The notes beneath the pieces are model-generated. The model was given only the letters and a program-made list of their open reading frames with translations. It had not been told where the DNA came from and searched no databases. Positions 1-64,000 of a stretch of DNA of 64,000 nt are shown here, piece by piece. Both the position numbers and the translations under genes were made by a program. How positions within the stretch are numbered: the stretch's first letter is position 1; each line of letters opens with the position of its first letter. Source of the stretch: an uncultured bacterium (GTDB lineage: Bacteria > Patescibacteriota > Saccharimonadia > Saccharimonadales > Saccharimonadaceae); NCBI GenBank assembly GCA_947084875.1, contig CAMTUF010000003.1, forward strand, positions 58,644 through 122,643, in the 5' to 3' direction.

Positions 1-351
1 CTGTACGACAAAATAGTCGGTTGATGTGTCATGCAGTAAATAAAATGAACTCTCGCCTATCTCGATTTCCTTACCGACGCTAAATTCCGTATCGTCAGCA
101 AATGAATCAAGTAGTTCTCTGGATAGTACCTGACGAACTTCACGCGCATCGCCATCTATATGGCCCTTGCGGACTCTTTGCAGGCCATCTAATACTACCC
201 CCATCGCGGCGACAGTGAGATGTTGTAATGACTCACCATTGACATCATTTTCGAGTATATTAAGGATACCTTTATCAAAGTCCGCTTCGGTTGGCCACTC
301 CATAGTCATAATAGTGTGATTGTAGTTGCCGTCTTGTGAGAGAGCAAGCAT
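1..351 (-). CDS. hypothetical protein (3' end cut by window edge)
   Basis: Hand-translated open frame from ATG at 351 to position 1 with no stop (117 codons, MLALSQDGNYNHTIMTMEWPTEADF...). A GGAGG-type SD lies about 10 nt upstream. It is absent from the supplied track because it has no stop. No family recognised. Confidence 0.4.
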   Translation of the reverse strand, partial: MLALSQDGNYNHTIMTMEWPTEADFDKGILNILENDVNGESLQHLTVAAMGVVLDGLQRVRKGHIDGDAREVRQVLSRELLDSFADDTEFSVGKEIEIGESSFYLLHDTSTDYFVVQ

Positions 352-430
352 AATCACTTAACCTCCCCTACAGCCCCAATTCAGAATGATTAATTGGGTG
401 TATAATTAAATTATTAAATAGGAGCTCAAC

Positions 431-958
431 ATGCCAAAAGTCGCAATCATTGCAATTATCGTAGGTGCAGTCGTGATAGTCGGAGGCGGAATCTTCCTCG
501 CAACCACAATGACGAAAAATTCGACGTCCGATACGTCCAAGGTAACAACAAATGACTCAACAACGAAGTTAGATGACCCAGACGGTGTATATAATTTTGT
601 ATCAGATCCAAGTGTCACAAAATATCCAGAGAAAAACGTGGTATTTGGTAACGGCCAAACGCTAACATTCGAATACGACGGTAGTAAAACCAATAATGAC
701 GCCTACGCGACGTTGTCATACCAGCTTTACTACATCCAGTCGGACGGAAAAGTTCAGCCAATGGGCGGTGGAAATTTGGATGGTAAAGGGTCAGGAACAT
801 TCTCGACATCAGACAAGGTATTTAACTCGTCTGCTAGTGGTGCTTCAGGATTCTTTGAACTACAAGGAACATATGACACGAGTGCCGCTACTGGTACTAT
901 TACTGGCAAGAATGTCACACTAGGTATGTACCCAATCAAGTTTGAAATTGCTGAATAA
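431..958 (+). CDS. hypothetical membrane-anchored/secreted protein
   Basis: 175-aa ORF with an AGGAG SD upstream and one N-terminal TM helix (VAIIAIIVGAVVIVGGGIFLATT), followed by a terminator. No family recognised. Confidence 0.55.
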   Translation: MPKVAIIAIIVGAVVIVGGGIFLATTMTKNSTSDTSKVTTNDSTTKLDDPDGVYNFVSDPSVTKYPEKNVVFGNGQTLTFEYDGSKTNNDAYATLSYQLYYIQSDGKVQPMGGGNLDGKGSGTFSTSDKVFNSSASGASGFFELQGTYDTSAATGTITGKNVTLGMYPIKFEIAE

Positions 959-975
959 GTAAAATTAACACACAA

Positions 976-1006
976 GAAAAAGTGACCCTCGCGGGTCACT
1001 TTTTTA
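976..1006. terminator. rho-independent terminator hairpin (bidirectional geometry)
   Basis: The stem GTGACCC-tcgc-GGGTCAC is preceded by an A-run and followed by TTTTTT. It sits between convergent ORFs. Confidence 0.65.
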
Positions 1007-1016
1007 ACGAACAATT

Positions 1017-1223
1017 TTAGGCACCAAGTAAGTGCAAAACGTGATAGATAACGTACACAGGCCAGACAAGTGCCTGAAGTAGTGCAAGAATCACTTCCCA
1101 GAAACCGCCACCAGATTGCTCAACGAAATAAATCGCGGCACCGATGTACATCAGCAACAACGGAATACCCCGTGGTCCTGCTTTGTTGATAACTTTTATT
1201 CTTTTACCTTCGTGATCTGTCAT
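1017..1223 (-). CDS. small hydrophobic membrane protein
   Basis: The track ORF 1017..1253 starts at GTG. The internal ATG at 1223 (MTDHEGKRIKV...) has a strong AGGAGGG SD, so it is preferred. Two predicted TM helices. Confidence 0.45.
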   Translation of the reverse strand: MTDHEGKRIKVINKAGPRGIPLLLMYIGAAIYFVEQSGGGFWEVILALLQALVWPVYVIYHVLHLLGA

Positions 1224-1316
1224 GATAATTACCCTCCTGTTGTTACTATACACTTGTTCAATTACGAGTTATAGTGCAAAACGACGCGGTATATTAGAAC
1301 GTTTACAGTAACCTAT

Positions 1317-2165
1317 CTACTGTTTATCTAGTAACTCTTGGGCACGCTGATACGAACGATTTGCCTGATCGTACTGGGTCTGAGTACCTTCGATAATAGC
1401 CTCGGGATATATGCCTAAACCACTCATTTTGTCTAACCTTGCTGCGAGGATCATACTTCTGTCGAACATAGCATTAGCATAGGCATTCAAAAATGCTTTT
1501 GATTCGTGACCATTAAGCGGGAGTCCTGGAACCTTCAAGAATGAAAATGAATGACTGATAATACCTCCCTGATCCGCAAGATGTTTCATAGCAGCGATAG
1601 CTTTTTCGAAATCTGCTAAGTCGAAATGTGTATCTTCAAATGGTCTATTAGCTTCTTTAATTACTTGCTCGGCAAAATATTTACCCGCAGCAATACTTGG
1701 TTTGGACGGCTTTTCCTTGAACGTAGCGATATGACGAGTCCTACCGCTTGGATAACGTGCAGTATAGTCAGCCACGACACCCTCTCCAGGAAGAACAGCT
1801 GCAATGTCGAGACCGCCATGAAGCGTCGTTTCACCGATTCGGCGAGCAACATCATAATAGTGTTGACGTACATCGTCTGGCGTATCTTTAAAACCTAGAG
1901 TATATTCCATGTCATCAACGTCAAGTTTGTCTAAAGGTGTTACGGTAAGTCGCTCATCGACGACTGCACTATCATCAAGTCGCATAAACGAAGGAATCCT
2001 TTTAGCGGCATCCAGGTACATCAAACCCAGTGGTTTATCCTGAAATGCGTCGGGTAGGCCGTCTTCGGCTAGACGCTGAAATGCGTCAACATAGGCTGTT
2101 CGAGATAAGTCGTTGAACTCGACAACCATTTCTCTATTCGTAGGAAATCCGTCTCGACGTGGCAT
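1317..2165 (-). CDS. hypothetical protein
   Basis: 282-aa ORF with native composition and an AAGGGGA SD upstream. No recognisable motifs. Confidence 0.55.
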   Translation of the reverse strand: MPRRDGFPTNREMVVEFNDLSRTAYVDAFQRLAEDGLPDAFQDKPLGLMYLDAAKRIPSFMRLDDSAVVDERLTVTPLDKLDVDDMEYTLGFKDTPDDVRQHYYDVARRIGETTLHGGLDIAAVLPGEGVVADYTARYPSGRTRHIATFKEKPSKPSIAAGKYFAEQVIKEANRPFEDTHFDLADFEKAIAAMKHLADQGGIISHSFSFLKVPGLPLNGHESKAFLNAYANAMFDRSMILAARLDKMSGLGIYPEAIIEGTQTQYDQANRSYQRAQELLDKQ

Positions 2166-2290
2166 GATTAAAGTCCCCTTTTAAAGAGGTTTTGAGCCAG
2201 CATATCTCTCATAGATATCATATGTATATATTAGCATATTTATGCTATAAAGTCAATTAATGGCGTGTGTTCGTAGTCGCATTATGAGAG

Positions 2291-2296
2291 TATAGT
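2291..2296 (+). promoter_or_regulatory. putative -10 box (TATAGT) 6 nt upstream of ATG 2303
   Basis: The hexamer lies 6 nt from the start codon and there is no separate SD. Part of the recurrent leaderless pattern. Confidence 0.4.
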
Positions 2297-2302
2297 AAAG
2301 GC

Positions 2303-2695
2303 ATGATTAACACAGCAATCCAAACATATAACTCTTCACAGGCCGATGATGATCGGAGTATATGCGATCGATTAGCGACAATCATTGATACTAGCCTGCC
2401 TGACGCCGAGAACAAAGTATGGCACGGTCACCCCGTGTGGTTTATCGACGGTAACCCGATTGTTGGATACGCTAAGTTGAAAAATAACGTCCAACTACTA
2501 TTTTGGAGTGGTCAGTCATTTGATGAACCAGGATTAAAACCAGAAGGTAGCTTTAAGTCCGCCGAGGCTCGCTATACCAACATAGATCAGATTAATGAAG
2601 CGGATTTACATCGATGGTTAGAAAAATCTATCGCTATTCAATGGGACTACAAAAACATCGTCAAACGTCGCGGTGCTCTTGAGCGATTGAAGTAA
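2303..2695 (+). CDS. DUF1801 / YdhG-like domain protein
   Basis: 130 aa. The pattern ...KVWHGHPVWFIDGNPIVGYAKLKNNVQLLFWSG... is typical of the YdhG/DUF1801 family. Confidence 0.5.
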   Translation: MINTAIQTYNSSQADDDRSICDRLATIIDTSLPDAENKVWHGHPVWFIDGNPIVGYAKLKNNVQLLFWSGQSFDEPGLKPEGSFKSAEARYTNIDQINEADLHRWLEKSIAIQWDYKNIVKRRGALERLK

Positions 2696-2899
2696 TCCTT
2701 CATTGACATTTCCTCAATAATGATGTTTAATTAACACTAGTCAAGTCGAGTTTTGCTCCTTGATGTTTTTTAATAGTTGGATGATTAGTTTTATGGCGTA
2801 AGCTCCCACAAGCACAAGGTGGTATGTGTTTATTGGAGTTTACGCAAATAATGGCATGACCTCCGCCCACCCCACCCGCAACGAAACGGAGAACGAGCT

Positions 2900-4159
2900 A
2901 TGTCTAGCACCACGTCCCCACCGCCCCCGTCGGAGTTCACCAATGCGGTGAACTACGCCAAGTCCTTCGATGACTACCCCGAGAAGGAGCCCGCAGCATG
3001 GGCGCTCGGCTACGTCACGGAGCAGGATGGCGTCCTCACCGACGTCTTCTTCCCGCCTCCCTACGGCAACGTCGGCACCAACTACGGCAGCTTCGCGCTG
3101 CTGTGGCAGACGTCGTACGTCAAGGGCGACACGCGGTACGTCGACCTCGACAAGCTCGAGAACGACATGCTGCCGAAGTTCGCCTGGACCAAGGAGGAGC
3201 CGTACAGCCAGGACGCGCACCTCAACGTCGCGGCCATGGAGTACGTGCTCGACGTGGTCAAGAACGCCAAGCTCGGCTACGGTCGTACGCTCACGCCCGT
3301 TCTGGTGTCGATCGACGACCTCATGTCGGCGCCGACGTTCGGCATGCTCGAGGCGCGCCTGCGTCTGACGCTCGTGTCGGGCGGTCACCTGACGCTGGAC
3401 AAGATCAACCTCAAGAAGATCTTCACCCAGCTCAAGCGCACCGCATGGACGAACCACGGAGTCTTCGACGGCTCCAAGTCCGCGCTCGCCGCGATCCGAC
3501 GGGCGATGCAGAGCGAGGGAAAGTCCCTCGTGATCGACGTGCTGGACAAGTTCCCGATGCTCGTCGACTACATCGACCTGGACGACTCGATCCGTGTGCT
3601 GGGTCGTGTGCGCCTGGGTGCCTACCTGGGCAACGGCACAACGGTGATGGCATCGGGCTTCGTCAACTTCGGTGCCTACGTCACGGGACCGAATATGATC
3701 GAGGGACGCGTGCCCATCGGCTCGACCATCGGCGCGTTCACCGATGTCGGCGGAGGTACTTCGATCATGGGGACGACAAGCGGCGGCAACCCCGTCGTCG
3801 TCAACATCGGCGCGTACTGCCTGCTGGAGGCGATGTCGGGCATCGGCTTCCCGATCGGTGATCGGGTCCGTGTCGAGGCTGGCTTCTACGCCAAGAGCAC
3901 GACGCCGCTTCGGGTCAACCTCTACGACACCGCGTGGGATGGCAACGCGCTCATCGAAGCGCTGCGTCTGGAGCACCCGCTCTACCCCGCGGGCGAAGGA
4001 CCCACGCCGTTCGATGGAACGCTTAAGACCAAGGCGATCACCTTCGCCGAGATCAACGACGCCATCCTGCGACGCGACGCCGACACCGGGCAGCCCTTCG
4101 TCGTCCCGCGCGGCGACAGCACCTGGGGTGAGCTCGACATGGTCCTGCACACCGCCTGA
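2900..4159 (+). CDS. DapD-like hexapeptide-repeat acyltransferase (actinobacterial tetrahydrodipicolinate N-succinyltransferase type), extended 419-aa form
   Basis: Aligns by eye with M. tuberculosis DapD across WTNHG, (V/L)DKFP.(L/M)VDY, RVRLGA.L..GTTVM..GFVN, M(I/V)EGR, DVGGG.SIMGT.SGG and the LbH repeats. Codons end strongly in G/C. GGAG SD 8 nt upstream. Confidence 0.75.
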   Translation: MSSTTSPPPPSEFTNAVNYAKSFDDYPEKEPAAWALGYVTEQDGVLTDVFFPPPYGNVGTNYGSFALLWQTSYVKGDTRYVDLDKLENDMLPKFAWTKEEPYSQDAHLNVAAMEYVLDVVKNAKLGYGRTLTPVLVSIDDLMSAPTFGMLEARLRLTLVSGGHLTLDKINLKKIFTQLKRTAWTNHGVFDGSKSALAAIRRAMQSEGKSLVIDVLDKFPMLVDYIDLDDSIRVLGRVRLGAYLGNGTTVMASGFVNFGAYVTGPNMIEGRVPIGSTIGAFTDVGGGTSIMGTTSGGNPVVVNIGAYCLLEAMSGIGFPIGDRVRVEAGFYAKSTTPLRVNLYDTAWDGNALIEALRLEHPLYPAGEGPTPFDGTLKTKAITFAEINDAILRRDADTGQPFVVPRGDSTWGELDMVLHTA

Positions 4160-4163
4160 TCAT

Positions 4164-4238
4164 CCAGCTCCACGAAGGTTCGCCTCGCCTGCTTCACTGC
4201 AGGGCGCGCCACAAGCGCGTGCGACCCTTCGTGGCTGG
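4164..4238 (+). terminator. GC-rich interrupted stem-loop just after the island-1 stop codon (U-tract-less terminator candidate)
   Basis: CCAGC/GCTGG, CACGAAGG/CCTTCGTG and TCGC/GCGA pair (17 bp in total) around a 37-nt GC-rich loop. No T-run follows. Confidence 0.4.
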
Positions 4239-4314
4239 ACCACGTTATATAGTTTTCTATATGCCGTGATCTAGCTACTCTTACAGGCTTACCACTCGTA
4301 TATATTCTTTGAAT

Positions 4315-4887
4315 TTATAACGTAGAAACGTATTCATTACCTGTAATATAGAACCGCCACGGCATGTTCTTAGCACGACTAATACCTATTCGTTTGGTTT
4401 GGGTAATACGACTTTTGTTAATAGGTTTCTGAATAATTAACTTCAACGGTGACGCGCGCAAATCATGGCCATTCAATTGTTTATCAATGGCAAGCGCCTG
4501 ACATAATTTTGCAGGTCCATTTGTAAGCTCCACACCTCCACGACGACGCCGATTGAGCATATACTCTAGGCCGTCTAATGGTTCGACTGCGCGAATAAGA
4601 ACGGCTGAGCCAATTCCTTCGACGTCCGTCACCACGTTGCAACAATAATGCATCCCATAGGTAAAGTAGACATACAGGTGCCCTGCATCGCCAAACATGA
4701 TATCTGTACGAGGAGTTTGACCTTTATAACTATGGCTCGCCGCATCGGTCTGATCGTAAGCTTCTGTTTCAACAATCTTCACTCTTAGAATTGTGCCATC
4801 AACTTCACGTTCTAATATGCAACCCAGTAACAATGGCGCCACAATGGAGGCGGGTTTACGCAGAAAAGTGGTCAATGAGGTATTCAT
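4315..4887 (-). CDS. mpg: DNA-3-methyladenine glycosylase (AAG/MPG family)
   Basis: 190 aa with ...IVETEAY...D.ASHSY.G.T.R...MFG..GH.YVYF.YGMH.C.NVV... typical of the MPG family. Confidence 0.85.
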   Translation of the reverse strand: MNTSLTTFLRKPASIVAPLLLGCILEREVDGTILRVKIVETEAYDQTDAASHSYKGQTPRTDIMFGDAGHLYVYFTYGMHYCCNVVTDVEGIGSAVLIRAVEPLDGLEYMLNRRRRGGVELTNGPAKLCQALAIDKQLNGHDLRASPLKLIIQKPINKSRITQTKRIGISRAKNMPWRFYITGNEYVSTL

Positions 4888-4889
4888 AT

Positions 4890-7118
4890 CTAGAGCTCTT
4901 CGGTTGTGTCTGGCTGTAGCTCGTCAAGGCTGCTGACTAAGACTTCGCGGGGGCGAGCACCGTCGGCAGGACCGATGATGCCTTGGTCTTCCATCGTTTC
5001 AATCAAGCGTGCAGCACGCGCATACCCAACACGAAGGCGACGCTGCAACAAGCTGGCGCTTGCTTTGCCGCTATCGATCACAACACGGATAGCGTCCTTG
5101 TACATGCCGTCGTCACTGCCACTGTCATAGTCCATCACAACCCCACCCTTGCCGTTTAGCTGCACAGGCTGCGCAACGACTTCGTCGTTATATTGTGGCG
5201 GTGACTGTAGGTGCAAGTGTGTCATGACTTTTTGGACTTCATCTTCGGTGACGAGTGCACCCTGAATACGTTTTGGCTTGCTCATCGACGGCGTGACGAA
5301 TAACATGTCACCTTCGCCAAGCAACTTCTCGGCACCAATCTGGTCAAGAATAGTACGGCTATCGATTTGTGATGGAACGGTAAAGGCAATACGTGCAGGA
5401 ATGTTCGCTTTGATGAGTCCTGTAATAACGTCAACTGATGGACGCTGCGTCGCAAGGACCAAGTGGATACCAACAGCACGTGCCTTTTGTGCAAGACGAA
5501 CAATCAACGCTTCCACGTCGCGCGCGGCAACCATCATCAAATCTGCCAACTCGTCGATCACAATCACGATGTATGGCATTGAACTATTTTCTAGTTCATC
5601 GTCGTCATTTTCGGCACCCTCAACAGGAATCTTTTTACCTGCGCCCTGCACCTTGCTGTTATAGCTTTTGATATCTTTGACACGATGTTCAGCCAAGAGA
5701 GTGTATCGTCGTTGCATCTCGTTAACTGCCCACTTAAGTGCGCTAATCGTTTTGTCAGGCTCGGTAATAATAGGTGTTAACAGATGCGGAATATCCTGAT
5801 AAGGTACCATTTCAACTTGCTTCGGGTCAACCAAAATCAACTTCATTTCACTTGGGCTGTTACGGTACAGCAAACTTGTGAGTAATGTGTTGATCATCAC
5901 TGACTTACCAGAACCTGTTTGACCAGCGATCAAAAGGTGTGGCATCTTGTTGAGCTCACCGACAACGGCGTCGCCTGCAATATCTTTACCAATTGCAAAC
6001 GCCAACGGCTCGTGACTTGCAGACCATTGTTGACTGGTCAGGATTGCGTGCAGACGAACATCGGCCGCCTTGCGGTTTGGCACTTCGATACCAACGGCTT
6101 TTTGGCCAGGAATTGGTGCTTCAATACGAAGACTTTGCGCGGCCAAGTTCAATGCAATGTTAGTTTCAAGTGCGCTAATACGAGTCAGCTTGACGCCACT
6201 TGGCGGTTTCAAGGTGTACTGGGTCACCTTTGGACCGATGTTAGCACCTTCCATTTCAACATTAATGCTAAATTCACTAAGAGTATCCTTGATGATCTGA
6301 GCATTCTGTTGAATATCACCTGCATCAGCTGGTGACTGCTTTTTCTCGAGCAGATCTGTTGAAGGTGCTTTCCAGTTAGGATCACTAATAGTAACCAAGG
6401 CTGCTTGATCTTCGGCTACGCGATCACGCGTGACACTACTTTTCAGGCTAGATAGACGTGTCTGACGATCACCTTGATCCATCATTGGTACACCCGCATT
6501 CAATTTCAACTCACCAATCGCACTAGATTTTGGTACATCAACAGCGGCGGCGTTCTTCATGACCTTCACGTTAGCTTCTTGTTCGCTTGAGTCGCGACGA
6601 GCGAGCTCCCATAGTTTGCTGATGATCGTAAATGGTGACACGCGGATAATAAATAGAATGGTGATGAGGATAAGTAGTACATAGATAAAGGCAGCAACAC
6701 CAGCGTCAACAAGTGTTAATACGCCGCCGTTAATTAAATCACCGACATAGCCGCCTGTTGTTTTACCTTCGCCGTTTTCTAAGAGGCCAAATAATGCTGC
6801 GAACCATACGATAGATGTAATCGTGGCTAACTTCATCACAAACGGCAGTCGATTATCTTCGGCACGGAAAATTTCTACGGCGACATATATAAATAGTAGC
6901 GGTAAGACATAGACGGCATAGCCGATAGTGCTGAGGGTTGATTGGTAGAGCCATTCAAGGACTGGGCCACCAGCGCCAAACCACGCTACGACGAACAGCA
7001 ATGATACGGCAATCAAGAAGACGGCCCCTATTTGTGACCAAAATCCGTTGGGCAAACTGTGTTGCGGTGCGGTGCTCTTGAGTGCTTTTTTGCTTGATCG
7101 TCTTTTTCTTTTAGCCAT
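4890..7118 (-). CDS. ftsK: DNA translocase FtsK/SpoIIIE
   Basis: 742 aa with N-terminal TM helices, Walker A GQTGSGKSV, ...VVIDELADLMM... and a C-terminal gamma (winged-helix) domain LLQRRLRVGYARAARLIE. Confidence 0.92.
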   Translation of the reverse strand: MAKRKRRSSKKALKSTAPQHSLPNGFWSQIGAVFLIAVSLLFVVAWFGAGGPVLEWLYQSTLSTIGYAVYVLPLLFIYVAVEIFRAEDNRLPFVMKLATITSIVWFAALFGLLENGEGKTTGGYVGDLINGGVLTLVDAGVAAFIYVLLILITILFIIRVSPFTIISKLWELARRDSSEQEANVKVMKNAAAVDVPKSSAIGELKLNAGVPMMDQGDRQTRLSSLKSSVTRDRVAEDQAALVTISDPNWKAPSTDLLEKKQSPADAGDIQQNAQIIKDTLSEFSINVEMEGANIGPKVTQYTLKPPSGVKLTRISALETNIALNLAAQSLRIEAPIPGQKAVGIEVPNRKAADVRLHAILTSQQWSASHEPLAFAIGKDIAGDAVVGELNKMPHLLIAGQTGSGKSVMINTLLTSLLYRNSPSEMKLILVDPKQVEMVPYQDIPHLLTPIITEPDKTISALKWAVNEMQRRYTLLAEHRVKDIKSYNSKVQGAGKKIPVEGAENDDDELENSSMPYIVIVIDELADLMMVAARDVEALIVRLAQKARAVGIHLVLATQRPSVDVITGLIKANIPARIAFTVPSQIDSRTILDQIGAEKLLGEGDMLFVTPSMSKPKRIQGALVTEDEVQKVMTHLHLQSPPQYNDEVVAQPVQLNGKGGVVMDYDSGSDDGMYKDAIRVVIDSGKASASLLQRRLRVGYARAARLIETMEDQGIIGPADGARPREVLVSSLDELQPDTTEEL

Positions 7119-7203
7119 AATCTATACCATTATATGCGCATTACGCTTTGATTGATACACATATTATAGCAAAATTTACTACATTTTGCAAGAGGCTTAT
7201 GGT

Positions 7204-8868
7204 TTATGGATAGTCAATTGTAGTACCCGTATCGGAACGAATGAATTCGCGCAAACCTGCCCCACCCATATATTTTTGTTCACGACGCGTTTTTTTACCT
7301 GGGAACAAAGCCTCGGAACGTTTACGTGAAAGTGCGGTCAACCCCGCTTTACTAATCTCCATCCTACGCTCGTGAAAACGCTTTTGGAAACGAATTTCTT
7401 CTGGTGTGAGTGGTCGATATTTTTTACTCTTCAGCGCATGAGCTGCTTCACCAACATTGGAAACTTCACGGTCTTCGGGTGTCTGGAACATTATTTCCAC
7501 AGGAACGTCGTACACTTTACCCCGATAGTTATTTCGGTATAGAAACGTGATTTTACCAACCTGGTGTCCGTTATCACTAGACTTTGTTTCAATGTTTGGT
7601 TCCATATCTTTTAGCCTATCAACAAGAATTGGTAACACTGTGGCTGGCATAGTGTTACCTTTGACACTAATAGCAGTGTTACGACTTGCTGAATTTTGCG
7701 TTTGAACACTGTTAAAGAATTCCGACGAACGATAAGCAATCGCCATCATTTCCGCTGCCTCTTCGTAGTTAGGAACAATCACAGTTAGGCCTAACATGTC
7801 GGCTATGTATTTGTTAGGGTTTTTCTGGTTGTTTTCGGCCACTGAAACAACGTCTTTTGCGCGCCATCTGACAGATAATCTGTTTAGTGTGGCTTCCTCA
7901 ATATCGTCTCCAAGCTCACCAAAATCGAGATAGTCAGGGTCACTTTCAAGGTAGATCGAAGCTACACCAATCTTAACGTCGTGACTAGAAATGTTATGCA
8001 GTACCCCTCGTGCAGTGGCATCACTATTAGGAAATAGGCTCCTCAGGACATTAGGAACTGTGTTCACAACGTTATCATAGCTATCCAAGCCTGTGTCATG
8101 TAGAAGAGCACGGGCATAGTCAACGTCGTGTTGAGTAATCACACCCTCCACGCCTTCCGCATACTTCATACGCACTAATCCTACAGCTTGTTTTAATGCC
8201 ACTTCGAAGCCGTCGTAACGTACATACGCAAGGAAAGGCTGGTAGAGATTTTCGACGGCGTAAATAGTTTTCTGCAATTCGTCTTCGGTAAAGTCTTCGG
8301 CATTACGAAGCGTATTGTATGCGGAGGCGGCAGCAATAAGAATAGACTCAATATTAACACCGAGTGGGTGCTCAACGCCCTCACCAGGGATGTCAGATGT
8401 AAGATGAAAGATATCTTGAAGAGGGATCTCAATGTCATCAGTCGGTAGCCAAGGATTACCGTCGGTGCCACGACTAGCAGCGCTGTGTTGGTAGTGCTCT
8501 GCCAGAAACTTACCAATTTCAAGACTGTCTGCTGCAATGCCGCGTACATAGTCGGTATCTTGTTGCGTTTTACCCTTATAGGACTTAATAGCTTCATGAG
8601 CATACTCTGCTTGAAACTTATCATCACCACTTTGCTTTTCCATTAACTCAATAAGATAAGCCGCTTCATACGTACTAGGTATAAGTCCCTTTTGTCCAGC
8701 AAAGTCATGTAAAGTAGCAGTGATATCAGCCGAGCGTATCTGGGCTTTTTCTTCCTCATCACCACTCATCCCGGTATATGCTTCCCATACCTTTACAACA
8801 CCTTTTGAAAGAGGAGGTGCCTGTTCGGGATGTAAAGGTATTGGTTGCGTATCAGCTAGGCGTACCAT
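7204..8868 (-). CDS. divergent RelA/SpoT-like (RSH synthetase-fold) nucleotidyltransferase, putative
   Basis: The C-terminal third matches the RSH synthetase pattern: WRAKDVVSV (RxKxxxS), IADMLGLTVIV, NGHQ..., VPVEIMFQT (EIQIRT-like) and GEAAHALKSK (G.AAHW.YK-like). No clear HD hydrolase motif was seen. Confidence 0.45.
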   Translation of the reverse strand: MVRLADTQPIPLHPEQAPPLSKGVVKVWEAYTGMSGDEEEKAQIRSADITATLHDFAGQKGLIPSTYEAAYLIELMEKQSGDDKFQAEYAHEAIKSYKGKTQQDTDYVRGIAADSLEIGKFLAEHYQHSAASRGTDGNPWLPTDDIEIPLQDIFHLTSDIPGEGVEHPLGVNIESILIAAASAYNTLRNAEDFTEDELQKTIYAVENLYQPFLAYVRYDGFEVALKQAVGLVRMKYAEGVEGVITQHDVDYARALLHDTGLDSYDNVVNTVPNVLRSLFPNSDATARGVLHNISSHDVKIGVASIYLESDPDYLDFGELGDDIEEATLNRLSVRWRAKDVVSVAENNQKNPNKYIADMLGLTVIVPNYEEAAEMMAIAYRSSEFFNSVQTQNSASRNTAISVKGNTMPATVLPILVDRLKDMEPNIETKSSDNGHQVGKITFLYRNNYRGKVYDVPVEIMFQTPEDREVSNVGEAAHALKSKKYRPLTPEEIRFQKRFHERRMEISKAGLTALSRKRSEALFPGKKTRREQKYMGGAGLREFIRSDTGTTIDYP

Positions 8869-8907
8869 AATAGAGGTAGTATAGCATACTTTTGCAGTTT
8901 TGTCTAG

Positions 8908-11061
8908 CTAGTAACCGAGGTTGTCGACTTTGACGATAGGGTCAATTTCGGGGGTGTCGGGGACGACGGGTTCAGGAAACGACTTGGGTGCAGGATTCTC
9001 GATGCGGTAGGTATTACCTGGCGTTACATCAGGACGTGGGCCGCGTTGCTTGTTATCACGCTGCTGACCACCTTGACCACCACCACTTCCACCAACTTCG
9101 TTGATGACTGGAATCACAATTGGTGTGCGACGTGTCTGATCGTACAGAATGTGAGTGATTTCGTCCTTGAGCTCTTTCTTGATAACGTCTAGGTCAACGC
9201 GTTTGGTTGAGAATGCGCGTGATACCTTTTGCTTCAAGTACTGACGAATGGTGCCCATTAGCTCTTCACTATCGCGTAGGTAAATGAAACCACGGCTAAT
9301 GATGTCGGGGCTGGTTAACAATCGTCCGCTGCCGCGTTGAACGGTCAGGACAACGACAAACATACCTTCGGTTGCCATGTGAATGCGGTCTTTAAGGACA
9401 ACTTCGGATACAACTGTACCGCTGTCGTCGTACATGATACCGCCAACAGGGATACGGCCTGCTTTTTTAGCACCTTCCGATGTAATCTCGACAACGTCTC
9501 CACTGTCACAAACAAAAATGTTTGCGCGTGGAATACCTGCTTCTTTTTCAGCAAGCTCGGCGTTGTGAACCAACATGTGGAACTCACCGTGAATTGGCAG
9601 GTAGTACTTTGGGTTCAAGGCGTTCACCAACTTGACGTGGTCGTCGTAGTAACCGTGACCCGAAAGGTGAAGTGGACCGATACCTGTTAGGTGGGTTTTG
9701 CCGTTTTGGATAACGTCACTTCCCTCTCGCATCAAACCATCAACCGTACGAACAACGTATTTCTCGTTACCAGGAATTGGATTTGAGCTAAAGACGATGA
9801 CGTCAGAGTTTTTAATCTTGATAAACTTGTGTGAACCAGATGCCATACGGTTAAGAACGGCGTTAAACTCACCCTGAGAACCAGTACAAATAATCGTCAC
9901 TTTGCCATCAGGCAACTTCACGATGTCTTCCATTTTGACCACAGTATCTTTAGGCACTTTGATGATACCAGCGCGAAGAGCGACTTCGAGGTTTTGGATC
10001 ATGCTGTAGCCTGCAAACGCGACCTTGCGATCGTGCTTTTTAGCTTCTTCCAAAATAACCTGCATACGGTGAATCTGAGACGAGAAACAGCTAAGGATTA
10101 AACGATTGTTTGGGTATTTCATCATAACTTGGCCCATTGACTCCTGAATATCAAACTCGCCGTGCGTATGAGTACCATCTGATTCACAGTTAGTTGATTC
10201 GTTCATCAGCAGCAGAATGCCTTCTTTGGTAGCGATTTCAGTTAGACGTTCGAGGTCAAATTTGCGACCATCAACAGGATTGTCTTCAAAACGCCAGTCA
10301 CCTGTGTCAATCAAAACACCGAGGGGTGTGCGAATGACGACAGCTGTCGCGTCAGGAATTGAGTGGTTTACTCGGACGAGTTCAATGCTGAAGCTATCGC
10401 CCAGTTGGGCACGTTCGTGCAGTTCAGGATTAAGCTCGTTATACTCAGGCTCGTAGCCGCTGGTTGACTCTTCCATCGTGCGCCCGACCATACCGAGTGT
10501 AAATTTACTGCCGTAGACTGGTGCAGGTAGTTTGTCAGCGATGTGGCGATAGGCACCAATGTGGTCAAGGTGTCCGTGAGTAAAGACGATGCCGCGAATC
10601 TTTTCTTTGTTTGCTTCGAGGTATGAAATATCAGGAATAATGTAGTTAATACCTGGGTAGTCAGCACCTGGGAATAGGAATCCACAGTCAATGATAATGA
10701 TGTCGTTATCATATTCGATCGCCATCATGTTTTTGCCAATGCCCATTTCACCAAGGCCACCAATTGGCATAATGCGTAGTTTTGGACCGTTTGTACGTGG
10801 CTGTTTTTTGAAGTCAGCTGGGCTGAACTGCTTGCCGTCGTAACCGTTATAGAGAGATTTGTTTACAGGTACGTTAATGATGTGTTGAGACGCACGGACG
10901 TTAACGTCTTCGCTAGTACGGCGCTGTGCGCGAAATACTTCACCCTTACGAGTTTGCGTATTTGCAAGGACCGTATTATTTGATTTTGGTCGTGGCTGAT
11001 TGTTATTCGGCCGTTTGTTGGGGTTGTCCCCCTGTGGGGTAGCGAGTCTTTGTTGACCCAT
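8908..11061 (-). CDS. rnj: ribonuclease J (metallo-beta-lactamase/beta-CASP)
   Basis: 717 aa with the HGHLDHIG motif and beta-CASP architecture, plus a basic N-terminal extension and a G/Q/P-rich C-terminal extension. Confidence 0.9.
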   Translation of the reverse strand: MGQQRLATPQGDNPNKRPNNNQPRPKSNNTVLANTQTRKGEVFRAQRRTSEDVNVRASQHIINVPVNKSLYNGYDGKQFSPADFKKQPRTNGPKLRIMPIGGLGEMGIGKNMMAIEYDNDIIIIDCGFLFPGADYPGINYIIPDISYLEANKEKIRGIVFTHGHLDHIGAYRHIADKLPAPVYGSKFTLGMVGRTMEESTSGYEPEYNELNPELHERAQLGDSFSIELVRVNHSIPDATAVVIRTPLGVLIDTGDWRFEDNPVDGRKFDLERLTEIATKEGILLLMNESTNCESDGTHTHGEFDIQESMGQVMMKYPNNRLILSCFSSQIHRMQVILEEAKKHDRKVAFAGYSMIQNLEVALRAGIIKVPKDTVVKMEDIVKLPDGKVTIICTGSQGEFNAVLNRMASGSHKFIKIKNSDVIVFSSNPIPGNEKYVVRTVDGLMREGSDVIQNGKTHLTGIGPLHLSGHGYYDDHVKLVNALNPKYYLPIHGEFHMLVHNAELAEKEAGIPRANIFVCDSGDVVEITSEGAKKAGRIPVGGIMYDDSGTVVSEVVLKDRIHMATEGMFVVVLTVQRGSGRLLTSPDIISRGFIYLRDSEELMGTIRQYLKQKVSRAFSTKRVDLDVIKKELKDEITHILYDQTRRTPIVIPVINEVGGSGGGQGGQQRDNKQRGPRPDVTPGNTYRIENPAPKSFPEPVVPDTPEIDPIVKVDNLGY

Positions 11062-11063
11062 AG

Positions 11064-11654
11064 TTATTGTTTCTCCTTTTCAAGGATATTAATTATTGTT
11101 GGTAACTTCTGAAAGTCTTCGATCAGTGTCGCGCGCAGACTGCCGTTATAGAGGGCTGCTGCTGGATGGTATAGCGGGACGATCACGATCTTGGTATCGC
11201 CAAACGGTACTCGTTTTGGTTGACCATGAATCATGCTGATCTTCATATCAGGCAGGAAATATTCCATGCTGTGCCTGCCTAATGTCACCACGATCTTTGG
11301 TCGAATGATATCTAGCTGACGCACCAAGTAGGGCCAAAAAGCCTTCTTTTCCTCTGGTAGTGGGTCTCTGTTGTTGGGTGGACGGTATTTTACGATGTTG
11401 GTAATATAGATGTCACTGCGATCCATACCAACGGTTGCAAGCATTTCATTCAAGAACTTACCCGCAGCACCGACGAACGGCAGGCCTGTTTCGTCTTCGT
11501 TTTTGCCTGGAGCTTCACCGATAAGTACAATGTCTGCATCGATGTTCCCGTCACCCATGACAAGGTTCTTGGCCGTCTTAGCCAAATCTGGACATATATT
11601 ATTGTCTATAATATCTGCCCTAATCTGCTCAAGAAGTGTCTCTTTCTTGTTCAC
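11064..11654 (-). CDS. uracil-DNA glycosylase, family 4
   Basis: The GEAPGKNEDETGLPFVGAAGKFLNEML motif is characteristic of family-4 UDG. 196 aa. Confidence 0.85.
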   Translation of the reverse strand: MNKKETLLEQIRADIIDNNICPDLAKTAKNLVMGDGNIDADIVLIGEAPGKNEDETGLPFVGAAGKFLNEMLATVGMDRSDIYITNIVKYRPPNNRDPLPEEKKAFWPYLVRQLDIIRPKIVVTLGRHSMEYFLPDMKISMIHGQPKRVPFGDTKIVIVPLYHPAAALYNGSLRATLIEDFQKLPTIINILEKEKQ

Positions 11655-11874
11655 TTTACCCCATTACAAGACTGTGTTTAGTACCTTAATAGTAGCACAG
11701 TCGACCGTTTTTCGCAATAGCTGCTCTGCCCCTCTCGGCCGTAGCTGAAAATAAGCTGAACAAAGGATAATCCCTTGCAGAGGTTCTTTTCAGGCTGAAG
11801 AAACTTTTGTCATGTGGCTATGGTGTAGCGACAGATATAGCCAAGATGCGGATAATCCGTTATTATATAGGTAC

Positions 11875-13440
11875 ATGGCCACCAAAAACGACCAATCTCC
11901 TGTTTTAGTAGTTGATTACGGCGCCCAGTATGCGCAGCTTATCGCCCGCCGCGTCCGCGAAGCCAAGATCTATTCTGAAATCGTGCCATCAAGCATGTCG
12001 ACTGAAGACATGTTGGCCAAAAAACCAAGTGCAATTATCCTGTCTGGCGGTCCTTCGTCTGTGTATAGCGAAGGTGCACCTCAAACTGATTCTGCCCTCT
12101 TTAAAGCAGATGTTCCTGTGTTTGGTATCTGTTATGGCTTCCAATCAATGACCCAAGCACTTGGTGGCGTCGTTGATCACACAGGTAAATCTGAGTTTGG
12201 ACGCACTGCCCTGACTATCTCGCGAAGTGGGAAGTTATTTAGTGACGAGCCAAACGATCAAGAAGTGTGGATGAGTCACGGAGATGCTGTGATTGAAGCT
12301 CCAGACGGCTTTGAAGTCGCTGCTTCAACTGTTGGGACTCCTATTGCGGCATTTGAACACACTTCCCTGCCACTTGCTGGTGTACAGTTTCATCCTGAAG
12401 TGTTGCATACAAAATATGGTCAGAAAACACTCGAGAACTTCCTATATGACATCGCTGGTTTGAAGCCTACATGGACTGCAACGAACATTATCGAAGACCA
12501 AGTTGCCATCATTAAAGAAACTGTTGGTGATAAGCGAGTCATTTGTGGATTATCTGGCGGTGTTGACTCTGCTGTTGCTGCAGCCTTAGTGCAAAAAGCA
12601 ATCGGATCACAACTCACCTGTGTATTTGTTGATCATGGTTTGCTGCGTTCAGGCGAAGCCGAGCAAGTCGAAAAAGACTTTGTTGCAGCAACTGGCGTAT
12701 CGCTGAAAGTTGTTGATGCACGTGACCAGTTCTTGGGCGAGCTGAAAGACGTGACTGACCCTGAAACAAAGCGCAAAATTATTGGTCGTGAATTTATTCG
12801 TACCTTTGAGCAAGCTGCTCGCGAAATCGTCGCTGAAAGTGATGAGCCTGTTGAGTTCTTAGTCCAAGGAACCCTGTATCCTGACGTTGTTGAATCTGGT
12901 GGTGGTACTGGTACGTCCAACATAAAGAGTCACCACAACGTTGGTGGACTACCTGACGACTTGCAGTTTAAATTGATTGAACCGCTCCGTGCACTATTTA
13001 AAGACGAAGTACGACAGATCGGCCGCGACCTAGGATTACCTGAAGTTATTGTCGGACGACAACCCTTCCCAGGACCTGGACTTGGTATCCGTATTATTGG
13101 TGCAGTCACTGCAGAACGTTTAGACCTGCTACGTAAAGCCGACCTGATTGCTCGTGAAGAACTGACCAAAGCAGGTCTGGATGAAAGTATTTGGCAATGT
13201 CCTGTTGTACTCTTAGCCGACGTTCGATCAGTCGGCGTAAAAGGCGATGGCCGCACCTATGGTCATCCGATCGTTCTACGTCCTGTTAGCAGCGAAGACG
13301 CAATGACTGCCGATTGGAGTCGTATCCCCTACGATACGCTTGCTGCTATTTCTAACCGCATCACCAATGAAATTGACGAAGTAAACCGCGTCGTATTAGA
13401 CGTTACCAGCAAACCACCTGGCACTATTGAGTGGGAATAG
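11875..13440 (+). CDS. guaA: GMP synthase (glutamine-hydrolysing)
   Basis: GATase domain (ICYGFQ) and ATP-PPase motif SGGVDSAV, ending in the canonical C-terminal ...GTIEWE. The start was moved to ATG 11875 ([19 protein letters not shown]), which matches the usual N-terminus. Confidence 0.95.
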
Positions 13441-13476
13441 ATAATAGCTCACAATTTGTGAGCTATTATCTTTTTA
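13441..13476. terminator. bidirectional rho-independent terminator between guaA and pnp
   Basis: Perfect hairpin ATAATAGCTCAC-aatt-GTGAGCTATTAT followed by a T-run. Confidence 0.75.
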
Positions 13477-13485
13477 GACCGAGTG

Positions 13486-15606
13486 TTACTCGATATTTTT
13501 AAGGCTGAGACTGAGGCGCCCGCGATCATCGATGCCAATTAACTTGGCTTTGACGATTTGGCCTTCGTGCAAGATGTCTTCGACTTTTTCGACGCGCTTG
13601 TCAGCAAGTTCGCTGATGTGTACCATGCCGTCAATACCAGGCATGATGTTAATGAACGCACCGAAGTCTTTGATTGAGACAACTTTACCTTCGTACACTG
13701 TGCCGACTTCTGGCTCTTCAGTGAGGCCTTTGATCCACGCGATCGCTTTTTCGATTGCGGCAGTGTCAACAGCAGCGATCGTAATGAGTCCATCGTCGTT
13801 AATGTCGATTTGTGTACCAGTTTCAGCGGTGATTTGTTTGATCATGTCACCACCTTTACCAATCACAGCACCGATCTTGTCAGGATTAATCATGAGTTTC
13901 TCGATACGAGGTGCGTATGGAGATAGCTTTTCTCGCGGCTGTGCGAGCGTTTCAAGCATGTGCTTGAGAATGTGCGCACGACCTGGTTTTGCTGCTTCAA
14001 GTGCTTTTTTGAGTGTTGCAACAGGCAAACCGTGGACCTTCATGTCCATTTGGATAGCAGTAATGCCGTTTGCTGTACCCGTCACCTTGAAGTCCATGTC
14101 ACCAGCAAAATCTTCGGCGTCAGCAATGTCAGAAAGCACGTATGGTGTATCCCCGTCGAGCATTAATCCCATAGCAATACCAGATACAGGTGCTTTTAGT
14201 GGTACGCCAGCATCCATAAGAGCCAAGATCGAGCTACAAGTTGCTGCCATTGATGTTGAACCGTTTTGGCTCATGATTTCGGTGACGCTGCGAATAGCAT
14301 ATGGGAAATCCTCGATGCTCGGCAGTACTGGTTCAACGGCGCGTTCCGCAAGATAACCGTGGCCAATTTCGCGACGTCCAGGACCACTCAATCGTCGAAC
14401 TTCACCAACTGTATAGCCGGGCGCGTTGTAGTGGTGCATGTAGCGACGTTCGTAGTCGTTTTGTTCCATGCTATCAACCATCTGAGAGAAGCTAAGTGGT
14501 GCAAGTGTCACAATATTGAGACCCTGTGTAATACCACGAGTAAAGATTGACGAACCGTGCGTACGAGGTAATACGCCTACTTCGCTAGACAGCGGGCGAA
14601 TTTCGTCAAGTTTGCGGCCGTCTGGACGCAGTTGGTGCTCAACGATACCTTTACGGACGTCTTTGTGAAGCGCCATTGAAAATGCCTCATCATATTCACC
14701 CTGCAACGCTTTATATTCTTCCTCACCGACACTTTCGATCATCGCGGTGTGGAATTGGTCGCGTAGGGTTGCAACTAATTCGTTACGCTCTGGGTATGGC
14801 AAACGAATGTCTTCACCTAACTTACCGTCAACCCAAGCATCAACTGCTTTTTGAATATCTTCATTTGGTAGGATAAGTTCGTATTCAAGCGGTGTCACAC
14901 CGACTTTTTTAGCAAGTTCCTGCTGTGCTGCGATGGCGGGTTGATACGCATCGTATGCCCAAGCAAGGGCCTCTGCGACAACGTCTTCAGAGACTTCATT
15001 CGCACCAGCTTCAACCATGGTAATACCGCTGGCAGTGCCTGCAACAACAAGATCGAGGTCGCTTGCTCCACGCTCTTCGGGGGTTGCAAACGCCTTAAAT
15101 TCACCGTTCACACGTGCTACGCGAAGGCCTGCAACAGGACCATCAAACGGTGCACCAGTAAGTGTTAGTGCAGCCGAGGCAGCGATCATCGCAACCATAT
15201 CAGGACGGAAAGTTGGATCCATTGAAAGGACTGTGGCAACGTTCTGGACTTCTTGGCGATAGCCTTTTGGAAACAGTGGACGGATAGGTCGGTCAATCAA
15301 ACGACCGATCAAAATTGCCTCGTCACTTGGGCGTCCTTCACGTTTGATGAAGCGACTGCCGCTGATTTTACCTGCTGCATAGAACTTCTCTTCATAGTCA
15401 ATTGATAGCGGGAAATAGTCCATACCACTAATCGCCTTTTTACTGACCATAGCGGTTCCAAGAACGACTGTTTCGCCGTACGTTACGAGAACACTGGCGC
15501 TGGTACGGAATCCAACACGATTCACCTCGAGCGTGAGTGTACGTCCCGCAAGCTGCGTTTCTACTTTAATAATATTTTTACCGTAAGGGTTAATAATTGC
15601 CATCAT
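13486..15606 (-). CDS. pnp: polyribonucleotide nucleotidyltransferase (PNPase)
   Basis: 706 aa with two RNase PH domains, KH and S1 domains, and an AGGAGG SD. Confidence 0.96.
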   Translation of the reverse strand: MMAIINPYGKNIIKVETQLAGRTLTLEVNRVGFRTSASVLVTYGETVVLGTAMVSKKAISGMDYFPLSIDYEEKFYAAGKISGSRFIKREGRPSDEAILIGRLIDRPIRPLFPKGYRQEVQNVATVLSMDPTFRPDMVAMIAASAALTLTGAPFDGPVAGLRVARVNGEFKAFATPEERGASDLDLVVAGTASGITMVEAGANEVSEDVVAEALAWAYDAYQPAIAAQQELAKKVGVTPLEYELILPNEDIQKAVDAWVDGKLGEDIRLPYPERNELVATLRDQFHTAMIESVGEEEYKALQGEYDEAFSMALHKDVRKGIVEHQLRPDGRKLDEIRPLSSEVGVLPRTHGSSIFTRGITQGLNIVTLAPLSFSQMVDSMEQNDYERRYMHHYNAPGYTVGEVRRLSGPGRREIGHGYLAERAVEPVLPSIEDFPYAIRSVTEIMSQNGSTSMAATCSSILALMDAGVPLKAPVSGIAMGLMLDGDTPYVLSDIADAEDFAGDMDFKVTGTANGITAIQMDMKVHGLPVATLKKALEAAKPGRAHILKHMLETLAQPREKLSPYAPRIEKLMINPDKIGAVIGKGGDMIKQITAETGTQIDINDDGLITIAAVDTAAIEKAIAWIKGLTEEPEVGTVYEGKVVSIKDFGAFINIMPGIDGMVHISELADKRVEKVEDILHEGQIVKAKLIGIDDRGRLSLSLKNIE

Positions 15607-15736
15607 GGCCTCCTCTTATGCCCCAAGTTCGATAAGTAACGGGTGCAGATTTTCTTGTTGATCCAAGAATTCCTGTATCCACTACTTACAACCGAAAACT
15701 TTAGGGTTTTTATTACCCTCATATTATACCTTGAAG

Positions 15737-16117
15737 TTACGGTAAGAGAAAGACACCAATCGTCACGATAGCAGCGATACCAGCAGATAATCCTGCAATC
15801 AGCAGGGCTTTGCGTTGGTCTTTGCGACGGTAGGCTGCTTTTTCAACACTTTCCTCTGTACCAAGGCTTGCACCCATATTGAAAAGCCCCATTGTGCCAA
15901 AACGAACGCAAAAGTGGAATTTTGCCTGTAAATAATTAGTTGCGCTGATGACTGCTGGAATGAATAGTAAGAGGCGGACTGGTCCTGTCACTCCTGCAAC
16001 CATAAAGACGGCGAACATAATGACCGTGACATACAAAGCAACGATGCCTGTCGTTTTACGCAGCTTTATTTCTGCGGGACCAATATTACAAACGCCAGGT
16101 ATATATGTTGTGCTCAT
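15737..16117 (-). CDS. hypothetical membrane protein
   Basis: 126 aa with 3 predicted TM helices. No family recognised. Confidence 0.5.
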   Translation of the reverse strand: MSTTYIPGVCNIGPAEIKLRKTTGIVALYVTVIMFAVFMVAGVTGPVRLLLFIPAVISATNYLQAKFHFCVRFGTMGLFNMGASLGTEESVEKAAYRRKDQRKALLIAGLSAGIAAIVTIGVFLLP

Positions 16118-16165
16118 AGTGGTCCATTATACATGAGCTTTTAGATGATTTTATAGATTGATAAA

Positions 16166-16192
16166 GAAAAACTCCGCAGTTTACTTGCGGAG
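16166..16192 (-). terminator. rho-independent terminator of rpsO (overlaps its stop codon)
   Basis: Minus-strand hairpin CTCCGCA-agtaaac-TGCGGAG followed by TTTTT. Confidence 0.6.
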
Positions 16193-16447
16193 TCCGAGTG
16201 CTGCGACTGTTGCCTTGTAGGCATCAAAGTCTTTGGTTTCAAGGTATTTTAGCAGTTTCTTGCGGCGACCAACCATCTGAATAAGACCACGACGAGCCAT
16301 GTTGTCGTGCTTGTTAGTCTGCAAATGAGCAGTAATTTCTTTGATACGAGTCGTGAGAACTGAAACTTGTGCCTGAGGCGAACCAACGTCAGTCTTGTGA
16401 GTTTGTGTCAAAGCGAATGCTTTTGCTTTATTGTCTGCTGTAATCAT
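16181..16447 (-). CDS. rpsO: 30S ribosomal protein S15
   Basis: 88-aa form starting MITADNKAKAF..., with GSPQAQVSVLTTRI..IT.HL..NKHD..ARRGL..MVGRRKKLLKYL. The track ORF extension overlaps truB and is unlikely to be real. Confidence 0.92.
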   Translation of the reverse strand: MITADNKAKAFALTQTHKTDVGSPQAQVSVLTTRIKEITAHLQTNKHDNMARRGLIQMVGRRKKLLKYLETKDFDAYKATVAALGLRK

Positions 16448-16481
16448 CAGATACGTACTATACCAAAGTTTTACACAGGTT

Positions 16482-17144
16482 TCAAGGGTGAAGTACACCG
16501 AATTCTTGGAGTGTCTGAGCGTCTTCGATCTTCCACTTCCCTATTGCGATGCGACGAAGCTGATTACAGTACGCACTTGTTCCAAGATCACGGCCTATAT
16601 CTTCGGCCAGTGTTCGAATATAGGTGCCGCTACTGACGTGAGCTCGAATTTTTAATTCAGGATACGTGTAGTCAATCAGATCCAGACTATGGATAGTAAT
16701 CTGACGTTCAGGCATTTCAACGGTCTTACCCGCACGCGCCAGGGTGTACGCACGTTGACCGCCAATTTTTATCGCACTATAGATGGGCGGTCGTTGCACG
16801 ATGTCCCCTGTATATTGCTTGAAGATGTCCATGATCTGCTCTTTCGTCGGTATTTCATTCGATACGTCTGTAATCTCGCCTTCGGGATCTCCTGTTGTGG
16901 AGCTTTGTCCTAAACGAATGGTCGCTTCATAGACTTTATCGAGCTTGCTGTACATTTCAGCGTTCTTGCATTCTTTACCGACGACAATAATCATCAGTCC
17001 TGTCGCAAATGGGTCGAGTGTCCCCGTGTGCCCTACCTTTACTTTCTTGCCCTGCTGCTGACTAAGAAGGCGTCTGACACGCGCAACAACGCCAAAGCTA
17101 GTCATCTCAGCAGGCTTATCAATCAAAATCGTTCCGTCGATCAT
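16482..17144 (-). CDS. truB: tRNA pseudouridine(55) synthase TruB
   Basis: GILIDKP..MTS motif equivalent, the catalytic GHTGTLDP motif, and truB-rpsO-pnp synteny. Confidence 0.9.
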   Translation of the reverse strand: MIDGTILIDKPAEMTSFGVVARVRRLLSQQQGKKVKVGHTGTLDPFATGLMIIVVGKECKNAEMYSKLDKVYEATIRLGQSSTTGDPEGEITDVSNEIPTKEQIMDIFKQYTGDIVQRPPIYSAIKIGGQRAYTLARAGKTVEMPERQITIHSLDLIDYTYPELKIRAHVSSGTYIRTLAEDIGRDLGTSAYCNQLRRIAIGKWKIEDAQTLQEFGVLHP

Positions 17145-17196
17145 AGTTTACCTAGTATACATAAACGCCCGATCTTTGTCGGGCGTTTTGCTTTGT

Positions 17197-19068
17197 CTAT
17201 TGTCCTGGAATCTTAAATTGACCAGGGTCGTTTGTTGCTGGCGGAGGTGATGCCAAGATATCACCTAGACGTTCAGGTGCAGCAGCTGGTTGAGGCAAGG
17301 AATCAAGCGCATATGGCGAAGCAGCGGGCGTTGGGAGGGCCCCAAAATCTGGCAGCGGTGGTGGTGGCGGCAAAGTAATGCCAGGTGCTGGCGAGAACGC
17401 ACCAGGAGTGGCAGGTACGCCACCATACGCTGCGTTCACAGCCGCAAGCGCGTCGTCTCGTGACGCTTCATCACGACTCTTTTCAAGTGCAGGCGCAGGA
17501 ACGGCAAGTGTATCTACAGGGCTAGGCGCAGTGAGAGGACTCGTGCTAGGGAGCGTCGGTGCAGGTGGTGGCGTCGCAAAGATATCAACACCTCCCGCGT
17601 CGGCTGAATCGGTTACAGGCAAACCGAACGATGGAGAGGCACCACCGAGATATGAGTGTTTGCTTACCTCTTCTGATGGTGCTGGTACGAGTGGATCAGG
17701 TGTTGGTGTCAGAGGACTGAGTGGACTTGTCATACTTGAGTCAGGAAGAGTTGGCGCAGGTGGCATCACAGGGCTTGGCTGAATCAATGGACTGCTAAGA
17801 GGCTGAAGAGAGTCAGTCGTTGGCATAAGTGGCGTAATAGTCGGAGGAGCTGGTGGTGGTGCCAGAGGAGTTGTCATTTCAGGTAATGGTGGAGGTGTTG
17901 CAGGCACGATCGGCTCGACAACAAGTGGCGCCGTAGGAGCTGGAATAGGAGGCGCAGTTGGAACGCCACCGAGTAATGGCTGAACTGTCGGTGTGGCTGG
18001 AGCTTCTGCTGGAGCATCTGGATCCAGTGCGTAGGCATCCGCTATCTTACCGATAACAGGTGGTGCCGTGACTGGAGGAGTATCGATTGTGGCAGGTGGT
18101 GCAATAACAGGTTCAACGACGGGCGCTACGACTACTGGAGCAGCCGTTGGTGCTGGAGTTGGTGGCGCCACGACAGCAGGTGCTACCTCCTCATGAGTAA
18201 TAGCCATCCCCTCTTTGGTTGGGACGCTTGGAGGAACAATTCCCGACTCAACTAATGGTGTTGTGTACGCTGAATTGCTACCCGTCGGTGTCGCACCCGC
18301 ACCGATTTCGTGTGACTCTTGTAATTTAGCCGCAATAAGTTGTTGGTCGGCACCAGCTGCCATTAATTGTGCAGCCATCGTCATTACTTTCGACGAAGTT
18401 TTCGTATTACTAAAACGATCAGTTTCAGCCACGATACCAGTCAGCAGCGCCGTGGCGACTTGCTGATCGATGAGCGGTGTATCGGTTTGCAGTGATTCTG
18501 TTAAACCAACAACCATCTCACTCAAACTACTTGTTGTTGCGTCATGCCAATCAATACTACCAAGGCTGCTTGATGTCTCGCCCGTACTGATTGTGACTAC
18601 CGTCGCATCGTGCAAAATACTGCCATGAGCCTCAAGAGCAGCGTCCAAGTGTGTCTGGTTCTCAACTCCGAGTGCCAAGACTAACTCGACGTTGTAGTCA
18701 CCCTGACTAAACTCGAGATCTTCGTTACTGATTGTTGTGCGGTATGGGGTAATGAATATTTTAACTAAGTCACCTTCGACTTTGTAACGGAGGTGGTCGG
18801 CCTTTTCCTTATCAAGGGCGATAATGAAGTCACGAAGGCTATCGATTGATGCCTCAAAGGTTTTTTCTGGGTCAAGAAATGTTATTGCTGGTGGAGTTGC
18901 ACCACTAAAAATGGCAGTTGTGTGTTTGCCAAGTTTATTCAAGATAACCGTCAGTCCAATTGCAGCTGATAACGCATCAACAGAAGGGTCTTTACTGACG
19001 GTCACTAAAACATTAGTCGAGTTGGTAATTTTCTCAACTATCTGACTTTTCGTTTTAGCTTCGTTCAT
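17197..19068 (-). CDS. DHH/DHHA1-like (NrnA/CnpB-position) protein with degenerate catalytic motifs and a long proline-rich C-terminal region
   Basis: The N-terminal ~250 aa resemble the DHH-family fold, and the gene sits directly upstream of truB as nrnA does in many genomes. The DHH and DxD motifs are not identifiable by eye. The C-terminal ~370 aa are P/A/T-rich low complexity. Confidence 0.5.
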   Translation of the reverse strand: MNEAKTKSQIVEKITNSTNVLVTVSKDPSVDALSAAIGLTVILNKLGKHTTAIFSGATPPAITFLDPEKTFEASIDSLRDFIIALDKEKADHLRYKVEGDLVKIFITPYRTTISNEDLEFSQGDYNVELVLALGVENQTHLDAALEAHGSILHDATVVTISTGETSSSLGSIDWHDATTSSLSEMVVGLTESLQTDTPLIDQQVATALLTGIVAETDRFSNTKTSSKVMTMAAQLMAAGADQQLIAAKLQESHEIGAGATPTGSNSAYTTPLVESGIVPPSVPTKEGMAITHEEVAPAVVAPPTPAPTAAPVVVAPVVEPVIAPPATIDTPPVTAPPVIGKIADAYALDPDAPAEAPATPTVQPLLGGVPTAPPIPAPTAPLVVEPIVPATPPPLPEMTTPLAPPPAPPTITPLMPTTDSLQPLSSPLIQPSPVMPPAPTLPDSSMTSPLSPLTPTPDPLVPAPSEEVSKHSYLGGASPSFGLPVTDSADAGGVDIFATPPPAPTLPSTSPLTAPSPVDTLAVPAPALEKSRDEASRDDALAAVNAAYGGVPATPGAFSPAPGITLPPPPPLPDFGALPTPAASPYALDSLPQPAAAPERLGDILASPPPATNDPGQFKIPGQ

Positions 19069-19204
19069 GGTGGTTTTACCTTGGTGTTTATTTTGATTCT
19101 AGTAGAACTAGAGTTTGGTGCCACTATACCATAAGAGGTTTCAAGGAGTCAATAAAATACTATTTTTGTTTGATCTGTAAAAACAGATCCAAATCCTTAC
19201 TTTT

Positions 19205-19600
19205 ACCAAAGTAACAAATGTTTTTCTTCTTTTGTGACCAAAAGAAGAAAAGTCCTGGGGCGGCTTCACTGCGCCGAGTTAGTAAACACAAAACGTTCGG
19301 TCGCTGCGGAACAGCCTTCGGCTGGTCCATTTTTATTTGAATTAATTAATCCAAAATGGACAGGTCCTCGCGAACTATTCCAAACTTTTTGTGTTTACTA
19401 ACTCGGGCACCTCCAGATGCCCCAGACCCCAAGGCCACGAACGGGCTAGCAGTAGTGACTCTACCCACGACCTAGTACATGAAAAAACCGAGAGAATAAT
19501 AAACAACTACCCTGGTTATTCGAGGACTGTTTGAGCCCTGGCAAGGTGCCAGGCGCGAGTTCCGCAGAATACCAAGATAGTTGTTTTGAGTGAGCGTCGT
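19205..19600 (+). ncRNA. structured RNA, best guess RNase P RNA (rnpB); boundaries approximate
   Basis: Lies in a 660-bp gap with no credible ORF. An 11-bp P3-like hairpin (19224-19249) is followed directly by GAAAAGTCCTGGGGC, which resembles CR-I GAGGAAAGUCCGGGC. A GCAGAAUACCAAGAUA stretch near the 3' end resembles ACAGAANCCGGCUUA. There is a 20-bp perfect long-range helix (19274-19293/19387-19406) and nested hairpins. P4 pairing is imperfect and CR-II/III were not recognised. Confidence 0.4.
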
Positions 19601-19729
19601 GTTTTTGAGTATGCTGGGGAGTGGGTGGAGTAACTAGTGCATACATCCTAACCCTTTACTTTTAGACCATTTTCCCCTATAATTTCCGTTTGACTATAAT
19701 CAATTATTTTAAAGAGGAAAAAGTACAAC

Positions 19730-20098
19730 ATGCCAATCATCAAATCCGCTATCAAGCGAGCAAAACAAACCATCAAACGCAATGCGCGTAACGTTGGTAT
19801 TAAACGCGATATCAAAGAAGCAACAAAAGCTTTCCTTGCAAAGCCTACTGCTGCTGCCCTTTCGCTAGCTCACAGTGAAATCGACACTGCGGTAAAGAAG
19901 AAATTACTGAAGAAAAATACTGCAGCACGCCGCAAAGCTAACTTGGCTAAAATCGCTAAAGATGCAGGCGTGAAGCTTTCAACAGGTAAAAAAGTTACTG
20001 CAACGAAAGCTGCACCAGCAAAGACAGCTGCCGCTAAACCTGCTTCTAAGAAACCAGCTGCAACCAAGAAAGCTCCTGCTAAAAAAGCAACAAAATAG
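19730..20098 (+). CDS. rpsT: 30S ribosomal protein S20 with Lys/Ala/Pro-rich C-terminal tail
   Basis: MPIIKSAIKRAKQTIKRNARN... is a canonical S20 N-terminus with an AGAGGA SD. The C-terminal ~40 aa consist of AKP/KKA repeats. Confidence 0.88.
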   Translation: MPIIKSAIKRAKQTIKRNARNVGIKRDIKEATKAFLAKPTAAALSLAHSEIDTAVKKKLLKKNTAARRKANLAKIAKDAGVKLSTGKKVTATKAAPAKTAAAKPASKKPAATKKAPAKKATK

Positions 20099-20110
20099 TA
20101 TCGTATATCT

Positions 20111-20140
20111 AAAAATAGCTCCTTGTCGGAGCTATTTTTT
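20111..20140. terminator. rho-independent terminator (bidirectional geometry)
   Basis: AAAAATAGCTCC-ttgtc-GGAGCTATTTTTT. Confidence 0.75.
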
Positions 20141-20150
20141 ATGGGACGAA

Positions 20151-20690
20151 CTACTGAACTGTTTTTGAGAGATTCAAGAACTCAGCGCGTGTTGATGCAT
20201 CGGTTTTGAATAGGCCGCGAAGACAAGATGTAGTGGTTTCAGCGCCTGGCTTTTCGATACCCCGCATTTCCATGCAAAGATGTCGAGCCGTCATAACAAC
20301 CCCCACTCCCTTTGGTGAAAGTTCGTTATTCAAAAACTCGGCTATCTGCGTCGTTACACGTTCTTGGTTTTGCAGACGACGGCTAAAATGGTCCACTACT
20401 CTCGCCAATTTTGATAATCCAATAATCTTATCCCCTGGGATATACGCCACTGTGGCAGTGCCAAAGAAAGGCAGCAGATGATGCTCGCAAATACTGTAAA
20501 ACGTAATGTTACGCTGGATGATCATTTCATCGTAACCCTCGTTGGTAAACACAGTTGGCTGAAACGCCTCGGGTGAGAGAAACTCTTTTAAAAATGCTTC
20601 ATATCGTCGTGGTGTGTCTTGTAGCCCTTCGCGCGCTGGGTCATCCAATTCGGCAATAATAGCCTGAATATTTTTTTGTATATCACTCAT
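20151..20690 (-). CDS. folE: GTP cyclohydrolase I (FolE type 1)
   Basis: SICEHHLLPFFG...IGLSKLARVV..F.RRLQ.QERVT motifs. ATG 20690 (MSDIQKN...) is preferred because the longer track ORF overlaps holA. Confidence 0.87.
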   Translation of the reverse strand: MSDIQKNIQAIIAELDDPAREGLQDTPRRYEAFLKEFLSPEAFQPTVFTNEGYDEMIIQRNITFYSICEHHLLPFFGTATVAYIPGDKIIGLSKLARVVDHFSRRLQNQERVTTQIAEFLNNELSPKGVGVVMTARHLCMEMRGIEKPGAETTTSCLRGLFKTDASTRAEFLNLSKTVQ

Positions 20691-20727
20691 GAATGACCTT
20701 ATTTTACCATACTTTATAGGGGTGATG

Positions 20728-21633
20728 TTACTGTGAAGCAACCTGCATCAAGGCTCGTTCAATCAGCAACCAAGGCTCGGCACGGGATAACTTCATGTCG
20801 TCATCTGCCTCTGCAAATGTCCTAATCACCTTTCGGGCTCCACTACGTCCTAGTCTTTTTGCTGCGGGTGTGAGCTTCGAAATCGCATACGGCTTTACAC
20901 CAAGATCTTTTGCAACAGCGTCAGATGAGTCAGATACAGCAATTGCCGCAAGTTGAAACGCCTGTCCTGAAAGTAGTGCAAATAGTCGATATGGTTCTTC
21001 TGTTAGCTGCAAGGTCTGGATCATACGTGCAATCTTCGAACGTTCACCACGCAGTGCCGCATCAAACAAGTTAAATACATTTTCTGTCGGCGTCGTATCA
21101 ATGACATTTTCGATAGTTGCATCGTTAATTTCAGGTACCAGGGCAAGTTTTTCAAGTGCATGAAATAACGTCCACTGATCTAAGCCAACTCTTTGAATAA
21201 TCATCTGAACACTTTTTGTACTCAGGCTTATATCCATCTTTTCTGCTTGTTCACTCACCCATTTTGTTGCCTTTGAGACATCTCGATCATTCCATAGTTC
21301 ATACTCATGCACTGTAGCGATTTTTTTGAGTTCCTTGTAGGTTGCTGTTCGCTTATCAGGTTTAGCATCCACCAAAACAAGCTCGATATCGTCCGATATT
21401 CGTGGAAGCCAATCGATAAAATCTGCCCACACTGTTTTATTTTCAGACAGGTTTTTTATGATGACCATGCGCTTATCTGCAAATAGTGTTGCCCCCATTA
21501 GTAGGTCTGGGAGTTGCTTTACCTCCACGTCGCTACCATCGATTTTTTCAGCCACACCATCAAAATCAGCAATAATTCGAGCAAGTTCTTGCTCGAGTTC
21601 GAACGTATTTTCGCCTGTCAGTAACGTTATCAT
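20728..21633 (-). CDS. holA: DNA polymerase III delta subunit
   Basis: 301 aa. The start MITLLTGENTFELEQEL... and the overall pattern are typical of HolA. The sequence is divergent. Confidence 0.6.
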   Translation of the reverse strand: MITLLTGENTFELEQELARIIADFDGVAEKIDGSDVEVKQLPDLLMGATLFADKRMVIIKNLSENKTVWADFIDWLPRISDDIELVLVDAKPDKRTATYKELKKIATVHEYELWNDRDVSKATKWVSEQAEKMDISLSTKSVQMIIQRVGLDQWTLFHALEKLALVPEINDATIENVIDTTPTENVFNLFDAALRGERSKIARMIQTLQLTEEPYRLFALLSGQAFQLAAIAVSDSSDAVAKDLGVKPYAISKLTPAAKRLGRSGARKVIRTFAEADDDMKLSRAEPWLLIERALMQVASQ

Positions 21634-21649
21634 CTGTTATCAGTATACC

Positions 21650-22516
21650 CTACAGCTTTTGACATTGCGGACAGATGTGTGTTCCGCGTCCAGCGGCTTT
21701 AAACTTAACGATTGTCGTGCCGCACCGCGGGCAGGGCAATCCCTCGCGGCGAAAGACACGAGCAAAATCCATGTAACTTCCCTTTTTGCCTTCGGCATTA
21801 ACGTATGTATGGTTACTACTGCCGCCTTTTTCGATCGCAAGGTTCATCACCATGCGAAGTTCAGTGTACAGACGTTTAAACTCGATTGGTTTTATTGTTT
21901 TCACTAAGCGTGTTGGATGAATTTTGGCACCCCATAACGATTCGTCGGCATAAATATTACCAACACCCGCAACAACCGATTGATCGAGCAGTGCTGCTTT
22001 AATGGAGGTGTTAGCGCGACGTTTAAAGCGTTCGGCAAAATGCTTGGCAGTAAAATCTACTTCAAGCGGCTCAGGCCCGACTTTTTTCATGAAATCGATG
22101 TTAGGAACTTCAAGGGTCGGAAGCAATTTCATCCATCCAAACTTACGCTGATCATTAAAATATAAAAATGTTCCATCTTCGAATTTGATAGTGACACGTG
22201 TCGACTTGTCGGGTAAATTGTTGACTAAGCTATCGCTTGGATGGCCTGCACCAAAGCGAATTTCGCCGACGTATACCAGCTGACCTGTCATTTTCAGGTG
22301 AACGACCAATGTGTAATCCGTCGAAAGATCGATAAGAAGCACTTTGGCACGGCGTCTGATCTGCGTAATGTCACTGCCTGCCATAAATGACTTAACTGCC
22401 TGTGCATCGTTAGGAAAGCTCTTGGCTGTGTCAAAAGCAACAGACGTAATGGTGCGTCCAACAATAAATAGACTGAGCCCACGACGAACGGTTTCTACCT
22501 CTGGCAGTTCAGGCAT
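21650..22516 (-). CDS. mutM: formamidopyrimidine-DNA glycosylase
   Basis: N-terminal MPELPEVE, an H2TH region, and a C-terminal zinc finger CPRCG...CPQC. Confidence 0.88.
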   Translation of the reverse strand: MPELPEVETVRRGLSLFIVGRTITSVAFDTAKSFPNDAQAVKSFMAGSDITQIRRRAKVLLIDLSTDYTLVVHLKMTGQLVYVGEIRFGAGHPSDSLVNNLPDKSTRVTIKFEDGTFLYFNDQRKFGWMKLLPTLEVPNIDFMKKVGPEPLEVDFTAKHFAERFKRRANTSIKAALLDQSVVAGVGNIYADESLWGAKIHPTRLVKTIKPIEFKRLYTELRMVMNLAIEKGGSSNHTYVNAEGKKGSYMDFARVFRREGLPCPRCGTTIVKFKAAGRGTHICPQCQKL

Positions 22517-22530
22517 ATATCTCCATTACG

Positions 22531-23127
22531 TTATAAATCTATTTTATTAATCAAGGGTTGAGCCTTGGGTATCTGGCTAACAAAGAGATTAGTCAGCGTT
22601 GTAACATTTGCGCTCAGTGAGCCCTTGATGCTTTTGCAGGTTGAGGTCCACAAGGTTTTTACGGATGCGTTATCTTTTAGAACCGCGAACTCGTATACTG
22701 TCCCGATGGCACATATCCCCCGCCTGTCATTTTTATCACCTGTCAGTTCCGTACCTTTCACAAAATTTGCTTTATCAAGTGCATACACAAACTCTTCGTA
22801 AGCGGGCGTATTGTTACCAAGCGTAATTTGATCAACCTTTGTGTCTAAATAGCCGACGTACGTAGTGAGCGTACGCGTTGTTGGCGTAATTGTGATTTGA
22901 TACGAGCGGAACTGCTCGTCAGCAACAATTGCTCCACGAACGGTCATAGTCACCGAGCGATTAACTGCTGTACTTAGGAGCGCTTCGCGGCTAACATCAA
23001 CTTGTGTGACGGTCTGTGAAGAGTTGCCCGAAAAAAAGACAGCCCGAGCAAGTGAAACGAGCCCTGCGATCGCGACTGCGCTAATAATAAGAACGAGTGC
23101 AATAGGGATAATTCGAGATGATCTCAT
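22531..23127 (-). CDS. hypothetical membrane-anchored protein
   Basis: 198 aa with one N-terminal TM helix. No family recognised. Confidence 0.5.
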   Translation of the reverse strand: MRSSRIIPIALVLIISAVAIAGLVSLARAVFFSGNSSQTVTQVDVSREALLSTAVNRSVTMTVRGAIVADEQFRSYQITITPTTRTLTTYVGYLDTKVDQITLGNNTPAYEEFVYALDKANFVKGTELTGDKNDRRGICAIGTVYEFAVLKDNASVKTLWTSTCKSIKGSLSANVTTLTNLFVSQIPKAQPLINKIDL

Positions 23128-23172
23128 ATACTCACCTTAGTATCAATGGCCCCTGTTGTCAATGAGAGCGAG

Positions 23173-25707
23173 CTAGAGTTCACCCCAGTTTTTACCGATG
23201 CTGACGTCAACGCGTAGTTTAATACCAAGATCAGGAGCTATGTTTTCCATAACGGATTTGAGGATATCAGCAATTTTCTCGGCATTTTCTTTTGGCGCTT
23301 CGACCAAAATACTGTCGTGAATCTGTAGGATCTGCTCACCAAGGCCATTCAGCTTTTGATCGACTTCAATCATAGCTAGTTTCATGAGGTCTGCTTCTGT
23401 TCCCTGAATCGGCATATTGGCGGCGGCGCGTTCTGCGCCTTGGCGAACCATAAAGTTACTGCTAAGGATATCGGGTGTAGGCCGACGACGCCCATAGTGC
23501 GTTTCAACATAACCATCAGTACGCGCTTTTTCGAGTGTTGCATCAATGTATTTTCGAATTGGTGAACGAAGTTCAAAGTAACGATCAATAAATTTCTTAG
23601 CTTCAATGAAGTTCATGCCCGTCGCAGCGCTCAAGCCATGTGGGCTCATACCGTACAAAACACCGAAGTTAATGACCTTCGCATCACGTCGTTGCGATTT
23701 GGTCACTTCGTCCATCGGTATACCATACACTTCACTGGCGGTCTTGGTGTGAATGTCGACATCACCGTTAAAGTCATTAATCATTTCAGTGTCACCCGCT
23801 AGAATCGCCGCCAGACGAAGCTCGAATTGTGAGTAGTCCGCACTAATAAATACTTTGTCACCGTCGGGTATAAACGCTTCGCGAATTTTGCGTCCCAAAT
23901 CAGTACGCACAGGTATGTTTTGAAGGTTTGGGTTAATGCTACTCAGACGCCCCGTTGCAGCGACATCTTGATTGAAGGTAGTGTGAATGCGTTGATGGGT
24001 ATCAGCAACGATTGGCAGTGTATCGACGTACGTATTTTTTAACTTTGCCAGTTCACGAGTTCGCTCGATGAGCTCAATAATAGGATGTTGTCCTCGTAGT
24101 TTATCAAGCTCTTTTTGGCCAGTACTAAAGCCTGTTTTGCCTTTTTTAATACCTGCTGTTGGTAGTTGCAGTTTCGTAAACAAGACTTCGGATAGCTGCG
24201 CAGGACTCGCGATATTAAAGTCATAGCCAACCATTGTGTACATTTGTTGTTCGAGGTCTTTGTGTTCTTCGCCAAGTTCCTTGCTCATCTTTGCAAGTAA
24301 CTTTGGATCGATTTTGATACCTCGATGCTCCATCAAAAAGAGGACGTAGATGAGCGGAAAATCAAAGCGACTAGCTATATCTGCAATCTCCTTATTTGCC
24401 TTGAAAGCTTCTACTTGCCATGCGTACACTTGGCGGGCGGCGGCAACGTACTGCACAGGACTAGCAAGTTCACCGCCAATCAGACCTGGGAGACTACGAT
24501 CGCGTCTGAGAGGATCAAGCAAAAAGGCTGCTTGACGAATATCGTGTATCATATCAAATCGCACAGATACATCGTGCACTACTAGGTCGTGATAAAGTTG
24601 CTTGATATCATACGAAACAACTGTTCCGAACTCGATCGCGCGCCAGAAACTATTATCTATCGCATCGATTTTTGTATGCGACACAGTTGTTGCGTCAAAC
24701 GACACCCACAATTCGTCATCATCGACATGAACAACAATCGGTCCATCGATCGAAACGGTTTCAGGCCATGGTAGTTCCTTAAGATTGACTTCCTGTGATT
24801 CGTGAAAGTAGAGTGAAGTATCGACAATTTCTTGCATATGTTTTGGTAAGCGTTTAATAAGTGAATGGAATTCAAGTTCTTTCAGTTTTTTAGCAACAGC
24901 GGGTAAGTCAGTATTATTAATATCGGCTGCTTTCCAATCGAGTTTTATTGGTGCATCACAAAAAATCCGAGCTAGTTGCTGACTCATATACGCGTTTGCT
25001 TTGTCGTCAATCAAGTATTGCTTCTGTGCACCTTTAAGTTCATCAATATGTGTATAAATACCATCAAGATCGCCGTAAGTCGTCAGTAACGACTCGGCTG
25101 CTTTGGGACCGATTTTGCGTACACCAGGTATGTTATCACTCTTGTCCCCTACGAGCGCCTTGTAGTCAACGAACTGATCAACGCGAACATTGTATTTTGC
25201 AAAGAACGCCTCGTCATCGTAATAGACAAGTTCACTACCTTTTTTTGTGATATACACTTTTGTTGACGGTGAAATTAACTGCATCATGTCGTAATCACCC
25301 GTTACAATGCAGGTTTCAACGTCTTTGTTAGCAGCTTCAAGCGCAAAAGTTCCCATAATGTCGTCTGCTTCATACTGATCAAGTTCGTATAGTGGCCAGC
25401 CAAAGCTTTCAAACAGTTCGTGTAAAATTGGCAATTGCGTATAAAAATCATCAGGCGGTTTGGTACGACCAGCTTTGTACTCAGCAAATATCTCACTTCG
25501 CTTTGCGGTGGATGTGCCACGAATATCCCAAGTTATTGCAATATAATCAGGTTCAAGTTTTTTGATTACTTCGATTGCAATACTGGCAAAGCCAAATACT
25601 CCACCAATGGGTGTTCCATCGGACAAGCTTAATCCTGGTCCTTGCATCGCGAAGTAACCACGATAAAATACAGACATTCCATCAATGAGTACTAGCCGCT
25701 TAGTCAT
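23173..25707 (-). CDS. polA: DNA polymerase I
   Basis: 844 aa with a 5'-3' exonuclease N-terminus (LIDGMSVFYRGYFA) and family-A polymerase motifs (DYSQFELR, ...QIHDSILVE). Confidence 0.95.
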   Translation of the reverse strand: MTKRLVLIDGMSVFYRGYFAMQGPGLSLSDGTPIGGVFGFASIAIEVIKKLEPDYIAITWDIRGTSTAKRSEIFAEYKAGRTKPPDDFYTQLPILHELFESFGWPLYELDQYEADDIMGTFALEAANKDVETCIVTGDYDMMQLISPSTKVYITKKGSELVYYDDEAFFAKYNVRVDQFVDYKALVGDKSDNIPGVRKIGPKAAESLLTTYGDLDGIYTHIDELKGAQKQYLIDDKANAYMSQQLARIFCDAPIKLDWKAADINNTDLPAVAKKLKELEFHSLIKRLPKHMQEIVDTSLYFHESQEVNLKELPWPETVSIDGPIVVHVDDDELWVSFDATTVSHTKIDAIDNSFWRAIEFGTVVSYDIKQLYHDLVVHDVSVRFDMIHDIRQAAFLLDPLRRDRSLPGLIGGELASPVQYVAAARQVYAWQVEAFKANKEIADIASRFDFPLIYVLFLMEHRGIKIDPKLLAKMSKELGEEHKDLEQQMYTMVGYDFNIASPAQLSEVLFTKLQLPTAGIKKGKTGFSTGQKELDKLRGQHPIIELIERTRELAKLKNTYVDTLPIVADTHQRIHTTFNQDVAATGRLSSINPNLQNIPVRTDLGRKIREAFIPDGDKVFISADYSQFELRLAAILAGDTEMINDFNGDVDIHTKTASEVYGIPMDEVTKSQRRDAKVINFGVLYGMSPHGLSAATGMNFIEAKKFIDRYFELRSPIRKYIDATLEKARTDGYVETHYGRRRPTPDILSSNFMVRQGAERAAANMPIQGTEADLMKLAMIEVDQKLNGLGEQILQIHDSILVEAPKENAEKIADILKSVMENIAPDLGIKLRVDVSIGKNWGEL

Positions 25708-25721
25708 GCTATAAGTATACC

Positions 25722-26024
25722 CTAGTCAGAACCTTGTTTTAGTTTCCGTAGCTTTCTTACCGCGCGGCGGTCAGGTGGTGTTAGCCCTCCCCAAACACCA
25801 AAATCAGTGTTTGTCATAAGCGCGTACTCTAAGCATTGTCTCGTGACTTCACACCCCAAACACTTTTTTCTAGCTTCACGTGCACTTCCCCCTTTTTCTG
25901 GGAAGAATTCCTCCGTATCCATATCAACACAGGCGGCTTTAGGTTGCCATACACGTACGTCAAGTTCACCATCACTATACTGTCGAGTCTGTAAATTCAC
26001 GCGTTGTTCTGACGATAAAGGCAT
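25722..26024 (-). CDS. whiB: WhiB-like (Wbl) Fe-S transcription factor
   Basis: Cysteine pattern C-x23-C-x2-C-x5-C (CVDMD...CLGCEVTRQC), followed by the G(V/I)WGG turn (FGVWGG) and a basic tail. ATG 26024 is preferred (TACAAT lies 6 nt upstream). The track start at 26060 is a TTG. Confidence 0.8.
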   Translation of the reverse strand: MPLSSEQRVNLQTRQYSDGELDVRVWQPKAACVDMDTEEFFPEKGGSAREARKKCLGCEVTRQCLEYALMTNTDFGVWGGLTPPDRRAVRKLRKLKQGSD

Positions 26025-26030
26025 TCTTGT

Positions 26031-26036
26031 ATTGTA
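26031..26036 (-). promoter_or_regulatory. putative -10 box (TACAAT) 6 nt upstream of whiB ATG
   Basis: The hexamer abuts the start codon and there is no SD. Confidence 0.4.
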
Positions 26037-26080
26037 GGGAGTCTGTGTCGATAAACGCAATCATAAGCAGCTCAATCTGT

Positions 26081-26086
26081 TACAAT
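26081..26086 (+). promoter_or_regulatory. putative -10 box (TACAAT) 7 nt upstream of ATG 26094
   Basis: The hexamer abuts the start codon and there is no SD. Confidence 0.4.
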
Positions 26087-26093
26087 AGATTTT

Positions 26094-26663
26094 ATGACAC
26101 AACAAGAAGACGTGAAAATTATCGCATTTGTCGGCCTAACTGGCTCTGGGAAAAGTGCGGCCGTTGAGTATTTAACTGAAAAAGGCTATCCAAAAGTATA
26201 CTTCGGTGGCGTTATCTACGCTGCAATGGAAAAAGCAGGCATTCCACAGGGCGAGGAGAACGAAAAAACATTTCGAGTAGAAATTCGTGAACGCGAAGGT
26301 GAAGACTTTGTTGTCCGAGAGATCATCAAACAAATCCACGACCTGATTACTGCGGGACAAAAACGAATCATTGCCGATGGTATTTATAGTTGGGATGAGT
26401 ATAAGGCCATGAAGCGAGAATTCCACCACGAACTTAATGTGGTCGCTATTATTACGCCTAAACGTCTACGCTACCACCGCTTACTGAGTCGCAACGATCG
26501 TCCGCAAACAGAAGCTATCTCAATTGAACGAGATCACAAAGAAATCGAAACGCTCGACAAGGGCGGTCCTATTGCTATGGCAGATTACTTTGTGATTAAT
26601 GATGGCGACAAAGAAAAATTGCACCAAAGATTAGATGCAATTGTTTCTGACATTGAGTTTTAG
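26094..26663 (+). CDS. P-loop nucleotide/nucleoside kinase-like protein (dephospho-CoA kinase-like fold)
   Basis: Walker A FVGLTGSGKS lies at the N-terminus. 189 aa. The specific substrate is not assignable. Confidence 0.4.
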   Translation: MTQQEDVKIIAFVGLTGSGKSAAVEYLTEKGYPKVYFGGVIYAAMEKAGIPQGEENEKTFRVEIREREGEDFVVREIIKQIHDLITAGQKRIIADGIYSWDEYKAMKREFHHELNVVAIITPKRLRYHRLLSRNDRPQTEAISIERDHKEIETLDKGGPIAMADYFVINDGDKEKLHQRLDAIVSDIEF

Positions 26664-27695
26664 TTACCCAAGATATTCATGTAACTTTTTGGCATCTTTG
26701 TGCTTTCGAAGCTTTGCAAGTGCTTTTGCTTCAATCTGACGAATACGTTCACGAGTGACAGCAAATTCTTGACCCACTTCTTCAAGTGTGTGAGATTTGC
26801 CGTTTTCTAGTCCAAAACGCATCTTTACGATTTTTTGTTCGCGATCAGAAAGTGTTGATAAAATAGACTGTACTTGTTCTTTAAGGAGTTGTGACGTCGC
26901 AGATTCCTCTGGCGTTGTACCATCTTCATCTTCGATGAAATCACCAAGTACTGAATCCTCATCTTCGCCGTCACGGCCAACACCTGCATCAAGTGACGTA
27001 ATATCTTGCTTGATCTTGATAACGTATTCTACTTTGTCTGGTTCCATTTCAAGCTCTTTAGCGAGTTCTTCAATGGTTGGCTCACGGTTGAGTTCTTGTG
27101 TCATACGTCGTTGCGTACGAAGCAGTTTATTAATCGTTTCTACCATGTGTACAGGAATACGAATGGTGCGTGCTTGGTCGGCGATTGCACGCGTAATTGC
27201 CTGACGAATCCACCAGGTTGCATAAGTGCTAAACTTGAATCCTTTGTCGGGGTCAAATTTTTCAACTGCACGCAGCAATCCTGTATTACCCTCTTGAATA
27301 AGGTCCAAGAAATCGAGTCCACGGCCGCTATAACGTTTTGCAATTGAAACCACAAGACGCATATTTGCTTCGGCCATTTTATCTTTAGCTCTTTTCTCAC
27401 CTGCAACTACACGCTTTGCAAGTGCAAGCTCTTCTTCTGAGTTAAGAAGTGGAATTTTACCAATTTCACGTAGGTACAAACGCACGCTGTCGTCACTTGC
27501 ATCGTCGAAATATTGACCTTGATTCAAGACATCTTCATCGTCTTCTTCTTCGTCTTCTAGCTCTTCGAGTGCTGGTTCTTCGATATCGCCAAGTGGTAGT
27601 GCAGCATCATCGATAATCAATCCTTCTTCGACAACCGCCTCATCATCAACAACATCATCTGATTTTGCAGGTGTCTCTTTTTTACTTCTGGCCAC
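26664..27695 (-). CDS. rpoD: RNA polymerase sigma-70 factor RpoD/SigA
   Basis: Acidic N-terminus, region 2 ([13 protein letters not shown]), regions 3 and 4 ([20 protein letters not shown]), and a dnaG-rpoD arrangement with a 14-nt overlap. Confidence 0.92.
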
Positions 27696-29430
27696 TTTGT
27701 ATCTCCTTTATAAGATTGTTTACACGTGTTCGTATTTCTGTAGCCTTTTCATCATCGCCCACATCTTCGGCATCACGTAATTGTTCGGTTAGTATATCTT
27801 TTTGCTTTTTCTTGTATTCTGTCGTAACTTGGCGGAGTAATCGAGCTGTTTCAAAGTAACGATCTTGGTCGTTCCATTCAGCATAGCGAGCATCGGCCTT
27901 CAGTAGTAATATTTTTACATAGGTATCGAATTTTTGCAACTCCTTAGGTGTATCCTGAAGTGATTTACCTTGGTGCTGGGAAATATATTTTGCTACTTCT
28001 TGACGCTCCTCGCCGACAAACGTATCCAGATCAATGGCGGTGAATAAGTCGTGAGTTGCGCTATCGATCAGTGCTAGTGCGAGCAGGTTGTCTTGATAGC
28101 CCGAGGGATCTTGTACGATAGGCTCTGTGCTTGTCACTTTGCGTAAGTTCTGCGCGGTAGGTGCGTCAGCCGTAAGAAGTTTTTGTTTTAAGACATCAAT
28201 CGAAGACCCTGTTTTTTCGCCAATAATACCCAGGTAATGTTCTTGTTCAACAACATCACGCAAACGACTCACAATATTCAAAGCTGCAGTTGTAAAAGTA
28301 CGCTTGCCTGCAGCCGATGAAAGATCGTCACGAAGGGCGTATTGTTTTAGAACCCAATCAACTACTGGCTCAGCTGCGTCAATAGCCTGCTGCCACAGTG
28401 AGACATCCTGCTGAATCAACTCATCTGGATCTTTTGCACTTTCGGGTAGGGAAACAATCGTCAGATCGATACCGATAGACTGTGCAATTGGTATCGCACG
28501 TTCTGTTGCGGCAAGTCCCGCTTTATCGCCGTCAAATGCAAGACGTGCATGACCGCTCAGGCGAACGAGTGCACGAAGGTGGTTTTCGGTCATCGCCGTT
28601 CCTGCGGTTGCCACGACCTGGGTTATACCTGCTTGATGCGAACTCACGACGTCAAGGTTACCCTCCACAATGACGGCGTAGTCATTTTTACGGATCGCTT
28701 CTTTTGCTTGTGAGAGTCCGAAAACATGTCGCCCTTTGTCGTAAAGCAACGTTTGAGGAGTGTTGAGGTATTTTGGCGCATTCGGATCATCCTCGATAAT
28801 ACGTGCAGTAAACCCGATAACCTGACCCGTCGCATTCATAAGAGCAACGGTCATGCGTCCACGAAACATATCGCCACCATACTGATTGACCAGTCCTGCC
28901 TGCGAAAGTTCTTGAGCCGAGAAGCCTTTTTTCTTGAGGAATTGAACGAGAGCGTCTCCACTGGTTGGTGCGTAGCCAATACGGAAATCCTGGACAATTT
29001 GTTTACTCAGACCTCTCTTTTTAAAGACGTATTCGATGGCGTGAGGGTTTTGAATCAAACTTTGTTGATAATACTTGGCCGCAAGATCATTCGCCTCAAG
29101 TAGTCTCTTTTTGCGCTGTGCAAGCTCTTTGCTACCTTTGGTGTCATACATCGACATATCAACGCCTGCTTTGCGCGCCAAATGTTCAAGGGCTTCACGA
29201 AAATCCATACCCTCAACTTCCATAACAAACGTAAAGACATCACCACCTTTATTAGAGGAAAAATCATGCCAAATATGTTTGTCAGGACTGACATAAAAAC
29301 TTGGTGTCTTTTCACCACTAAACGGACTAAGGCCCTTGAAGTTGCGGCCTGCGCGCTTCAGTTGTACATACTCGCCTATGACATCCTCGATGTTCAGTCG
29401 TGATCGTACTTCCTCTTTGACGTCCTGCAT
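27682..29430 (-). CDS. dnaG: DNA primase DnaG (zinc-ribbon ligands substituted)
   Basis: EKTPSF motif, a TOPRIM region (VIVEGNLDV...), and a C-terminal helicase-binding region. ATG 29430 is preferred (TATACT lies 6 nt upstream). Confidence 0.85.
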
Positions 29431-29436
29431 GCATTT

Positions 29437-29442
29437 AGTATA
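29437..29442 (-). promoter_or_regulatory. putative -10 box (TATACT) 6 nt upstream of dnaG ATG
   Basis: The hexamer abuts the start codon. Confidence 0.4.
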
Positions 29443-29486
29443 ACACCCTTTACCTCTGTTAGCTCTTATGCTTAAATGAGTGGAGT

Positions 29487-30116
29487 ATGGATCCAAACCA
29501 ACAACAACCCGTCCAACCACAACAGCCTATTTCTATTGATTATCTTAATCAAATAGCGCCGCAAGCACCCAAGAGAAAACTACCCTTAACAAGGATGCAG
29601 CTTATTATTTTCGGCGTTCTCGGAGTCGCCCTTATCGTTGTTATGATTCTCGTTATTATCGTTGGGCTCACGAGCAGTAAAAATCCGACCCAACAACTCG
29701 CAGCGCGTCTGCAAAATACCCAAGTTATCGTGAACGACGCCAAAACGAAGCTGAAAAGCTCTGCCCTGCGCGCACTGAATAGTAACCTCGACATTTACTT
29801 AGCGGAAACTAATCGCGGCATCGCTGCTCCGCTATTAAAAGATAAAATTGATGTCACAAAACTCGATAAAAGTATCGTCGCGAGTGAATCAGGAGCTGAT
29901 GTCACTACGCGCTTGGAGGACGCTCGTTTGAATGCTATTTACGACCGTACCTACGCACGCGAAATTGCTTATCGACTTGAGACATTAGTTACCTTGATGC
30001 GACAGATCTATAGTTCTACTAACAACAAGGACCTCAAGGCATTTCTCGAAACAGCGTATAAGAACCTAGAACCGACACAAAAAGCATTCGAAGATTTCAA
30101 CGCCGCAAACGGTTAG
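29487..30116 (+). CDS. hypothetical membrane-anchored protein
   Basis: 209 aa with a Q/P-rich N-terminus, one TM helix, and an SD-like GTGGAG upstream. Confidence 0.5.
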   Translation: MDPNQQQPVQPQQPISIDYLNQIAPQAPKRKLPLTRMQLIIFGVLGVALIVVMILVIIVGLTSSKNPTQQLAARLQNTQVIVNDAKTKLKSSALRALNSNLDIYLAETNRGIAAPLLKDKIDVTKLDKSIVASESGADVTTRLEDARLNAIYDRTYAREIAYRLETLVTLMRQIYSSTNNKDLKAFLETAYKNLEPTQKAFEDFNAANG

Positions 30117-30454
30117 GTAGTAACTAGATCGTAGCTTATTTGCACGAGACTGCGAAACTCTTCATCGGGAACCTGACCAGTTAAAAGGATGGTGTTCCAG
30201 TGCTTTTTACTGAGATGATACCCAGGTAAAACCGTTTCGTATGTCATGCGGAGCCTTTCGGCAAGCTGGGGGTCACACTTCAAACTAACCCTCAGCGGTT
30301 TGGAGTCATCTTGAATAATAGCAAACATCTTACCACCACCTGTTTCGCTGTGTCCTATTTTGTATACTGAAGTGCCTTCACCAAACGGAAAGTCGAGCCA
30401 AGTGTTGGGAAAGCTCAGTAAATAGTCGTGTAGTTCGGCGTGTGTCATAACCAT
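30113..30454 (-). CDS. MmcQ/YjbR family DNA-binding protein
   Basis: 113 aa with ...FPFGEGTSVYKI...KMFA...LKCDP..AE.LR......PGYH.SKKHWNT... typical of the YjbR family. Confidence 0.6.
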   Translation of the reverse strand: MVMTHAELHDYLLSFPNTWLDFPFGEGTSVYKIGHSETGGGKMFAIIQDDSKPLRVSLKCDPQLAERLRMTYETVLPGYHLSKKHWNTILLTGQVPDEEFRSLVQISYDLVTT

Positions 30455-30629
30455 AGTTATAGTTTACTATACTGTGCTTGTAACTGACTTGTCGTCGCGT
30501 CCCATTTCAGTCACTGAAGCCAGACAATACCCGTCACAATAGGAGCAAGAGCTGCCGAGGCTATAATAACGCCCCATACGCGGCTGCTACGACGACGCCT
30601 TTTCACCTCTAACATAGTGTCATTGATCA

Positions 30630-31169
30630 CTATTTCAATTTAGTCAGATAATACTGGAGCTCCATGATACTACCCCGAATATCGGCGATTGCTCGATGCG
30701 CTTCGGGCTTTGAAAACTTTCTCTTCAACTTTCCTTCAAATACAACTTTCCAGGCACTCACGTCCAACATACGGTAATGCAAGCGCGCGTCTAGTCGACC
30801 CCATTCGTTCACAATAAAACGGCGATCTTGGTGAATAGAGTTACCCGCGAGAAGCACTGGTTTGTCTGTGTCGAAATGCTTACTGATAAAGTCGAGTAGC
30901 TCATTCTCGACTGTTCGACCAGATCGTGCGGTTTTATTTTGTTCAACCAACTGATCACGAACTTCGGGGTTTGCATCCCAAAAATCTTTTCCGACTTTCA
31001 TGCGTCGCTCGACAAGTCGTGGACCAACCAGGACAGCTGCCTCGTATGTCGCAATTTCCTTAAAATCCCAATCAGTGGCAATCACTGCTACTTCTAGAAT
31101 GCGATCTTTAATCGGATCAAGACCCGTCATTTCTAAGTCCATCCATAAAATTTTTGCATTTTTACTCAT
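30630..31169 (-). CDS. orn: oligoribonuclease
   Basis: LWMDLEMTGLDP..DRILEVA (DEDDh exonuclease motif I) and the ...H.A..D motif. 179 aa. Confidence 0.87.
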   Translation of the reverse strand: MSKNAKILWMDLEMTGLDPIKDRILEVAVIATDWDFKEIATYEAAVLVGPRLVERRMKVGKDFWDANPEVRDQLVEQNKTARSGRTVENELLDFISKHFDTDKPVLLAGNSIHQDRRFIVNEWGRLDARLHYRMLDVSAWKVVFEGKLKRKFSKPEAHRAIADIRGSIMELQYYLTKLK

Positions 31170-31183
31170 ACAATCAGTATAAT

Positions 31184-31576
31184 CTATTTCTTATCTGAGG
31201 GAGTAAATGTAAGACTGAGCGAGTTGATACAGTATCGTTGGTCAGTGGGCGTACCAAATTTTTCACCTTCAAATACATGGCCCAAATGGCCACCACAGGT
31301 TGCACAGGTCACTTCTGTGCGCTTCATCTCAAGACTACTGTCTTCGTGAAACTTCACTTTACCTGGGATTGCATCGTAAAAACTTGGCCAGCCACAATGT
31401 GCATCAAACTTTTTATCACTTTCAAATAGTTGCGTACCACACGCGGCACACGCATATATACCAGGTTTAAATTCCTGGTCGTATTCGCCACTAAATGCGG
31501 CCTCTGTTGCTTTATTAAACAGGACGTCGTACTGCTCAGGCGTCAGCTTGGCTTTGTAATTTTTGGCGTCTGACAC
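31184..31576 (-). CDS. msrB: peptide-methionine (R)-S-oxide reductase
   Basis: CAACG...GWPSF...C.TCGGHLGHVF motifs. 130 aa. Confidence 0.92.
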   Translation of the reverse strand: MSDAKNYKAKLTPEQYDVLFNKATEAAFSGEYDQEFKPGIYACAACGTQLFESDKKFDAHCGWPSFYDAIPGKVKFHEDSSLEMKRTEVTCATCGGHLGHVFEGEKFGTPTDQRYCINSLSLTFTPSDKK

Positions 31577-31578
31577 AA

Positions 31579-32010
31579 CTAGTCCTTTTTCTTTTTATCA
31601 AGCTTATCGAGTTTGGCGATATGAATCAGCCAATAAATAACGAACGCAGTCGCGAGTAATGTTATAAGTGACGAAAGGATTGCGCCCCAACTAAAGACTA
31701 GTCCGCCCTTACCATCAAGTCCAGGTCCTACGACAACCCACTTTAACTGACTCAAATCGATACCACCGATAATAAAACCGATAATTGGGTTGATAAACCC
31801 GTCAACAATTTGCTTTACTGCTGCACCTGCGGCTGTTCCGATCGCAAGTCCGATCGCAAGTCCGATTACCCCCTGCTCACGAACAAAATCGAGAAATTGT
31901 GCCAGTTGTGATTTACCCGCGCTAGCAATAGCAAGTGGGGTCACAAATGACTTTTCTGAATCGTGTAAAATCCGTGGTCGACGTGTTTGTGGTTTCTTTG
32001 ATGTCGCCAT
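31579..32010 (-). CDS. mscL: large-conductance mechanosensitive channel
   Basis: F..F..QGVIGLAIGLAIG.A....V...V...I.P.IG motif. ATG 32010 has a CAGGAG SD. Confidence 0.87.
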   Translation of the reverse strand: MATSKKPQTRRPRILHDSEKSFVTPLAIASAGKSQLAQFLDFVREQGVIGLAIGLAIGTAAGAAVKQIVDGFINPIIGFIIGGIDLSQLKWVVVGPGLDGKGGLVFSWGAILSSLITLLATAFVIYWLIHIAKLDKLDKKKKD

Positions 32011-32057
32011 AAAAACTCCTGTTAATTCTAACACTTAGTATACCATTTAAGGGAAAT

Positions 32058-32069
32058 GAGGAGAAAGAT
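32058..32069. repeat. left arm of the perfect 12-bp inverted repeat GAGGAGAAAGAT
   Basis: The exact reverse complement lies at 32585-32596. Together they coincide with the composition boundaries of island 2. Confidence 0.7.
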
Positions 32070-32077
32070 CCCCGCGG

Positions 32078-32109
32078 GGACGGCGCGGTACATGCATACC
32101 ACGCCGTCC
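32078..32109 (-). terminator. GC-rich terminator hairpin downstream of the island-2 ORF
   Basis: Minus strand GGACGGCGTGGT-atgcatgt-ACCGCGCCGTCC (12 bp, one G-U pair), followed by a pyrimidine/U-rich stretch. Confidence 0.55.
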
Positions 32110-32116
32110 ACCACGA

Positions 32117-32584
32117 CTACGCCGACAAGGTGTAGACCTCGTAGACGGTCTTGCCGGGTCGAACAGACTTGTGCACGATGCCCCGAAGGACAAATGCATC
32201 AAGCAAGACGTCTGCGCGTTCCAGGCCGAATCGTTCGTTGAGAACGAGAGCGCGGTTGTCGTTGATGACAACCGACAGGAACGGGCCTGCCTGCCTGATC
32301 GTCGACAGCATCGTCTCCTGGTCGTCCGACAGGGGCACACGAATCGTGTGCTTCCAGTTCTTGTCGTCCTCTGGTGCAGCACTGGTATTCGTAAGACGCC
32401 TGAACGGCGACATGTACTTCGCACCAGGGATGGCCCTGACGATGCGCTTCAGCTGAGTCGCGCTCGGGGCTCCCACTTCTGACACCAGTTCAGGCCAGGT
32501 CGAGAACTCATACGACTGACCACAGCACAGCAGCTGCAGACGGTCGCGAAGTTCTTCGACACTGGGCATATCGATTACGGGCAT
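32117..32584 (-). CDS. orphan high-GC hypothetical protein (155 aa; C-terminal winged-helix-like segment)
   Basis: ORF with a GAGGAGAAAG SD 3 nt before its ATG and GC-rich codons. The overlapping antisense ORFs are high-GC artefacts. No family recognised. The tail ...LLDAFVLRGIVHKSVRPGKTVYEVYTL looks wHTH-like. Confidence 0.6.
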   Translation of the reverse strand: MPVIDMPSVEELRDRLQLLCCGQSYEFSTWPELVSEVGAPSATQLKRIVRAIPGAKYMSPFRRLTNTSAAPEDDKNWKHTIRVPLSDDQETMLSTIRQAGPFLSVVINDNRALVLNERFGLERADVLLDAFVLRGIVHKSVRPGKTVYEVYTLSA

Positions 32585-32596
32585 ATCTTTCTCCTC
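32585..32596. repeat. right arm of the 12-bp inverted repeat (ATCTTTCTCCTC), also the SD of the island-2 ORF
   Basis: Exact reverse complement of 32058-32069. Confidence 0.7.
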
Positions 32597-32651
32597 TGTT
32601 AATGCGGATTGTGAGGCTTTCTCACTATCCGATCCGAAAACGTACAGAAAT

Positions 32652-32679
32652 GAAAAACGCCGAGATTGCCTCGGCGTTT
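32652..32679 (-). terminator. rho-independent terminator downstream of argS
   Basis: Minus strand AAACGCCGAGG-caat-CTCGGCGTTT followed by TTTTT. Confidence 0.7.
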
Positions 32680-32829
32680 AGATTTCGTTATACGTTACGT
32701 GCTAGAAAACTACTCGTCCGAGACAACATCAAACAACATCGCGAGACAGAGCAGAGATTGTTGTTGAGTGATCTTCATTCAAACAGTTTCCTTACTTCCT
32801 ATAGTACAGAGAGAAAAGAGTGTTTGCAA

Positions 32830-34512
32830 CTATAACTTATTCGGCGCAGGAATACCGAGTAGTATCAGGCCATTTTTGAGAATACTTGCGTACGCCGTGA
32901 CCAGTTGCACACGCACTCCTTCACGCTCATCATCGAGGACATGTGACTTTTCGTAGAAGCGATTGAAGACCTGAGCAAGTTCATATAAATACGTACATAC
33001 CAGGTGAGGTGAAAGCTCCCTAACGGCACTATCAAGTACATCGGGATACTCAGTCATCTTCACGAGTAGTGACCGCTCATAATCATCAAACGTACCCAGT
33101 GCTACATCTGCCGCTGTCTTACTCGCCTTTTGAACAATTGATACTGCCCTGGCGTGCGCATATTGCAGGTATGGACCACTGTTGCCGACAATACTAACCG
33201 ATTCTTTAGGATCAAAGACAATATCTGGACCGATACGATTTTTTAAAAACGTATACTTTACGGCTCCCAGTACTGGCGCTTCGTCACGATTACCTTGGGC
33301 TTTCTCGTTCTCATCAGCTGCACTATCAAGCACATCAACTGCTCGAAGAAAGTTACCTTTTCGACTACTCATTTTGACCCCACCAGCAAGCTTCACGTTA
33401 CCGTGCGTAAAATGTTTTGTTCGGTGCGCAAGTTCGGGCTCGAATTGTTCAATACTTTTCAGAACGACCTTCATGTATTCGGTGATGTCGTTACCTGTGA
33501 TAATAATTGATTCATCAAAATGATAATCGGCCCACTTTTTAATGCTGAGCCCTACGTCCTTTGCCTCGTATGTAGGTAAGCCTTCACTATTAACGAATAC
33601 GCGCGTATGAAGATCATACGGTTCACCGACAAAGACAATAGCACCCTGGCTTTCCTGATATACTCCCGTCTCCTTTTGTTCTAAAACTGTTGCAAGGCCA
33701 GTCGGCGCCGTTTCACTTTCTGGGTAGTATTTTTCAAAGTGAGTGCCTATACGGTCGTAGAATGCATTAAAGTAGTCATAGCTCCATTTACGACATGTCC
33801 AATAAATAAGCGCAAGTGGTGATTCATGGTCACTGTCTGTATGTAATTGATATATTCTTTTGTTCAATGCGACAATCTCTGCTTTATCAGCTTCGTTGTC
33901 TTCGTACGCATTCGTGCCCTCAACGTATGCAGCGGCCATCCACTCAGATCGCTTTGACTGCTCTATGTCACTCAACCCATCAGGATTCTCTCCGCCCAGT
34001 CGTTTGATGATCGCCCACATTGTCTTGGCTGCATGCATACCAACATCACCACCAAAGTTCACACGATGGACTGTTCCGCCTGCATGCTCGATCAAGTTAG
34101 AAATGGCATCACCAATCACACTGGTGTATAGGTGTCCCGCGTGAAGAACCTTGAATGGGTTTGGGTCCGAATATTCTGTAACCACGATTTTATCTTCGTA
34201 TGTATTCGGTTTTCCGTACACATCTTTTTGTTCAAGGATATGTTGCAAGTTGTCGGACAAAACCGCGTCTGATAGACGTATATTAATAAATCCAGGGCCA
34301 GCAACCTGTACTTCCTTTAGCTCTTCGTCTGTGCGAAGCTGAATAGCGAGTTGGTCAGCAATTTCGCCTGGGTTCTTGCCTAATTTTGCGCCAAGCTGCA
34401 GCGCGACATTCGTTGCGTAGTCACCAAATTGAGGATCGGGACGAGTGACTTTGACGTCAACATCGACCGATCCATATAGCGCACGTACAGCCTGAGAAAC
34501 TTTTGTATCCAT
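32830..34512 (-). CDS. argS: arginine--tRNA ligase
   Basis: 560 aa with a class I HIGH-type motif (HAGHL), the ArgRS N-terminal add-1 domain, and a DALR anticodon-binding C-terminus. Confidence 0.95.
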   Translation of the reverse strand: MDTKVSQAVRALYGSVDVDVKVTRPDPQFGDYATNVALQLGAKLGKNPGEIADQLAIQLRTDEELKEVQVAGPGFINIRLSDAVLSDNLQHILEQKDVYGKPNTYEDKIVVTEYSDPNPFKVLHAGHLYTSVIGDAISNLIEHAGGTVHRVNFGGDVGMHAAKTMWAIIKRLGGENPDGLSDIEQSKRSEWMAAAYVEGTNAYEDNEADKAEIVALNKRIYQLHTDSDHESPLALIYWTCRKWSYDYFNAFYDRIGTHFEKYYPESETAPTGLATVLEQKETGVYQESQGAIVFVGEPYDLHTRVFVNSEGLPTYEAKDVGLSIKKWADYHFDESIIITGNDITEYMKVVLKSIEQFEPELAHRTKHFTHGNVKLAGGVKMSSRKGNFLRAVDVLDSAADENEKAQGNRDEAPVLGAVKYTFLKNRIGPDIVFDPKESVSIVGNSGPYLQYAHARAVSIVQKASKTAADVALGTFDDYERSLLVKMTEYPDVLDSAVRELSPHLVCTYLYELAQVFNRFYEKSHVLDDEREGVRVQLVTAYASILKNGLILLGIPAPNKL

Positions 34513-34542
34513 TGTCTTTGATTATAACAGAGGCGATATAAT

Positions 34543-35259
34543 CTACATCAATCCAGACTCAAGATCGATCTGGAAATCGTATATACCACTTTCTACAAGT
34601 ATAGTTAAGATATCCTTATCAATTCCTGTAATGATCATGATGCCAATAATCACCAAGATAATTCCGAGAACTTTATGAAATACACCGTTTGGATTGATTC
34701 CCCACCCTAGCTTTTGTACCAACGCACGTCCAAATATAGCGAGTAGCGCGAGCATTAGCGACAGCCCCACTACAAACGCTATTAAGTACGCCATTCCAAT
34801 AAGTGGATCGACTGGCAAAATACTCGCGACGATCAATGCGTACGTCGGGCTACAGGCACTAAAAACAGGCCCAAGACTTGCACCCAATAATATGTCACCC
34901 CAAACTCCCTTCTTAGCGGCCGCTTTGCTTGTATTTTTCTGTGCAGTGACAGGAAGACGTGTTTTTGTGATGACCCATTCCCACAGCTTTGGAAACAGCG
35001 TCACAACACCAAACAACAAAATAATGATACCGCTGATAATAGCCCAAGTTGCAGACGGAATGCCAAGTAGTAGTGTCGTCGACTTCAGTAAAATACTAAA
35101 GATAATAATTGAAACACCAAGTCCGATAATGACGAATGTTGGGCTGTGCGTTTTCTTTCCATCTGATGTACGTGCGAGCAGTATTGGTATCATCGACACA
35201 ATACAAGGTGCAAGTATAGTTAATATGCCCGCCAAGAAGGCAACGATTAGCAGGCTCAC
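34543..35259 (-). CDS. ccdA: cytochrome c biogenesis CcdA/DsbD-family thiol-disulfide transporter
   Basis: 238 aa with 6 TM helices and the conserved Cys in TM1 (LAPCIVSMIP). A second conserved Cys lies in ...FSACSPTYA. Confidence 0.7.
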   Translation of the reverse strand: MSLLIVAFLAGILTILAPCIVSMIPILLARTSDGKKTHSPTFVIIGLGVSIIIFSILLKSTTLLLGIPSATWAIISGIIILLFGVVTLFPKLWEWVITKTRLPVTAQKNTSKAAAKKGVWGDILLGASLGPVFSACSPTYALIVASILPVDPLIGMAYLIAFVVGLSLMLALLAIFGRALVQKLGWGINPNGVFHKVLGIILVIIGIMIITGIDKDILTILVESGIYDFQIDLESGLM

Positions 35260-35750
35260 TTTGTATTCTCGAGAATCACATCAAGTGATTTTTCTTTACC
35301 GTATCCGTTCCACAATGTTTGCTTATCACCTGCTGCGTTCACTCGCACAAAACTTGATTGAATCGTCACACCATATTGTTTTCGAAGCGTTTGTTCGTCA
35401 TCATAACTGACTTTCAAGATTTGCACACCGTCAGGGATAGTAGCGGACTTGATTGCTTGGTCATAGCCGCGACACTCAGGACACCATCCCGCATAAAAGA
35501 ATAATAGTGTCGTCTGGTAGCCAGTGTCGCGAACAAGGCTAGACGAATAGTTTTCATATCGCCCGCTTGCAAGTATCACTGGCGTATCGGCACTTGATTG
35601 AGATACTGCAGGCATATCAACAGCCGTAGATGTCTGGGTATCTTGGGTTGTCTCCATTGTTGTCTTTGGCGTCATCGGACGCAGCACAACGACAAGCACG
35701 AGAGCAGCGATAAGAACAATGATCCCTATAACCCACAAAATATATTTCAT
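35256..35750 (-). CDS. membrane-anchored thioredoxin-like protein (TlpA/ResA-like)
   Basis: N-terminal TM helix and a thioredoxin-fold active site WCPEC. The coding sequence overlaps ccdA, suggesting translational coupling. Confidence 0.7.
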   Translation of the reverse strand: MKYILWVIGIIVLIAALVLVVVLRPMTPKTTMETTQDTQTSTAVDMPAVSQSSADTPVILASGRYENYSSSLVRDTGYQTTLLFFYAGWCPECRGYDQAIKSATIPDGVQILKVSYDDEQTLRKQYGVTIQSSFVRVNAAGDKQTLWNGYGKEKSLDVILENTK

Positions 35751-35773
35751 ATACCTAATTATAGCAAGGTTTA

Positions 35774-37375
35774 TTATCGTGAACTGGCAGCCTTGATCAG
35801 ACCGACAAACAATGGATGCGCGCGATCTGGACGTGATTTGAACTCTGGATGAGCTTGTGTTGCGACGAAGTAAGGATTCTCAGGCGCTTCAATATACTCT
35901 ACCAATCGTCCATCAGGCGAAGAACCTGTTACCTTTAGTCCTCCACGCTCAATATCCTCTAGGAATTGTTGGTTCACTTCATAACGATGGCGATGGCGTT
36001 CGACTGTTTGTAGTTCACCATATGCGCTTGCTACTTGCGAGCCTGGTGTGAGAGTCGCTGAATAATCGCCAAGGCGCAGTGTCCCACCCGTTGATTCCTG
36101 GCCTTGCTGACCATCCATAATATAGACGACATCGTGCTCAGTATCAGCGTTAAACTCTGTACTATTCGCATCTTCAAGTCCTGCTTTTCGTGCCGAGGCA
36201 ATGACCGCGACCTGCAAACCTAAACAAAGTCCGAGGTATGGAACATTGTGGTCAAGCGCATACCTTGCAGCGGCAATCTTTCCCTCAATACCACGTGATC
36301 CAAACCCACCAGGAACGAGAAGTGCGTCTACTGAAGCAAAATCTTGTTCACCAGCATCTTCTGCACTAATCCATACTGTTTCAAGACCCACATCCTCTTG
36401 CCAGGCAGCAGCTTTCAGTGCTTCCAGAACCGAGATATAGGTATCTTCATTATCAATATATTTTGCAACCATACCAATACGAACCGTGCGTTCTGGTGTG
36501 TGTTGTTGCGCTGCCACGATTTTTTCCCATTTGAATAGATCTGGTTCCGTATCGTTACCTGTAAACTTATTCAAAACATCTTCGATACCACTGTGGGCAA
36601 TAGTAATTGGCACTTCATATACAGTTTCAGCGTTTGCCAACAGGACAATTGCTTTTTCGTTAACACCGCTAAACTGAGCAATCTTGGTCGCAATATGTGA
36701 CGGTGCTGCCGTATCGGTTCGCACCACGACACAATCTGGCGTAATACCAAATCCACGTAGTTCATTCAATGCATTTTGTGCAGGCTTTGTTTTAAACTCT
36801 TTGCTTGTTCCAATAAATGGTACATAGACCACATGAACATAGAGACAATTTTCACGACCAACACGACCAGCAAATTCACGAATTGCTTCAACGTAGCTGA
36901 GGCCTTCATAGTCACCGACCGTTCCTCCAATTTCAACAATGTGAACATCAGCACCGTCAGCAGCAGTGAGAATCGCATCTTGGATTGCATTCGTCAGGTG
37001 TGGAATAAGCTGAATTGTTTGACCACCGAACTTCCCTGCGCGCTCATCTGCAATCAGCTGACTGAGTAGTTTTCCAGATAATGTCGCGTTCACTTGTGCT
37101 AATTCAATATCAAGAAATCGTTCGTAGTGACCAAGATCAAGGTCTGTTTCGGCACCATCTTTGGTGACAAAACACTCACCGTGTTCTCTTGGATTTAAAA
37201 GCCCCGCATCTACATTAAGATACGGGTCACATTTTTGAATCGAAACAGTGTTACCTTTTGCTTTTAATACGGCGGCAATAGACGCTGCTGTAATTCCCTT
37301 ACCAACCCCGGAGAGTACACCCCCAGTTACAAAAATATATTTCTGTTTTTTGCCCATGAGTTCATTGTTCTCCAT
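35774..37375 (-). CDS. pyrG: CTP synthase
   Basis: 533 aa with KYIFVTGGV.SG.GKG, a GATase domain (GLCLGLQ) and HRHRYE. Confidence 0.96.
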   Translation of the reverse strand: MENNELMGKKQKYIFVTGGVLSGVGKGITAASIAAVLKAKGNTVSIQKCDPYLNVDAGLLNPREHGECFVTKDGAETDLDLGHYERFLDIELAQVNATLSGKLLSQLIADERAGKFGGQTIQLIPHLTNAIQDAILTAADGADVHIVEIGGTVGDYEGLSYVEAIREFAGRVGRENCLYVHVVYVPFIGTSKEFKTKPAQNALNELRGFGITPDCVVVRTDTAAPSHIATKIAQFSGVNEKAIVLLANAETVYEVPITIAHSGIEDVLNKFTGNDTEPDLFKWEKIVAAQQHTPERTVRIGMVAKYIDNEDTYISVLEALKAAAWQEDVGLETVWISAEDAGEQDFASVDALLVPGGFGSRGIEGKIAAARYALDHNVPYLGLCLGLQVAVIASARKAGLEDANSTEFNADTEHDVVYIMDGQQGQESTGGTLRLGDYSATLTPGSQVASAYGELQTVERHRHRYEVNQQFLEDIERGGLKVTGSSPDGRLVEYIEAPENPYFVATQAHPEFKSRPDRAHPLFVGLIKAASSR

Positions 37376-37408
37376 GGGATTTCATTATAGCATGTTTTGC
37401 ATAATAAG

Positions 37409-37422
37409 CGCTACATGTAGCG
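37409..37422. promoter_or_regulatory. perfect 14-bp palindrome CGCTACATGTAGCG upstream of pyrG (operator or weak terminator candidate)
   Basis: Lies 34-47 nt upstream of the pyrG ATG and shares the CTACA..TGTAG core with palindromes upstream of nrdA. Confidence 0.35.
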
Positions 37423-37438
37423 TGGTTTGTTGTTTTTT

Positions 37439-38614
37439 TTACGCTACTAGATTCTCTAGTGCAGTTCCCTTCTGGTAGGTTGTAAGTGGGGCTTGGTCCA
37501 TTGACCAATGCTGCTGTAAAGGAGCAAGAATTTCCCAAGCTCGAATAATTTCGGGACTTGTCGTAAAAATACTTTTTCTACCATCGATTGCATCGATCAA
37601 GACACGTTCGTAGGCTCCAGGTAAACGTTTGGTCGGCATTGTATCTTCCTGAAAGACATCGTTTGTACCGTCCTGATACGTTACCGTAATAGATGTTTCC
37701 TTATCGCCTAACGCTTTACCTGTCGCTACGCGTAGCTCAACGCCCTGCCACTCTGGATCACTACTTGTCAGACTCATACTAACAAATGTCTCAGTACTAC
37801 TACCGACATTTTGTACTTCCACCTGATAGCCTTCGTATTGTGCACGAACAGTTTGCTGTGGATTGACTGGATCAAGCTGCGCCAAAGCGGCTAGACGATA
37901 GGCGGGAAGGTTTTCCATTGCGTAGTTGTCAGGAATATCCATAAGAACAAGCGATAAAAGCTGCAATAAATGCCCTTGTACAACATCACGTAGCGCTCCC
38001 GTTTGTTCATAGAAATGCGCACGATGTTCTACCCCTAATGTTTCTGATGCAACGACAGCAACAGATGCAATTGATTGGTTATTCCAAGCATGACGTTCTT
38101 TTTTTGCACTGGTCCGCAGTTTTATTACTTCAGAAGCAACTTCTTTGGCCATGTAGTGATCAATTCGATATATCTGATCCTCGCTATAGTGTTCGGCAAT
38201 GCGATCAATTAAATCTTGAGCGGATGCCAAATCAAATCCGAAAGGTTTTTCAAAAAGTAATTTGATATTCGGAGCATTCAATCCAGCTTCGGCCAAGAAA
38301 TCAACAATCTGTGAGGTTGCACTTGGCGGAACGGCCAGATAAATGAGGGCTTGCTCGTCCTCATGCAGAGCCATATAGCCCTTCAGACCTCTATATGCCG
38401 CCTCGTCTGCTAAATTCATCTCATAGATGGTCGTACGATCTTGTAGGTGTGGCACATCCTTCAATAACTCGCCAAGATCTACCTGGCGACGCGAAACGCC
38501 AATAATTGATAATTCATCAAATTCACCTGTGCCAATAACTTGCTCGAGTGCAGGCAACAGTTTATGCCTACTCAGGTCTCCTGTGATGCCAAAGATAACA
38601 AGTTTTGTTTTCAT
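37439..38614 (-). CDS. zwf: glucose-6-phosphate dehydrogenase (short form)
   Basis: GITGDLSRHKLLPAL (NADP site), EKPFG, and RIDHYMAKE (RIDHYLGKE-like active site). 391 aa, shorter than typical Zwf. Confidence 0.7.
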   Translation of the reverse strand: MKTKLVIFGITGDLSRHKLLPALEQVIGTGEFDELSIIGVSRRQVDLGELLKDVPHLQDRTTIYEMNLADEAAYRGLKGYMALHEDEQALIYLAVPPSATSQIVDFLAEAGLNAPNIKLLFEKPFGFDLASAQDLIDRIAEHYSEDQIYRIDHYMAKEVASEVIKLRTSAKKERHAWNNQSIASVAVVASETLGVEHRAHFYEQTGALRDVVQGHLLQLLSLVLMDIPDNYAMENLPAYRLAALAQLDPVNPQQTVRAQYEGYQVEVQNVGSSTETFVSMSLTSSDPEWQGVELRVATGKALGDKETSITVTYQDGTNDVFQEDTMPTKRLPGAYERVLIDAIDGRKSIFTTSPEIIRAWEILAPLQQHWSMDQAPLTTYQKGTALENLVA

Positions 38615-38632
38615 CTTCTCAAGTATACTCCT

Positions 38633-39580
38633 CTACTCCACTGCCTTCTCGTCCATAACGGGGAGTTGAACAATAACATTATAGACGGCGTTTTCCATAA
38701 TTTTAGTTCGGTTCAATTTATTGTTCGTAAAATAGGGAAAAGGGTCTTTGCTGGTAGCACCATATTCCTTTTGCACTAATACACCTACATCGGGATACTG
38801 CGAAGGGACTCTATCGGTCATCGATTTTGGAAACTCCACATCAAGGTCGATACCGACTTTCTTCTCTCCGCCCCAAGGCTCGATAACAACAACGGTACAG
38901 CCAAAGCCATTGTGGTCTTTGTGCGCTGTATGATAACCACTCTCGATAGTAGCTATATAACTAATGTCTTTGCGCTCTTTCAAGAATTCAGAAAGATTTT
39001 TTTGACGATTGAGCGCTCCTTCGTACGCCTCTTCGATACTGCGGGGTTGTTCGTTCACGCCCGATTCTACTTTTATACCATCGAGTCGTACCCGAAGTCC
39101 TGCACGGCGTAGTCCTCGACTCACTGCACGGTGCTTGAGTATGCTTTCTGAACTCACCATAACGAGCGGTAGCCCTGCAAAGTACTCTTGAATATTTTTG
39201 AGGTCGTTATTGATAACGATAGGATGCATTCCCTGGATTTCGTCACTGTATGACACCTCGGGAATGGGATTGAGTAAAAATATCTCGAGTCCCTGAGCAT
39301 AGGCATAGGCGATCTCAATCAAGGTATTACCACCTATGTAGTTGGCGACATCGTTCTTGTCGGCGTTTACCACCAAGATCGCATCAGAGTCGTCAATCTT
39401 ACGAAAATGCGTATCCATGAGACCACGTTTTAGAGTAGCGTTCTTAGTCTTGTCGTCTGTGTATGTTCGCTCATCGTCTACGTTCGGTATGGCTACCTCG
39501 TAGCCAGCTGATTCGAGCTTTTTCTGCCACTGCTCCATCAATGGTGCATGCACCATTGAGCCGCAGATCGTTATCTTCAT
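38633..39580 (-). CDS. fusion protein: nucleoside 2-deoxyribosyltransferase-like N-domain plus YjjX/DUF84 non-canonical NTP pyrophosphatase-like C-domain
   Basis: The N-terminal ~135 aa (ICGSM..., D.ILVVN, GGNTLIEIAYAYA) fit the deoxyribosyltransferase-like Rossmann family. The C-terminal ~175 aa carry VESGVNEQP (E. coli YjjX has VESGVPEQP) and a matching overall pattern. Confidence 0.55.
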   Translation of the reverse strand: MKITICGSMVHAPLMEQWQKKLESAGYEVAIPNVDDERTYTDDKTKNATLKRGLMDTHFRKIDDSDAILVVNADKNDVANYIGGNTLIEIAYAYAQGLEIFLLNPIPEVSYSDEIQGMHPIVINNDLKNIQEYFAGLPLVMVSSESILKHRAVSRGLRRAGLRVRLDGIKVESGVNEQPRSIEEAYEGALNRQKNLSEFLKERKDISYIATIESGYHTAHKDHNGFGCTVVVIEPWGGEKKVGIDLDVEFPKSMTDRVPSQYPDVGVLVQKEYGATSKDPFPYFTNNKLNRTKIMENAVYNVIVQLPVMDEKAVE

Positions 39581-39582
39581 TG

Positions 39583-40578
39583 TTACTCGCTCTTTGTGCC
39601 AGAACCAGCATTAACTTCGTAGCTAGTGTTGGTGCTCTCAAAGAAGTTCACGAGCTGTAAGGTATCGTTAGCAGCTGCCATCCATTTCGCAGGGTTTGAC
39701 ACCTTGTAGTGTGCTTCAAAACCAAGCTCTTCAAGGCGTCGATCAGCCAAGTACTTTACGTACTGGTTGATGTAGTCACTATTGAGTCCAAGAATACCGT
39801 TTGGCAGAAGATCACGGTTATAGGCTTCTTCCATTTCGACACCATCCAAAATCATTTGACGAATTTCAGACGCAAACTCTTCAGTCTGCAGATCTTCGTT
39901 TTCTTCAAGCACCGTCAGGATCAAGTTAATACCGAACTTCAGGTGCAGTGATTCATCACGAACAACCCAGTCGATAAGTGATCCAAAGTTACGTAGCAAG
40001 TTACGCTGACGGAAGCTCAGTGCCACCATGAAGCCACTATAGAACCAAATACCTTCAAGGATAACGTTGTAGGCAACCAGGTTACGAACAAAGTCCTTCT
40101 TGCCCTCCGTTGTAGTGATATCAAGAGTTTGTTCGGTCATGCGCTTGATGAATGTTGTCTCAAATTCTTCTTTACGAGCCATTGAGGGTGTTTCAACGTG
40201 CGCTGCATAGGCTTGGTCACGATCGATTGGGAATGTTTCGAGGACATATTCGAAACTCATACAGTGATTCGCTTCTTCCCACATTTGTTTTGCCAGGTAC
40301 AAGTGACACTCAGCAGCATTGACGTAAGGGTAAACGCCAAAGGCCAGTGCTTTGTTAACCAACAGTTCGTTTGGGTTGAAGTAACTCATCAAGAATGTCA
40401 CCGCGTGGCGCTCTTCTTCGGTCATCTTCTTCCAGTCGGACAAATCTTGACCTAGTTGAATTTCATTTGGAAACCACGTGTTTGCGACAGCTTGGTTATA
40501 AAGGTCCATTGCCCATTGGTAATGAACGGGTTTGAGCAGTAGCCCGTCCTGAATTCCGGTTCCTAGTATTCCTGACAT
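39583..40578 (-). CDS. nrdB: ribonucleotide-diphosphate reductase beta subunit (class Ia R2)
   Basis: Di-iron/tyrosyl motifs (EE.NH..SFEY, EGIWFYSGF, RDE.LH). AAGGAG SD. Confidence 0.92.
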   Translation of the reverse strand: MSGILGTGIQDGLLLKPVHYQWAMDLYNQAVANTWFPNEIQLGQDLSDWKKMTEEERHAVTFLMSYFNPNELLVNKALAFGVYPYVNAAECHLYLAKQMWEEANHCMSFEYVLETFPIDRDQAYAAHVETPSMARKEEFETTFIKRMTEQTLDITTTEGKKDFVRNLVAYNVILEGIWFYSGFMVALSFRQRNLLRNFGSLIDWVVRDESLHLKFGINLILTVLEENEDLQTEEFASEIRQMILDGVEMEEAYNRDLLPNGILGLNSDYINQYVKYLADRRLEELGFEAHYKVSNPAKWMAAANDTLQLVNFFESTNTSYEVNAGSGTKSE

Positions 40579-40596
40579 GGTGTTCTCCTTAATCTG

Positions 40597-40770
40597 TTAT
40601 TGACAACCTTCACACATAGTGAGGTCTGCTGGGTCGAGTGGTGCTGCAAATGTGCCATTTGCTGCTGCTTCGTCGTTTGCTTGCGCCTGAGCGTTTGCCA
40701 TTGCTGCGTCAATTGCTGCTAGTTTCTCTTCCAGTGTCATGTTGTCGTTGATGATTGTTGATGCGTTCAT
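40597..40770 (-). CDS. unannotated 57-aa ORF between nrdA and nrdB ending in CEGCQ
   Basis: Hand-translated as MNASTIINDNMTLEEKLAAIDAAMANAQAQANDEAAANGTFAAPLDPADLTMCEGCQ. An AGGGGA SD-like sequence lies upstream and the stop is 18 nt before the nrdB ATG. Below the 60-aa cutoff of the supplied track. Confidence 0.4.
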   Translation of the reverse strand: MNASTIINDNMTLEEKLAAIDAAMANAQAQANDEAAANGTFAAPLDPADLTMCEGCQ

Positions 40771-40841
40771 TGTGTTATCCCCTATTTACTGATGTCTTGT
40801 TTTATTCGTTTGTTTCGGTTGGTGGTAGTTGATTTATCCTG

Positions 40842-43247
40842 TCATACTCCTACCTCTTGTTTCGCTTTGGCGAAGCCAAATCCAGCTTTTCGTGTCGCGC
40901 CACTGCTTTCAGCCTTGTTGACTTTGACAGTACTTTGTTCAGCACTGTGTCGTGGCTTCACGTGGAGGTAGTATGTCGTTTTCAGACCGCGCTTCCATGC
41001 GCTGCTATAGATAGCAACCATGTCGTCAATGTCGCGAGTTTCAAGATACATATTACGGCTGATCGCTTGATCAACCCATTTCTGCGCGCGAGCCGCTACT
41101 TCGATAAATGAGTATGGACTTAACTGGAAGCTTGTCTTGTATACATCTTTTACTCGCTGTGGAATAGCATCAATTTTTTGCACATCACCTTGCAAACGCA
41201 GTACGTCTTCTTTAACGTCATCCCAAATACCGAGGTTTTTGAGGTCGTTCACGAGGTTCACATTCACTTCAAGGAATTTACCGTTCAGTGTTGCACGGCT
41301 AAAGATCTGTGCGAATTGAGGGTCAAGACCTGGAGTTGTTCCTGCAATGTGTGCAATGTTTGCTGTTGGCGCAATGGCCATCAGTGTTGCGTTGCGCATA
41401 CCTTTTTTAACTTTGGCACGAAGTGTGTCCCAGTCTAAACGAGTCTTGCGGTTTACTTCAACTTTGACCTTGCGGTCTTTTGCCAAAATATCAATGGTGT
41501 CGATTGGCAAGATGCCTTTGCTCCAACCACTTCCCTTGAATGTTGGGTAAGCACCGTATTTCTTTGCAAGATCTGCTGATTCATCAATCGCATTGTAACT
41601 GACGAACTCAACCAGCTGGTCAATCAGGTCGTAAGCTTCTTCGCTATCGTAGCTGTGGCCAAGTTTTTCAATAACATCAGTAAAGCCCATAACACCAAGT
41701 CCTAGTGCGCGGTTCTGTGTGTTGCTGTTCATTGCCTCTGGTACTGGTGTGTTCGTGATATCAACCAAGTTATCAAGCTGACGAATCGCGCTTCGCGTTG
41801 CGTCTGCAAGACGATCCCAGTTCCATGTCTTGTCTGGACCAAGGAACGCTGACAAGTTGATACTAACGAGGTTACAAACTGCCGTGTTGTCCTTGTCTTG
41901 GGGCAATGTAATCTCAGTACAGAGGTTGGACAGGTGAATTGTGCTGGTGTTGTTGTTAAGCGCACGAACGTTAATCGTGTCTTTCCATGTCAGCCATGGG
42001 TGACTTGTTGCCTGTAGAGTGATCAAGATCTGGCGGAATTGCTCACGAGCAGTTGTCTTGATGAACTCACGCATTTCGCCACGTTCCGCCTTCGCAACGT
42101 ATTCAGCGTATCGTGCGCTAAATTCTGCACCGTATAGTTCTGACAAGTCTTTTACTTCAGCTGGATCGAACAAGTACCAATCCTGGTCGTTGTCGACGCG
42201 CTTCATAAACTCATCACTGATGAAGACTGCAGTGTTTGCAAGTCGTGTACGCAGGTAAGGATCACCTGAGTTCTGTTTCAAGTCCAAGAACTGAGGAAAG
42301 TTCACGTGCCAGTTCTCCATATATAATGCGGCAGCACCTGCTTTTTTACCCTTACGACTGACGGCGAATAGTGCTGTATCAATCATTTTCATGAAAGGAA
42401 TAGGGCCAGTTGACTCTGTGTTGGTTGTCTTTACAGGACTTCCAGCTGAACGAAGTTTGTTCAAGCTAATACCAATACCACCTGTTCCTTTAGCGATCCA
42501 CATCACATCACGAACACCTTTAGCGATCGAGTCCATGTCGTCCTGTACATCGATGAGGAAACAGTTAGAAAGTTGTGGGAATGATCCACCAGCGTTCACA
42601 CGAGTTGATCCACCAGGAACATAGTCAAGTGCACTCATGTGATCGTAGAAATCGAGAGCACAGGCAGTGGGGTCTTCAGCGTTAAAGCTGAGTCCCATTG
42701 CAATACGCATGTGGGTGAACTGTGGTACTTCGATTGGCTCACCGCTTTGCTTGCGGAGTGCGTAGCGATTTTTGTTGGTCACAACGCCCAGGTATTTGCT
42801 CAAATTGTCTCGTGATGGATCAAGAGCCTTTGCAAGCTTCTTGATGTCGAATACCTTAGCATTCATTCGTTCGTCGAGTAGGCCATCAGTGACGCCTTGT
42901 TTCAGGTATTCAGCAAACTTTTGTTCATGTAATTTCTTTAGTTCTGCATCGTTTTCGTAATCACCAAGGATGTTCTTGTAGATATTCTTGAGCAGCAACC
43001 TCGCTGCGATGATGTCAAAGTCTGGATCATCTTTGACGTTCTGCAGTGCTGTGTGGATCACTGCTTCATCAAGCTGCTCACTGGTAATACCGTCGAACAG
43101 GGTCAATTGCAACTCAGTCGCTACTTGAACGACTTTGCTAATTTGATCTGGCAAACCTTCGCTTGCCTTAACGAGTGCCAAGTTAATTTTGTTGGCGTCA
43201 AACTCTTCGCGTGTGCCATCGCGCTTGACGACTGAAATGGTGCTCAT
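40842..43247 (-). CDS. nrdA: ribonucleotide-diphosphate reductase alpha subunit (class Ia R1, with ATP-cone)
   Basis: 801 aa with an N-terminal ATP-cone (VVKRDGTREEFD.NKI) and catalytic-core motifs (NLCTEI, ...). The C-terminal 45 aa contain no cysteine. Confidence 0.95.
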   Translation of the reverse strand: MSTISVVKRDGTREEFDANKINLALVKASEGLPDQISKVVQVATELQLTLFDGITSEQLDEAVIHTALQNVKDDPDFDIIAARLLLKNIYKNILGDYENDAELKKLHEQKFAEYLKQGVTDGLLDERMNAKVFDIKKLAKALDPSRDNLSKYLGVVTNKNRYALRKQSGEPIEVPQFTHMRIAMGLSFNAEDPTACALDFYDHMSALDYVPGGSTRVNAGGSFPQLSNCFLIDVQDDMDSIAKGVRDVMWIAKGTGGIGISLNKLRSAGSPVKTTNTESTGPIPFMKMIDTALFAVSRKGKKAGAAALYMENWHVNFPQFLDLKQNSGDPYLRTRLANTAVFISDEFMKRVDNDQDWYLFDPAEVKDLSELYGAEFSARYAEYVAKAERGEMREFIKTTAREQFRQILITLQATSHPWLTWKDTINVRALNNNTSTIHLSNLCTEITLPQDKDNTAVCNLVSINLSAFLGPDKTWNWDRLADATRSAIRQLDNLVDITNTPVPEAMNSNTQNRALGLGVMGFTDVIEKLGHSYDSEEAYDLIDQLVEFVSYNAIDESADLAKKYGAYPTFKGSGWSKGILPIDTIDILAKDRKVKVEVNRKTRLDWDTLRAKVKKGMRNATLMAIAPTANIAHIAGTTPGLDPQFAQIFSRATLNGKFLEVNVNLVNDLKNLGIWDDVKEDVLRLQGDVQKIDAIPQRVKDVYKTSFQLSPYSFIEVAARAQKWVDQAISRNMYLETRDIDDMVAIYSSAWKRGLKTTYYLHVKPRHSAEQSTVKVNKAESSGATRKAGFGFAKAKQEVGV

Positions 43248-43374
43248 ATCCCCTGTATCCTTTTTGTTATGGTTACCTTACTCGACATCTTGTTCACCTC
43301 CCCAGGTCCACATGCAAGACATTGGTCAAACCGACCGCTGTTACCTCTTGCTAAATGTGTGTTTTGATGTCAGT

Positions 43375-43388
43375 ACTACATATGTAGT
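43375..43388. promoter_or_regulatory. perfect 14-bp palindrome ACTACATATGTAGT in the nrdA upstream region (operator candidate)
   Basis: Lies 128-141 nt upstream of the nrdA ATG. Related imperfect copies occur at about 43522-43534 (GCTACATGTGGT) and about 43546-43556 (CACTACATACA). Confidence 0.35.
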
Positions 43389-43562
43389 GCTTGTGTATGA
43401 CTATATGCCCCCATATATAGTTTTTCAAGCCTTTTTCTGTGTTTTTTTCACCACAAGCATAAATGGTATGATTTTACCCCTTAGAAACTGTGGATAGTGT
43501 AGTGTTTGTTATTTACAACGCTACATGTGGTGTGCGTCAAAAACACTACATACACAATCAGG

Positions 43563-43568
43563 TATACT
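43563..43568 (+). promoter_or_regulatory. putative -10 box (TATACT) 6 nt upstream of ATG 43575
   Basis: The hexamer abuts the start codon. Confidence 0.4.
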
Positions 43569-43574
43569 AGCTAT

Positions 43575-44021
43575 ATGAATCCTACTATTACCGTTATCCG
43601 CTCAATTGGTGCCGAGTTTGCAAAGCGACTCTTCACTCCTATCGCCATTGTGGCTGGTGTTTTATCCAGCCTTTTAGTTATAGGAGTCGTCTTACTTGGC
43701 ACACTGAACGCTTGGTGGCTGCTCTTACTCATTCCCGTTATTATCGTCGTTTGCGTAGGCGCAGGAGTACTGACGATAGTATGGCTTGTTATCCGTACCG
43801 TTCGTCCGCCTCAGACAAAAACACAGCGACTTGGCGTGCAAGCATTTGTCGATAAGTTACAACGCTTGTCTGAAACGGTGCAAATACCAAAAATCGTCCT
43901 TTTATTCCGCATTGTTCGTGATATCGCCGCACCTCGAAAAGACGGCTTTATTGGCAGCATCGCCGATGATACAGCGTCACTGAAGAGCGACTTTCGCGAA
44001 CTTCAACAATTATTCCAATAA
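43575..44021 (+). CDS. hypothetical membrane protein
   Basis: 148-aa form starting MNPTITVIRS..., with two TM helices. The track ORF extension upstream is unlikely to be real. Confidence 0.5.
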   Translation: MNPTITVIRSIGAEFAKRLFTPIAIVAGVLSSLLVIGVVLLGTLNAWWLLLLIPVIIVVCVGAGVLTIVWLVIRTVRPPQTKTQRLGVQAFVDKLQRLSETVQIPKIVLLFRIVRDIAAPRKDGFIGSIADDTASLKSDFRELQQLFQ

Positions 44022-44026
44022 TTTCC

Positions 44027-44116
44027 TGGCGGAGAGAACAGGATTCGAACCTGCGATACAGTTGCCCGCATACACGCTTTCCAAGCGTGCGCCTTCAACC
44101 ACTCGGCCATCTCTCC
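44027..44116 (-). tRNA. tRNA-Ser (anticodon GGA)
   Basis: Hand-folded cloverleaf of 90 nt: acceptor GGAGAGA/TCTCTCC, D-arm GCC..GGC, anticodon arm CACGC-TTGGAAA-GCGTG, a long variable arm, T-arm GCAGG-TTCGAAT-CCTGT, and an encoded CCA. Confidence 0.92.
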
Positions 44117-44149
44117 ACACCGCAACTATTGTAACGTACCGACCCAACC

Positions 44150-44286
44150 GTAAAAAGCACGCTAGGTCCAAGCGTGGTCACGTTCCGCGACCCCGCGAGT
44201 CAGGCACATGAGCACAGCTCATGTGTGACATCGCCTTCGAACTGCCACTGGCAGTTCTCACCTTCAACCACTCGGCCATCTCTCCA
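44150..44286 (-). other. tRNA-Ser-derived fragment / candidate ~135-nt small RNA
   Basis: Starts with an exact 26-nt copy (44261-44286) of the tRNA-Ser(GGA) 5' acceptor/D-arm (44092-44117). It lacks any 3' acceptor strand. Contains three GC-rich hairpins and ends in the anticodon-arm-like hairpin CACGCT-TGGACCT-AGCGTG plus CTTTTT. Confidence 0.4.
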
Positions 44287-44294
44287 GCGAATCT

Positions 44295-44303
44295 ATTATA
44301 TCA
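44295..44303 (-). promoter_or_regulatory. extended -10 promoter (TGATATAAT) directly upstream of the tRNA-Ser-like fragment
   Basis: TGnTATAAT ends 9 nt before the GGAGAG start of the fragment. Confidence 0.4.
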
Positions 44304-44309
44304 GTAGTA

Positions 44310-45215
44310 TTAGCGCTTAATGAGCATGTCAAAAAGTGCCATGCGAACATACAAACCATTTTCTGCTTGGCGGAAGTACGCTGCACGCGGATCACTATCA
44401 ACGTCGGTTGTTATCTCATCAACACGAGGGAGTGGGTGCATGATGATGGCATCTTGTTTCATTTGAGCGAGCGACTGCTTAGTGATGTGATAGCTATCGC
44501 CAATTTGCTCATATTCAGCGGGATCGTCGATTCGCTCTTTTTGAATACGCGTTGCGTACAACACGTCAGACTCGGGCAATACTTCAGCAAGTGACGAAGT
44601 GACAGAAACATCATTTTTTAACTCTGCTTGAAGATCAGCAGGGAAAGCTAAAGATACTGGTGATGCAAAACGAATCGAAACATCAAAGTTATTCAGAATC
44701 TTCGCAAGAGAATGTGGCGTACGCCCGTACTTCAAATCGCCTAACATAGTAATCGTGAGGCCGTCTATTTTTCCTTTTTCTTGATAGATCGTATATAGGT
44801 CAAGCAGTGCTTGGGTTGGATGCTCACCTACCCCCTCGCCCGCATTGATGATTGGTACCGACGATACGGCTGCAGCCCGAGCCATCGCGCCAACTTCAGA
44901 GTGACGAATAACAATGGCATCAGCGTATCCTGCTAGCATGCGCACGGTGTCTTCGAGCGTCTCACCCTTGGCTACTGACGTCGTCTTTTGAACATCGTTA
45001 ATATTAATCACGCCGCCGCCCAAGCGATACATAGCTGCCGTAAATGAGCTATTTGTACGAGTCGATGGCTCGAAGAACAAGTTCGCAATAACGTGATGAG
45101 CCAGTCGTTCATCGCCTCCATCCTTTTTTACTAACTCTCGCATCGCATCAACTCGCTTGAAAAAATCTTCAAGCGCGGACCGATCAAACTGATCAACACT
45201 GAGAACGTGATCCAT
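44310..45215 (-). CDS. pyrB: aspartate carbamoyltransferase catalytic subunit
   Basis: STRT, HPTQ and HPLPRVDEI motifs. ATG 45215 has a GGGAGA SD. The upstream part of the track ORF is unlikely to be real. Confidence 0.9.
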   Translation of the reverse strand: MDHVLSVDQFDRSALEDFFKRVDAMRELVKKDGGDERLAHHVIANLFFEPSTRTNSSFTAAMYRLGGGVININDVQKTTSVAKGETLEDTVRMLAGYADAIVIRHSEVGAMARAAAVSSVPIINAGEGVGEHPTQALLDLYTIYQEKGKIDGLTITMLGDLKYGRTPHSLAKILNNFDVSIRFASPVSLAFPADLQAELKNDVSVTSSLAEVLPESDVLYATRIQKERIDDPAEYEQIGDSYHITKQSLAQMKQDAIIMHPLPRVDEITTDVDSDPRAAYFRQAENGLYVRMALFDMLIKR

Positions 45216-45332
45216 CTTTTTCTCCCTTGTTTTATCACTTGTAAGTATAACGTAGTAAAAAAGATTTCGAAATAATATAACGGTTGTATAAATCACGCCA
45301 CAAATAAGGTTGTTTGTCTTACCCTCAGCGGT

Positions 45333-45338
45333 CATAAT
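45333..45338 (+). promoter_or_regulatory. putative -10 box (CATAAT) 7 nt upstream of ATG 45346
   Basis: The hexamer abuts the start codon. Confidence 0.35.
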
Positions 45339-45345
45339 CAAAGGG

Positions 45346-46146
45346 ATGACAAAAACCACCACTCCACCAGTAATTGAACTTCACGGCCTTAAAAAAAGGT
45401 TTGGTATTGGTGATGCTGAGCACTTCGCACTCGATGGCATGGACCTGACGATCAAAAAAGGCGAGTTCATCGCAATTATGGGGCCAAGTGGTTGCGGAAA
45501 AACAACACTGCTTAATATCTTGGGGCTCCTCGATCGTGCAACTGATGGTGAATACAAGTTGGACGGACAAGAAGTTAGCACCCTTGGTCCGCGTCGCCAA
45601 GCACGTATTCGCTCTCAGCAAATTGGTTTTATCTTCCAAAGTTTCAACTTAATCTCGCGGCTCAACGTCCTAGAAAACGTTGCGCTACCACTCACCTACA
45701 AAGGCATTACAAAAACAAAGCGACTGCAACTTGCCAGTGATATGTTGCATAACTTTCATCTCGGTGAACGTGAGTACTATATGCCGTATCAGCTCTCGGG
45801 TGGCCAAACCCAGCGCGTCGCCATTGCCCGTGCACTTGTGAACGAACCGTCGATTATCTTGGCCGATGAGCCAACAGGCAACCTAGACTCGCGCTCCAGC
45901 CATGTCATTATGGAAGAACTGTCCGACCTACACAAACGTGGCAATACTATTATCATGGTGACGCACAACCCTCGTCTTACCAGCTACGCCAGTCGCGTAA
46001 TCACAATGATCGATGGCCACGTGGATACAGACACCATGGTGCTGCCCGAACTTGTCGAACTTGCACCAAAGCGGCCATTAAATCAAAAAAGTCCTAAGAA
46101 AGCAAAACGCAAAAAACGAGCTACCAAGAAAAAGGAGGCTTTATAA
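45346..46146 (+). CDS. ABC transporter ATP-binding protein (MacB/LolD-like) with Lys-rich tail
   Basis: Walker A GPSGCGKTT, signature LSGGQTQR and Walker B ILADEPT. C-terminal tail KSPKKAKRKKRATKKKEAL. Confidence 0.88.
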   Translation: MTKTTTPPVIELHGLKKRFGIGDAEHFALDGMDLTIKKGEFIAIMGPSGCGKTTLLNILGLLDRATDGEYKLDGQEVSTLGPRRQARIRSQQIGFIFQSFNLISRLNVLENVALPLTYKGITKTKRLQLASDMLHNFHLGEREYYMPYQLSGGQTQRVAIARALVNEPSIILADEPTGNLDSRSSHVIMEELSDLHKRGNTIIMVTHNPRLTSYASRVITMIDGHVDTDTMVLPELVELAPKRPLNQKSPKKAKRKKRATKKKEAL

Positions 46147-47378
46147 TGCGCTTTCTCCTCGTCAACCATATTCAAAACGCCTACCAGTCGCTTCGTAGTA
46201 ACCGCATGCGCAGCAACCTCACTATGTTGGGGGTCACAATCGGTGTTGCCAGTATTACTACTATTCTGGCCCTCAGCGCTGGTGCGAGTAAAGTCGTCAG
46301 TGACCAAGTTGATGCATTAGGTGGCAACATTGCTGTTATTCGGCCAGGTACAGTCTCGGACGATCCGCTAACAAATCTGACAAAAACGAAAATTGGACGT
46401 GACTACGCCGCTAGCACCCTAACAGAAACCGACCTCAGTCTCATCCGCCAACTCGACAATGTCACGGCATCAGCTCCGCTCATGATCTTTAGTGGCACAG
46501 TCAAGGCAGATCAAACTGCACCAGAACACACGCCCATTGTTGCAACAACACCAGAACTCGCTACGATTTCTAAGCTCGACGTTCGAGCAGGGCAATTTCT
46601 TGATGACCTTATTAGTCCTAATACGGCGGTTGTCGGCACACAGTTATCTATCAATATATTTGGAACCGAAGAATCGATTGGTAAAACACTAACCGTTCGA
46701 GGGCAGGCCTTTACCGTTATTGGGGTCCTGAAACGCATGGACGATCCCATTAACTATAATCAAGTCGATTTTGATAACGCCGTCATTGTCGGACTCGAAA
46801 GTGGCAAAAAACTGAATCAAGGCATCGCTCAAATTCAGCAAATTAATATCAGTAGTAGCTCTGTGAGCGAGCTTAGTCAAACTATTATTGATGCAAACAA
46901 AGCGCTTCTTGCTAGTCACAATAACGAACGTGACTTTTCAATCCTATCTGGTGATCAGATTTCACGGCCAACTAGCCAACTATTCTATGCAATTGCAGGC
47001 GTCAGTGCTGCCGTTGCAGGCATATCACTGCTTGTCGGTGGTATTGGCATTATGAACATTATGCTGGTAAGTGTGGCCGAACGAACTCGCGAAATCGGTA
47101 TTCGAAAAGCACTTGGTGCCACAAACAGCGACATTGCTGCTCAGTTTATTATTGAATCACTCGCTATCGGAATCGGTGGAGGTATCAGTGGCTATATCGT
47201 GGGCTACTTGCTTGCGTTTGCTATCAGCACATTCCTCACATTTGACCCTGTTCTCAACTGGCAAATTGCGGCCGTTGCGCTGTTTATATCCCTTGTTGTC
47301 GGCACATTCTTTGGACTGTATCCCGCAATCCGCGCTTCACGAAAAGACCCTATTGATTCACTACGAGAATATAGCTAG
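46146..47378 (+). CDS. ABC transporter permease (MacB/FtsX-like)
   Basis: 410 aa with an N-terminal TM helix, a large periplasmic-type domain and a C-terminal FtsX 3-TM domain. Its start overlaps the ATPase stop (ATAATG). Confidence 0.82.
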   Translation: MRFLLVNHIQNAYQSLRSNRMRSNLTMLGVTIGVASITTILALSAGASKVVSDQVDALGGNIAVIRPGTVSDDPLTNLTKTKIGRDYAASTLTETDLSLIRQLDNVTASAPLMIFSGTVKADQTAPEHTPIVATTPELATISKLDVRAGQFLDDLISPNTAVVGTQLSINIFGTEESIGKTLTVRGQAFTVIGVLKRMDDPINYNQVDFDNAVIVGLESGKKLNQGIAQIQQINISSSSVSELSQTIIDANKALLASHNNERDFSILSGDQISRPTSQLFYAIAGVSAAVAGISLLVGGIGIMNIMLVSVAERTREIGIRKALGATNSDIAAQFIIESLAIGIGGGISGYIVGYLLAFAISTFLTFDPVLNWQIAAVALFISLVVGTFFGLYPAIRASRKDPIDSLREYS

Positions 47379-47416
47379 TGCCACAATTCGGGCGACAGAG
47401 CCCGATACTACCTACA

Positions 47417-48460
47417 CTAAGCGACGAGTTCTTTTTTCAATTTCTCAATCAACGCAACAGGCGTTGGATCAACGTTATTAAGTATCGCAACATAAATACT
47501 GACAAAGTCTGCCAGTATACTGCCCCACAGCAACTGTTCAATCGCTGTATCGCCCGCTAGGTTGACTGTGTTCGCTTTTGGCCGTTTACCGCTTAACAAG
47601 CGATCAGAAATTTCAAATCGCTTCAGAATCTGTGGATGCTCAAGGTTACTTATGAGGTCAAAGACAGCAAATGGCTTTTCAATTGGATGTGAGTCCCATC
47701 CCATAAATTCATTGTGGTTAAATTCAGAATATTCATTCCAAAATGCAACATTCTTGGCGTTCTCGTTCCAGCTAATCTTCCACTTGTACGCAACGGGCGC
47801 GCTCAAAGTACCACCGTAAAAAACAGGTGTTTTGCCAACAGCAATGTGAGCAAGTTGCTTGGCATAGTTATCGTCGGTAGCGACATCACTTCCCCACTTC
47901 TCGCTTTCTGTCTTCAGCCATTCAGCTGTTGCACCAATCTCGTCAAATCGTTTTTTGTCGATAAGGCCAAAATTGATCATCAATGACACAAGCGCTCGTA
48001 AATTGTAGATAACAGCCATGCGTGGCTGCAGGTTCTCGGGGAGTTGTACGTGTGCCACGCGATCACTGCCCGCAACATCAATGAGCTTACCGCCCGCAGC
48101 AATAATAGCCAGCTGTGCGCCTTTTACTTCAGCCTGTTGCAGGGCGCTCACTGTCTCTTCGGTGTTGCCCGAGTAACTACTGGCAATCAACAACGTGTTC
48201 GTGCCTACATATTCGGGTAAATCATAGCTACGCAGTACTTCTACAGGAACTTTGAGTTCCGACTTCAACCATGCCTTCAATAGAAGCGCAGCCAATGCCG
48301 ATCCGCCCATACCTGCAACGACGACATTTTCGAGGGGACGACCATCATTATCACCATTCCACACCAGCGCATCGAAAGTTGTTTGTGCATACTGTGCAGC
48401 CGCGACAGCCAGCGCATTTTCTGGATCCCGTTGCTTCAACACATTTGCATCATCTAACAT
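47417..48460 (-). CDS. bifunctional phosphoglucose/phosphomannose isomerase (SIS family)
   Basis: 347 aa with a SIS-domain pattern (GMGGSA..., SYSGNTEET) and a C-terminal PGI/PMI-type domain. Confidence 0.6.
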   Translation of the reverse strand: MLDDANVLKQRDPENALAVAAAQYAQTTFDALVWNGDNDGRPLENVVVAGMGGSALAALLLKAWLKSELKVPVEVLRSYDLPEYVGTNTLLIASSYSGNTEETVSALQQAEVKGAQLAIIAAGGKLIDVAGSDRVAHVQLPENLQPRMAVIYNLRALVSLMINFGLIDKKRFDEIGATAEWLKTESEKWGSDVATDDNYAKQLAHIAVGKTPVFYGGTLSAPVAYKWKISWNENAKNVAFWNEYSEFNHNEFMGWDSHPIEKPFAVFDLISNLEHPQILKRFEISDRLLSGKRPKANTVNLAGDTAIEQLLWGSILADFVSIYVAILNNVDPTPVALIEKLKKELVA

Positions 48461-48536
48461 TGCGAGTCTTGCCCCCTTATATAGGTCTATGATACAGTAT
48501 TTAGTAACAAAGCATAAGTACTAAATAGGGGTGGGC

Positions 48537-49148
48537 ATGGATAGTAATCCGCAATCAGTGAAACCAATGAGCGACGATCAAGAACTTGCGAAAGTCCTGG
48601 CTGGCGTTGGTCAACAAACAGATCAGGCGCTTCAGTTTGAAGAAACACCTGTTGCTCCTCCTGTGACGCCTTCGACAGATACTCCTGTCGCCCCCGCACA
48701 AGACTCAGCTACAGATCAACATGCAACTACTGATACAGCTCCCGCAACTACTGATACACCTTCGGACGACAACTCATCTCAACCCGAGACCGCTCCAGAG
48801 GAACCAGAGCCAGCAGTAGAACTGCCATCGCCTACTGAACCTGTTATGCCAACATACAATCCTCCCGTTATCACTTCTGTTGCTGAGTCTGCAACTGATG
48901 AACAAAGTGACCTTAGCAGCATTAAGAAAGATGCTCTTAACGACCTTCGTCCGCTTGTTGATAAACTCGAAATTGCTCCTGAAGAAAAATTCGACACATA
49001 CCTACTGTTGATTCGTTCAACGGATGACAAGACACTCATTGCGCCTGCCTACGCAGCCGCCCAGGCCATTCCAGACGAAGCTCGAAAGGCCCAAGCTCTC
49101 CTTGATGTCATTAAAGAAATTGACTATCTCTCAAATCCACCTCAATAA
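48537..49148 (+). CDS. hypothetical protein with acidic P/T-rich N-terminal half
   Basis: ATG 48537 follows an AGGGG SD. The track start at 48531 is a GTG. No family recognised. Confidence 0.45.
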   Translation: MDSNPQSVKPMSDDQELAKVLAGVGQQTDQALQFEETPVAPPVTPSTDTPVAPAQDSATDQHATTDTAPATTDTPSDDNSSQPETAPEEPEPAVELPSPTEPVMPTYNPPVITSVAESATDEQSDLSSIKKDALNDLRPLVDKLEIAPEEKFDTYLLLIRSTDDKTLIAPAYAAAQAIPDEARKAQALLDVIKEIDYLSNPPQ

Positions 49149-49172
49149 CAGATTGACTTATCGAAGTTTTTG

Positions 49173-49181
49173 TGCTAAAAT
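49173..49181 (+). promoter_or_regulatory. extended -10 (TGCTAAAAT) 8 nt upstream of ATG 49190
   Basis: TGn plus TAAAAT lies close to the start codon and there is no SD. Confidence 0.4.
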
Positions 49182-49189
49182 AGCATTAT

Positions 49190-50473
49190 ATGGACCTTCC
49201 CTCGCAACATAAGGAATCCCTCATCCTACCCGTCGATCAATATCCCGATTTATTTGCTCCAATACCTCTCTATCTTGACGATGAAATGACCTACCCGAAC
49301 GGATCGGTTGACGACTGGCGCGGCAAAAATAACAACGAACACCGTATCGACATTCACGATAATCTTGAATCGCTCGTGAACGTGTCTGCGCTTGACCCAC
49401 CAATATTCTGCACAAATGACTACCGCGCCAAGTTAGATAACTCAGGCAATGAGCGTCCATTGTCTGGTACTGTGATCTCACAATATGTGCGTGAGTCGGT
49501 CGCCGAGCGCCTGTCTGATGTGCAGCGACAACTTCCCCCTAACTATCGATTGATTATTTATGATGGTTGGAGAAGCCTAGAAACACAGCTCGATGCCTAT
49601 TCACTTTGTTTTGATTCTATCGTCGATACGTTAATTGACACAGGTGTTCTTCCGTCACACGACATATCGCCCGAAGTCAGCGAGATTATTAGTCGCGAAA
49701 CTCAAAAATACATTTCGCTTCCTTCTCCAATGCCACCAGCTACCGACCCAACGCCTGAGTCTGTAGAAGATGCAAAAAAAATTCCTTCACCGCACAACAC
49801 GGGTGGTTCAGTAGATGTTGCTATCGTCCATATCGACGACGAAGCGCTGGAAGAACTGAATCGTCTGGAACGAGCATTGTCTGGCAAAACAGACCAAATC
49901 AAGCGTGGGCAACTAAACTTTGAACTTGCCGCCATCTATCGCCTCCATGCGACCCTCCCTGATTTTGGAACAGATTTTGACTTTGCTGGTCAAGAATCCG
50001 CCCTTACCTACTTTGAGAACGAAGGTGCGCCCGAACACCCAAAACTATGGCGACGTTTGCTCTATAATCTGATGACAAAAGCAGGATTTGAGCCATATTC
50101 GGAAGAGTGGTGGCACTTCAACTTCGGCAACCAAATGGCAGAACGCACAAAGTGGTTACGAACTGGTGAAAAAGGCGTGGCAATCTATGGCAATACAGAT
50201 CTGTTACCTGAACAAAAACAATTCGAACAGCTCCATGAAGTCGTTTTTGACGACTTAGTTCGTGCCTATGAAACGTCAGACACATACAAAATGAGTCCTA
50301 TTCTCAGCCGACTAGGCGTCACAGCCGCTCAATTATTGGATGTATCAAAACGTATTGGTGATCCACGCCAAACACGCAGCCTTGGCAACCCACACGATAT
50401 GAAGTACCGTGGTATCCTACCCGATGAGTTTATTAGAAGTCTGCAGGATCAGTTGGAACGCGAAGCTGCCTAG
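49190..50473 (+). CDS. M15-family zinc D-Ala-D-Ala dipeptidase-like protein (VanX/DdpX-like, enlarged)
   Basis: SPHNTGGSVDV (SxHxxGxAxD-type) and EEWWHF (E..WH) motifs. 427 aa, about twice the size of VanX. Confidence 0.5.
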   Translation: MDLPSQHKESLILPVDQYPDLFAPIPLYLDDEMTYPNGSVDDWRGKNNNEHRIDIHDNLESLVNVSALDPPIFCTNDYRAKLDNSGNERPLSGTVISQYVRESVAERLSDVQRQLPPNYRLIIYDGWRSLETQLDAYSLCFDSIVDTLIDTGVLPSHDISPEVSEIISRETQKYISLPSPMPPATDPTPESVEDAKKIPSPHNTGGSVDVAIVHIDDEALEELNRLERALSGKTDQIKRGQLNFELAAIYRLHATLPDFGTDFDFAGQESALTYFENEGAPEHPKLWRRLLYNLMTKAGFEPYSEEWWHFNFGNQMAERTKWLRTGEKGVAIYGNTDLLPEQKQFEQLHEVVFDDLVRAYETSDTYKMSPILSRLGVTAAQLLDVSKRIGDPRQTRSLGNPHDMKYRGILPDEFIRSLQDQLEREAA

Positions 50474-50476
50474 GCC

Positions 50477-52111
50477 TTAAAAGCCCATGCCGCCACCTGG
50501 TGCAGTAGGCGCTGCAGGTTCAGGAATATCAACGACAAGCGCACCCATTGTGGCCGCTGTTGAGGCGATAGACACAGCATTTTGAACAGCTTCTTTGGTC
50601 ACACGCGTTGGGTCAATCACGCCCGCCTTCTTGACATCAATGAGTCCTGCTTCAGGGTTATTCACATCAACTCCTTGACCAGGCTTACCTGCTTCGACTT
50701 GTGCGAGGAGTGCTTCACTTTTGAGACCTGCGTTCGTTGTAATCTGTAAGAATGGTTGCTTCAAAGCGTTCTTGAGGATTTGTCGACCTGCATTGATTGA
50801 ATCAGCACCTGTCGCTTCGATACCAGCTGAAACATTGACGAGTGTCACACCACCACCTGCAACAATACCTTCAGCAAGGGCTGCTTTAGTTGCAGCAACA
50901 GCATCATCAACGCGGAATTTCTTCTCGTCTATTTCAGTTTCAGTCGCGCCACCAACTTTAATGACCGCAACTTTACCGCTCAGAGCCGCAGCACGTTTAT
51001 CAAAGTTTTCTTTGTCATAGGCACTTGATGCATTCTCGGACTGTGACTGAATTTGAGCGATACGTGCCTTCACATCGGCAAGCTTGCCCGCACCTTCAAT
51101 AATAGTGGTGCTATCCTTGCCAACAATGACTTTGCGAGCCGTACCGACAACGTCGAGACCAACAGTCTCAAAGCTAAGCGCCAGATCATCGCTCACCACT
51201 GTTGCTCCAGTAAGAGTTGCAATGTCGTTCAAGATATCTTTGCGGCGATCGCCAAATGACGGAGCCTTAATAGCCACCGTATTAAAGACACCCTTTAATT
51301 TATTCAGAACTAAAATGCTAAGCGCTTCGCCTTCTACTTCATCAGCGATCAGCACGACGTCTTTTTTACCTGCCACGGCAAGCTTTTCAAGAATCGGCAA
51401 AAATTCAGATACATTACTGATTTTTTTGTCGGTGATGACAATTGCAGGCTTTTCGTAGACAGCTTCTTGTCGAGCAACATCCGTAATAAAGAATTGGCTG
51501 ACGAATCCTTTGTCGAATGTAAAGCCCTCAACAACTTCGGCTTCGAGTTCCAGCCCTTGGCTTGCTTCAACAGTGACTACGCCGTCTTTGCCAACCTTTT
51601 CGATGACATCGGCGATCAGCTTGCCAATGGTAGCGTCGCCTGCACTGATAGTAGCAACTTCAGCCACGCGCTCAGTTTTGCCTTCAATACTTTCGCTAAG
51701 CGTATCGAGAGCGGCGATAACTTCAGCGCCCGCAGCCTCAATTCCTTTGCGAAGTTCTTGTGGGTTATGTCCAGCGGCAATGAGTTTGTGCGCTTCGTTC
51801 AAAATATTGTATGTTAGCACTGTGACTGTCGTGGTACCGTCACCAACGACCTTATTCAGCTTGCTCGCAGCCTGCTTAATCAGTTCTGCTCCTACCTTAT
51901 ATCCCAATGTTTCGTCATCAACTTCAGCCAAATCAACAGACTCGGCGACTGTCACACCATCGTGCGTTACAGTTGGCCCACCATAGCCTTTGGCAATTAC
52001 CACATTACGACCCTTTGGACCGAACGTTACTTTCACTGCATCGTAAAGAGCCTTCGCACCACCAAGAACACGAGTGCGGGCATCATCATCGTAAAAAACT
52101 TTTTTAGCCAT
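50477..52111 (-). CDS. groL: chaperonin GroEL
   Basis: 544 aa. Canonical GroEL sequence throughout, with a C-terminal GGM-type tail (GGGMGF). Confidence 0.97.
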   Translation of the reverse strand: MAKKVFYDDDARTRVLGGAKALYDAVKVTFGPKGRNVVIAKGYGGPTVTHDGVTVAESVDLAEVDDETLGYKVGAELIKQAASKLNKVVGDGTTTVTVLTYNILNEAHKLIAAGHNPQELRKGIEAAGAEVIAALDTLSESIEGKTERVAEVATISAGDATIGKLIADVIEKVGKDGVVTVEASQGLELEAEVVEGFTFDKGFVSQFFITDVARQEAVYEKPAIVITDKKISNVSEFLPILEKLAVAGKKDVVLIADEVEGEALSILVLNKLKGVFNTVAIKAPSFGDRRKDILNDIATLTGATVVSDDLALSFETVGLDVVGTARKVIVGKDSTTIIEGAGKLADVKARIAQIQSQSENASSAYDKENFDKRAAALSGKVAVIKVGGATETEIDEKKFRVDDAVAATKAALAEGIVAGGGVTLVNVSAGIEATGADSINAGRQILKNALKQPFLQITTNAGLKSEALLAQVEAGKPGQGVDVNNPEAGLIDVKKAGVIDPTRVTKEAVQNAVSIASTAATMGALVVDIPEPAAPTAPGGGMGF

Positions 52112-52128
52112 CTTTTGAAATCCCCTTT

Positions 52129-52392
52129 CTATAACGTCGCGAGGACGTCATCTTCCTTTACGATTAAATAGTCGGTGCCGTCTACTTTGAGCTCAGTTGT
52201 GGCATATTCTTTGTAGACAATGCGATCACCGACCTTAAGACTTTTTACATCTGGGCCAACCGCCGTTACCTTAGCAAGAACTGGCTTTTCTTTTGATGTT
52301 TCTGGCAAATAAATTCCACTTGCAGTCTTCGACTGCGCTTCCTCGCGCACGGCGACAACACGATCTGCAAGAGGTTTAATAGGTGTACTCAT
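52129..52392 (-). CDS. groS: co-chaperonin GroES
   Basis: Starts MSTPIKPLADRVVAV... with an AAAGGAGG SD. 87 aa. Confidence 0.95.
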   Translation of the reverse strand: MSTPIKPLADRVVAVREEAQSKTASGIYLPETSKEKPVLAKVTAVGPDVKSLKVGDRIVYKEYATTELKVDGTDYLIVKEDDVLATL

Positions 52393-52421
52393 TATTAATT
52401 CCTCCTTTTGTTTGTAGATCA

Positions 52422-52450
52422 ATTGTAGCCAAAAAAGTTAGCACTTGCAA
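52422..52450 (-). promoter_or_regulatory. sigma-70-type promoter of groES-groEL (TTGCAA-17 nt-TACAAT)
   Basis: The -35 at 52445-52450 lies inside CIRCE and the -10 is at 52422-52427. The spacer is exactly 17 nt. Confidence 0.6.
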
Positions 52451-52464
52451 GGCCAGAGTGCTAA
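52438..52464. promoter_or_regulatory. CIRCE operator (HrcA binding site)
   Basis: The minus strand reads TTAGCACTC-TGGCCTTGC-AAGTGCTAA, against the consensus TTAGCACTC-N9-GAGTGCTAA. Confidence 0.85.
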
Positions 52465-52488
52465 CTTTTTGCAATTCTTTACATGAGT

Positions 52489-52494
52489 TACAAT
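52489..52494 (+). promoter_or_regulatory. putative -10 box (TACAAT) 8 nt upstream of ATG 52503
   Basis: The hexamer lies close to the start codon and there is no SD. Confidence 0.4.
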
Positions 52495-52502
52495 AGTGAG
52501 TA

Positions 52503-53537
52503 ATGACTGCACGTTTTGCAACAGCCGACGAAATTGCCAACTGGAATACATACATTCTGGCTAATCCAGATGGTGGCAATGTCTTTGCGAGCAACGAATA
52601 CGCTCAGCAAAAGACAATGGGCGGCTACACTATTCGCTACGTCTTCGTTGGAAAGCTAGCGATCATGGTCCACGAGAAAAATGCGGGACCTCTCGGCAAA
52701 TTGTGGTATCTGCCGAAAGGTCCAGAGGTACTATCCACCAAAGACTTATTTGCTGTTTTAAAGGATATGAAAACGTTAGCAACCCAAAACAATGTGTTTG
52801 CTATCCGCGTTGAATCTGAGCTACCTCGTTCTGCTGCGGGTACTCTGGCACGACATGGCATGGTGAAGGCACGTCCTATTATCCCAAATCCCTCAACAAT
52901 TACGCTTGCTATCGACAAGTCCCTCGACGATGTGCTGATGAGCTTACCCCAGAAAGGCCGTCACGCTATCAGACGCGCAGAACGTGACGGCGTCACCGTA
53001 CAGCAAGTTGACGCTTCTGATAAAAACTGTAAGACACTGTTCAAGCTCCTCCAAGTCACTGCCGAGGGGCAGTTCGGTATCCGTAGCTACGAGTACTATC
53101 GTACGTTTTGGCAGCGTTTCGAGGCAGCGAAAATGGGACAAATTTTCTTCGCCTACGTAGACGGCAAAGTTGTCGCAGGAGCTTTTGCAATGGCGTTCGG
53201 CACAAAAAGTACCTACTTGGTCGGAGCGTCAATTCGTAGGCGTACTGTCTATGGTGCCAGTCACCTCTTACAGTGGCACGTTATCGAGTGGGCGAAATCA
53301 AAAGGATCATTACTGCACGATTTCTGTGGTGCACCGCCTAGTGAAGAAGTTAATAATCCAACACACCCCCACTACGGCATCGGGCAATTTAAAACCGCAT
53401 TTAACAAGACAGTTACTGATTATATAGGCTGTTACGATTACATCGTTCGTCCAGCTCAACACAAAGCCTGGACACTCATTGGTGAACGAATTGCGCTACG
53501 CGTCCACACATATAAACATCATGATCTTTATTATTAG
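52503..53537 (+). CDS. FemAB-family peptidoglycan interpeptide-bridge aminoacyltransferase
   Basis: 344 aa. The N-terminal ...W..F......G.....Q...Y pattern, the double GNAT-like layout and the length are typical of the FemX/FemAB family. Confidence 0.62.
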   Translation: MTARFATADEIANWNTYILANPDGGNVFASNEYAQQKTMGGYTIRYVFVGKLAIMVHEKNAGPLGKLWYLPKGPEVLSTKDLFAVLKDMKTLATQNNVFAIRVESELPRSAAGTLARHGMVKARPIIPNPSTITLAIDKSLDDVLMSLPQKGRHAIRRAERDGVTVQQVDASDKNCKTLFKLLQVTAEGQFGIRSYEYYRTFWQRFEAAKMGQIFFAYVDGKVVAGAFAMAFGTKSTYLVGASIRRRTVYGASHLLQWHVIEWAKSKGSLLHDFCGAPPSEEVNNPTHPHYGIGQFKTAFNKTVTDYIGCYDYIVRPAQHKAWTLIGERIALRVHTYKHHDLYY

Positions 53538-53549
53538 GACGAACCGTTT

Positions 53550-54425
53550 ATGATCACCCTTAATGCATCAGTCCTTATGTCAGACGCAGATCACTTTAGT
53601 ACTGACCAACCAATTAACCCCTACTATGTTAGCGATCCCGTTGATCTGACTTTAGCAGTGAAAGAGCACCAGACAATATATGATCATCTCATAAAAGCAG
53701 GTATTAATGTTGTAAAAGTTGCATCACCAGTTGATAGCCAAGACGGCGTATATACAGCAAACTGGGCACTTGTTCGAGATGGTACAGCCGTCCTCGCTCG
53801 CCTCCCTAATGCACGTAAAGCCGAAGAAGCATACGCCGAGCAAGTACTGACAGACCTTGGACTTGAAGTTATCCACGTACCAAAAGGTCTCAAGTTCAGC
53901 GGACAAGGCGACGCGCTAGCCTGTGGTAACTACCTTTTTTGTGGGAGTACCTATCGTAGCGACGTGGCAGCACAAGCCTTTGCAGCCAAGACACTGGGCT
54001 ATGAGCGTATTCAACTACAAACAATCCCTCAACTCGATACATCTGGGCAACCAGTCACTAATACGTCGTCAGGCTGGGCAGATAGTTTCTTTTACGATAT
54101 TGATCTGGCTCTCGCGATAATCAAGCCGCCTATCGGTGCCGATCGCGGCGTCATTGCCTATTGTCCCGACGCGTTTGTGCCAGAAAGCCGTCAATTACTA
54201 GCCAACTTTGATGTCATCGACACAATCGAGGTATCACTGCCAGAGGCTCAAGAGGCCTTCGCCACAAATCTAGTCTCAACAGGTGAGACCGTCGTCATGA
54301 GTGCACGAGCGCCCAAGCTACGCCAAGCGTTAGAAGCACGCGGCTTGAAAGTCCTGACACCTGAGATTAGTGAACTCGCCAAAGGTGGCGGTTATATTCG
54401 CTGTACTACTTTGACGCTTTCTTAG
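53550..54425 (+). CDS. guanidino-group-modifying enzyme superfamily protein (amidinotransferase/DDAH-like)
   Basis: 291 aa with the C-terminal catalytic-Cys motif GGGYIRCTTLTL, typical of the amidinotransferase/DDAH/arginine deiminase fold. Confidence 0.5.
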   Translation: MITLNASVLMSDADHFSTDQPINPYYVSDPVDLTLAVKEHQTIYDHLIKAGINVVKVASPVDSQDGVYTANWALVRDGTAVLARLPNARKAEEAYAEQVLTDLGLEVIHVPKGLKFSGQGDALACGNYLFCGSTYRSDVAAQAFAAKTLGYERIQLQTIPQLDTSGQPVTNTSSGWADSFFYDIDLALAIIKPPIGADRGVIAYCPDAFVPESRQLLANFDVIDTIEVSLPEAQEAFATNLVSTGETVVMSARAPKLRQALEARGLKVLTPEISELAKGGGYIRCTTLTLS

Positions 54426-55728
54426 TTTTTTTCTGCAACTCTTTTAGGGCAGTCTTCGTAATCTCAACCTCGTTCCATGGATAGGTCCCATCTGCGCGCT
54501 CGATTGTTTTTTCATGACCTTTACCGAGTAGTACCACTGTATCATTAGGACTTTGTGCGCGAGTTAATGCAAAGCCAATCGCTTCCTCTCGGTCCAAGAT
54601 CAAGAATAAGTCCTTATCGATAACTTTGCCCGCTTGCTCTGCGCCATGTGCGATCTGCGTCAAGATGCCATGGCCATCAACATCACGATCGTCTTCCTCT
54701 GTCAGAATCACTTCGTCGCTAAAACGACCAGCAATTTCGCCTTGCACTGCCCGCTTCGTTTCATCGCGCCGACCTGCCGACCCAAATAGCGTGATCAATT
54801 TACCTTTGGTTGTTTTGCGCAGATCACCAAGCAGTCGCTCAAACGCGTCGGGGGTATGTGCAAAATCAACAATAACAGCGAACTTTTGACCCGCATTTAC
54901 TACCGTCATGCGTCCTTCAACACCTTTTAACGATTTAATACCATTTTCAATCTGCTGCTTATCAAGACCCATTTCACGACCAACAGCCACTGCAGCCAAG
55001 CTATTATAAACATTGAATTCACCTGGTATGTTACACGTAATGTTGTAAGAATCACTATCAATTGATGCCGTAAACTGGCTTCCGTCGGCACCTAGTTTTA
55101 CTTTTGTCGCACGTAGGTCTCCGTTCTTAATACCGTACGTTACTTGGTGTGGTACTGGGGCGGTAAACGAATCTGCGTTCGGATCGTCCGCATTCACAAT
55201 GCCAATTTTACGACCATGTTTTGCAGCAATCTTGAACAAACGTACTTTTGCCTCACGATACCGTTCAAATGTTCGATGATAGTCAAGATGCTCGTGAGTG
55301 AGGTTCGTCATCACTGCTATTTCATAGGGAACACCCCAAATACGATGTTGCGCTAATGCGTGGCTCGTTGTCTCCAACACTACCCAATCAACACCCTGGC
55401 GCTTAAAATCCCGCAGTCGTCTTTGCAGTAGCCCTGCTGATAGAGTCGTCATGTGTTGAATCTGTGGTTTGATATTATCATCAATCCCGTACGCAACCGT
55501 CGACATTAGACCTGTTTTTATGCCCGCCTGTGAAAGCATCTTTTGTATCATAAACGAGGTTGTCGTCTTGCCGTTCGTGCCTGTCACGCCAATAATATGC
55601 ATGTGTCGCGCGGGGAAACCGTACCTGACGTTCATTAGAAATGCTTCGACCAAGTGACCGAGTGGTTCAATTTCTCTGAACAAGCTTGTAGGAATCAGGG
55701 ATTTTACAATAGTGCGAATGCCAGCCAT
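54406..55728 (-). CDS. murE: Mur ligase, MurE-like (UDP-MurNAc-L-Ala-D-Glu:diamino acid ligase), short N-terminus
   Basis: GVTGTNGKTTT, ...TSHAL.QHR..G......MTNL..EHLDYH, DFAHTPD and GKGHE motifs. The P-loop is at residue ~48, not ~110, so the N-terminal domain is reduced. There is no DNPR motif. Confidence 0.7.
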   Translation of the reverse strand: MAGIRTIVKSLIPTSLFREIEPLGHLVEAFLMNVRYGFPARHMHIIGVTGTNGKTTTSFMIQKMLSQAGIKTGLMSTVAYGIDDNIKPQIQHMTTLSAGLLQRRLRDFKRQGVDWVVLETTSHALAQHRIWGVPYEIAVMTNLTHEHLDYHRTFERYREAKVRLFKIAAKHGRKIGIVNADDPNADSFTAPVPHQVTYGIKNGDLRATKVKLGADGSQFTASIDSDSYNITCNIPGEFNVYNSLAAVAVGREMGLDKQQIENGIKSLKGVEGRMTVVNAGQKFAVIVDFAHTPDAFERLLGDLRKTTKGKLITLFGSAGRRDETKRAVQGEIAGRFSDEVILTEEDDRDVDGHGILTQIAHGAEQAGKVIDKDLFLILDREEAIGFALTRAQSPNDTVVLLGKGHEKTIERADGTYPWNEVEITKTALKELQKKTKKASK

Positions 55729-55735
55729 AAGTTTT

Positions 55736-55741
55736 ATTATA
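55736..55741 (-). promoter_or_regulatory. putative -10 box (TATAAT) 7 nt upstream of murE ATG
   Basis: The hexamer abuts the start codon and there is no SD. Confidence 0.4.
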
Positions 55742-56044
55742 CCTTACCCTCCCCGTCTCCTTCCTCTCTTTTCCGCCGCAATAACGCTGCAAGGGATTAT
55801 CCTTTGTTAAGCGGAATCTCAGATTTTGCAGGTTTAGTCACTCTTTTACAGCGTAGTACTGTCCGCGAACGGGGGTCATATGGTACAATCATTGAAGTCG
55901 CAAGTTTAATAACAGAGCTTGAGATTGCCCGTTTCAACAATCCGAAGCTGCTTGCAGCTGTTTGTTGAAACGAGAGGAGACGTAACGGATGGTGACAGCT
56001 TTCACACTTGTTTGGAAGCGATAACCAGAAGTGAGCGTCGACGA

Positions 56045-56137
56045 GGAGGGGTACCCAAGTGGCTTAAGGGGATGGTTTGCTAAATCATTAGTCTGGAGAG
56101 ATCTGGAGCGGGAGTTCGAATCTCCCCTCCTCCGCCA
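56045..56137 (+). tRNA. tRNA-Ser (anticodon GCT)
   Basis: Hand-folded, 93 nt: acceptor GGAGGGG/CTCCTCC, anticodon arm ATGGT-TTGCTAA-ATCAT, a long variable arm, T-arm GGGAG-TTCGAAT-CTCCC, and an encoded CCA. Confidence 0.9.
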
Positions 56138-56142
56138 TAAAA

Positions 56143-56170
56143 AGAGTCGAGCATTTGCTCGGCTTTTTTT
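56143..56170. terminator. rho-independent terminator after tRNA-Ser(GCT), overlapping the folC stop
   Basis: AGTCGAGC-attt-GCTCGGCT followed by TTTTTTT. Confidence 0.65.
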
Positions 56171-57413
56171 ATATATGGCTCGCTGAGTTTTTGTAATTTT
56201 CGATCAAGTAGAATGACCCTGTAACCAAACCAACATCCGCATTGGACTCTTCCAGCATATCTAGTGCTTTCTGCTGATGTGGCTCTGTCAGTACTGTTTC
56301 AAAGCCCGCTTGCTTTGCGTAATCTGCAAGCTCATCCACGTTAAGCGATGACCGCACTTCATCCTGTGCATGGTCGAACTGCGTGATAATAATCGAGCTA
56401 CCAAGCTGACGAAGCAATCGAAGGCTTTCTAATACACTTGCCTGTTTGTTCTGTCCGAAGCTCACTAGTAATGCAATTGTTTGAGCGGGAAATTTTTCTC
56501 TCATTGCACTAACTAAAGCTTGTATCTTCTGCTCGTTGTGTGCACCGTCCATCACGAGTGTTTTGCCATGCCACGAAGTTACCTCCATACGACCAGGAAT
56601 GTATGTTTTCAAGCCTTCAGAAACAACGTGTTGGCTTACTGACCCTGCAACATGCGTGGCAACACCAAGCGCAAGACTGAAGTTGCGTCTTTGAAAGGCA
56701 GGCAGTTGTTCAAACTGTCCTTCGTCGCTGCCGTCAACCACATGAATAGTTGCCTTGTGTTGCAGCGCACTGTTTTGAACCACGCTCATCACTTCATCGC
56801 TTTGTGCGTGCAAGAAAACCTCGTTACCATCGTGAATAATGCCTGCTTTCTGGGCGGCGATTTCGGCTAATGTTTTACCCAGCACCTCGACGTGATCCAA
56901 TCCTATATCTGTAATGACACAAATCTTATCGGGCCGCGTGACGACATTGGTACCGTCCAACAGGCCGCCCAACCCTACCTCCACTACTGCGTAATCTACC
57001 TGTCGTTTATCAAATAACCAATACGAAAACGCGACAAGCAACTCAAAATGCGAAGGATGAAGACCACTCTTATCGACGAGATCAAGAAATGCGCTCAGTT
57101 CCTGACAGTACTCATCTTCAGGCAAGCCTTCCATGTTCACTTGAGCACGCTCATTCAGCTCGTTAATATGCGGTGAGATACTCAAACCTGTTGTATATCC
57201 TACAGCAGTTAACAAACTGGCAATGTAATATGCGGTTGAGGTCTTTCCTGAGGTTCCTGCCACATGTATAACCTTGAGACGATCTTGGGGACCTCCAAGA
57301 AAATGCATCAATTGCTTGATAGTCTCGAGTGTGTAAGGGCCCGTTGGTGATGCGTCAGGAATAAGTTCCTTTAGTGCTTCATGCGCCTCTGAAAAAGTCG
57401 TTAGTGTTCTCAT
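56169..57413 (-). CDS. folC: folylpolyglutamate synthase/dihydrofolate synthase
   Basis: Mur-ligase family with HVAGTSGKTST. 414 aa with a FolC-type layout. Confidence 0.75.
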   Translation of the reverse strand: MRTLTTFSEAHEALKELIPDASPTGPYTLETIKQLMHFLGGPQDRLKVIHVAGTSGKTSTAYYIASLLTAVGYTTGLSISPHINELNERAQVNMEGLPEDEYCQELSAFLDLVDKSGLHPSHFELLVAFSYWLFDKRQVDYAVVEVGLGGLLDGTNVVTRPDKICVITDIGLDHVEVLGKTLAEIAAQKAGIIHDGNEVFLHAQSDEVMSVVQNSALQHKATIHVVDGSDEGQFEQLPAFQRRNFSLALGVATHVAGSVSQHVVSEGLKTYIPGRMEVTSWHGKTLVMDGAHNEQKIQALVSAMREKFPAQTIALLVSFGQNKQASVLESLRLLRQLGSSIIITQFDHAQDEVRSSLNVDELADYAKQAGFETVLTEPHQQKALDMLEESNADVGLVTGSFYLIENYKNSASHI

Positions 57414-57420
57414 TGGTTCT

Positions 57421-57426
57421 ATTGTA
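57421..57426 (-). promoter_or_regulatory. putative -10 box (TACAAT) 7 nt upstream of folC ATG
   Basis: The hexamer abuts the start codon and there is no SD. Confidence 0.4.
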
Positions 57427-57459
57427 CCCTAGCGGGGTTCGCTGACATTGTGCTCATGC

Positions 57460-57465
57460 TATACT
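57460..57465 (+). promoter_or_regulatory. putative -10 box (TATACT) 6 nt upstream of ATG 57472
   Basis: The hexamer abuts the start codon. It lies back-to-back with the folC -10 in a 58-bp divergent gap. Confidence 0.4.
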
Positions 57466-57471
57466 ACAGGT

Positions 57472-58101
57472 ATGGAAGCGGAAGAAAAGAAGAACTATTG
57501 GCAGCAAGGCTCGGCTGAAGAGCCAAAGGACCCTGAAACACCTGAAGTTGAAGACGCTGAGGAACCTGAAGCGCCTCAAGACGCTCCAACCGAGGACGTC
57601 TCTGCCGAAGAAGAACAAGACGACGAACCAGCTATCGACGATAACCCTGTTTCGTGGACTGCGAGCGAATACATCCATGTCGAGAAGAACGCCTTATGGT
57701 ATGTTTTATTCCTCCTCGTGGTTGTGGGTTTGATCGCACTTGGCCTCTTTGTTCTTAAGTCGTATACCTTCGCTGCGCTTGTCCTTGTCATGTCGGTTGC
57801 ACTTGTCATTTATGGCTTGCGTCCACCACGCACGATTCAATACACTTTGAGTACACACCAGGGTTTGTACATCGGAGAAAAACTGTATAAGTTTGATGAC
57901 TTTAAGGCGTTTGGACTTATCCAAGACGGTGTGCATCATTCAATTATGTTACAGCCTACCAAGCGTTTCGCTCCAGGCGTGTCTGTTTATTTTCCAGAGG
58001 AAGCGGGTGAGGAAATTGTTGACATACTGGGCGCCCATCTGCCAATGAAGAAGTTTGAACTTGATTTAATTGATGTGCTTGTTCGTCAACTGCGACTCTA
58101 A
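57472..58101 (+). CDS. hypothetical membrane protein with acidic N-terminus
   Basis: Starts MEAEEKKNYWQQ... with two TM helices. No family recognised. Confidence 0.5.
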   Translation: MEAEEKKNYWQQGSAEEPKDPETPEVEDAEEPEAPQDAPTEDVSAEEEQDDEPAIDDNPVSWTASEYIHVEKNALWYVLFLLVVVGLIALGLFVLKSYTFAALVLVMSVALVIYGLRPPRTIQYTLSTHQGLYIGEKLYKFDDFKAFGLIQDGVHHSIMLQPTKRFAPGVSVYFPEEAGEEIVDILGAHLPMKKFELDLIDVLVRQLRL

Positions 58102-58180
58102 GCCCTACCCTATCTCTGATTATTTATGTTACAATAACCGATGTTCGCTTCATTTTTTGGGGGCGAAAGCACCTTCTAGT

Positions 58181-58186
58181 TACAAT
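58181..58186 (+). promoter_or_regulatory. putative -10 box (TACAAT) for the tRNA-Arg transcript (~120-nt leader)
   Basis: This is the only consensus -10 between the upstream CDS and the tRNA. Confidence 0.35.
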
Positions 58187-58231
58187 AAAAGCGTGTTCAA
58201 ATATGGCAACATATGAGAGCGCGCTTATATG

Positions 58232-58307
58232 GACTTGTAGTTCAGCCGCCCAGGCGAAGCCGTTTGATAATGATCAGCGTTCGCTCTATCCAGCTGGACT
58301 AAAAGTC
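58232..58307 (+). other. leader hairpin built from a direct and an inverted partial copy of the tRNA-Arg 5' region
   Basis: 58232-58246 pairs with 58293-58307 (15 bp, one mismatch). 58231-58246 matches the tRNA 5' end at 14 of 16 positions. 58281-58307 is the reverse complement of tRNA positions 2-28, with 4 differences. Confidence 0.55.
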
Positions 58308-58312
58308 AGTAT

Positions 58313-58389
58313 GGACTCGTAGCTCAGCTGGATAGAGCGTTGGCTTGCGGAGCCAAAGGTCGCAGGTTCGAATCTTGCCGAGTTCACCA
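58313..58389 (+). tRNA. tRNA-Arg (anticodon GCG)
   Basis: Hand-folded, 77 nt: acceptor GGACTCG/CGAGTTC, D-arm GCTC-AGCTGGATA-GAGC, anticodon arm TTGGC-TTGCGGA-GCCAA, T-arm GCAGG-TTCGAAT-CTTGC, and an encoded CCA. Confidence 0.9.
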
Positions 58390-58426
58390 AAGTTAAAACC
58401 CCACAGAAATGTGGGGTTTTAACTTT
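58390..58426 (+). terminator. rho-independent terminator after tRNA-Arg
   Basis: AAAGTTAAAACCCCAC-agaaat-GTGGGGTTTTAACTTT. Confidence 0.75.
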
Positions 58427-58494
58427 AGCAAGTTGTCCACATCCAAACCGTTCTTTCCCGAGTAAGGTATATTGAATATATTATCGTTTTATGC

Positions 58495-58500
58495 TATAAT
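58495..58500 (+). promoter_or_regulatory. putative -10 box (TATAAT) 7 nt upstream of ATG 58508
   Basis: The hexamer abuts the start codon and there is no SD. Confidence 0.4.
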
Positions 58501-58507
58501 AATACTA

Positions 58508-59062
58508 ATGAGTGCGTTTGAAATATCCCCTGAACACCGTCTCTTTGACAATGCGGCAAAGGTTGCTATTGAGCTTGCCGAACGAAGTGCACTGAACAAC
58601 GGCAAAGACATCCCTGTTGGCGCTGTTGCGCTCCACGGTGCGGCCCTTGTTGGGTCAGGATACGCGTCAGATGGTGCGTCGGGCCTCGACCACATGCACG
58701 CTGAGGTGGCAGCACTAGAACAGACAAGCGACAGCCAATTCCCTCCAACGATTATCGTATCGACCATGGAACCCTGTGAAGCATGCCAGGACGCAATCGC
58801 GGAGGTTGAAACAGTAACAACTGTTGCATACGTCACACCACGCAGCGAACTTTCTGACCGTGGACTCGTCATGGCACGTCGATCGATTAGTGAACGTGCG
58901 GCACGTTTTGAGTTCCCCTACAATGTCGTTCAACTCGATAACCCAATACTACGACAGCGCGCCCTTAAACCTCTGGATTATACAGTTCGAGACCTTGCAA
59001 CTGGCATAACAAAAGTGGACTCAGAAGGATTCCGAGCCCACATCGCACAACGTACTATCTAA
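58508..59062 (+). CDS. cytidine/deoxycytidylate deaminase-fold zinc protein
   Basis: HAEVAALE and PCEACQ zinc-binding motifs. 184 aa from ATG 58508. The substrate (tRNA, nucleotide or base) is not assignable. Confidence 0.55.
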   Translation: MSAFEISPEHRLFDNAAKVAIELAERSALNNGKDIPVGAVALHGAALVGSGYASDGASGLDHMHAEVAALEQTSDSQFPPTIIVSTMEPCEACQDAIAEVETVTTVAYVTPRSELSDRGLVMARRSISERAARFEFPYNVVQLDNPILRQRALKPLDYTVRDLATGITKVDSEGFRAHIAQRTI

Positions 59063-59064
59063 GT

Positions 59065-59847
59065 CTAAAGAGCTAGTGTGTACGTTAGGTTAGTAACTTT
59101 ATACGTCTTTGGAGCAAAGACGGTTGTTTCATACTGAAGCTTTAATTCTTTCGCGGTATCTTTTACTTCAAAGACCAAGTTACCTGTCGCCGATGCACCC
59201 TTCGCTAAACTCCCCCCTTGGAATTCGTCATCAATAGAAATGTACGCAGTAGAGTTTGCGACACCGTCAGCACTCAGTTTCAAGTCATAGCTACTCACAT
59301 TGACACTTTCGTCGCCAGGATTTGAAACTGTTACGTTCACTAGAACATATTTGTTACCACTAGCTGCTTGTGAATATGTGTCTGTCGGTTTGTAATTAGC
59401 ATTCACCGAATTCACCTTGACATCAAATGTACCAAAGCGAGCTGTTGTGCCCTTGCCAAAGTCTTTTTTGGCGTCAATCTGCGCCTGTGAAGCTGCATCT
59501 TGCGCGCTCAGCGTATCAGAGATTGTTTTGCTGGCATCAATTGCGGCACCCGTACCAACAGCAGCCAATGTGAATGCCAAAATCCAAAAAATAGTAAAGA
59601 TAATACTTGTCACCGCACCGATAGCACCTGTAATGATACCGACGATACCAAATGCTTTGTTAGCTGGTGATTTTTTAAGGGCGATAATACTCAAAACAAC
59701 AGCTGTTGCTCCGACTAAAAATCCCCAGATCGCAATCCATCCTGATAAGAATGCGACGATACCGACGATCATTCCTGCGATACCAATACCCGTTGCGGCT
59801 TGCGGTGTTACAGGTGTAGCCGCCTTTGTTGTTGTTTCCTCTGCCAT
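59065..59847 (-). CDS. membrane protein with DUF4190-like N-terminal TM region and DUF4352-like extracellular beta domain
   Basis: The TM segments resemble those of the neighbouring 107-aa protein. The C-terminal ...KYVLVNVTVSNPGDESVNVSSYDLKL...GNLVFEV pattern is typical of DUF4352. Confidence 0.5.
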   Translation of the reverse strand: MAEETTTKAATPVTPQAATGIGIAGMIVGIVAFLSGWIAIWGFLVGATAVVLSIIALKKSPANKAFGIVGIITGAIGAVTSIIFTIFWILAFTLAAVGTGAAIDASKTISDTLSAQDAASQAQIDAKKDFGKGTTARFGTFDVKVNSVNANYKPTDTYSQAASGNKYVLVNVTVSNPGDESVNVSSYDLKLSADGVANSTAYISIDDEFQGGSLAKGASATGNLVFEVKDTAKELKLQYETTVFAPKTYKVTNLTYTLAL

Positions 59848-59932
59848 AAAACCCCCTTGATTAGTAGTTTTACTATATGACGTTCTCCCGTTAGCGTCAA
59901 TTACAACATCAGCATCCTTTGGGCAGGCTATC

Positions 59933-59941
59933 TGTTAAAAT
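59933..59941 (+). promoter_or_regulatory. extended -10 (TGTTAAAAT) 9 nt upstream of tRNA-Ser(CGA)
   Basis: TGn plus TAAAAT. The predicted TSS is within a few nt of the mature 5' end. Confidence 0.4.
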
Positions 59942-59950
59942 GAGGTGCAC

Positions 59951-60038
59951 GGAGAGATGCAGGAGTGGTTGAACTGGCCGCTCTCGAAAAGCGGTGTGCC
60001 GCAAGGTACCCAGGGTTCGAATCCCTGTCTCTCCGCCA
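59951..60038 (+). tRNA. tRNA-Ser (anticodon CGA)
   Basis: Hand-folded, 88 nt: acceptor GGAGAGA/TCTCTCC, anticodon arm CCGCT-CTCGAAA-AGCGG, a long variable arm, T-arm CCAGG-GTTCGAATC-CCTG, and an encoded CCA. Confidence 0.9.
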
Positions 60039-60041
60039 TAT

Positions 60042-60067
60042 AAATAGCACCCAAACGGGTGCTATTT
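60042..60067. terminator. terminator-like hairpin between tRNA-Ser(CGA) and the convergent small membrane gene
   Basis: AAATAGCACCC-aaac-GGGTGCTATTT, with a weak T-run. Confidence 0.45.
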
Positions 60068-60084
60068 ACTGTTAAAACTCGCGT

Positions 60085-60408
60085 TTAGTTTCGGTAATCA
60101 AGCATTGGCATGTTGTCATAGTACGTAGGTCCGCTAGGCGCACCGACAGTGACGGCAACAATCGCAAAGAAAATCACGACCAAACCGATAAAGGCACCGA
60201 TCGATCCTGTTACCAATCCTGCAATCGCCAGTCCCTTACTGTCAGGTCGCTTCATTCCCAGGGCACCAAAGATAATGGCAATAGCGCCAAGCGGCAAACT
60301 AAACCATACAAACCATCCTGCAAGTAATGCGACAATTCCCGTAACGAGCGACGTTACTCCGTAGGCGACACCGCCTCCTGTCTTTTGAATTTTCACTTCT
60401 TGGGCCAT
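60085..60408 (-). CDS. small DUF4190-like membrane protein
   Basis: 107 aa with three TM helices. Paralogous to the N-terminus of the 59065..59847 product. Confidence 0.5.
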   Translation of the reverse strand: MAQEVKIQKTGGGVAYGVTSLVTGIVALLAGWFVWFSLPLGAIAIIFGALGMKRPDSKGLAIAGLVTGSIGAFIGLVVIFFAIVAVTVGAPSGPTYYDNMPMLDYRN

Positions 60409-60459
60409 ATATGATCCTTTCTTTTATGGTGAAATTATACCACGCACCCCCGATTGCGG

Positions 60460-60465
60460 TACAAT
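60460..60465 (+). promoter_or_regulatory. putative -10 box (TACAAT) 6 nt upstream of ATG 60472
   Basis: The hexamer abuts the start codon and there is no SD. Confidence 0.4.
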
Positions 60466-60471
60466 AGAAGC

Positions 60472-60879
60472 ATGAGTGAGCCATCAGTTTTTACAAAAAT
60501 CATCAACGGCGAAATCGAGCAACATATCCTTTACCAGGATGAGAAGTGCTTTGCAATTTTGACACACGAACCGATGACACCAGGCCATTTGCTGGTTATT
60601 CCGCGTGAAGAGATAGATGAACTATGGGACGTCGAGGATGAGCTCTATCAACACTTGATGATGGTGACTAAAAAGATGGCGCTAAAAATGCGCGAAGTAT
60701 ATGACTATAAAAGGATTGGGACGATCGTCGAAGGTTTTGGCGTCCCCCACGCCCACATTCACGTATTTGGACTCGACAAATCATTGAATGCAACCGTGAC
60801 AGATCATATCAGCAAAGAGAAAAAAATCCTTACCCCCGAAGAGCTTCAGACTGAAGCGCAAAAACTATACATTAACTAG
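60472..60879 (+). CDS. HIT (histidine triad) family protein
   Basis: Starts SVFTKIINGEI and carries the histidine triad HAHIHVF. Confidence 0.82.
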   Translation: MSEPSVFTKIINGEIEQHILYQDEKCFAILTHEPMTPGHLLVIPREEIDELWDVEDELYQHLMMVTKKMALKMREVYDYKRIGTIVEGFGVPHAHIHVFGLDKSLNATVTDHISKEKKILTPEELQTEAQKLYIN

Positions 60880-61399
60880 CATGCAAAAACTCTTCTAACT
60901 CAGTAATATCTGGTATAGCCTCATGAATACCTATGTTATCTAACGTATGGCCCAAACGGCGGCGAAATGCAGGCAAAATCACACCCCTTTCCCGAAGCGC
61001 ATCGCGTCTTCCATAATCCTGATACCCGTCGTGCGAAAAAAGTGTGGGTCGCTGCGAGCCAACTACCAGCACAGTCTTCTGGTGATCAACAAAGGGGCTG
61101 CCAGAGACCTCAAACCCTTCTTGAATGGCATGTCGGTGTTGAAGTGCAAAGCTGAGTGAGCGACCAATCAGATGCACCTGAAAGAATTCATGGTCTTGAT
61201 TTTCCTGACCTACTCGCCAGTACACTCGGGTCGCTTCCACTGTATCACTAAAGTGATCTGGGACAGGCACCACTAGGCCAGAGTCACTATCTCCGCCAGC
61301 AGTCTCAAAAAGCCTGCGGGCAATGTGGATCAGATCACTGGTTAGTCTTGGTCCTCGTAGCTCGTCGAGTTTTTGTGTGTAGTTACGTTCGACGCCCAT
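60872..61399 (-). CDS. hypothetical protein
   Basis: 175-aa ORF with native composition. No family recognised. Confidence 0.45.
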   Translation of the reverse strand: MGVERNYTQKLDELRGPRLTSDLIHIARRLFETAGGDSDSGLVVPVPDHFSDTVEATRVYWRVGQENQDHEFFQVHLIGRSLSFALQHRHAIQEGFEVSGSPFVDHQKTVLVVGSQRPTLFSHDGYQDYGRRDALRERGVILPAFRRRLGHTLDNIGIHEAIPDITELEEFLHAS

Positions 61400-61467
61400 A
61401 TGTATACTCGGCTTTACAATAGCATAATCATTATAGTCGTGTTAGTTGTTATAAATTAAACACAGAC

Positions 61468-61496
61468 TTGACAATAAATACAGCTTATGCTAAAGT
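61468..61496 (+). promoter_or_regulatory. sigma-70-type promoter (TTGACA-17 nt-TAAAGT)
   Basis: Consensus -35 with a 17-nt spacer, about 30 nt upstream of ATG 61526. Confidence 0.5.
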
Positions 61497-61525
61497 CGTA
61501 TATGTAAACCACTAAAAAATAAACA

Positions 61526-61858
61526 ATGTTTCCACTACTTATAAACCCCCTACCACTTCTGCTTACCCTTACCACCTCATTTAGTGTATTGATCCATGAT
61601 ACGCAAATTGACCGTGCAACCACGACTGCACTCGTGCTACCCGTCTCACTTGCAACCCTTGGTGCAGCCGATATTAGCCTCAAACTAAATGACCCTCAAG
61701 TCCATCCCGAAAAAGTGAGTGTCGCCAATACTATTCGGCAACTACGTTCAACCCAACCTCGATTACATGTACGAGACGACAAAGATCGTCAGTATATCTC
61801 AGTCAAAAAGTTTGTCTCTGATGGTATGGGTAGCGAATACCACTGGCCATCGGTATAA
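61526..61858 (+). CDS. hypothetical secreted/membrane protein
   Basis: 110 aa with a hydrophobic N-terminus. No family recognised. Confidence 0.4.
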   Translation: MFPLLINPLPLLLTLTTSFSVLIHDTQIDRATTTALVLPVSLATLGAADISLKLNDPQVHPEKVSVANTIRQLRSTQPRLHVRDDKDRQYISVKKFVSDGMGSEYHWPSV

Positions 61859-61861
61859 AGC

Positions 61862-64000
61862 CTAGTTCAATACGTCTAGTTCACGCTGTAAAGCAATAAC
61901 CAACGTCTTCTTCGCCTCTAATTGTTCTCTGGTTTCTTCTACCAATTCCTTTGGAGCCTTTTCGATATAGCTTTTGCTGTCTAGGCGTGCTTGCAAGGCA
62001 GCAATAGCAGCGTGTGCTTCGGCCAGTCGTGTTTCCAAGTTTGTCTGATGTTCATACAACGTCTCAGCAGACACGTCTAACCATGCTTCTCGGCCGCTCT
62101 CGGGCAGTCTGAGGCCCTTTGCCTGGTCAACATGCGTAATTCCGCTCAGTCGCGCTAAGCGGGCAATCAGCACGCTATTGTCGGCAATTAATGAATCATC
62201 TTCGTACAGCAAATTGTATTTTTCATTCCCAGGGAGCTCACTCATTACAAACCGAATCTCAGTCACGAGCTCTTTCAGCTGGCCAAACTCACCTGCAGCG
62301 ATGTCGTTACAGTCAAGCGCCTCTGGCCACGCAGTCTTGATAAGGAGATCCTTGTGCCACGACAGTGTTTGCCAAATGGTTTCCGTCACAAACGGCGCGA
62401 ATGGATGCGCAATCTTGAGACTTGTGTCGAGTACCCACGCCAAGAGGTCACGGTTTTCTTGTTGCTTACTGGCCTCGATATACCAGTCGGCAACGCTGTC
62501 CCAGATCGCGTGATATACCGTATCACCTGCTTCAGCGAAGCGATAGGTCTGCAGTTGCTGTTCAATGTCGGCACTCGCTTTGTTCAGCTCGCTGATAATC
62601 CAGTGGTCAGCCAACGTCTGTGGCTCGGGTGAACCTGGTTGAAAACCATCGCCCAATTTGTCTTCGATAAATCGTGCAACGTTCCATAACTTGTTGGCGA
62701 AGTTACGGCCTGCTACCACCTTACTGGTGCTAAATGCCTGATTTTGACCTGCACTACGACTCGCAACCAGTCCAAGGCGCAGAGCGTCTGACCCGTATTC
62801 TGCAATCACTTCCATAGGGTTAATGACATTACCCTTTGACTTGCTCATTTTCTGCCCTTTTTCGTCGAGTACTAGCCCATGTAAATACACGTCTTTGAAC
62901 GGCACTTGATCAGTTGCATACAGACCAAACATCACCATGCGCGCGACCCATGCAGTCAGGATATCTGCACCTGTCTCCATGACACTAATCGGATAAAACT
63001 TAGAAAGCTTCCCCTCATCCAAGAAATCAGTTGTCACATATGGCCATTGACCACTGCTAAACCACGTATCAAAGGTATCTTCCTCTCGACGATATGTTGT
63101 ACCATCGACAACAATCGTCTTTTCGTCAACACGACCATCAAAAATCCAATCGTTGGGGTCATTAACGTTCTGGAAGGCAGGAATCGGAATGCCCCAAGGA
63201 ATCTGTCGTGATAAGTTCCAGTCATGGATGTTATCGAGGTAACTGATCAGGAAGTTTTTTCGACTTGCAGGAGTAAAGTTGATCTCCCCTGCTTCAATCG
63301 CCTTTTTAGCACGTTGTGCCAAAGGCTGAATCTTGAGGAACCATTGTTCTTTGATCAGTGGCTGGATCGGCAGACCACTCTTGTAGTCGTAACCGACACT
63401 ATGTTCGATAGTTGTTTTGCCACGAATCAGCTCTTGCGCCTCAAGCGCGGCGACTACACGTTTACGAGCACCCTCGGGGGTCAAGCCCAAGAATTCTGAG
63501 GGCGTATTGATCATCGTACCGTTAAAGTCGATGACCTGGATGCGATCTAATTTGTGTCGCTCCCCTACTTCGAAGTCGTTCGGGTCATGTGCTGGCGTGA
63601 TCTTGACCGCCCCTGTTCCAAACTTTGGATCAACGTATTCATCGGCAATGATAGGGATTTCCCTATCGGTCAACGGTAATAGCACTCTCGTTCCAATCAA
63701 GTGTTTATAACGCTCGTCGTTTGGATTGACGGCTACTGCCGTGTCGCCAAACATTGTTTCTGGGCGCGTAGTGGCAATGACAATCTCGCCAATTTTATCG
63801 AAAGTCGGGTACGCAATCATATACAGCGTGCCTTTTTCCATCTTGTGATTTACTTCAATATCGGCATAGCCTGTCTGGTATTTAGTGCTGTAGTTAACAA
63901 TACGTTCACCTCTGTAAATAAGGCCTTCGTCCCACATTTGCTTGAACGTTTTATAGACACGACTGACTACTTTTTTATCAAGCGTATAGACCAAGTCTTC
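61862..64000 (-). CDS. valS: valine--tRNA ligase (N-terminal part lies beyond the window)
   Basis: KMSKSKGN motif, a CP1 editing region and a C-terminal coiled coil. The frame stays open to position 64000, and the track start at 63994 is an internal TTG. Confidence 0.95.
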   Translation of the reverse strand, partial: EDLVYTLDKKVVSRVYKTFKQMWDEGLIYRGERIVNYSTKYQTGYADIEVNHKMEKGTLYMIAYPTFDKIGEIVIATTRPETMFGDTAVAVNPNDERYKHLIGTRVLLPLTDREIPIIADEYVDPKFGTGAVKITPAHDPNDFEVGERHKLDRIQVIDFNGTMINTPSEFLGLTPEGARKRVVAALEAQELIRGKTTIEHSVGYDYKSGLPIQPLIKEQWFLKIQPLAQRAKKAIEAGEINFTPASRKNFLISYLDNIHDWNLSRQIPWGIPIPAFQNVNDPNDWIFDGRVDEKTIVVDGTTYRREEDTFDTWFSSGQWPYVTTDFLDEGKLSKFYPISVMETGADILTAWVARMVMFGLYATDQVPFKDVYLHGLVLDEKGQKMSKSKGNVINPMEVIAEYGSDALRLGLVASRSAGQNQAFSTSKVVAGRNFANKLWNVARFIEDKLGDGFQPGSPEPQTLADHWIISELNKASADIEQQLQTYRFAEAGDTVYHAIWDSVADWYIEASKQQENRDLLAWVLDTSLKIAHPFAPFVTETIWQTLSWHKDLLIKTAWPEALDCNDIAAGEFGQLKELVTEIRFVMSELPGNEKYNLLYEDDSLIADNSVLIARLARLSGITHVDQAKGLRLPESGREAWLDVSAETLYEHQTNLETRLAEAHAAIAALQARLDSKSYIEKAPKELVEETREQLEAKKTLVIALQRELDVLN

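Follow-up and report, generated by a model that had tools for sequence, protein, structure and literature searches.

A GC-rich DapD-like gene island in Saccharibacteria with a covarying leader RNA and complementary 5' and 3' boxes: a candidate long-resident expression module

Under the amelioration model, classical islands of horizontal gene transfer are recognized by a sharp break in GC content and codon usage and by their absence from the closest relative of the carrier. Cis-regulatory RNAs of lysine and diaminopimelate (DAP) genes, such as the lysine riboswitch, form conserved covarying leaders directly upstream of the genes, and the L-box lysine riboswitch has a five-helix architecture. 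Three-domain THDP N-succinyltransferases (DapD; TIGR03536 and TIGR03535) are represented by the structures of PA3666 (3R5A-D), Rv1201c (3FSX/3FSY) and the C. glutamicum enzyme (5E3P-R), and Asp168, Asn209, Glu221, Arg223 and Ser241 are catalytic or substrate-binding residues of PaDapD (PMC3281039). Pairing between the two ends of a bacterial mRNA has been described for B. subtilis hbs, in which a 14-bp long-range pairing that links the 5' UTR with the 3' UTR controls access of RNase Y and RNase J1 (PMC5737220), and for S. aureus icaR, in which a 3'-UTR UCCCCUG motif pairs with the Shine-Dalgarno (SD) region, blocking translation and creating an RNase III site (PMC3868564). Here, these systems are compared with a locus in the window, the 64-kb stretch of DNA that was analyzed, whose features are collected in Table 1.

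Table 1 Features of the DapD-like locus, its neighbors and the second island (positions in the window)
Feature	Position	Strand	Details
DUF1801 protein, upstream neighbor, native GC	2303..2695	+	Pfam PF08818 E 1.3e-10; GC3 0.42
Predicted sigma-70-type promoter	2703..2731	+	-35 TTGACA (2703-2708), 17-nt spacer, -10 TTTAAT (2726-2731); read from sequence
P1 5'-proximal hairpin and U6 tract	2741..2771	+	UCAAG 2741-2745 / CUUGA 2759-2763; U6 2766-2771
5' box AGTTGGATGATTAG	2775..2788	+	inverted repeat I16; complementary to 3' box at stop codon
P2 long leader hairpin	2796..2845	+	outer stem GCGUAAGCUCC / GGAGUUUACGC, apical loop AGGUGGUA
Antisense ORF, 436 aa, not a gene	2840..4150	-	codon-aligned antisense frame; annotated in public data
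High-GC block (island)	2850..4245	.	3' part of leader, ORF and 3' hairpin
CCUCC element and SD GGAG, predicted to pair	2860..2891	+	CCUCC 2860-2864; GGAG 2888-2891
DapD-like ORF, 419 aa, three-domain left-handed beta-helix succinyltransferase homolog	2900..4159	+	profiles, PDB matches, AF2 model
3' box CTGATCATCCAGCT	4156..4169	+	overlaps stop TGA (4157-4159); also 5' arm of outer stem of 3' hairpin
GC-rich 3' stem-loop, no U-tract, ends GCUGGA(CCA)	4163..4239	+	dG -45.9 kcal/mol, z -5.66
Methylpurine-DNA glycosylase (mpg), downstream neighbor, native GC	4315..4887	-	Pfam PF02245 E 8.5e-68; GC3 0.40
Second, weaker GC island	32058..32596	-	ORFan 32117-32584 (155 aa) and GC hairpin

The window belongs to an environmental member of Candidatus Saccharibacteria, as its mpg and FtsK are 82% and 94% identical to those of MAG RYN_406 and the 80 best mpg loci are all from Saccharibacteria or Patescibacteria; an earlier note, made from the sequence alone, had guessed at such an epibiont lineage. 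RNase J, PNPase and RpoD are encoded within it. The ~1.4-kb island with sharp boundaries described in that note was borne out, with 64% GC against a background of 46%; in 200-nt windows, GC rises from 0.36-0.47 outside to 0.57-0.67 within ~2850-4245 and then falls back. It is by far the largest of only eight islands that reach median+0.13 GC in 1.32 Mb of Saccharibacteria DNA. The single-gene content also held: there is one ORF, with its own GGAG SD and a GC-rich hairpin lacking a U-tract, whose GC1/2/3 values are 0.605/0.443/0.886 (GC3 of the 58 other window ORFs: median 0.429, maximum 0.723). Its codons are actinobacteria-like throughout (AAG 100%, ATC 100%, CTC/CTG, GTC) and unlike resident usage. 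The absences listed in the earlier note were reproduced by searches of the window: the 64 kb contain neither integrase or transposase nor any gene for DapA/B/C/E/F or LysA, no tRNA gene lies within 39 kb of the island, and no flanking direct repeats were found around it. The empty site for which the note proposed to look was found in the closest sister genome (L002), in which mpg abuts orf78 and the module, the DUF1801 gene and orf282 (1317-2165, minus strand) are missing. A second island, which the note had credited with the same properties, does exist but is weaker (GC 0.58, range 0.56-0.63; GC3 0.72); its hairpin has a z of -6.4, its ORFan has no Pfam match and only itself as a database match, and no DapD-type leader was found there.

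Assignment of the island protein to the DapD/left-handed beta-helix (LbH) family, as aligned by eye in the earlier note, was upheld by profiles, PDB matches and structure modeling, with scores under the family cut-offs. NCBIfam DapD_gpp and DapD_actino matched at 183 and 182 bits (TIGR03536, 183.5 vs a curated cut-off of 518.45; TIGR03535, 182.5 vs 441.5), and Pfam THDPS_M (22.8, <25) and Hexapep_2 (20.7, <27) also stayed below threshold. PDB DapDs matched with E values of 1e-38 to 1e-44. The AF2 model (pLDDT 92.8, pTM 0.91) presented the three-domain fold with its left-handed beta-helix, and Foldseek aligned all three domains to the P. aeruginosa (3R5A), M. tuberculosis (3FSX) and C. glutamicum (5E3P) DapDs with target-normalized TM scores of 0.85-0.89, with sequence identity of ~40% in the middle and LbH core. 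Family-invariant residues are kept (D216, R232, N256, E268, G269, R270, D282, S288); among them D216, N256, E268, R270 and S288, which correspond to the PaDapD residues named above and would contact the substrate amino group, succinyl carboxylate and alpha-carboxylate, are invariant across 73 family members. R232, R236 and R238 are conserved as well, and the two distal-carboxylate arginines of PaDapD were not matched by number. Unlike the characterized DapDs, the protein is ~100 aa longer, an excess that the earlier note had reported and that is typical of a ~400-aa subfamily with a common C-terminal insertion; it falls far short of the 441- and 518-bit cut-offs, its gene has no DAP-pathway neighbors in the window, and four nearly invariant positions are substituted (N258G, G260Y, S272P, L293T). 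Because these substitutions of the clade formed with relative L001 lie beside the active site and the window encodes no DAP-pathway partner, the substrate may differ. In relative L082, the DapD-like gene adjoins a DapC-like aminotransferase and a DapE-like M20 peptidase, and in L166 and L168 it stands beside Mur ligases, Ddl and a class IV aminotransferase. We infer a succinyl-CoA-dependent N-acyltransferase that would act on tetrahydrodipicolinate or a close 2-amino-dicarboxylate, for diaminopimelate or the peptidoglycan stem peptide.

The island is also open on its complementary strand. The antisense protein is on record as P0284, from a 135,856-bp contig, and the exact sense protein is not on record; in public annotation the antisense ORF was the one called, and the sense gene is thereby hidden from protein databases. 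As a real gene, the antisense ORF was rejected, as its frame is unconserved among the homologs, being broken one to nine times in every one. Its length is a by-product of the high GC3. No stop-generating sense codons occur, vs 2.6 expected (P about 0.08).

In independent samples, 11 divergent homologs (35-68% identity) were found, each of them a single-gene GC island, on contigs of 42-50% GC and at differing genomic locations. Their GC3 (0.65-0.89) exceeds that of their genomes (0.33-0.53) by 0.25 to 0.47, vs a total GC difference from the flanks of +0.03 ± 0.03 for ordinary DapD genes. The offset is not constant across this range, which differently aged, still-ameliorating acquisitions would match and which runs counter to a maintained GC. 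Flanking genes assign L084 (RpoC 87%, EF-G 84%) and L106 (80%) to Saccharibacteria and mark L083 and L167 as Saccharibacteria-like. For the syntenic pair L166/L168, identities are 63.6% for the DapD-like protein, 68.6% for LigA and 64% for Ddl, and the four-fold sites of the neighbors are saturated (0.233 vs 0.236; 0.237 vs 0.247), and still the GC3 of the DapD-like gene lies 0.25-0.32 above background in both genomes. Synonymous saturation is likewise full for window/L083, window/L084 and L082/L169 and near for window/L001. A small residual synonymous signal in the DapD-like gene was detected for L166/L168 (p about 0.014) and window/L001 (p about 0.004), and part of the GC persistence could be due to slower evolution at synonymous sites or to later exchange.

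Among ~15 billion sequences, neither a word-indexed search of 5.8 billion cluster representatives nor an exhaustive phmmer search of 1.84 billion representatives returned a donor-like protein. The best matches were a 66% identical relative (P0001), itself an island, and two fragments, with all others at or below 44% identity; the nearest relatives, P0001 and the antisense-called P0286, both lie in low-GC contexts. In a weakly resolved NJ tree, the island copies are intermingled with P0009/P0012, which come from a contig of 0.68 GC, and with P0003/P0008, from one of 0.55 GC, and strict monophyly of the islands received 0/100 bootstrap support, so exchange with high-GC organisms is possible in either direction. 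The only verified high-GC homolog, L172, has a GC3 of 0.77, below that of several copies including the window, and lacks both the AT-rich leader and the complementary boxes described below.

Upstream of the ORF, an AT-rich structured leader of ~160 nt is common to 10 of the 11 homologs. Hexamers like those of the predicted promoter at 17-nt spacing, or an extended -10, precede P1 in L083, L001, L167, L084, L171 and L166; a consensus scanner missed the promoter of the window because it needs the second base of the -10 hexamer to be A. A P1-type hairpin with a U-rich tail is found in 11/11 leaders (dG -7.5 to -14.6 kcal/mol), with stems that shift in sequence and keep their complementarity (CUGAG/CUCAG in L001, UCGAG/CUCGA in L167), and may act as a 5' stabilizer or an attenuator. 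For P2, 92.9% of alignment cells are paired, vs 70% for shuffles (0/500 reach the observed value) and 32-47% for slid partners. Compensatory changes occur in 15 of its 20 pairs, the many G.U pairs fit the sense strand, and RNAalifold recovers the same helix. A covariance model of the leader (R1) matches only DapD-like leaders in 2.3 Mb, all of them its training sequences; the R1 leader is absent from L106, L170 and L172, and no Rfam family matches the leader, whether the gathering threshold or E<=1 is applied. Further downstream, the SD has a pairing probability of 0.87-1.0 in the window and a comparable CUCC:SD helix is predicted in ~7/10 leaders, by which the SD might conceivably be sequestered. 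Overall, the leader appears to be a covarying, structured RNA of cis-regulatory type, on the sense strand and placed consistently ahead of a single gene family.

The 5' and 3' boxes of the window can form a 14-bp duplex (12 Watson-Crick and 2 G.U pairs) of -21 kcal/mol, vs -8.7 ± 2.3 kcal/mol for shuffles. The position of the 5' box is kept, with differing sequence, in 10/10 leader-bearing homologs, and the 3' box lies on or beside the stop codon in nine of the ten. Cognate boxes pair with a mean energy of -18.6 kcal/mol vs -12.0 kcal/mol for non-cognate ones, a difference equaled by 1 in 20,000 permutations; across homologs, 116 Watson-Crick pairs stand beside 7 G.U and 1 A.C. Complementarity scores of 18-26.5 for the module copies compare with 14.2 ± 2.4 (maximum 21) for 43 ordinary DapD loci. 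Box complementarity is conserved and covaries across 1.4 kb. A 3' hairpin of equal strength and differing sequence is present in every homolog, seven of which have the frame TGATCATCCA...GTTGGACCA in common.

As in hbs, a 14-bp duplex would tie the 3' end of a monocistronic mRNA to its structured 5' UTR, in an organism that encodes RNase J and PNPase. The differences from hbs are that the 3' partner runs over the stop codon and also belongs to the terminal hairpin, that the two are unrelated in sequence, and that the pairing is predicted from comparative covariation. The predicted intramolecular 5'-3' pairing and the C-rich, anti-SD-like CCUCC of the leader recall icaR; however, the 3' box would pair ~110-130 nt upstream of the start codon rather than with the SD, and the CUCC element is located in the 5' leader rather than the 3' UTR. 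The leader resembles lysine/DAP regulatory RNAs in being conserved, covarying and directly upstream of a DAP-type gene. In contrast to the L-box, it consists of one long hairpin plus the boxes, has no Rfam counterpart and implies no ligand. With classical transfer islands, the locus shares the compositional break and the absence from the closest relative; it departs from them in being a single gene, with no mobility genes, no donor found and an anomaly common to anciently diverged copies.

Leader and ORF have separate histories. Window positions 2725-2849 are 93% identical to the leader of L083, whose protein is only 42% identical, and the left GC edge coincides with the end of this segment, which marks 2849 as a recombination breakpoint; another lies at about 4100. 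The reverse is seen for window/L001, with proteins 68% and leaders about 53% identical. On balance, the island is probably one copy of a long-resident Saccharibacteria expression module that is patchily exchanged and keeps its high GC, possibly via selection on the mRNA. The module starts with its own predicted promoter, continues with the AT-rich leader (P1 and U-tract, 5' box, P2, CUCC element, SD) and the GC-rich ORF, and closes with the 3' box at the stop codon and the GC hairpin; it would spread patchily among Saccharibacteria via recombination. The boxes would pair in the mRNA as in hbs; acting with P1 and the 3' hairpin, their duplex would keep RNase J and PNPase off the transcript and/or link termination to initiation. 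High GC would be maintained, by selection or very slow decay, and would not be a sign of recent arrival. An older ultimate origin in a high-GC, possibly actinobacterial, lineage is plausible.

The conclusion of the earlier note, that unameliorated composition implies very recent acquisition from a high-GC donor, was not supported. The composition is indeed atypical and the closest relative lacks the island; a close donor homolog, mobility signatures and an anomaly young relative to copy divergence were not found, and the anomaly is tied to a lineage-specific regulatory frame that would be unexpected from a simple recent transfer. A recent host-to-symbiont transfer, in which 2850-4245 from an unsampled high-GC donor filled or replaced a slot downstream of a resident leader, would fit the GC3 and codon choice of the ORF, its sharp boundaries with a recombination breakpoint on the left, the sister genome without the module, the 0.68-GC contig carrying one clade member, and the epibiont lifestyle of Saccharibacteria on Actinobacteria. 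Yet among ~15 billion proteins nothing outside island-type copies exceeds 44% identity, the nearest relatives have low-GC surroundings, and the GC3 of the window surpasses that of L172. Moreover, the 3' hairpin frame and CUCC/SD segment, common to other Saccharibacteria copies, are missing in L172, and the 3' box on the GC side covaries with the 5' box on the AT side, so that both sides have co-evolved; with the 11 GC-rich copies at or near saturation and the L166/L168 pair, this makes a recent transfer rather unlikely. We also consider it unlikely, and more so, that an ancient high-GC transfer has ameliorated neutrally and slowly, with no selection on GC and with RNA elements that are ordinary regulation unrelated to composition. 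The GC3 spread resembles a decay series, the residual synonymous signal of two ortholog pairs is suggestive of slow synonymous change, and Actinomycetota (Acidimicrobiales, Euzebya) are among the deeper relatives of the family. However, the neighbors are fully saturated at an offset still of +0.25 to +0.47, several copies are richer in GC3 than the sole verified high-GC homolog, and the window (0.89) and L001 (0.80), near saturation in genomes of ~0.43-0.46 GC3, stand well above the ~0.6 to which a rough calculation suggests they would have decayed.

The boxes might instead act in DNA: in a cassette that moves or inverts (integron-, MITE- or inverton-like), they would be the terminal inverted repeats or recombination sites, which would account for the mosaic and for the patchy occurrence of the module. 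In all copies, P2 and the ORF lie between inverted repeats of 9-16 bp, genomic location is variable, leader and ORF histories differ, and the outer stem of the 3' hairpin in L083 and L169 (ATCCAAC/GTTGGAC; ATCCAGC/GCTGGAC in the window) resembles the attC core-site consensus RYYYAAC/GTTRRRY. A cassette is nevertheless quite improbable: neither the window nor the flanks of any copy yielded an integrase, transposase or invertase, or an integron integrase, attI or cassette array, each of the 11 copies points the same way with respect to the promoter, and the antisense frame is unconserved. The 3' box is fixed at the stop codon, mosaic breakpoints lie away from the boxes, and G.U outnumbers A.C among mismatches by 7:1, as expected of sense-strand RNA. 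Abrupt composition change, in MAGs that are prone to chimeras, is all that favors a Saccharibacteria contig joined to a fragment of a high-GC organism. This artefact, the alternative named in the earlier note, is excluded by the recurrence of the same leader/GC-ORF/hairpin junctions in >10 independent assemblies and by box covariation across the AT and GC sides, and its probability is practically nil; the island is internal with native genes on both sides, and its antisense product and DUF1801 neighbor share one 135,856-bp contig in NCBI and Logan alike. It is highly improbable, finally, that the host-like codons are functional, the module being read in, or in step with, a high-GC actinobacterial host, for example as unusually protected, end-paired mRNA (or as DNA) delivered and translated there. 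Were this true, host-matched codon selection would explain how a GC3 of 0.65-0.89 outlasts synonymous saturation, and the symbiont would manipulate host diaminopimelate or cell-wall metabolism.

Read as a long-resident module, the locus indicates that a sharp GC island need not mean recent import, as the anomaly is family-wide and outlasts synonymous saturation. In reduced symbiont genomes, it provides a natural test of amelioration theory and of selection acting on synonymous sites or on mRNA composition. Gene callers trained on a low-GC genome pick the antisense strand, so DapD-like genes of this type are missing from protein databases, and surveys that look for gene transfer into Saccharibacteria at the protein level will overlook them. 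The covarying leader RNA and the 5'-3' end pairing that covaries over 1.4 kb would be new, adding a case from an almost unstudied phylum to the very few 5'-3' end interactions described for bacterial mRNAs. Finally, the module points to a DAP- or peptidoglycan-linked enzyme that many Saccharibacteria have kept despite lacking amino-acid biosynthesis, and which may be relevant to how these epibionts build their walls.

Scanning in 200-nt windows reproduced the high-GC block described in the earlier note, GC rising from 0.36–0.47 to 0.57–0.67 between ~2850 and 4245 and then dropping back, with both transitions visible within ~20 nt of raw sequence. As had been claimed, the block held a single convincing ORF, encoding the DapD-like protein, with its own Shine-Dalgarno (SD) sequence and, past the stop codon, a GC-rich stem-loop lacking a U-tract. 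GC at codon positions 1/2/3 was 0.605/0.443/0.886 for this ORF, compared with a GC3 that was 0.429 at the median and never above 0.723 in the 58 other window ORFs of ≥100 aa, and its codon usage departed from that of resident genes (AAG, 100% vs 37%; ATC, 100% vs 41%; TTA, TTG, and CTA unused). The reported lack of mobility and pathway markers also held: integrases and transposases were found nowhere in the window, the nearest tRNAs lay at 44, 56, and 58 kb, a repeat search returned no direct repeats flanking the island, and DapA/B/C/E/F and LysA were not found in the window. The rest of the window carries housekeeping genes (FtsK, RNase J, UDG, GuaA, PNPase, TruB, PolA, RpoD, DnaG, ArgRS, CTP synthase, RNR, GroEL), with two Mur ligases, a FemAB-family gene, and an M15 peptidase at 49–57 kb. 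A separate 623-aa ORF with no Pfam match (GC1 0.63, GC2 0.54, GC3 0.375), around which GC skew reaches +0.32 at 17.5–18 kb, probably encodes a protein of low complexity or rich in Gly/Ala/Pro.

Neighboring genes placed the window in Saccharibacteria, in agreement with the guess of an epibiont lineage. A search with mpg (methylpurine-DNA glycosylase, the downstream neighbor) returned 80 loci whose labels were, with few exceptions, Candidatus Saccharibacteria or Saccharimonadales; the top match (MAG RYN_406, locus L002) was 82% identical over mpg and 94% over FtsK. The suggested comparison with sister genomes found the DapD-like gene in 0 of these 80 loci. Gene order in L002 is FtsK, mpg, orf78 without anything between mpg and orf78; relative to L002 10564–10585, window 1254–4314 has an additional ~3 kb separating orf78 from mpg, made up of orf282 (no Pfam match), the DUF1801 gene, and the DapD-like module. 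This indel is compositionally heterogeneous, as orf282 and the DUF1801 gene are at native GC and only the DapD-like gene is GC-rich.

The exact DapD-like protein of the window was not on record in databases because an antisense ORF had been recorded in its place. The 436-aa product of the opposite strand is deposited as P0284 on a 135,856-bp contig in NCBI and Logan, on which the neighboring DUF1801 gene is correctly called, and searching with it retrieved a second antisense-called relative (P0286, 58%, 18-kb contig). The antisense ORF was rejected as a real gene, since its frame is open by chance (0 stop-generating codons vs 2.6 expected) and broken in every other copy.

Profile searches assigned the protein to the DapD family, as the earlier note had proposed, though its 183 bits fell well short of the equivalog cut-offs (441 and 518) and thus left it outside strict equivalog membership; Pfam THDPS_M and Hexapep_2 scores were slightly below threshold. 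The whole protein could be aligned with a ~400-aa subfamily that has the same C-terminal insertion, which is missing in sequences from Acidimicrobiales, Euzebya, and one further Actinomycetota MAG. An AlphaFold model (73-sequence input; pLDDT 92.8, pTM 0.91) superposed on the three-domain DapDs of P. aeruginosa, M. tuberculosis, and C. glutamicum with target-normalised TM scores of 0.85–0.89. In P. aeruginosa DapD, Glu221 touches the substrate amino group, Arg223 and Ser241 bind the succinyl carboxylate, Asn209 binds the alpha-carboxylate, and Asp168 positions the arginines (PMC3281039); the aligned residues E268, R270, S288, N256, and D216, respectively, are invariant in the 73 sequences. R232, R236, and R238 are also conserved, a numbering match to the two distal-carboxylate arginines not being obtained. 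The window protein and its closest relative (P0001, on L001) together deviate at four nearly invariant site-adjacent positions (N258G, G260Y, S272P, L293T).

A DapD-like enzymatic role is predicted for the window protein, and neighborhoods in relatives fit a DAP or cell-wall role. In contig L082, genes for a class I/II aminotransferase (DapC type) and an M20 peptidase (DapE type) come after the DapD-like gene. In L166 and L168 its neighbors are Mur ligases, D-Ala-D-Ala ligase, and a class IV aminotransferase, which suggests a tie to an unusual peptidoglycan stem peptide. Both downstream genes of L082 are at native GC, and by gene content the locus resembles a full succinylase branch (DapD-DapC-DapE), in a genome that is low in GC and looks reduced. 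A literature search returned no paper connecting Saccharibacteria and DapD.

Comparison of flanks revealed that homology runs past the GC block into AT-rich DNA, and ten copies carry the same parts in the same order: promoter, P1, 5' box, P2, CCUCC element, and SD. In P2, 92.9% of cells were paired, vs 70% in column shuffles (0/500 reaching the observed value) and 32–47% with slid partners; 15 of 20 pairs had compensatory double changes, and RNAalifold independently recovered the helix. Numerous G·U pairs in P2 indicate a sense-strand RNA. Pairing of the SD with the CUCC element was non-uniform (~7/10 leaders). A leader covariance model (R1) matched only the ten leaders and the duplicate L085 in 2.3 Mb, which included ~1.3 Mb of other Saccharibacteria DNA and 70 ordinary DapD loci; as all matches are training sequences, this measures specificity and not independent validation. 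With filters off, the model found nothing upstream of the homologs on L106, L170, and L172, and a candidate P2-like hairpin upstream of L172 was dropped as neither the model nor folding gave support. Rfam searches (whole window at gathering threshold; 2600–4400 at E≤1) returned only tRNAs and a chance miRNA match, and the upstream motif had no second occurrence in the window.

Positions of the features in the window and in related loci (handles beginning with L; unlabelled positions refer to the window)
Feature	Position	Details
Predicted promoter	2703–2731	TTGACA-N17-TTTAAT
P1, short hairpin + U-tract	2741–2771	11/11 copies, ΔG −7.5 to −14.6 kcal/mol
5' box	2775–2788	AGTTGGATGATTAG
P2, long hairpin	2796–2845	
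P2 apical loop	2817–2824	AGGUGGUA
Apical-loop complement	2866–2877	CCAC(C/U)C
SD	2888–2891	GGAG
DapD-like ORF	2900–4159 (+)	419 aa
Antisense ORF	2840–4150 (−)	436 aa
3' box	4156–4169	CTGATCATCCAGCT
3' hairpin	4163–4239	−45.9 kcal/mol, z = −5.7
3' hairpin outer stem	4163–4169 / 4233–4239	ATCCAGC/GCTGGAC
5' box / 3' box, L082		ACAGATGATTAGTT / AACTGATCATCTGT
5' box / 3' box, L001		TGTTGGACGATCA / TGATCGTCCGACA
5' box / 3' box, L084		TCGACTCAGCTG / CAGCTGAGTCGA
5' box / 3' box, L166		TTGTTCTTT / AAAGAACAA
623-aa ORF	17197–19068 (−)	
Second island	32058–32596	155-aa ORFan (−)
Aminotransferase and M20 peptidase	L082 2073–4493	3' of island gene
Conserved cluster downstream of module	L166 9413–16586; L168 7963–13741	two Mur-ligase-family genes, alpha/beta hydrolase, class IV aminotransferase, Ddl
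Start-codon region of P0016	L167 5219–5302	
~100-nt repeated element	L170 ~560–800 and 2040–2180	GGCCCGGCCTGGAG...TTATTGACCC...GGTTATGCTCG...CTATGTGGTATAACA.CCCTATTCCATCTCAC
Other single-gene GC islands	L023 18947–19708; L041 267–1931; L082 8170–8646; L055 6353–6778; L059 1739–2260	

Three further observations concern individual leaders. The complementarity between the P2 apical loop and the element downstream of P2, present in the window, L082, and L167 (ATCCACT, 7 bp), could form a pseudoknot that is absent from some members. The start codon of public protein P0016 falls within the L167 leader, the real start being GTG at 5303, and its first 28 residues are thus translated P2. On L170, copies of a repeated element lie on both sides of the P0003 DapD-like gene and look like a duplicated terminator-promoter-leader unit.

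The repeat search identified complementarity between the 5' box and a 3' box overlapping the stop codon (pair I16). This was present in 10/10 leader-bearing copies, with differing sequences, and in weaker form in the metagenome island L106. Duplex energies in a narrow test window ranged from −13 to −24 kcal/mol in 9/10 copies (shuffles, −6 to −13), averaging −18.6 kcal/mol for cognate and −12.0 kcal/mol for non-cognate boxes, with 1/20,000 permutations equalling the cognate value. On the same box measure, 43 ordinary DapD loci scored 14.2 ± 2.4 (max 21) and the modules 18–26.5. The 5' box lies 106–131 nt upstream of the start codon in every copy and the 3' box on the stop codon in 9/10. Since the outer stem of the terminal hairpin uses the 3' box as its 5' arm, the two pairings compete. 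The closest precedents are the B. subtilis hbs mRNA, in which a 14-bp 5'/3'-UTR interaction modulates RNase Y cleavage and RNase J1 access (PMC5737220), and S. aureus icaR, whose 3'-UTR pairs with the SD (PMC3868564). RNase J and PNPase are both encoded in the window. The 3' hairpins, too divergent for joint alignment or a consensus fold, were folded one sequence at a time; the outer stem is ATCCAAC/GTTGGAC in both L083 and L169.

The earlier note had read the composition as a very recent, unameliorated acquisition, a reading that the wider family does not support. No donor was found: a word-indexed search of 5.8 billion cluster representatives returned one 66% match (P0001) and otherwise ≤41% by BLAST, and exhaustive phmmer of 1.84 billion representatives added two fragments (73%, 69%), the rest being ≤44%. 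The P0001 gene is itself a 0.62-GC island between flanks of 0.36–0.48 GC, and single-gene GC3 outliers (+0.25 to +0.47 over the local median) were seen for P0002/L083, P0004/L082, P0014/L084 (also L085), P0018/L166, P0016/L167, P0013/L168, P0005/L169, P0007/L171, and L106. L106 was the one additional island in a metagenome scan with the family alignment, which otherwise yielded generic DapDs, taken as controls; 70 ordinary DapD loci differed from their own flanks by 0.032 ± 0.026 in total GC. Two family members are not islands (P0009/L172, 0.68-GC contig; P0003/L170, 0.54–0.57 GC contig). L084 certainly derives from a Saccharibacterium (RpoC 87%, EF-G 84%, and S12 98% to a Saccharimonadales MAG, gene order identical), a flank protein of L106 is 80% identical to Saccharibacteria, and MetK is Saccharibacteria- or Patescibacteria-like in L083 (76%) and L167 (66%); taxonomic assignment of the island-bearing contigs covers these four.

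Divergence among copies was assessed at four-fold sites of conserved residues against codon-family-wise permutations, as a naive expectation overstated excess identity. L166 and L168 share gene order, with 63.6% identity for the DapD-like protein, 68.6% for LigA, and 64.0% for Ddl; their sites were saturated in LigA (0.233 observed vs 0.236 permutation mean) and Ddl (0.237 vs 0.247), and the DapD-like gene retained a small residual identity (0.418 vs 0.343; 28/2000 permutations) at GC3 values of 0.65 and 0.77 over backgrounds of 0.33 and 0.53. Sites were also saturated for window/L083, window/L084, and L082/L169, and near saturation for window/L001 (0.443 vs 0.352). The divergence is therefore old, yet high GC has been kept in every copy.

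Leader and ORF also have different histories. Window positions 2725–2849, from the −10 element to the P2 end, are 93% identical to L083, yet the proteins share only 42%, and the sequences become similar again only over the ORF's final 67 nt (74.6%) and the 3' hairpin. The reverse is seen for window and L001, whose ORFs are the closest (68%) and whose leaders are much less similar. The mosaic breakpoint at 2849 coincides with the left GC boundary (~2850–2852), and the short GC-rich segment from P2 to the start codon travels with the ORF, as the window resembles L001 there. This mosaic, together with varying genomic locations and the empty sister site, fits recombination among Saccharibacteria that swaps module segments.

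A second island, said to have the same properties, does exist between mscL and argS, but is milder (GC ~0.58, GC3 0.72). Its protein had no Pfam match, matched only itself in 5.8 billion sequences, and proved unrelated to a GC-rich 158-aa ORF of L082; a strong GC hairpin (z −6.4) follows it, and the DapD-type leader is absent. Islands of comparable strength numbered 8 in 1.32 Mb of Saccharibacteria DNA, and none of the others was half as long as the DapD-like island. Other rare single-gene islands in Saccharibacteria loci hold ThyX (GC3 0.80), a family-2 glycosyltransferase (GC3 0.83), and several small ORFans (GC3 0.74–0.90).

We conclude that a module which has long resided in Saccharibacteria, and which they exchange patchily, is represented by this island, rather than a fresh import. 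What the data show directly are its anatomy, recurrence, covariation, mosaic structure, and a high GC3 that outlasts synonymous saturation. A recent transfer from a high-GC donor now appears unlikely: several copies, including the window (0.89), exceed the GC3 of 0.77 in the sole verified high-GC homolog (L172). In a poorly resolved NJ distance tree, with window+L001 (100/100) as the only solid node, island copies interleave with P0009/P0012 (high-GC contig) and P0003/P0008; resolution is too weak to separate monophyly from repeated exchange, and exchange with high-GC organisms in either direction is conceivable. Given the GC3 spread (0.65–0.89), the synonymous signal remaining in two pairs, and this tree, the composition may also reflect an old transfer that has decayed slowly and neutrally, or new input that high-GC organisms contribute now and then. 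Viral contigs gave one remote match and no leader match, which lends no support to an origin from phages or mobile elements. An assembly chimera, which would make the block foreign to this genome, is wildly improbable given its recurrence across contigs.

The boxes might instead act at the DNA level. The outer stem of the 3' hairpin resembles the integron attC R''/R' consensus, but an integron-like reading was given low weight because neither integrase nor array is present. Ungapped box duplexes contained 116 Watson-Crick, 7 G·U, 1 A·C, and 1 other pair, and this G·U excess is suggestive of sense-strand RNA pairing, though not proof, as some wobbles are shared by descent; action as DNA is very doubtful. 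Under the preferred reading, the module ends would pair as RNA, which may protect the mRNA or act on translation, and high GC would be kept by selection, perhaps for mRNA stability, since the 5' hairpin, end pairing, very stable 3' hairpin, and GC-rich body agree in direction.

Parts of this picture are of known kinds: GC islands and UTR-UTR pairing both have precedents, and the enzyme belongs, as a divergent member, to a family already described. Gene calling in low-GC CPR genomes may systematically put GC-rich genes on the wrong strand and so keep them out of protein databases. What appears to be new is a covarying leader without earlier description, a covarying 5'-3' pairing anchored at the stop codon, and a family-wide, long-lived compositional anomaly bound to a lineage-specific regulatory frame.

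Follow-up and report, generated by a model that had tools for sequence, protein, structure and literature searches.

A probable long-range helix between the Shine–Dalgarno sequence and the 3′ untranslated region in an accessory gene module of Saccharibacteria

To our knowledge, few bacterial mRNAs are known whose 3′ untranslated region (3′ UTR) silences their own ribosome-binding site, and we know of no described example of such a self-silencing clamp in the Patescibacteria (CPR). The mRNA of the type I toxin hok is locked by fold-back pairing (fbi) of its 5′ and 3′ parts. The 3′ UTR of the icaR mRNA of Staphylococcus aureus contains an anti-Shine–Dalgarno (anti-SD) sequence that base-pairs with the message's own SD; this blocks initiation and makes a substrate for RNase III (Ruiz de los Mozos et al., 2013, PMC3868564). 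For aapA1 of Helicobacter pylori, the 3′ end pairs with the 5′ translation-initiation region and the full-length mRNA is inert (PMC5416894, PMC6733600). In Bacillus subtilis, anti-SD-like words far from the ribosome-binding site can pair with it, and endogenous genes are reported to be depleted of such words (Gill et al., 2025, preprint, PMC12697547). The interaction between the 5′ and 3′ UTRs of hbs is a related precedent (PMC5737220).

The locus described here lies between argS and mscL in a Saccharibacteria (TM7) genome, of which a stretch of 64,000 nucleotides (the window) was analysed. The original prediction had pointed to a perfect 12-bp inverted repeat around a small GC-rich gene. The repeat is present, with GAGGAGAAAGAT at 32058–32069 (plus strand) and ATCTTTCTCCTC at 32585–32596, and so is the 155-residue ORF proposed to follow the SD-containing 12-mer. 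The junctions, for which a check had been suggested, recur in a Logan assembly of run ERR3478706 that was made independently and is identical to the window over 14,466 bp. By computation we obtained a helix between the two repeat arms and its covariation among relatives, the limits of the surrounding module and the fold of the encoded protein. The 12-nt repeat probably represents the two halves of a long-range intramolecular RNA helix, which would join the SD to the tail of its own mRNA. The features are listed from the argS side.

≈32047–32829, minus strand: whole accessory module, about 783 bp, delimited against the empty sites of L016 and L002
32801–32829, minus strand: putative sigma-70 promoter (TTGCAA at 32829–32824, 17-nt spacer, TACTAT at 32806–32801)
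32710–32778, minus strand: 22-residue upstream ORF MKITQQQSLLCLAMLFDVVSDE with TAG stop codon and SD AAGGAAA
32655–32679, minus strand: strong intrinsic terminator AAACGCCGAG-gcaat-CTCGGCGTTT with T-run, between the 22-residue ORF and the winged-helix gene
32605–32631, minus strand: 5′-UTR hairpin CGGAT-a-GTGAG-aaagc-CTCAC-a-ATCCG, separated from the downstream SD arm by about 9 nt
32585–32596, minus strand: 5′ arm of the long-range helix, GAGGAGAAAGAT, comprising SD and spacer
32117–32584, minus strand: cargo ORF, 155 residues, starting directly after the SD-containing arm
32078–32109, minus strand: GC-rich 3′-UTR hairpin with 13-nt arms, 92% complementary, and a 6-nt loop
32070–32079: short palindrome CCCCGCGGGG after the GC-rich hairpin
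32058–32069, minus strand: 3′ arm (anti-SD), AUCUUUCUCCUC
32037–32046, minus strand: extended −10 element of mscL, ATGGTATACT, from comparison of the window with L016 and L002

The last base of the 5′ arm directly precedes the ATG (32584–32582). The 3′ arm is located 47 nt past the stop codon. The −10 box of mscL follows 15 nt after it (15–24 nt across lineages), and the arm occupies the place where the −35 element of the mscL promoter would fall. No arm-like motif was found upstream of mscL in relatives with an empty site. The hairpin that had been noticed behind the ORF exists, with incompletely complementary 13-nt arms and not the 12 bp originally given, and an equivalent hairpin of other sequence occupies the same place in each relative. 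Together with the small palindrome and the pyrimidine-rich arm behind it, this hairpin gives weak terminator-like scores, and some transcripts may therefore terminate within or before the 3′ arm. The 5′-UTR hairpin is contained in both the minimum free energy (MFE) and the centroid fold, and compensatory changes between lineages affect four of the five inner pairs (for example GTGAG/CTCAC versus ACAGG/CCTGT versus ATGGGAA/TTCCCAT). Rfam gave no match at the locus and only three tRNAs in the entire window.

The same layout between argS and mscL was found in eight other lineages: L005 (identical with L014 and L019), L012, L020, L003, L015, L017, L018 and L007. A promoter-like site is followed by the 22-residue ORF, the terminator, the covarying hairpin and the SD arm abutting the ATG, and then by a small ORF, a GC-rich hairpin and the anti-SD arm. 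ArgS identity to the window is 70–84% among these lineages. In the metagenome scan, which used a 21-mer anchor, L013 was a chance match, L014 a duplicate of L005 and L015 a new lineage.

Seven different arm sequences occur in the nine lineages, each matching its partner over 11–14 nt and including no more than one G·U wobble. In the window the complement is 12/12, from the SD through position −1, and in all lineages the 5′ arm extends from the SD up to the start codon, irrespective of the cargo. MAFFT alignment of the natural 5′ and 3′ segments scrambled the arms, and an ATG-anchored construct was used instead. In this construct, whose 3′ side is anchored by the pairing register and thus partly fitted to the pairing, 88% of the cells were paired and both sides had changed in 11 of the 16 pairs; none of 500 shuffles matched it. 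Sliding the partner by 1–3 columns lowered pairing to 39–56%. Compensatory substitutions from A:U to G:C distinguish the window from L005 at −11 and L003 from L015 at −3. Because the nine lineages are related, the independent compensations number about five or six, not 34. Only two pairs deviate from Watson–Crick geometry, an internal G·U in L017 and a terminal U·G in L018. Both are allowed in the sense RNA, whereas the opposite strand would have C·A and the DNA a mismatch. The 3′ UTR was shuffled 20,000 times for each lineage, and an equally long match arose in at most seven of these shuffles.

Watson–Crick perfection of the arms, seen in seven of the nine lineages, is also expected of an inverted repeat at the DNA level.

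Both MFE and centroid folds include the helix, with a mean probability of the arm pairs of 0.96–1.00 in the six mRNAs tested and of 0.96 in that of the window. The predicted mean unpaired probability of positions −13 to +3 was 0.09–0.25 for full-length mRNAs and 0.35–0.70 for mRNAs truncated ahead of the 3′ arm. The duplex has an energy of −17.5 kcal/mol in the window and −19 to −23 kcal/mol in the relatives, about twice that of SD pairing with a generic 16S tail. When all ORFs of the window and of eleven loci were searched, this locus was the only one where an SD-containing complement of 11 nt or more links the start region with the 3′ UTR.

As in icaR, an anti-SD in the 3′ UTR faces the SD of the same mRNA, and the product is, here by prediction, a small DNA-binding regulator. 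The helix is longer, with 11–14 contiguous pairs up to the start codon in place of the UCCCCUG core of icaR, and the anti-SD is located about 50 nt past the stop codon behind a GC-rich hairpin, whereas the icaR 3′ UTR exceeds 100 nt. The two cases also differ in the host, here a member of the Patescibacteria/CPR, in the small upstream ORF and terminator which the module adds, in the varying cargo, and in the kind of support, which is covariation across lineages here and experiment for icaR. The likeness to B. subtilis lies in pyrimidine-rich words hundreds of nucleotides downstream which pair with the ribosome-binding site, inhibit initiation and alter mRNA decay. The words are reported to be depleted there, whereas here one word is positively conserved and co-evolves with the SD.

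In the mechanism which we propose, the 5′ arm would provide the SD and spacer of a small tandem winged-helix gene and the 3′ arm its anti-SD, placed immediately past a stable GC-rich hairpin. Both arms would be on one transcript; in the full-length mRNA they would pair, loop out the whole ORF and hide the ribosome-binding site. Translation would then be confined to a brief co-transcriptional window or to mRNAs from which the 3′ arm has been removed or displaced, and the duplex may also tag the RNA for a double-strand RNase. By analogy with the described systems, the pairing would repress translation rather than stabilise the mRNA. The clamp would be one layer in a module seemingly built for low expression; further layers would be the strong terminator between the gene and its sole recognisable promoter, and host-rare codons with G or C in third position.

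The sigma-70 promoter is located directly past the argS stop codon, and the same −35/N17/−10 layout is found at this place in L003, L005, L012, L015, L017, L018, L020 and L007. We call it putative since it scores 8/12, below the threshold of 9/12 in the consensus scan. The terminator had been assigned to argS by the original prediction. It follows the 22-residue ORF, is kept in all module-bearing relatives and is missing from those with an empty site; it is therefore part of the inserted module, not of argS. The 22-residue ORF is present in all module-bearing relatives with many synonymous differences and may encode a leader peptide or be a small gene. It is small and has a hydrophobic core. 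All module-bearing lineages have the arrangement of an attenuator, a short ORF and then a terminator upstream of the gene. By eye, the end of this ORF can pair with the 5′ half of the terminator over 6–7 bp in the window, L003, L015 and L007, and over just 4 bp in L005, L012 and L020. The pairing appears in no MFE fold, and clade A sequences do not support the idea of an anti-terminator. RNAalifold pairs the SD and start of the 22-residue ORF with the region around its own stop codon.

Closure of the full-length mRNA by pairing of the 3′ end with the 5′ initiation region would be shared with aapA1 and hok. The module might thus be a type I toxin–antitoxin-like unit, with a 5′–3′-locked mRNA that needs 3′ processing and a harmful product. 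An mRNA locked in this way is documented for aapA1 (PMC5416894, PMC6733600), the module is accessory and patchily distributed, several layers hold expression down and a small ORF with a hydrophobic core lies upstream. However, the cargo is a soluble winged-helix protein of 74–159 residues, not a small membrane toxin of less than 60 residues. Neither an antisense antitoxin RNA gene nor a promoter facing the SD was found, Rfam had no match and PADLOC none either. We consider a toxin–antitoxin function quite unlikely.

The public gene call for this gene starts at the second ATG and gives 150 residues. It is probably too short, since SD spacing and homologues favour the first ATG. The AlphaFold2 model of the 155-residue protein (pLDDT 84, pTM 0.75) consists of two H-E-H-H-E-E units with the helix–turn–helix and subsequent β-hairpin wing of winged helices. 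The protein is thus predicted to contain two tandem winged-helix domains, and it may bind DNA. With single domains, Foldseek found winged helices of MarR, ArsR/SqrR, RosR and TubR (probability 0.75–0.97; rmsd about 3–4 Å over 67–78 columns), but with E-values of at least 0.1. These matches and the model bear out the winged-helix-like C-terminal segment which had been noticed originally. The protein is also an orphan, as had been said: Foldseek gave no significant full-length match against PDB and BFVD, and Pfam, PHROG, PADLOC, NCBIfam and PDB sequences yielded no usable family. Pfam had no match for the cargos of the relatives. A word-indexed search of 5.8 billion proteins returned the protein itself only, and an exhaustive HMMER search one true homologue (P0002); P0003 and P0004 were rejected as repeat-protein artefacts. 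Homologues are found only at the same argS–mscL locus, in L005, L012 and L020. Three different cargos of 74–159 residues occur across the lineages. Their common ancestry is unproven, since hhalign between the families of 155 and 74 residues was not significant (E 0.034; 0.44 for the 96-residue cargo).

Such a protein could bind the 12–14-bp word as a pair of operators, at its own 5′ UTR and in the −35 region of mscL, possibly with DNA looping, the sites co-evolving with the protein. The predicted DNA-binding type of the cargo, the position of the 3′ arm 15–24 nt upstream of the mscL −10 box and the joint difference of arm sequence and cargo between lineages agree with this view. Complete complementarity over 11–14 nt in nine of nine lineages is more than operators usually retain, however, and the generic SD word GGAG dominates the arms in all lineages despite unrelated cargo families. 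Moreover, mismatches are of the wobble type only and the 5′ site is away from the module promoter. Paired operators are thus very unlikely.

Equally unlikely is an inverton, in which a site-specific invertase would flip the ORF relative to the SD for phase variation and recombination would keep the arms identical. Inverted repeats of 11–14 nt do enclose a segment of 0.3–0.5 kb, the arms are uniform within a genome and different between genomes, and flipping would separate the ORF from its SD. Nevertheless, the orientation is one and the same in every assembly recovered, which comprises the window, L001 and eleven related loci, and no invertase was noticed beside the locus. Crossover sites are expected to match, whereas the wobble mismatches of L017 and L018 fit RNA. 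An inverton also gives no reason why one arm should coincide precisely with the SD throughout the lineages, which carry three different cargos. The RNA helix remains our preferred reading of the arms.

The limits of the module were deduced from the closest relatives, L016 (ArgS 85% identical) and L002 (83%), which have an empty argS–mscL site of 48–60 bp. The comparison with sister genomes, as had been proposed, thus shows the segment to be accessory. The module spans from the argS stop codon to the −10 box of mscL; the latter is the first sequence common to the empty-site relatives and therefore sets the right limit. The repeat is internal to the module, whose limits lie beyond the arms by about 230 bp on the argS side and 11 bp on the mscL side. 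Variably present in close Saccharibacteria, the module is an accessory unit, presumably gained and lost by recombination through argS and mscL.

The GC content is 58.8% for 32058–32596 and 58.3% for the ORF (60-nt windows 53–65%, flanks 42–43%), lower than the 63–67% counted originally. The excess resides entirely in third codon positions (GC3 0.72 versus 0.38–0.47 in host genes). The ORF is rich in GC3 codons rare in the host, and its stop codon is TAG, which the host prefers. Homologues occupy the same slot in three other lineages, GC3 stays at 0.65–0.81 in four lineages, and four-fold sites are saturated (68–86% differ). Because GC3 stays high despite saturated synonymous sites, the bias is maintained, and is not that of an unameliorated import.

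These results bear on the original view that MITE-like or cassette-like terminal inverted repeats brought in a high-GC gene from an actinobacterial donor. A short, perfect 12-nt inverted repeat around a small GC-rich ORF and a variably occupied site among close relatives resemble such elements. Here, however, the repeat is single-copy and internal to the variable unit, and the boundaries of presence and absence are at the argS stop codon and the mscL −10 box, not on the repeat. Neither a transposase nor a target-site duplication is found, as had been recognised from the start, and we found no flanking direct repeat and no second copy in the 64 kb. Ends recognised by a protein would be conserved, whereas the seven arm versions covary with sense-strand G·U, and the 5′ arm is the SD in every case. 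The donor search suggested at the time gave no homologue in about 15 billion proteins, phages, plasmids and IMG/VR, and neither the window nor the loci scanned contained another arm-bounded ORF. GC3 is also kept across saturated divergence. The first GC-rich island, taken as a parallel case, is of a different kind: it holds a DapD-like gene (GC3 0.89, TGA stop codon) in which no SD/anti-SD architecture was found. Because matching mutations preserve the helix in at least nine related Saccharibacteria, the repeat does not mark the ends of a mobile cassette, and we regard insertion of this type as extremely improbable. Coincidence through a common SD-containing word, suggested by the GGAG which is frequent upstream of genes, is practically negligible: the 12-mer has two copies in the window even at one mismatch, both being the arms (expected 0.29), and the layout recurs with different words in eight more lineages at no more than 7 of 20,000 shuffles each.

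The proposed mechanism is rare, and its comparative support at this locus is unusually clean. For genome scans it is a caution, since a GC-rich island with an inverted repeat can pass for the product of a mobile element and horizontal transfer. In the present case the repeat is probably an RNA structure, and the GC bias was kept in place across saturated synonymous divergence. A bolder and rather unlikely reading is that the argS–mscL slot is a conserved 'expression frame', made up of promoter, 22-residue ORF, terminator, hairpin and clamp, for unrelated GC3-rich genes of small winged-helix proteins that are exchanged or have diverged past recognition, the clamp being re-matched each time. This frame is conserved more strongly than the adjacent argS coding sequence. 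If the reading were true, CPR bacteria would possess a type of accessory module, under tight silencing, that has not been described before; it might act as an analogue of type I toxins with a protein-sized product, or as a dosage-lethal regulator in conflicts between epibiont and host or between strains. The high GC3 would then be an adaptive contribution to the silencing, by way of rare codons or compact folding of the mRNA, and not a sign of foreign origin. With a conserved regulatory frame and variable cargo, present or absent among sister genomes, the module offers a testable system for how epibionts with reduced genomes regulate and exchange accessory genes.

The predicted 12-bp inverted repeat was found precisely in place and perfect, with GAGGAGAAAGAT at 32058–32069 and its complement at 32585–32596. 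Even with one mismatch permitted, the 64-kb window holds no copies of the 12-mer but these two (0.29 expected). Both junctions are reproduced in the independent Logan assembly of run ERR3478706, which is identical across 14.5 kb.

An ArgS scan of species-representative genomes gave matches only in Saccharibacteria (TM7) MAGs, and additional ArgS homologues were followed to their contigs. Four occupancy states of the slot between argS and mscL were found in relatives: empty, a 362–363-aa gene, homologous cargo or unrelated cargo.

Occupancy of the argS–mscL slot in related loci
Empty (gap 16–146 bp): L016, L002, L006, L022
362–363-aa gene, native GC: L004 (7723–8811), L021 (4221–5312)
Module with a 155–159-aa ORF homologous to that of the window: L005 (=L014, L019), L012, L020
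Module with an unrelated 74–84-aa ORF: L003, L015, L017, L018
Module with an unrelated 96-aa ORF: L007

Empty sites, which the original prediction suggested looking for in sister genomes, exist in four related loci, including that of the closest relative, L016 (ArgS 85%). In the ArgS tree the module is patchy even among sister taxa: L002 is empty and L017 occupied, and L003 carries the module where its sister L004 has the 362-aa gene. This makes the slot a hotspot where alternative accessory genes are found. No Pfam hit is on record for the L021 product of the 362–363-aa ORF. MscL of the clade with 157–159-aa cargo (L005 8519–8923, L019, L020) is about 38% identical to window MscL, that of L002, L003 and L004 77–80%; msrB, the next gene after mscL in L005, is still at 85%. 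The mscL allele of this clade may have been exchanged along with the right flank of the module.

All occupied genomes have an identical order of parts from the argS stop to the mscL −10 box.

Parts of the module, in order from argS (minus strand, window coordinates)
Adjoining the argS stop: promoter-like site, −35/N17/−10
32710–32778 (−): 22-aa ORF, MKITQQQSLLCLAMLFDVVSDE in the window
Next: strong intrinsic terminator
Next: hairpin with a covarying stem
32585–32596 (−): SD arm
32117–32584 (−): cargo ORF, 155 aa
32109–32078 (−): GC-rich hairpin 3' of the cargo ORF, lineage-specific in sequence; here 13 bp, 7 nt beyond the stop, and followed by a small palindrome
32058–32069 (−): anti-SD arm, with the mscL extended −10 box 15–24 nt further

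Judged from the empty sites, the accessory unit is everything between the argS stop and the mscL −10 box (about 32047–32829). The repeat is therefore internal and does not bound an inserted unit as had been proposed, and the terminator formerly assigned to argS is part of the module. Between the argS stop and the SD arm, the non-coding frame shows 72–86% identity among eight of nine lineages and 55–60% to that of the distant L007; the last 300 nt of argS, at 66–77%, are below the frame. Cargo ORFs are 56–77% identical within a family and at the level of alignment noise between families. The 22-aa ORF, which has its own promoter-like site and strong terminator, varies mainly synonymously across eight lineages; by prediction, its SD/start pairs with sequence surrounding its own stop codon. 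It may represent a leader peptide, a micro-protein or an sRNA.

In public annotation the cargo (P0001, 150 aa) is started from the second ATG (32567–32569). The likely start is the first ATG (32582–32584), giving 155 aa, judging by its distance from the SD (GGAG at −10 to −7) and by homologue N-termini. The family has only four members, every one at the argS–mscL locus; those of relatives share 38–40% amino-acid identity with the window protein (BLASTP E 1e-24). Searches of phages, plasmids and IMG/VR gave no relatives. The remaining cargo families are orphans too, and homology between them and the 155-aa family could not be demonstrated. AlphaFold2, run on a two-sequence alignment, confidently modelled two tandem winged-helix domains with a disordered linker between them (pLDDT 84, pTM 0.75). 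With this model Foldseek returned no significant full-length match; domain-level matches were winged helices of the MarR, ArsR/SqrR, RosR and TubR types, and tandem-winged-helix proteins were among the top matches. The cargo protein presumably binds DNA.

The 5' arm comprises the SD and spacer of the cargo ORF, and the complementarity of the arms is retained as their sequence changes.

Arms of the repeat, 5'/3'
Window: GAGGAGAAAGAT / ATCTTTCTCCTC
L005, L012, L020: GGGAGAAAGATATG / CATATCTTTCTCCC (start codon included)
L003: ACGAGGAGATAGC / GCTATCTCCTCGT
L015: GAGGAGATGGC / GCCATCTCCTC
L018: ACGAGGAGATGGT / GCCATCTCCTCGT (terminal U·G)
L017: ACGAGGGGACGGT / ACCGTCTCCTCGT (internal G·U)
L007: TTGGAGGAGAAAT / ATTTCTCCTCCAA

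Both exceptions to Watson–Crick pairing are wobbles when read in sense-strand RNA; the opposite strand would have C·A there, and DNA a mismatch. Shuffling the 3'-UTR 20 000 times gave an equally long match no more than 7 times in any lineage. Covariation was assessed on an ungapped, ATG-anchored construct, in which 88% of cells are paired (98/99 in the 11-pair core), the pairing register having been used to place the 3' segments. Eleven of 16 pairs are changed on both sides, a level reached by none of 500 shuffles; as the lineages are related, about five or six of the compensations are independent. Sliding the partner by 1–3 columns lowers pairing to 39–56%. A scan of every ORF of the window and eleven loci revealed no other SD-containing start region with a 3'-UTR complement of at least 11 nt.

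In the window mRNA (611 nt) the 12-bp helix is present in both MFE and centroid structures, five more pairs flank the AUG, and relative to dinucleotide shuffles the fold has a z-score of −11. The MFE structures of the six mRNAs tested include all arm pairs, at mean probability 0.96–1.00. Pairing of the arms is worth −17.5 to −23.4 kcal/mol, that of the SD with a generic 16S 3' tail −7 to −12. With truncation before the 3' arm, positions −13 to +3 are predicted to be unpaired with a probability of 0.35–0.70 instead of 0.09–0.25.

The best-supported interpretation is an intramolecular 5'–3' UTR clamp on the gene of a small winged-helix protein: with both arms presumably on one RNA, the 3' arm would pair with the SD arm of its own mRNA, occlude the ribosome-binding site and so repress translation. 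Computation supports the helix and its covariation, the extent of the module and the protein's fold. Paired protein operators are less consistent with mismatches that are all wobbles and with arms whose SD content is generic. Inverton sites likewise agree less well with the single orientation in all assemblies and with one arm being the SD in every case. Transposon-type ends fit poorly with module limits outside the repeat, covarying arms, a single copy and the lack of a target-site duplication.

The observation behind the original prediction largely holds; its interpretation as a mobile and recently imported element is not supported. GC content is 58–60% (cargo ORF 58.3%) against 42–43% in the flanks, lower than the 63–67% first estimated. 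The excess is limited to third codon positions (GC1 0.60, GC2 0.42, GC3 0.72); host genes have similar GC1 and GC2, and GC3 of 0.38–0.47. Four-fold sites in conserved codons differ from those of homologues at 68–86%, which is saturation, yet cargo GC3 in the four lineages is 0.72, 0.72, 0.65 and 0.81. It follows that the bias is either upheld in place or renewed time and again, and unameliorated import is not borne out. The cargo stop is TAG, which is preferred in this genome (36 long window ORFs: TAG 19, TAA 15, TGA 2, the last nearly avoided). Across bacteria TAG is generally the least used stop. Synonymous-codon permutation (z −0.9 to −3.8 for six cargo ORFs, +0.9 to −1.4 for four host genes) suggests extra mRNA structure in the cargo ORFs; alternative explanations of the GC3 bias are throttling of expression by rare codons and GC-biased conversion at a hotspot of recombination.

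Island 1 is a different case and appears to be truly foreign. It encodes a 419-aa DapD-like tetrahydrodipicolinate N-succinyltransferase (2900–4159, plus strand; GC-rich span about 2840–4250; PDB matches 3r5a, 5e3p and 3fsx, E-values 1e-37 to 3e-44), with GC3 of 0.89, a TGA stop, rare in this genome, and a downstream hairpin of its own; it has no SD/anti-SD repeat. A third GC-rich, GC-skewed stretch (about 17.2–18.4 kb) was rejected as an island, being the Pro/Ala/Thr-rich low-complexity C-terminal half of a 623-aa protein (17197–19068, minus strand). A 100-aa WhiB-family gene (PF02467; about 25722–26024, or 10559–10861 in assembly L001) adjoins polA. Actinobacteria, of which WhiB is typical, usually serve as hosts to Saccharibacteria.

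Comparable modes of action have been studied experimentally for icaR of S. aureus (PMC3868564), for aapA1, a type I toxin mRNA locked by folding back (PMC5416894, PMC6733600), and for distant anti-SD-like sequences in B. subtilis (PMC12697547). The cargo gene has no recognizable promoter of its own; together with the clamp and the upstream terminator, this points to a gene held nearly silent. The locus, an accessory module of Saccharibacteria, thus offers a new and well-supported case of an RNA mechanism that is known but has seldom been documented, and the case has some features that set it apart.

Follow-up and report, generated by a model that had tools for sequence, protein, structure and literature searches.

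A separate micro-protein gene carries the redox-tail motif of a class I ribonucleotide reductase in Saccharimonadales and Microbacteriaceae

A micro-ORF lies between nrdB and an nrdA that lacks tail cysteines

We analysed a stretch of 64,000 nt (the window) from an uncultured bacterium of the Saccharimonadaceae, in which a ribonucleotide reductase (RNR) locus consists of nrdA, a micro-ORF and nrdB. The coordinates and sequences given in a preliminary description of this locus hold, with the correction that every gene lies on the minus strand, as do all features described below. The nrdA gene (40842-43247) encodes a class I RNR catalytic subunit of 801 aa with the Pfam ATP-cone, all-alpha and barrel domains, and the protein scores 1342 bits against NCBIfam NF005101. 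Its top PDB match was 5IM3 (E 3.9e-183), and the active-site motifs are aligned with that structure; LSNCF, SNLCTEI, VCNL and the TTYY dyad are retained, and with them the active-site Cys, Asn and Glu residues and the YY dyad. NrdA was the sole PF02867 match in this 95%-complete genome. As judged from the sequence, the enzyme must work, because no other RNR catalytic subunit was found in the genome and its active-site residues are retained.

In E. coli, the Cys pair of the class I tail is C754/C759, and tails of the NrdAz type end in ...CSIDNPDCEACQ. The absence of a C-terminal Cys pair from NrdA, claimed in the preliminary description, was borne out: from the YY dyad to the C-terminus the sequence reads TYYLHVKPRHSAEQSTVKVNKAESSGATRKAGFGFAKAKQEVGV and contains zero Cys residues. 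The C-terminal tail (TYYLHVKPRHSAEQSTVKVNKAE...RKAGFGFAKAKQEVGV; 40845-40976) holds the conserved motifs AEQSTVKVNK and GFGF. Both are also present in the NrdAs of relatives with a fused Cys tail, where they are followed by an extension to the Cys-bearing end.

The micro-ORF (40597-40770, 57 aa plus stop) encodes MNASTIINDNMTLEEKLAAIDAAMANAQAQANDEAAANGTFAAPLDPADLTMCEGCQ. The micro-ORF starts with an ATG 71 nt past the nrdA TGA, in a frame other than that of nrdA, and its TAA is followed after 18 nt by the nrdB ATG (40578). The 71-nt spacer to nrdA (40771-40841) contains a Shine-Dalgarno-like AGGGGA (40778-40783) 7 nt upstream of the micro-ORF ATG, so that the 57-aa ORF with its own ribosome-binding site was found as first described. 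In the frame of the micro-ORF, the spacer also has a TAA stop 5 codons before the ATG (the stop-to-stop frame begins IGDNTM...), and a single frameshift therefore cannot join the micro-ORF to NrdA. At the extreme C-terminus of the product is the redox-tail motif P-x-D-P-x5-C-x-x-C-Q (DPADLTMCEGCQ; 40600-40635), identified by its invariant residues and by hhalign.

The fold of the micro-protein was predicted with AF2, which gave a single alpha-helix at residues 13-38 (LEEKLAAIDAAMANAQ...; 40657-40734; pLDDT 74-79) and a flexible tail (pLDDT ~48 for the last residues), with the only two Cys residues forming the CxxC at the extreme C-terminus. The micro-protein had zero Pfam or NCBIfam matches, even at E up to 10. 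A thioredoxin-fold redoxin was considered for the micro-protein and rejected on the missing Pfam and NCBIfam matches and the AF2 model of one helix and a tail. The earlier wording "dedicated mini-redoxin" is thus unsupported, as the predicted structure lacks a thioredoxin fold.

The nrdB gene (39583-40578; Pfam PF00268) encodes a radical-generating subunit of 331 aa. Its first metal ligand is Glu (NPNELLV), and the radical Tyr is replaced by Phe (EEANHCMSF); these two residues correspond to E89 and F127 in the alignment to 1SYY/4D8F. By this sequence criterion (Phe for Tyr, Glu for Asp), it is a class Ic RNR subunit of the Chlamydia trachomatis type, and the class Ic motifs are identical in all orthologous operons. 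The only redoxin candidate found in the genome was a YruB/NrdH-like, glutaredoxin-like CAFC protein. The micro-ORF of the window shares its frame with nrdB, with a single TAA in between; readthrough from one into the other was rejected because this layout is not conserved in relatives. A palindrome upstream of nrdA was likewise rejected as an NrdR operator, since the genome yielded no NrdR gene and the palindrome count of the window was not above chance.

The micro-ORF accompanies Cys-less NrdA in two bacterial groups and occurs alone in phages

The distribution of the micro-ORF was analysed in Saccharimonadales, where it accompanies this NrdA in all 36 genomes that carry it. In the window's own genome and 40 relatives, the peptide was present in exactly the 6 genomes with this NrdA, and two other NrdA types in the order, which served as a control, carry a fused terminal Cys pair. 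The micro-ORF lies between nrdA and nrdB in 30 of the 36 genomes, after nrdB in 1, and after nrdB and another gene in 5. The spacer to nrdA varies between 10 and 114 nt, and the frame relative to that of nrdA can be any of the three (11/10/9). AGGGG/GGAGG-type sites were found a few nt 5' of the start in every Saccharimonadales micro-ORF. This variety of spacers and frames, dozens of independent assemblies and the 6 genomes with a copy after nrdB rule out a frameshift or sequencing error, which the preliminary description had named as a way to refute its reading. It had also called the ORF unannotated; this is not universally so, as public metagenome-assembled genomes call homologues "hypothetical protein".

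Tail cysteines were absent from NrdA in 36/36 Saccharimonadales orthologues and 80/80 Microbacteriaceae orthologues. The about 80 Microbacteriaceae that share Cys-less NrdA include Leifsonia, Clavibacter and Aurantimicrobium, and the split arrangement recurs in 78/79 of their loci. Here the peptide has 21-47 aa, ends in ...VPVDPMDDLQCESCQ and holds little beyond the tail motif; its start is usually on the nrdA stop codon. Thus, Cys-less NrdA without a peptide neighbour, a further case that had been proposed to count against the split tail, was found in 0/36 Saccharimonadales and in a single Microbacteriaceae locus out of 79, L117, which has no recognisable peptide gene within 3 kb. Neither the Saccharimonadales nor the Microbacteriaceae peptide was matched by any Pfam or NCBIfam model, and with 21-47 codons the Microbacteriaceae genes are shorter than most gene-calling cut-offs allow.

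To these come phage copies, found by a viral scan with a single protein query: 5 complete phage genomes (38-88 kb) contain the peptide gene and have no PF02867 match. The peptide probably acts in trans, because its position in the operon varies and phages carry its gene without an RNR catalytic subunit.

The micro-ORF is under purifying selection (dN/dS 0.125 in frame, vs 1.43 and 1.77 in the two shifted frames). By segment, dN/dS was 0.10 for residues 1-24 and lowest, 0.05, for residues 43-57. D46, P47, C53 and C56 are invariant across 18 diverse copies, and K16, L17 and I20 of the helix are invariant or nearly so; this N-terminal helix is conserved in Saccharimonadales and missing from the Microbacteriaceae peptides. 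Homologues of the micro-protein fall into 1650 protein clusters, and a search with the basal micro-ORF of the L058 type matched only 2 proteins. Conservation and a coding signature, which had been proposed as a check on the micro-ORF, are thus both present. Given 36/36 Saccharimonadales, 78/79 Microbacteriaceae loci and a dN/dS of 0.125 against 1.4-1.8, the recurring arrangement is far beyond chance.

Two explanations without a functional separate gene can be weighed against these data. The micro-ORF might be a functionless relic in decay, left when a nonsense mutation or an assembly error truncated the tail, as its short length, Ala/Gln-rich composition and lack of a curated family match would allow. 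This has virtually no probability left: the low dN/dS and invariant Cys pair, the conservation across two phyla and phages, the retained translation signals and the relocation within operons all speak against it, and the conservation data already refute it. Alternatively, stop readthrough or programmed frameshifting at the end of nrdA might restore a fused NrdA, the separate ORF being only apparent. Such recoding would suit three loci (L043, L047 and L059), where nrdA and the micro-ORF share a frame and are separated by one stop and 12-18 nt, and also 67/78 Microbacteriaceae loci, where the peptide gene overlaps the nrdA stop in the -1 frame; because of this geometry, some frameshift-made fused product is possible in these 67 loci. 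However, overlaps of the ATGA/TAATG kind are the ordinary signature of translational coupling, and each copy is equipped with a start codon and a Shine-Dalgarno site of its own. Moreover, the spacer of the window is 71 nt long with the in-frame TAA before the ATG, Saccharimonadales spacers and frames vary as given above, the gene follows nrdB in 6 genomes, and phages have stand-alone copies. We therefore regard recoding as a very improbable general explanation.

The micro-protein ends in a motif homologous to fused NrdA tails

Nearly all of the best 150 NrdA representatives end in ...C.(I/L)D(D/N)P.CE(A/S)CQ. The nearest fused relatives, Parcubacteria-type NrdAs with 58% identity, end in ...CPIDPAERAQCDSCQ or ...CPTDPADLAQCDSCQ, to be compared with ...PLDPADLTMCEGCQ for the window's peptide and ...CPIDPAERALCESCQ for the L058 micro-ORF. 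The motif common to micro-ORFs and fused NrdA ends is PxDPxxxxxCxxCQ. In hhalign, a profile of the micro-ORF (A1) matched one of the fused tails (A2) with a probability of 96.2% and an E of 2.4e-9, the match covering the terminal 20 columns and being anchored at both C-termini. A relaxed alignment extended over 56 columns (probability 94.7%) and placed MTLEEKL against M(P)LEEEKV of some fused tails. Descent of the N-terminal helix from the fused tail is suggestive only, because the per-column confidence of the relaxed alignment is near zero outside the last 20 residues. An AF2 model of the fused relative P0384 (857 aa, 104-row alignment) had a disordered tail (769-857, pLDDT <50) with no confident docking signal.

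In the NrdA tree, the split forms, from Saccharimonadales and Microbacteriaceae together, form one clade (97/80), which is sister to a fused clade of the candidate phyla radiation (100/91) and nested among fused forms. This topology implies that the Cys-less NrdAs of this clade arose by a single fission event. Elsewhere, tails without Cys are rare: as a control, 75/75 other NrdA loci had a fused terminal Cys pair, and in a published survey 1737 of 2022 class I sequences had a CXXC (PMC9531940). A second, independent split was considered for the Cys-less sequences P0162 and P0198 but gained no support from a metagenome scan, which gave only relatives of 47-58% identity, namely these 75 loci with fused Cys pairs; for P0162 itself such a split is still possible.

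Proposed role of the peptide as a dithiol shuttle in trans

Taken together, these results make it likely that the 57-aa gene encodes what was once the C-terminal end of the tail of an ancestral NrdA and is now a polypeptide of its own, for which we propose the role of a dithiol shuttle in trans. The earlier suggestion of a split-off tail acting in trans as a CxxC mini-protein is thereby supported, in that its C-terminus is homologous to fused tails and the split NrdAs form one clade. It is from homology and co-occurrence that we infer electron shuttling by the peptide; the identity of the reductant and the stoichiometry are inferred as well. The ancestor would have been an NrdA of the Parcubacteria/Paceibacteria type with a long disordered tail ending in ...P-x-D-P-x5-C-x-x-C-Q. 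An interruption of the coding sequence in one gene lineage would have left the catalytic subunit without its tail cysteines, and the distal piece would have acquired its own ribosome-binding site and start codon. After each turnover, the C53/C56 dithiol of the free peptide would enter the active site as the tethered tail of other class I enzymes does, and reduce the active-site disulfide of NrdA. The oxidised peptide would then depart and be re-reduced by a cytoplasmic redoxin, for which the YruB/NrdH-like CAFC protein, presumably linked to NADPH through a thioredoxin-reductase-like flavoenzyme, is the candidate. The N-terminal helix of the Saccharimonadales peptide may aid self-association or docking, either to NrdA or to the redoxin. 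It counts against the proposal that the normal tail owes its high local concentration to tethering, which a free peptide of 21-57 residues lacks.

The peptide could also have descended from the tail and now have another role: delivery of metal for the Mn/Fe cofactor of the class Ic NrdB, redox sensing or regulation, or recruitment of a redoxin as an adaptor, with a small redoxin of the YruB/NrdH-like kind reducing NrdA directly. Every operon pairs the peptide with an NrdB of class Ic signature (Glu ligand, Phe radical site), CxxC motifs can bind metal, the small Grx-like CAFC protein of the genome might reach the active site, and an extra helix is conserved in the Saccharimonadales peptide, all of which would be compatible with such a role. 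However, the strongest constraint is on the tail-end motif, which fused NrdAs share and use as the redox shuttle; fused relatives in the same NrdA clade bear this motif on NrdA and not on NrdB, and the Microbacteriaceae peptides hold little more than the motif. Furthermore, its carriage by phages without an RNR gene is easier to reconcile with a consumable reductant of the host enzyme than with a factor for cofactor assembly. We therefore consider another role unlikely.

The proposed shuttle can be extended in a more speculative direction, which we put forward tentatively and regard as possible rather than probable. The peptide would be a diffusible, ribosomally made dithiol cosubstrate, comparable to an encoded DTT with a docking motif, and not a stably bound third subunit. 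It would cycle between the redoxin and the active site of NrdA, be made in excess or in coupled stoichiometry, and limit dNTP synthesis by its supply; the split operon would be common to Saccharimonadales and Microbacteriaceae as a result of gene exchange between actinobacterial hosts and their episymbionts. A limit of that kind on dNTP synthesis would account for the presence of this gene alone, as an auxiliary metabolic gene, in phages of these hosts.

Relation to known split and accessory RNR components

To our knowledge, reviews and textbooks present the Cys tail as integral to the large subunit of every thiol-dependent class I RNR. The locus departs from this standard account, in that the sole RNR found in the genome is a class I enzyme whose tail is on a separate micro-protein. 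The end of this micro-protein (PxDP...CxxCQ) is directly homologous to the tethered tail of class I NrdA, its Cys pair likewise falls within the final five or six positions of a flexible segment, and its presumed role as a shuttle from redoxin to active-site disulfide would be the same. Unlike the tethered tail, it is separate from the alpha polypeptide, has its own start and ribosome-binding site, and is sometimes encoded after nrdB or by a phage alone. A detached redox tail of class I was not found described in the literature.

The closest precedent is NrdJa/NrdJb of Pseudomonas aeruginosa, a split class II RNR in which NrdJb was concluded to mediate thiol-disulfide exchange (Crona et al. 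2015, PMC4520616). NrdJab has been termed a unique split RNR in a free-living organism (PMC4520616), and split domains have been treated as distinct to class II (PMC9669993). In both systems, the catalytic chain lacks C-terminal Cys residues, an adjacent, separately translated chain bears them, and the origin was by fission of a single-chain ancestor. NrdJa/NrdJb is, however, an AdoCbl-dependent class II enzyme without NrdB, whereas the present one is class I with an NrdB of class Ic type, and unlike NrdJb the detached piece is a peptide of 21-77 aa with two Cys residues and no folded domain. In the Aeromonas phage Aeh1, a homing-endonuclease insertion reportedly splits the catalytic core of nrdA, and the association domains are derived from the mobile element (Crona et al. 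2011, PMC3045599). Both are class I nrdA genes encoded as two polypeptides that must associate; unlike Aeh1, only the terminal redox tail is detached here, with no mobile element. NrdH and glutaredoxin reductants of RNR are also small, CxxC-containing accessory proteins encoded with the operon, and in Facklamia ignava a Grx is fused to NrdB (PMC6187632). In contrast to these thioredoxin-fold proteins, which reduce the tail, the micro-protein is without such a fold and corresponds to the tail itself.

The split tail is not an oddity of a single genome, as it extends across Saccharimonadales and to about 80 Microbacteriaceae, many of them cultivable. The phage genomes with only the tail gene point to an unrecognised phage route for boosting host dNTP synthesis. 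Finally, a synthetic peptide of 21-57 residues could open the poorly resolved encounters of the tail with the active site and with the redoxin to structural trapping.

A small gene between nrdA and nrdB is under purifying selection

The nrdA gene (40842-43247, minus strand) encodes an 801-aa protein with the ATP-cone, all-alpha and barrel domains of Pfam. After the conserved tyrosine dyad NrdA ends in TYYLHVKPRHSAEQSTVKVNKAESSGATRKAGFGFAKAKQEVGV, a stretch without any cysteine, as the preliminary description had noted. The same description had reported an unannotated 57-aa ORF past nrdA and proposed that it serves NrdA as a trans-acting CxxC mini-protein. This micro-ORF (40770-40597, minus strand) was found as described: its 57 codons encode MNASTIINDNMTLEEKLAAIDAAMANAQAQANDEAAANGTFAAPLDPADLTMCEGCQ in another frame than nrdA, it starts 71 nt past nrdA with an SD-like AGGGGA 7 nt 5' of its ATG, and 18 nt separate its stop from the ATG of nrdB (40578, minus strand). 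A frameshift that had merely cut a fused tail off NrdA does not account for the arrangement. Since a TAA stands in the micro-ORF frame five codons upstream of the ATG, one frameshift is unable to fuse the two genes, and in relatives the micro-ORF takes the three possible frames relative to nrdA about equally often (11/10/9), behind spacers of 10 to 114 nt. At three loci (L043, L047, L059) the micro-ORF is in frame with nrdA, with only one stop codon and 12-18 nt between them.

A protein search with the micro-ORF returned 1650 homologous clusters. The best 120 of these share 84-95% identity over lengths of 57-75 aa, mostly 57 or 59, and are called 'hypothetical protein' in Saccharibacteria assemblies where any name exists; neither Pfam nor NCBIfam holds a model for the peptide. 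Among 20 gap-free orthologues the median dN/dS was 0.125 in frame versus 1.43 and 1.77 for the two other frames, with values of 0.05 for the last 15 residues, 0.10 for residues 1-24 and 0.32 for the linker. M1, L17, D46, P47, C53 and C56 are invariant in 18 diverse aligned copies, and in Saccharimonadales an AGGGG/GGAGG-type site precedes the start of every copy by a few nucleotides. AlphaFold2 predicted a single helix spanning residues 13-38 (pLDDT 74-79) and, after it, a flexible end; this helix is specific to the Saccharimonadales peptides. Judged by its substitution pattern, the micro-ORF is evidently a real gene under purifying selection that is strongest at the Cys motif, which bears out its proposed coding nature.

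The Cys-less NrdA retains its active-site motifs

The best structural match of NrdB was the class Ic R2 of Chlamydia trachomatis (1SYY/4D8F, E 2e-68), with Glu opposite E89, the first metal ligand, and Phe opposite F127, the radical-tyrosine position. NrdA best matched Pseudomonas aeruginosa NrdA (5IM3, E 3.9e-183), and alignment to it showed that the LSNCF, SNLCTEI and VCNL motifs and the YY dyad are retained, so that every turnover should still yield an active-site disulfide needing reduction. As NrdA was the sole RNR catalytic subunit found in this 792-kb, 95%-complete genome, in which no NrdD was found, the enzyme must work.

The peptide gene accompanies Cys-less NrdA in two bacterial groups

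NrdA of the window type occurred in 16/61 sampled genomes of the genus, the others having a distant RNR of ~870 aa or none detected. When both proteins were used as queries against the own genome and 40 relatives, the peptide was found in exactly the six genomes with window-type NrdA. Across the genus and order, 36 genomes carried an intact close NrdA orthologue; its tail was Cys-less in 36/36, and all 36 had the micro-ORF in the operon. Its position varied: in 30 it lies in the nrdA-nrdB interval, in one (G124) nrdB comes right before it, and in five (L065-L069; genomes G320, G454, G399, G277 and G406) a ~140-aa gene stands between nrdB and the micro-ORF. By eye, the ~140-aa product looks like a pyridoxamine-phosphate-oxidase-like flavoprotein; NrdB of these five loci reads EEANHFMTFE in place of EEANHCMSFE. 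In two same-order genomes whose NrdA is of another type, the tail is fused in the usual way and ends in CVSCGS or CLMCSS.

Where the tail gene follows nrdB, the nrdA-nrdB spacer of L049, L051 and L052 holds other small ORFs of 39-76 codons, with no cysteine motif and no mutual similarity. In G251, a Saccharimonadales genome rated 50% complete, the window-type nrdA (L060, L063, L064) is interrupted by many stop codons, and the micro-ORF is fragmented too, with ...NVDPMDELGCEGCQ left; the two genes appear to decay together.

The sister group of the Saccharimonadales split NrdAs is a Microbacteriaceae clade (Leifsonia, Clavibacter, Rathayibacter, Humibacter, Microcella, Aurantimicrobium, Salinibacterium, Cryobacterium and others), some members being complete genomes from cultures (contigs L070-L149, e.g. 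L087, Leifsonia poae NZ_CP192580, and L145, Aurantimicrobium minutum). Here the NrdA tail was Cys-less in 80/80, and 78 of the 79 readable loci had an ORF of 21-47 codons 3' of nrdA, probably missed by most gene callers, with the consensus ...DEYYVPVDPMDDLQCESCQ, an end written ...VPVDPMDDLQCESCQ and invariant Y, V, P, D, P, M, C, C and Q. The class Ic signature was present in every NrdB of both groups. At 59/78 loci the start of the peptide gene and the nrdA stop codon share bases as ATGA or TAATG, the usual signature of translational coupling. The peptide is predominantly in the -1 frame relative to nrdA, which leaves room for a minor fused NrdA product through frameshifting.

Cys-less NrdA without a peptide neighbour, which would have spoken against the proposed pairing, was seen in 0/36 Saccharimonadales and 1/79 Microbacteriaceae loci. 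The sole exception is L117 from a Homoserinimonas sp. MAG: there nrdB comes immediately after the gene for the Cys-less NrdA, and the 3 kb downstream contain no recognisable peptide gene. As a control, a fused terminal Cys pair was present in 75/75 other NrdA loci from metagenomes, and CXXC has been reported in 1737/2022 class I sequences (PMC9531940).

The peptide descends from the fused NrdA tail

We searched NrdA against 1.8 billion representative proteins. Among the 150 best relatives the ending ...C.(I/L)D(D/N)P.CE(A/S)CQ is almost universal. The nearest fused relatives (58% identity, 857-1001 aa; the named ones from Zambryskibacteria, Parcubacteria, Paceibacterota or Minisyncoccota) have the AEQSTV.VNK and GFG motifs in common with the window NrdA tail, and then continue with 100-200 low-complexity residues up to ...CPIDPAERAQCDSCQ or ...CPTDPADLAQCDSCQ. 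The peptides end in ...PLDPADLTMCEGCQ in the window and ...CPIDPAERALCESCQ in the basal Saccharimonadales copy L058. Profile-profile comparison aligned the micro-ORFs end to end with the terminal 60 residues of fused tails (probability 96.2%, E 2.4e-9). Maximum-likelihood analysis of the NrdA core placed every Cys-less NrdA in one clade (97/80), sister to a fused candidate-phyla-radiation clade (100/91), and both clades lay nested among fused NrdAs; one fission is thus the simplest reading. Taken together, the alignments and tree identify the micro-ORF as the missing NrdA tail by descent, with an apparent single origin.

Saccharibacteria are episymbionts on Actinomycetota, which makes gene transfer plausible. 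The tree gives such a transfer no direction, because the two sets of split NrdAs are reciprocally monophyletic.

An R/K-x-GFGF(A/G) motif (40860-40900, NrdA residues about 783-796) is conserved in all orthologues. It lies in the disordered NrdA tail of split and fused forms, is often duplicated in Microbacteriaceae, and could be a docking site. Two NrdAz-type representatives, P0162 and P0198, also have Cys-less ends (...ALNSVKAK and ...ALNKVSA); no close relatives of either were retrieved. Truncation in gene calling or an independent fission of the tail could each explain such ends.

Solo phage copies and a proposed trans-acting shuttle

Peptide homologues were found on 20 IMG/VR contigs (L234-L253, e.g. 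L243:4001-4171 and L235:4001-4159) at 46-74% identity with DP.....C..CQ kept. No nrdA or nrdB lay on the same strand within flanks of up to 4 kb per side on these 20 contigs. The copies sit inside replication and lysis gene neighbourhoods, with nearby genes for an endolysin and a primase as well as for a DNA polymerase exonuclease subunit and a DnaD-like loader. Five of the phage genomes were estimated complete (38-88 kb, three with terminal repeats), and the RNR barrel domain was absent from all five. A solo copy is sensible only if the peptide acts in trans on the host enzyme, and it may be an auxiliary metabolic gene feeding the host's Cys-less NrdA.

Several features of the peptide gene are evident at the level of the genomes: translation signals of its own, strict genomic linkage, mobility inside the operon and solo copies in phages. 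In the mechanism we propose, the reduced peptide would enter the NrdA active site and reduce the disulfide, and the oxidised peptide would then leave and be re-reduced by a redoxin. In an AlphaFold2 model of a natural fused relative the tail was disordered, which fits a flexible shuttle; the model says nothing on docking. As cytoplasmic redoxin the genome offers a single candidate, a YruB/NrdH-like protein of 91-103 aa that has a CAFC motif, and several pyridine-nucleotide disulfide oxidoreductases are encoded. The only PF00085 match is a membrane-anchored thioredoxin-like protein (WCPEC, 164 aa), encoded with an adjoining 238-aa CcdA/DsbD-like membrane protein at 34543-35750 (minus strand); no classical cytoplasmic thioredoxin was thus detected in the genome.

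The closest known system is the split class II RNR NrdJa/NrdJb, in which the separate NrdJb chain does the thiol-disulfide exchange; NrdJab was called a unique split RNR in a free-living organism (PMC4520616), and split domains were regarded as distinct to class II in a subsequent analysis of the whole family (PMC9669993). In phage Aeh1, a mobile element splits the catalytic core of nrdA (PMC3045599). In a full-text literature search no account of a detached tail in class I RNR turned up; it is thus a variant not described in the searched literature, split RNR itself being already known from class II.

Surroundings of the operon

About 130 nt upstream of nrdA is a perfect palindrome, CTACATATGTAG (43376-43387); its motif count in the window was not above chance. 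The genome yielded no NrdR gene, its sole TIGR00244 match being the NrdA ATP-cone. Directly 3' of nrdB, with a stop-to-start gap of 2 nt, lies a gene (38633-39580, minus strand) with a solid NTPase_I-T/DUF84 match in its C-terminal half and sub-threshold matches only (E about 0.006-0.008) to nucleoside 2-deoxyribosyltransferase families in its N-terminal half. It probably belongs to the same nucleotide-metabolism operon as nrdA and nrdB.
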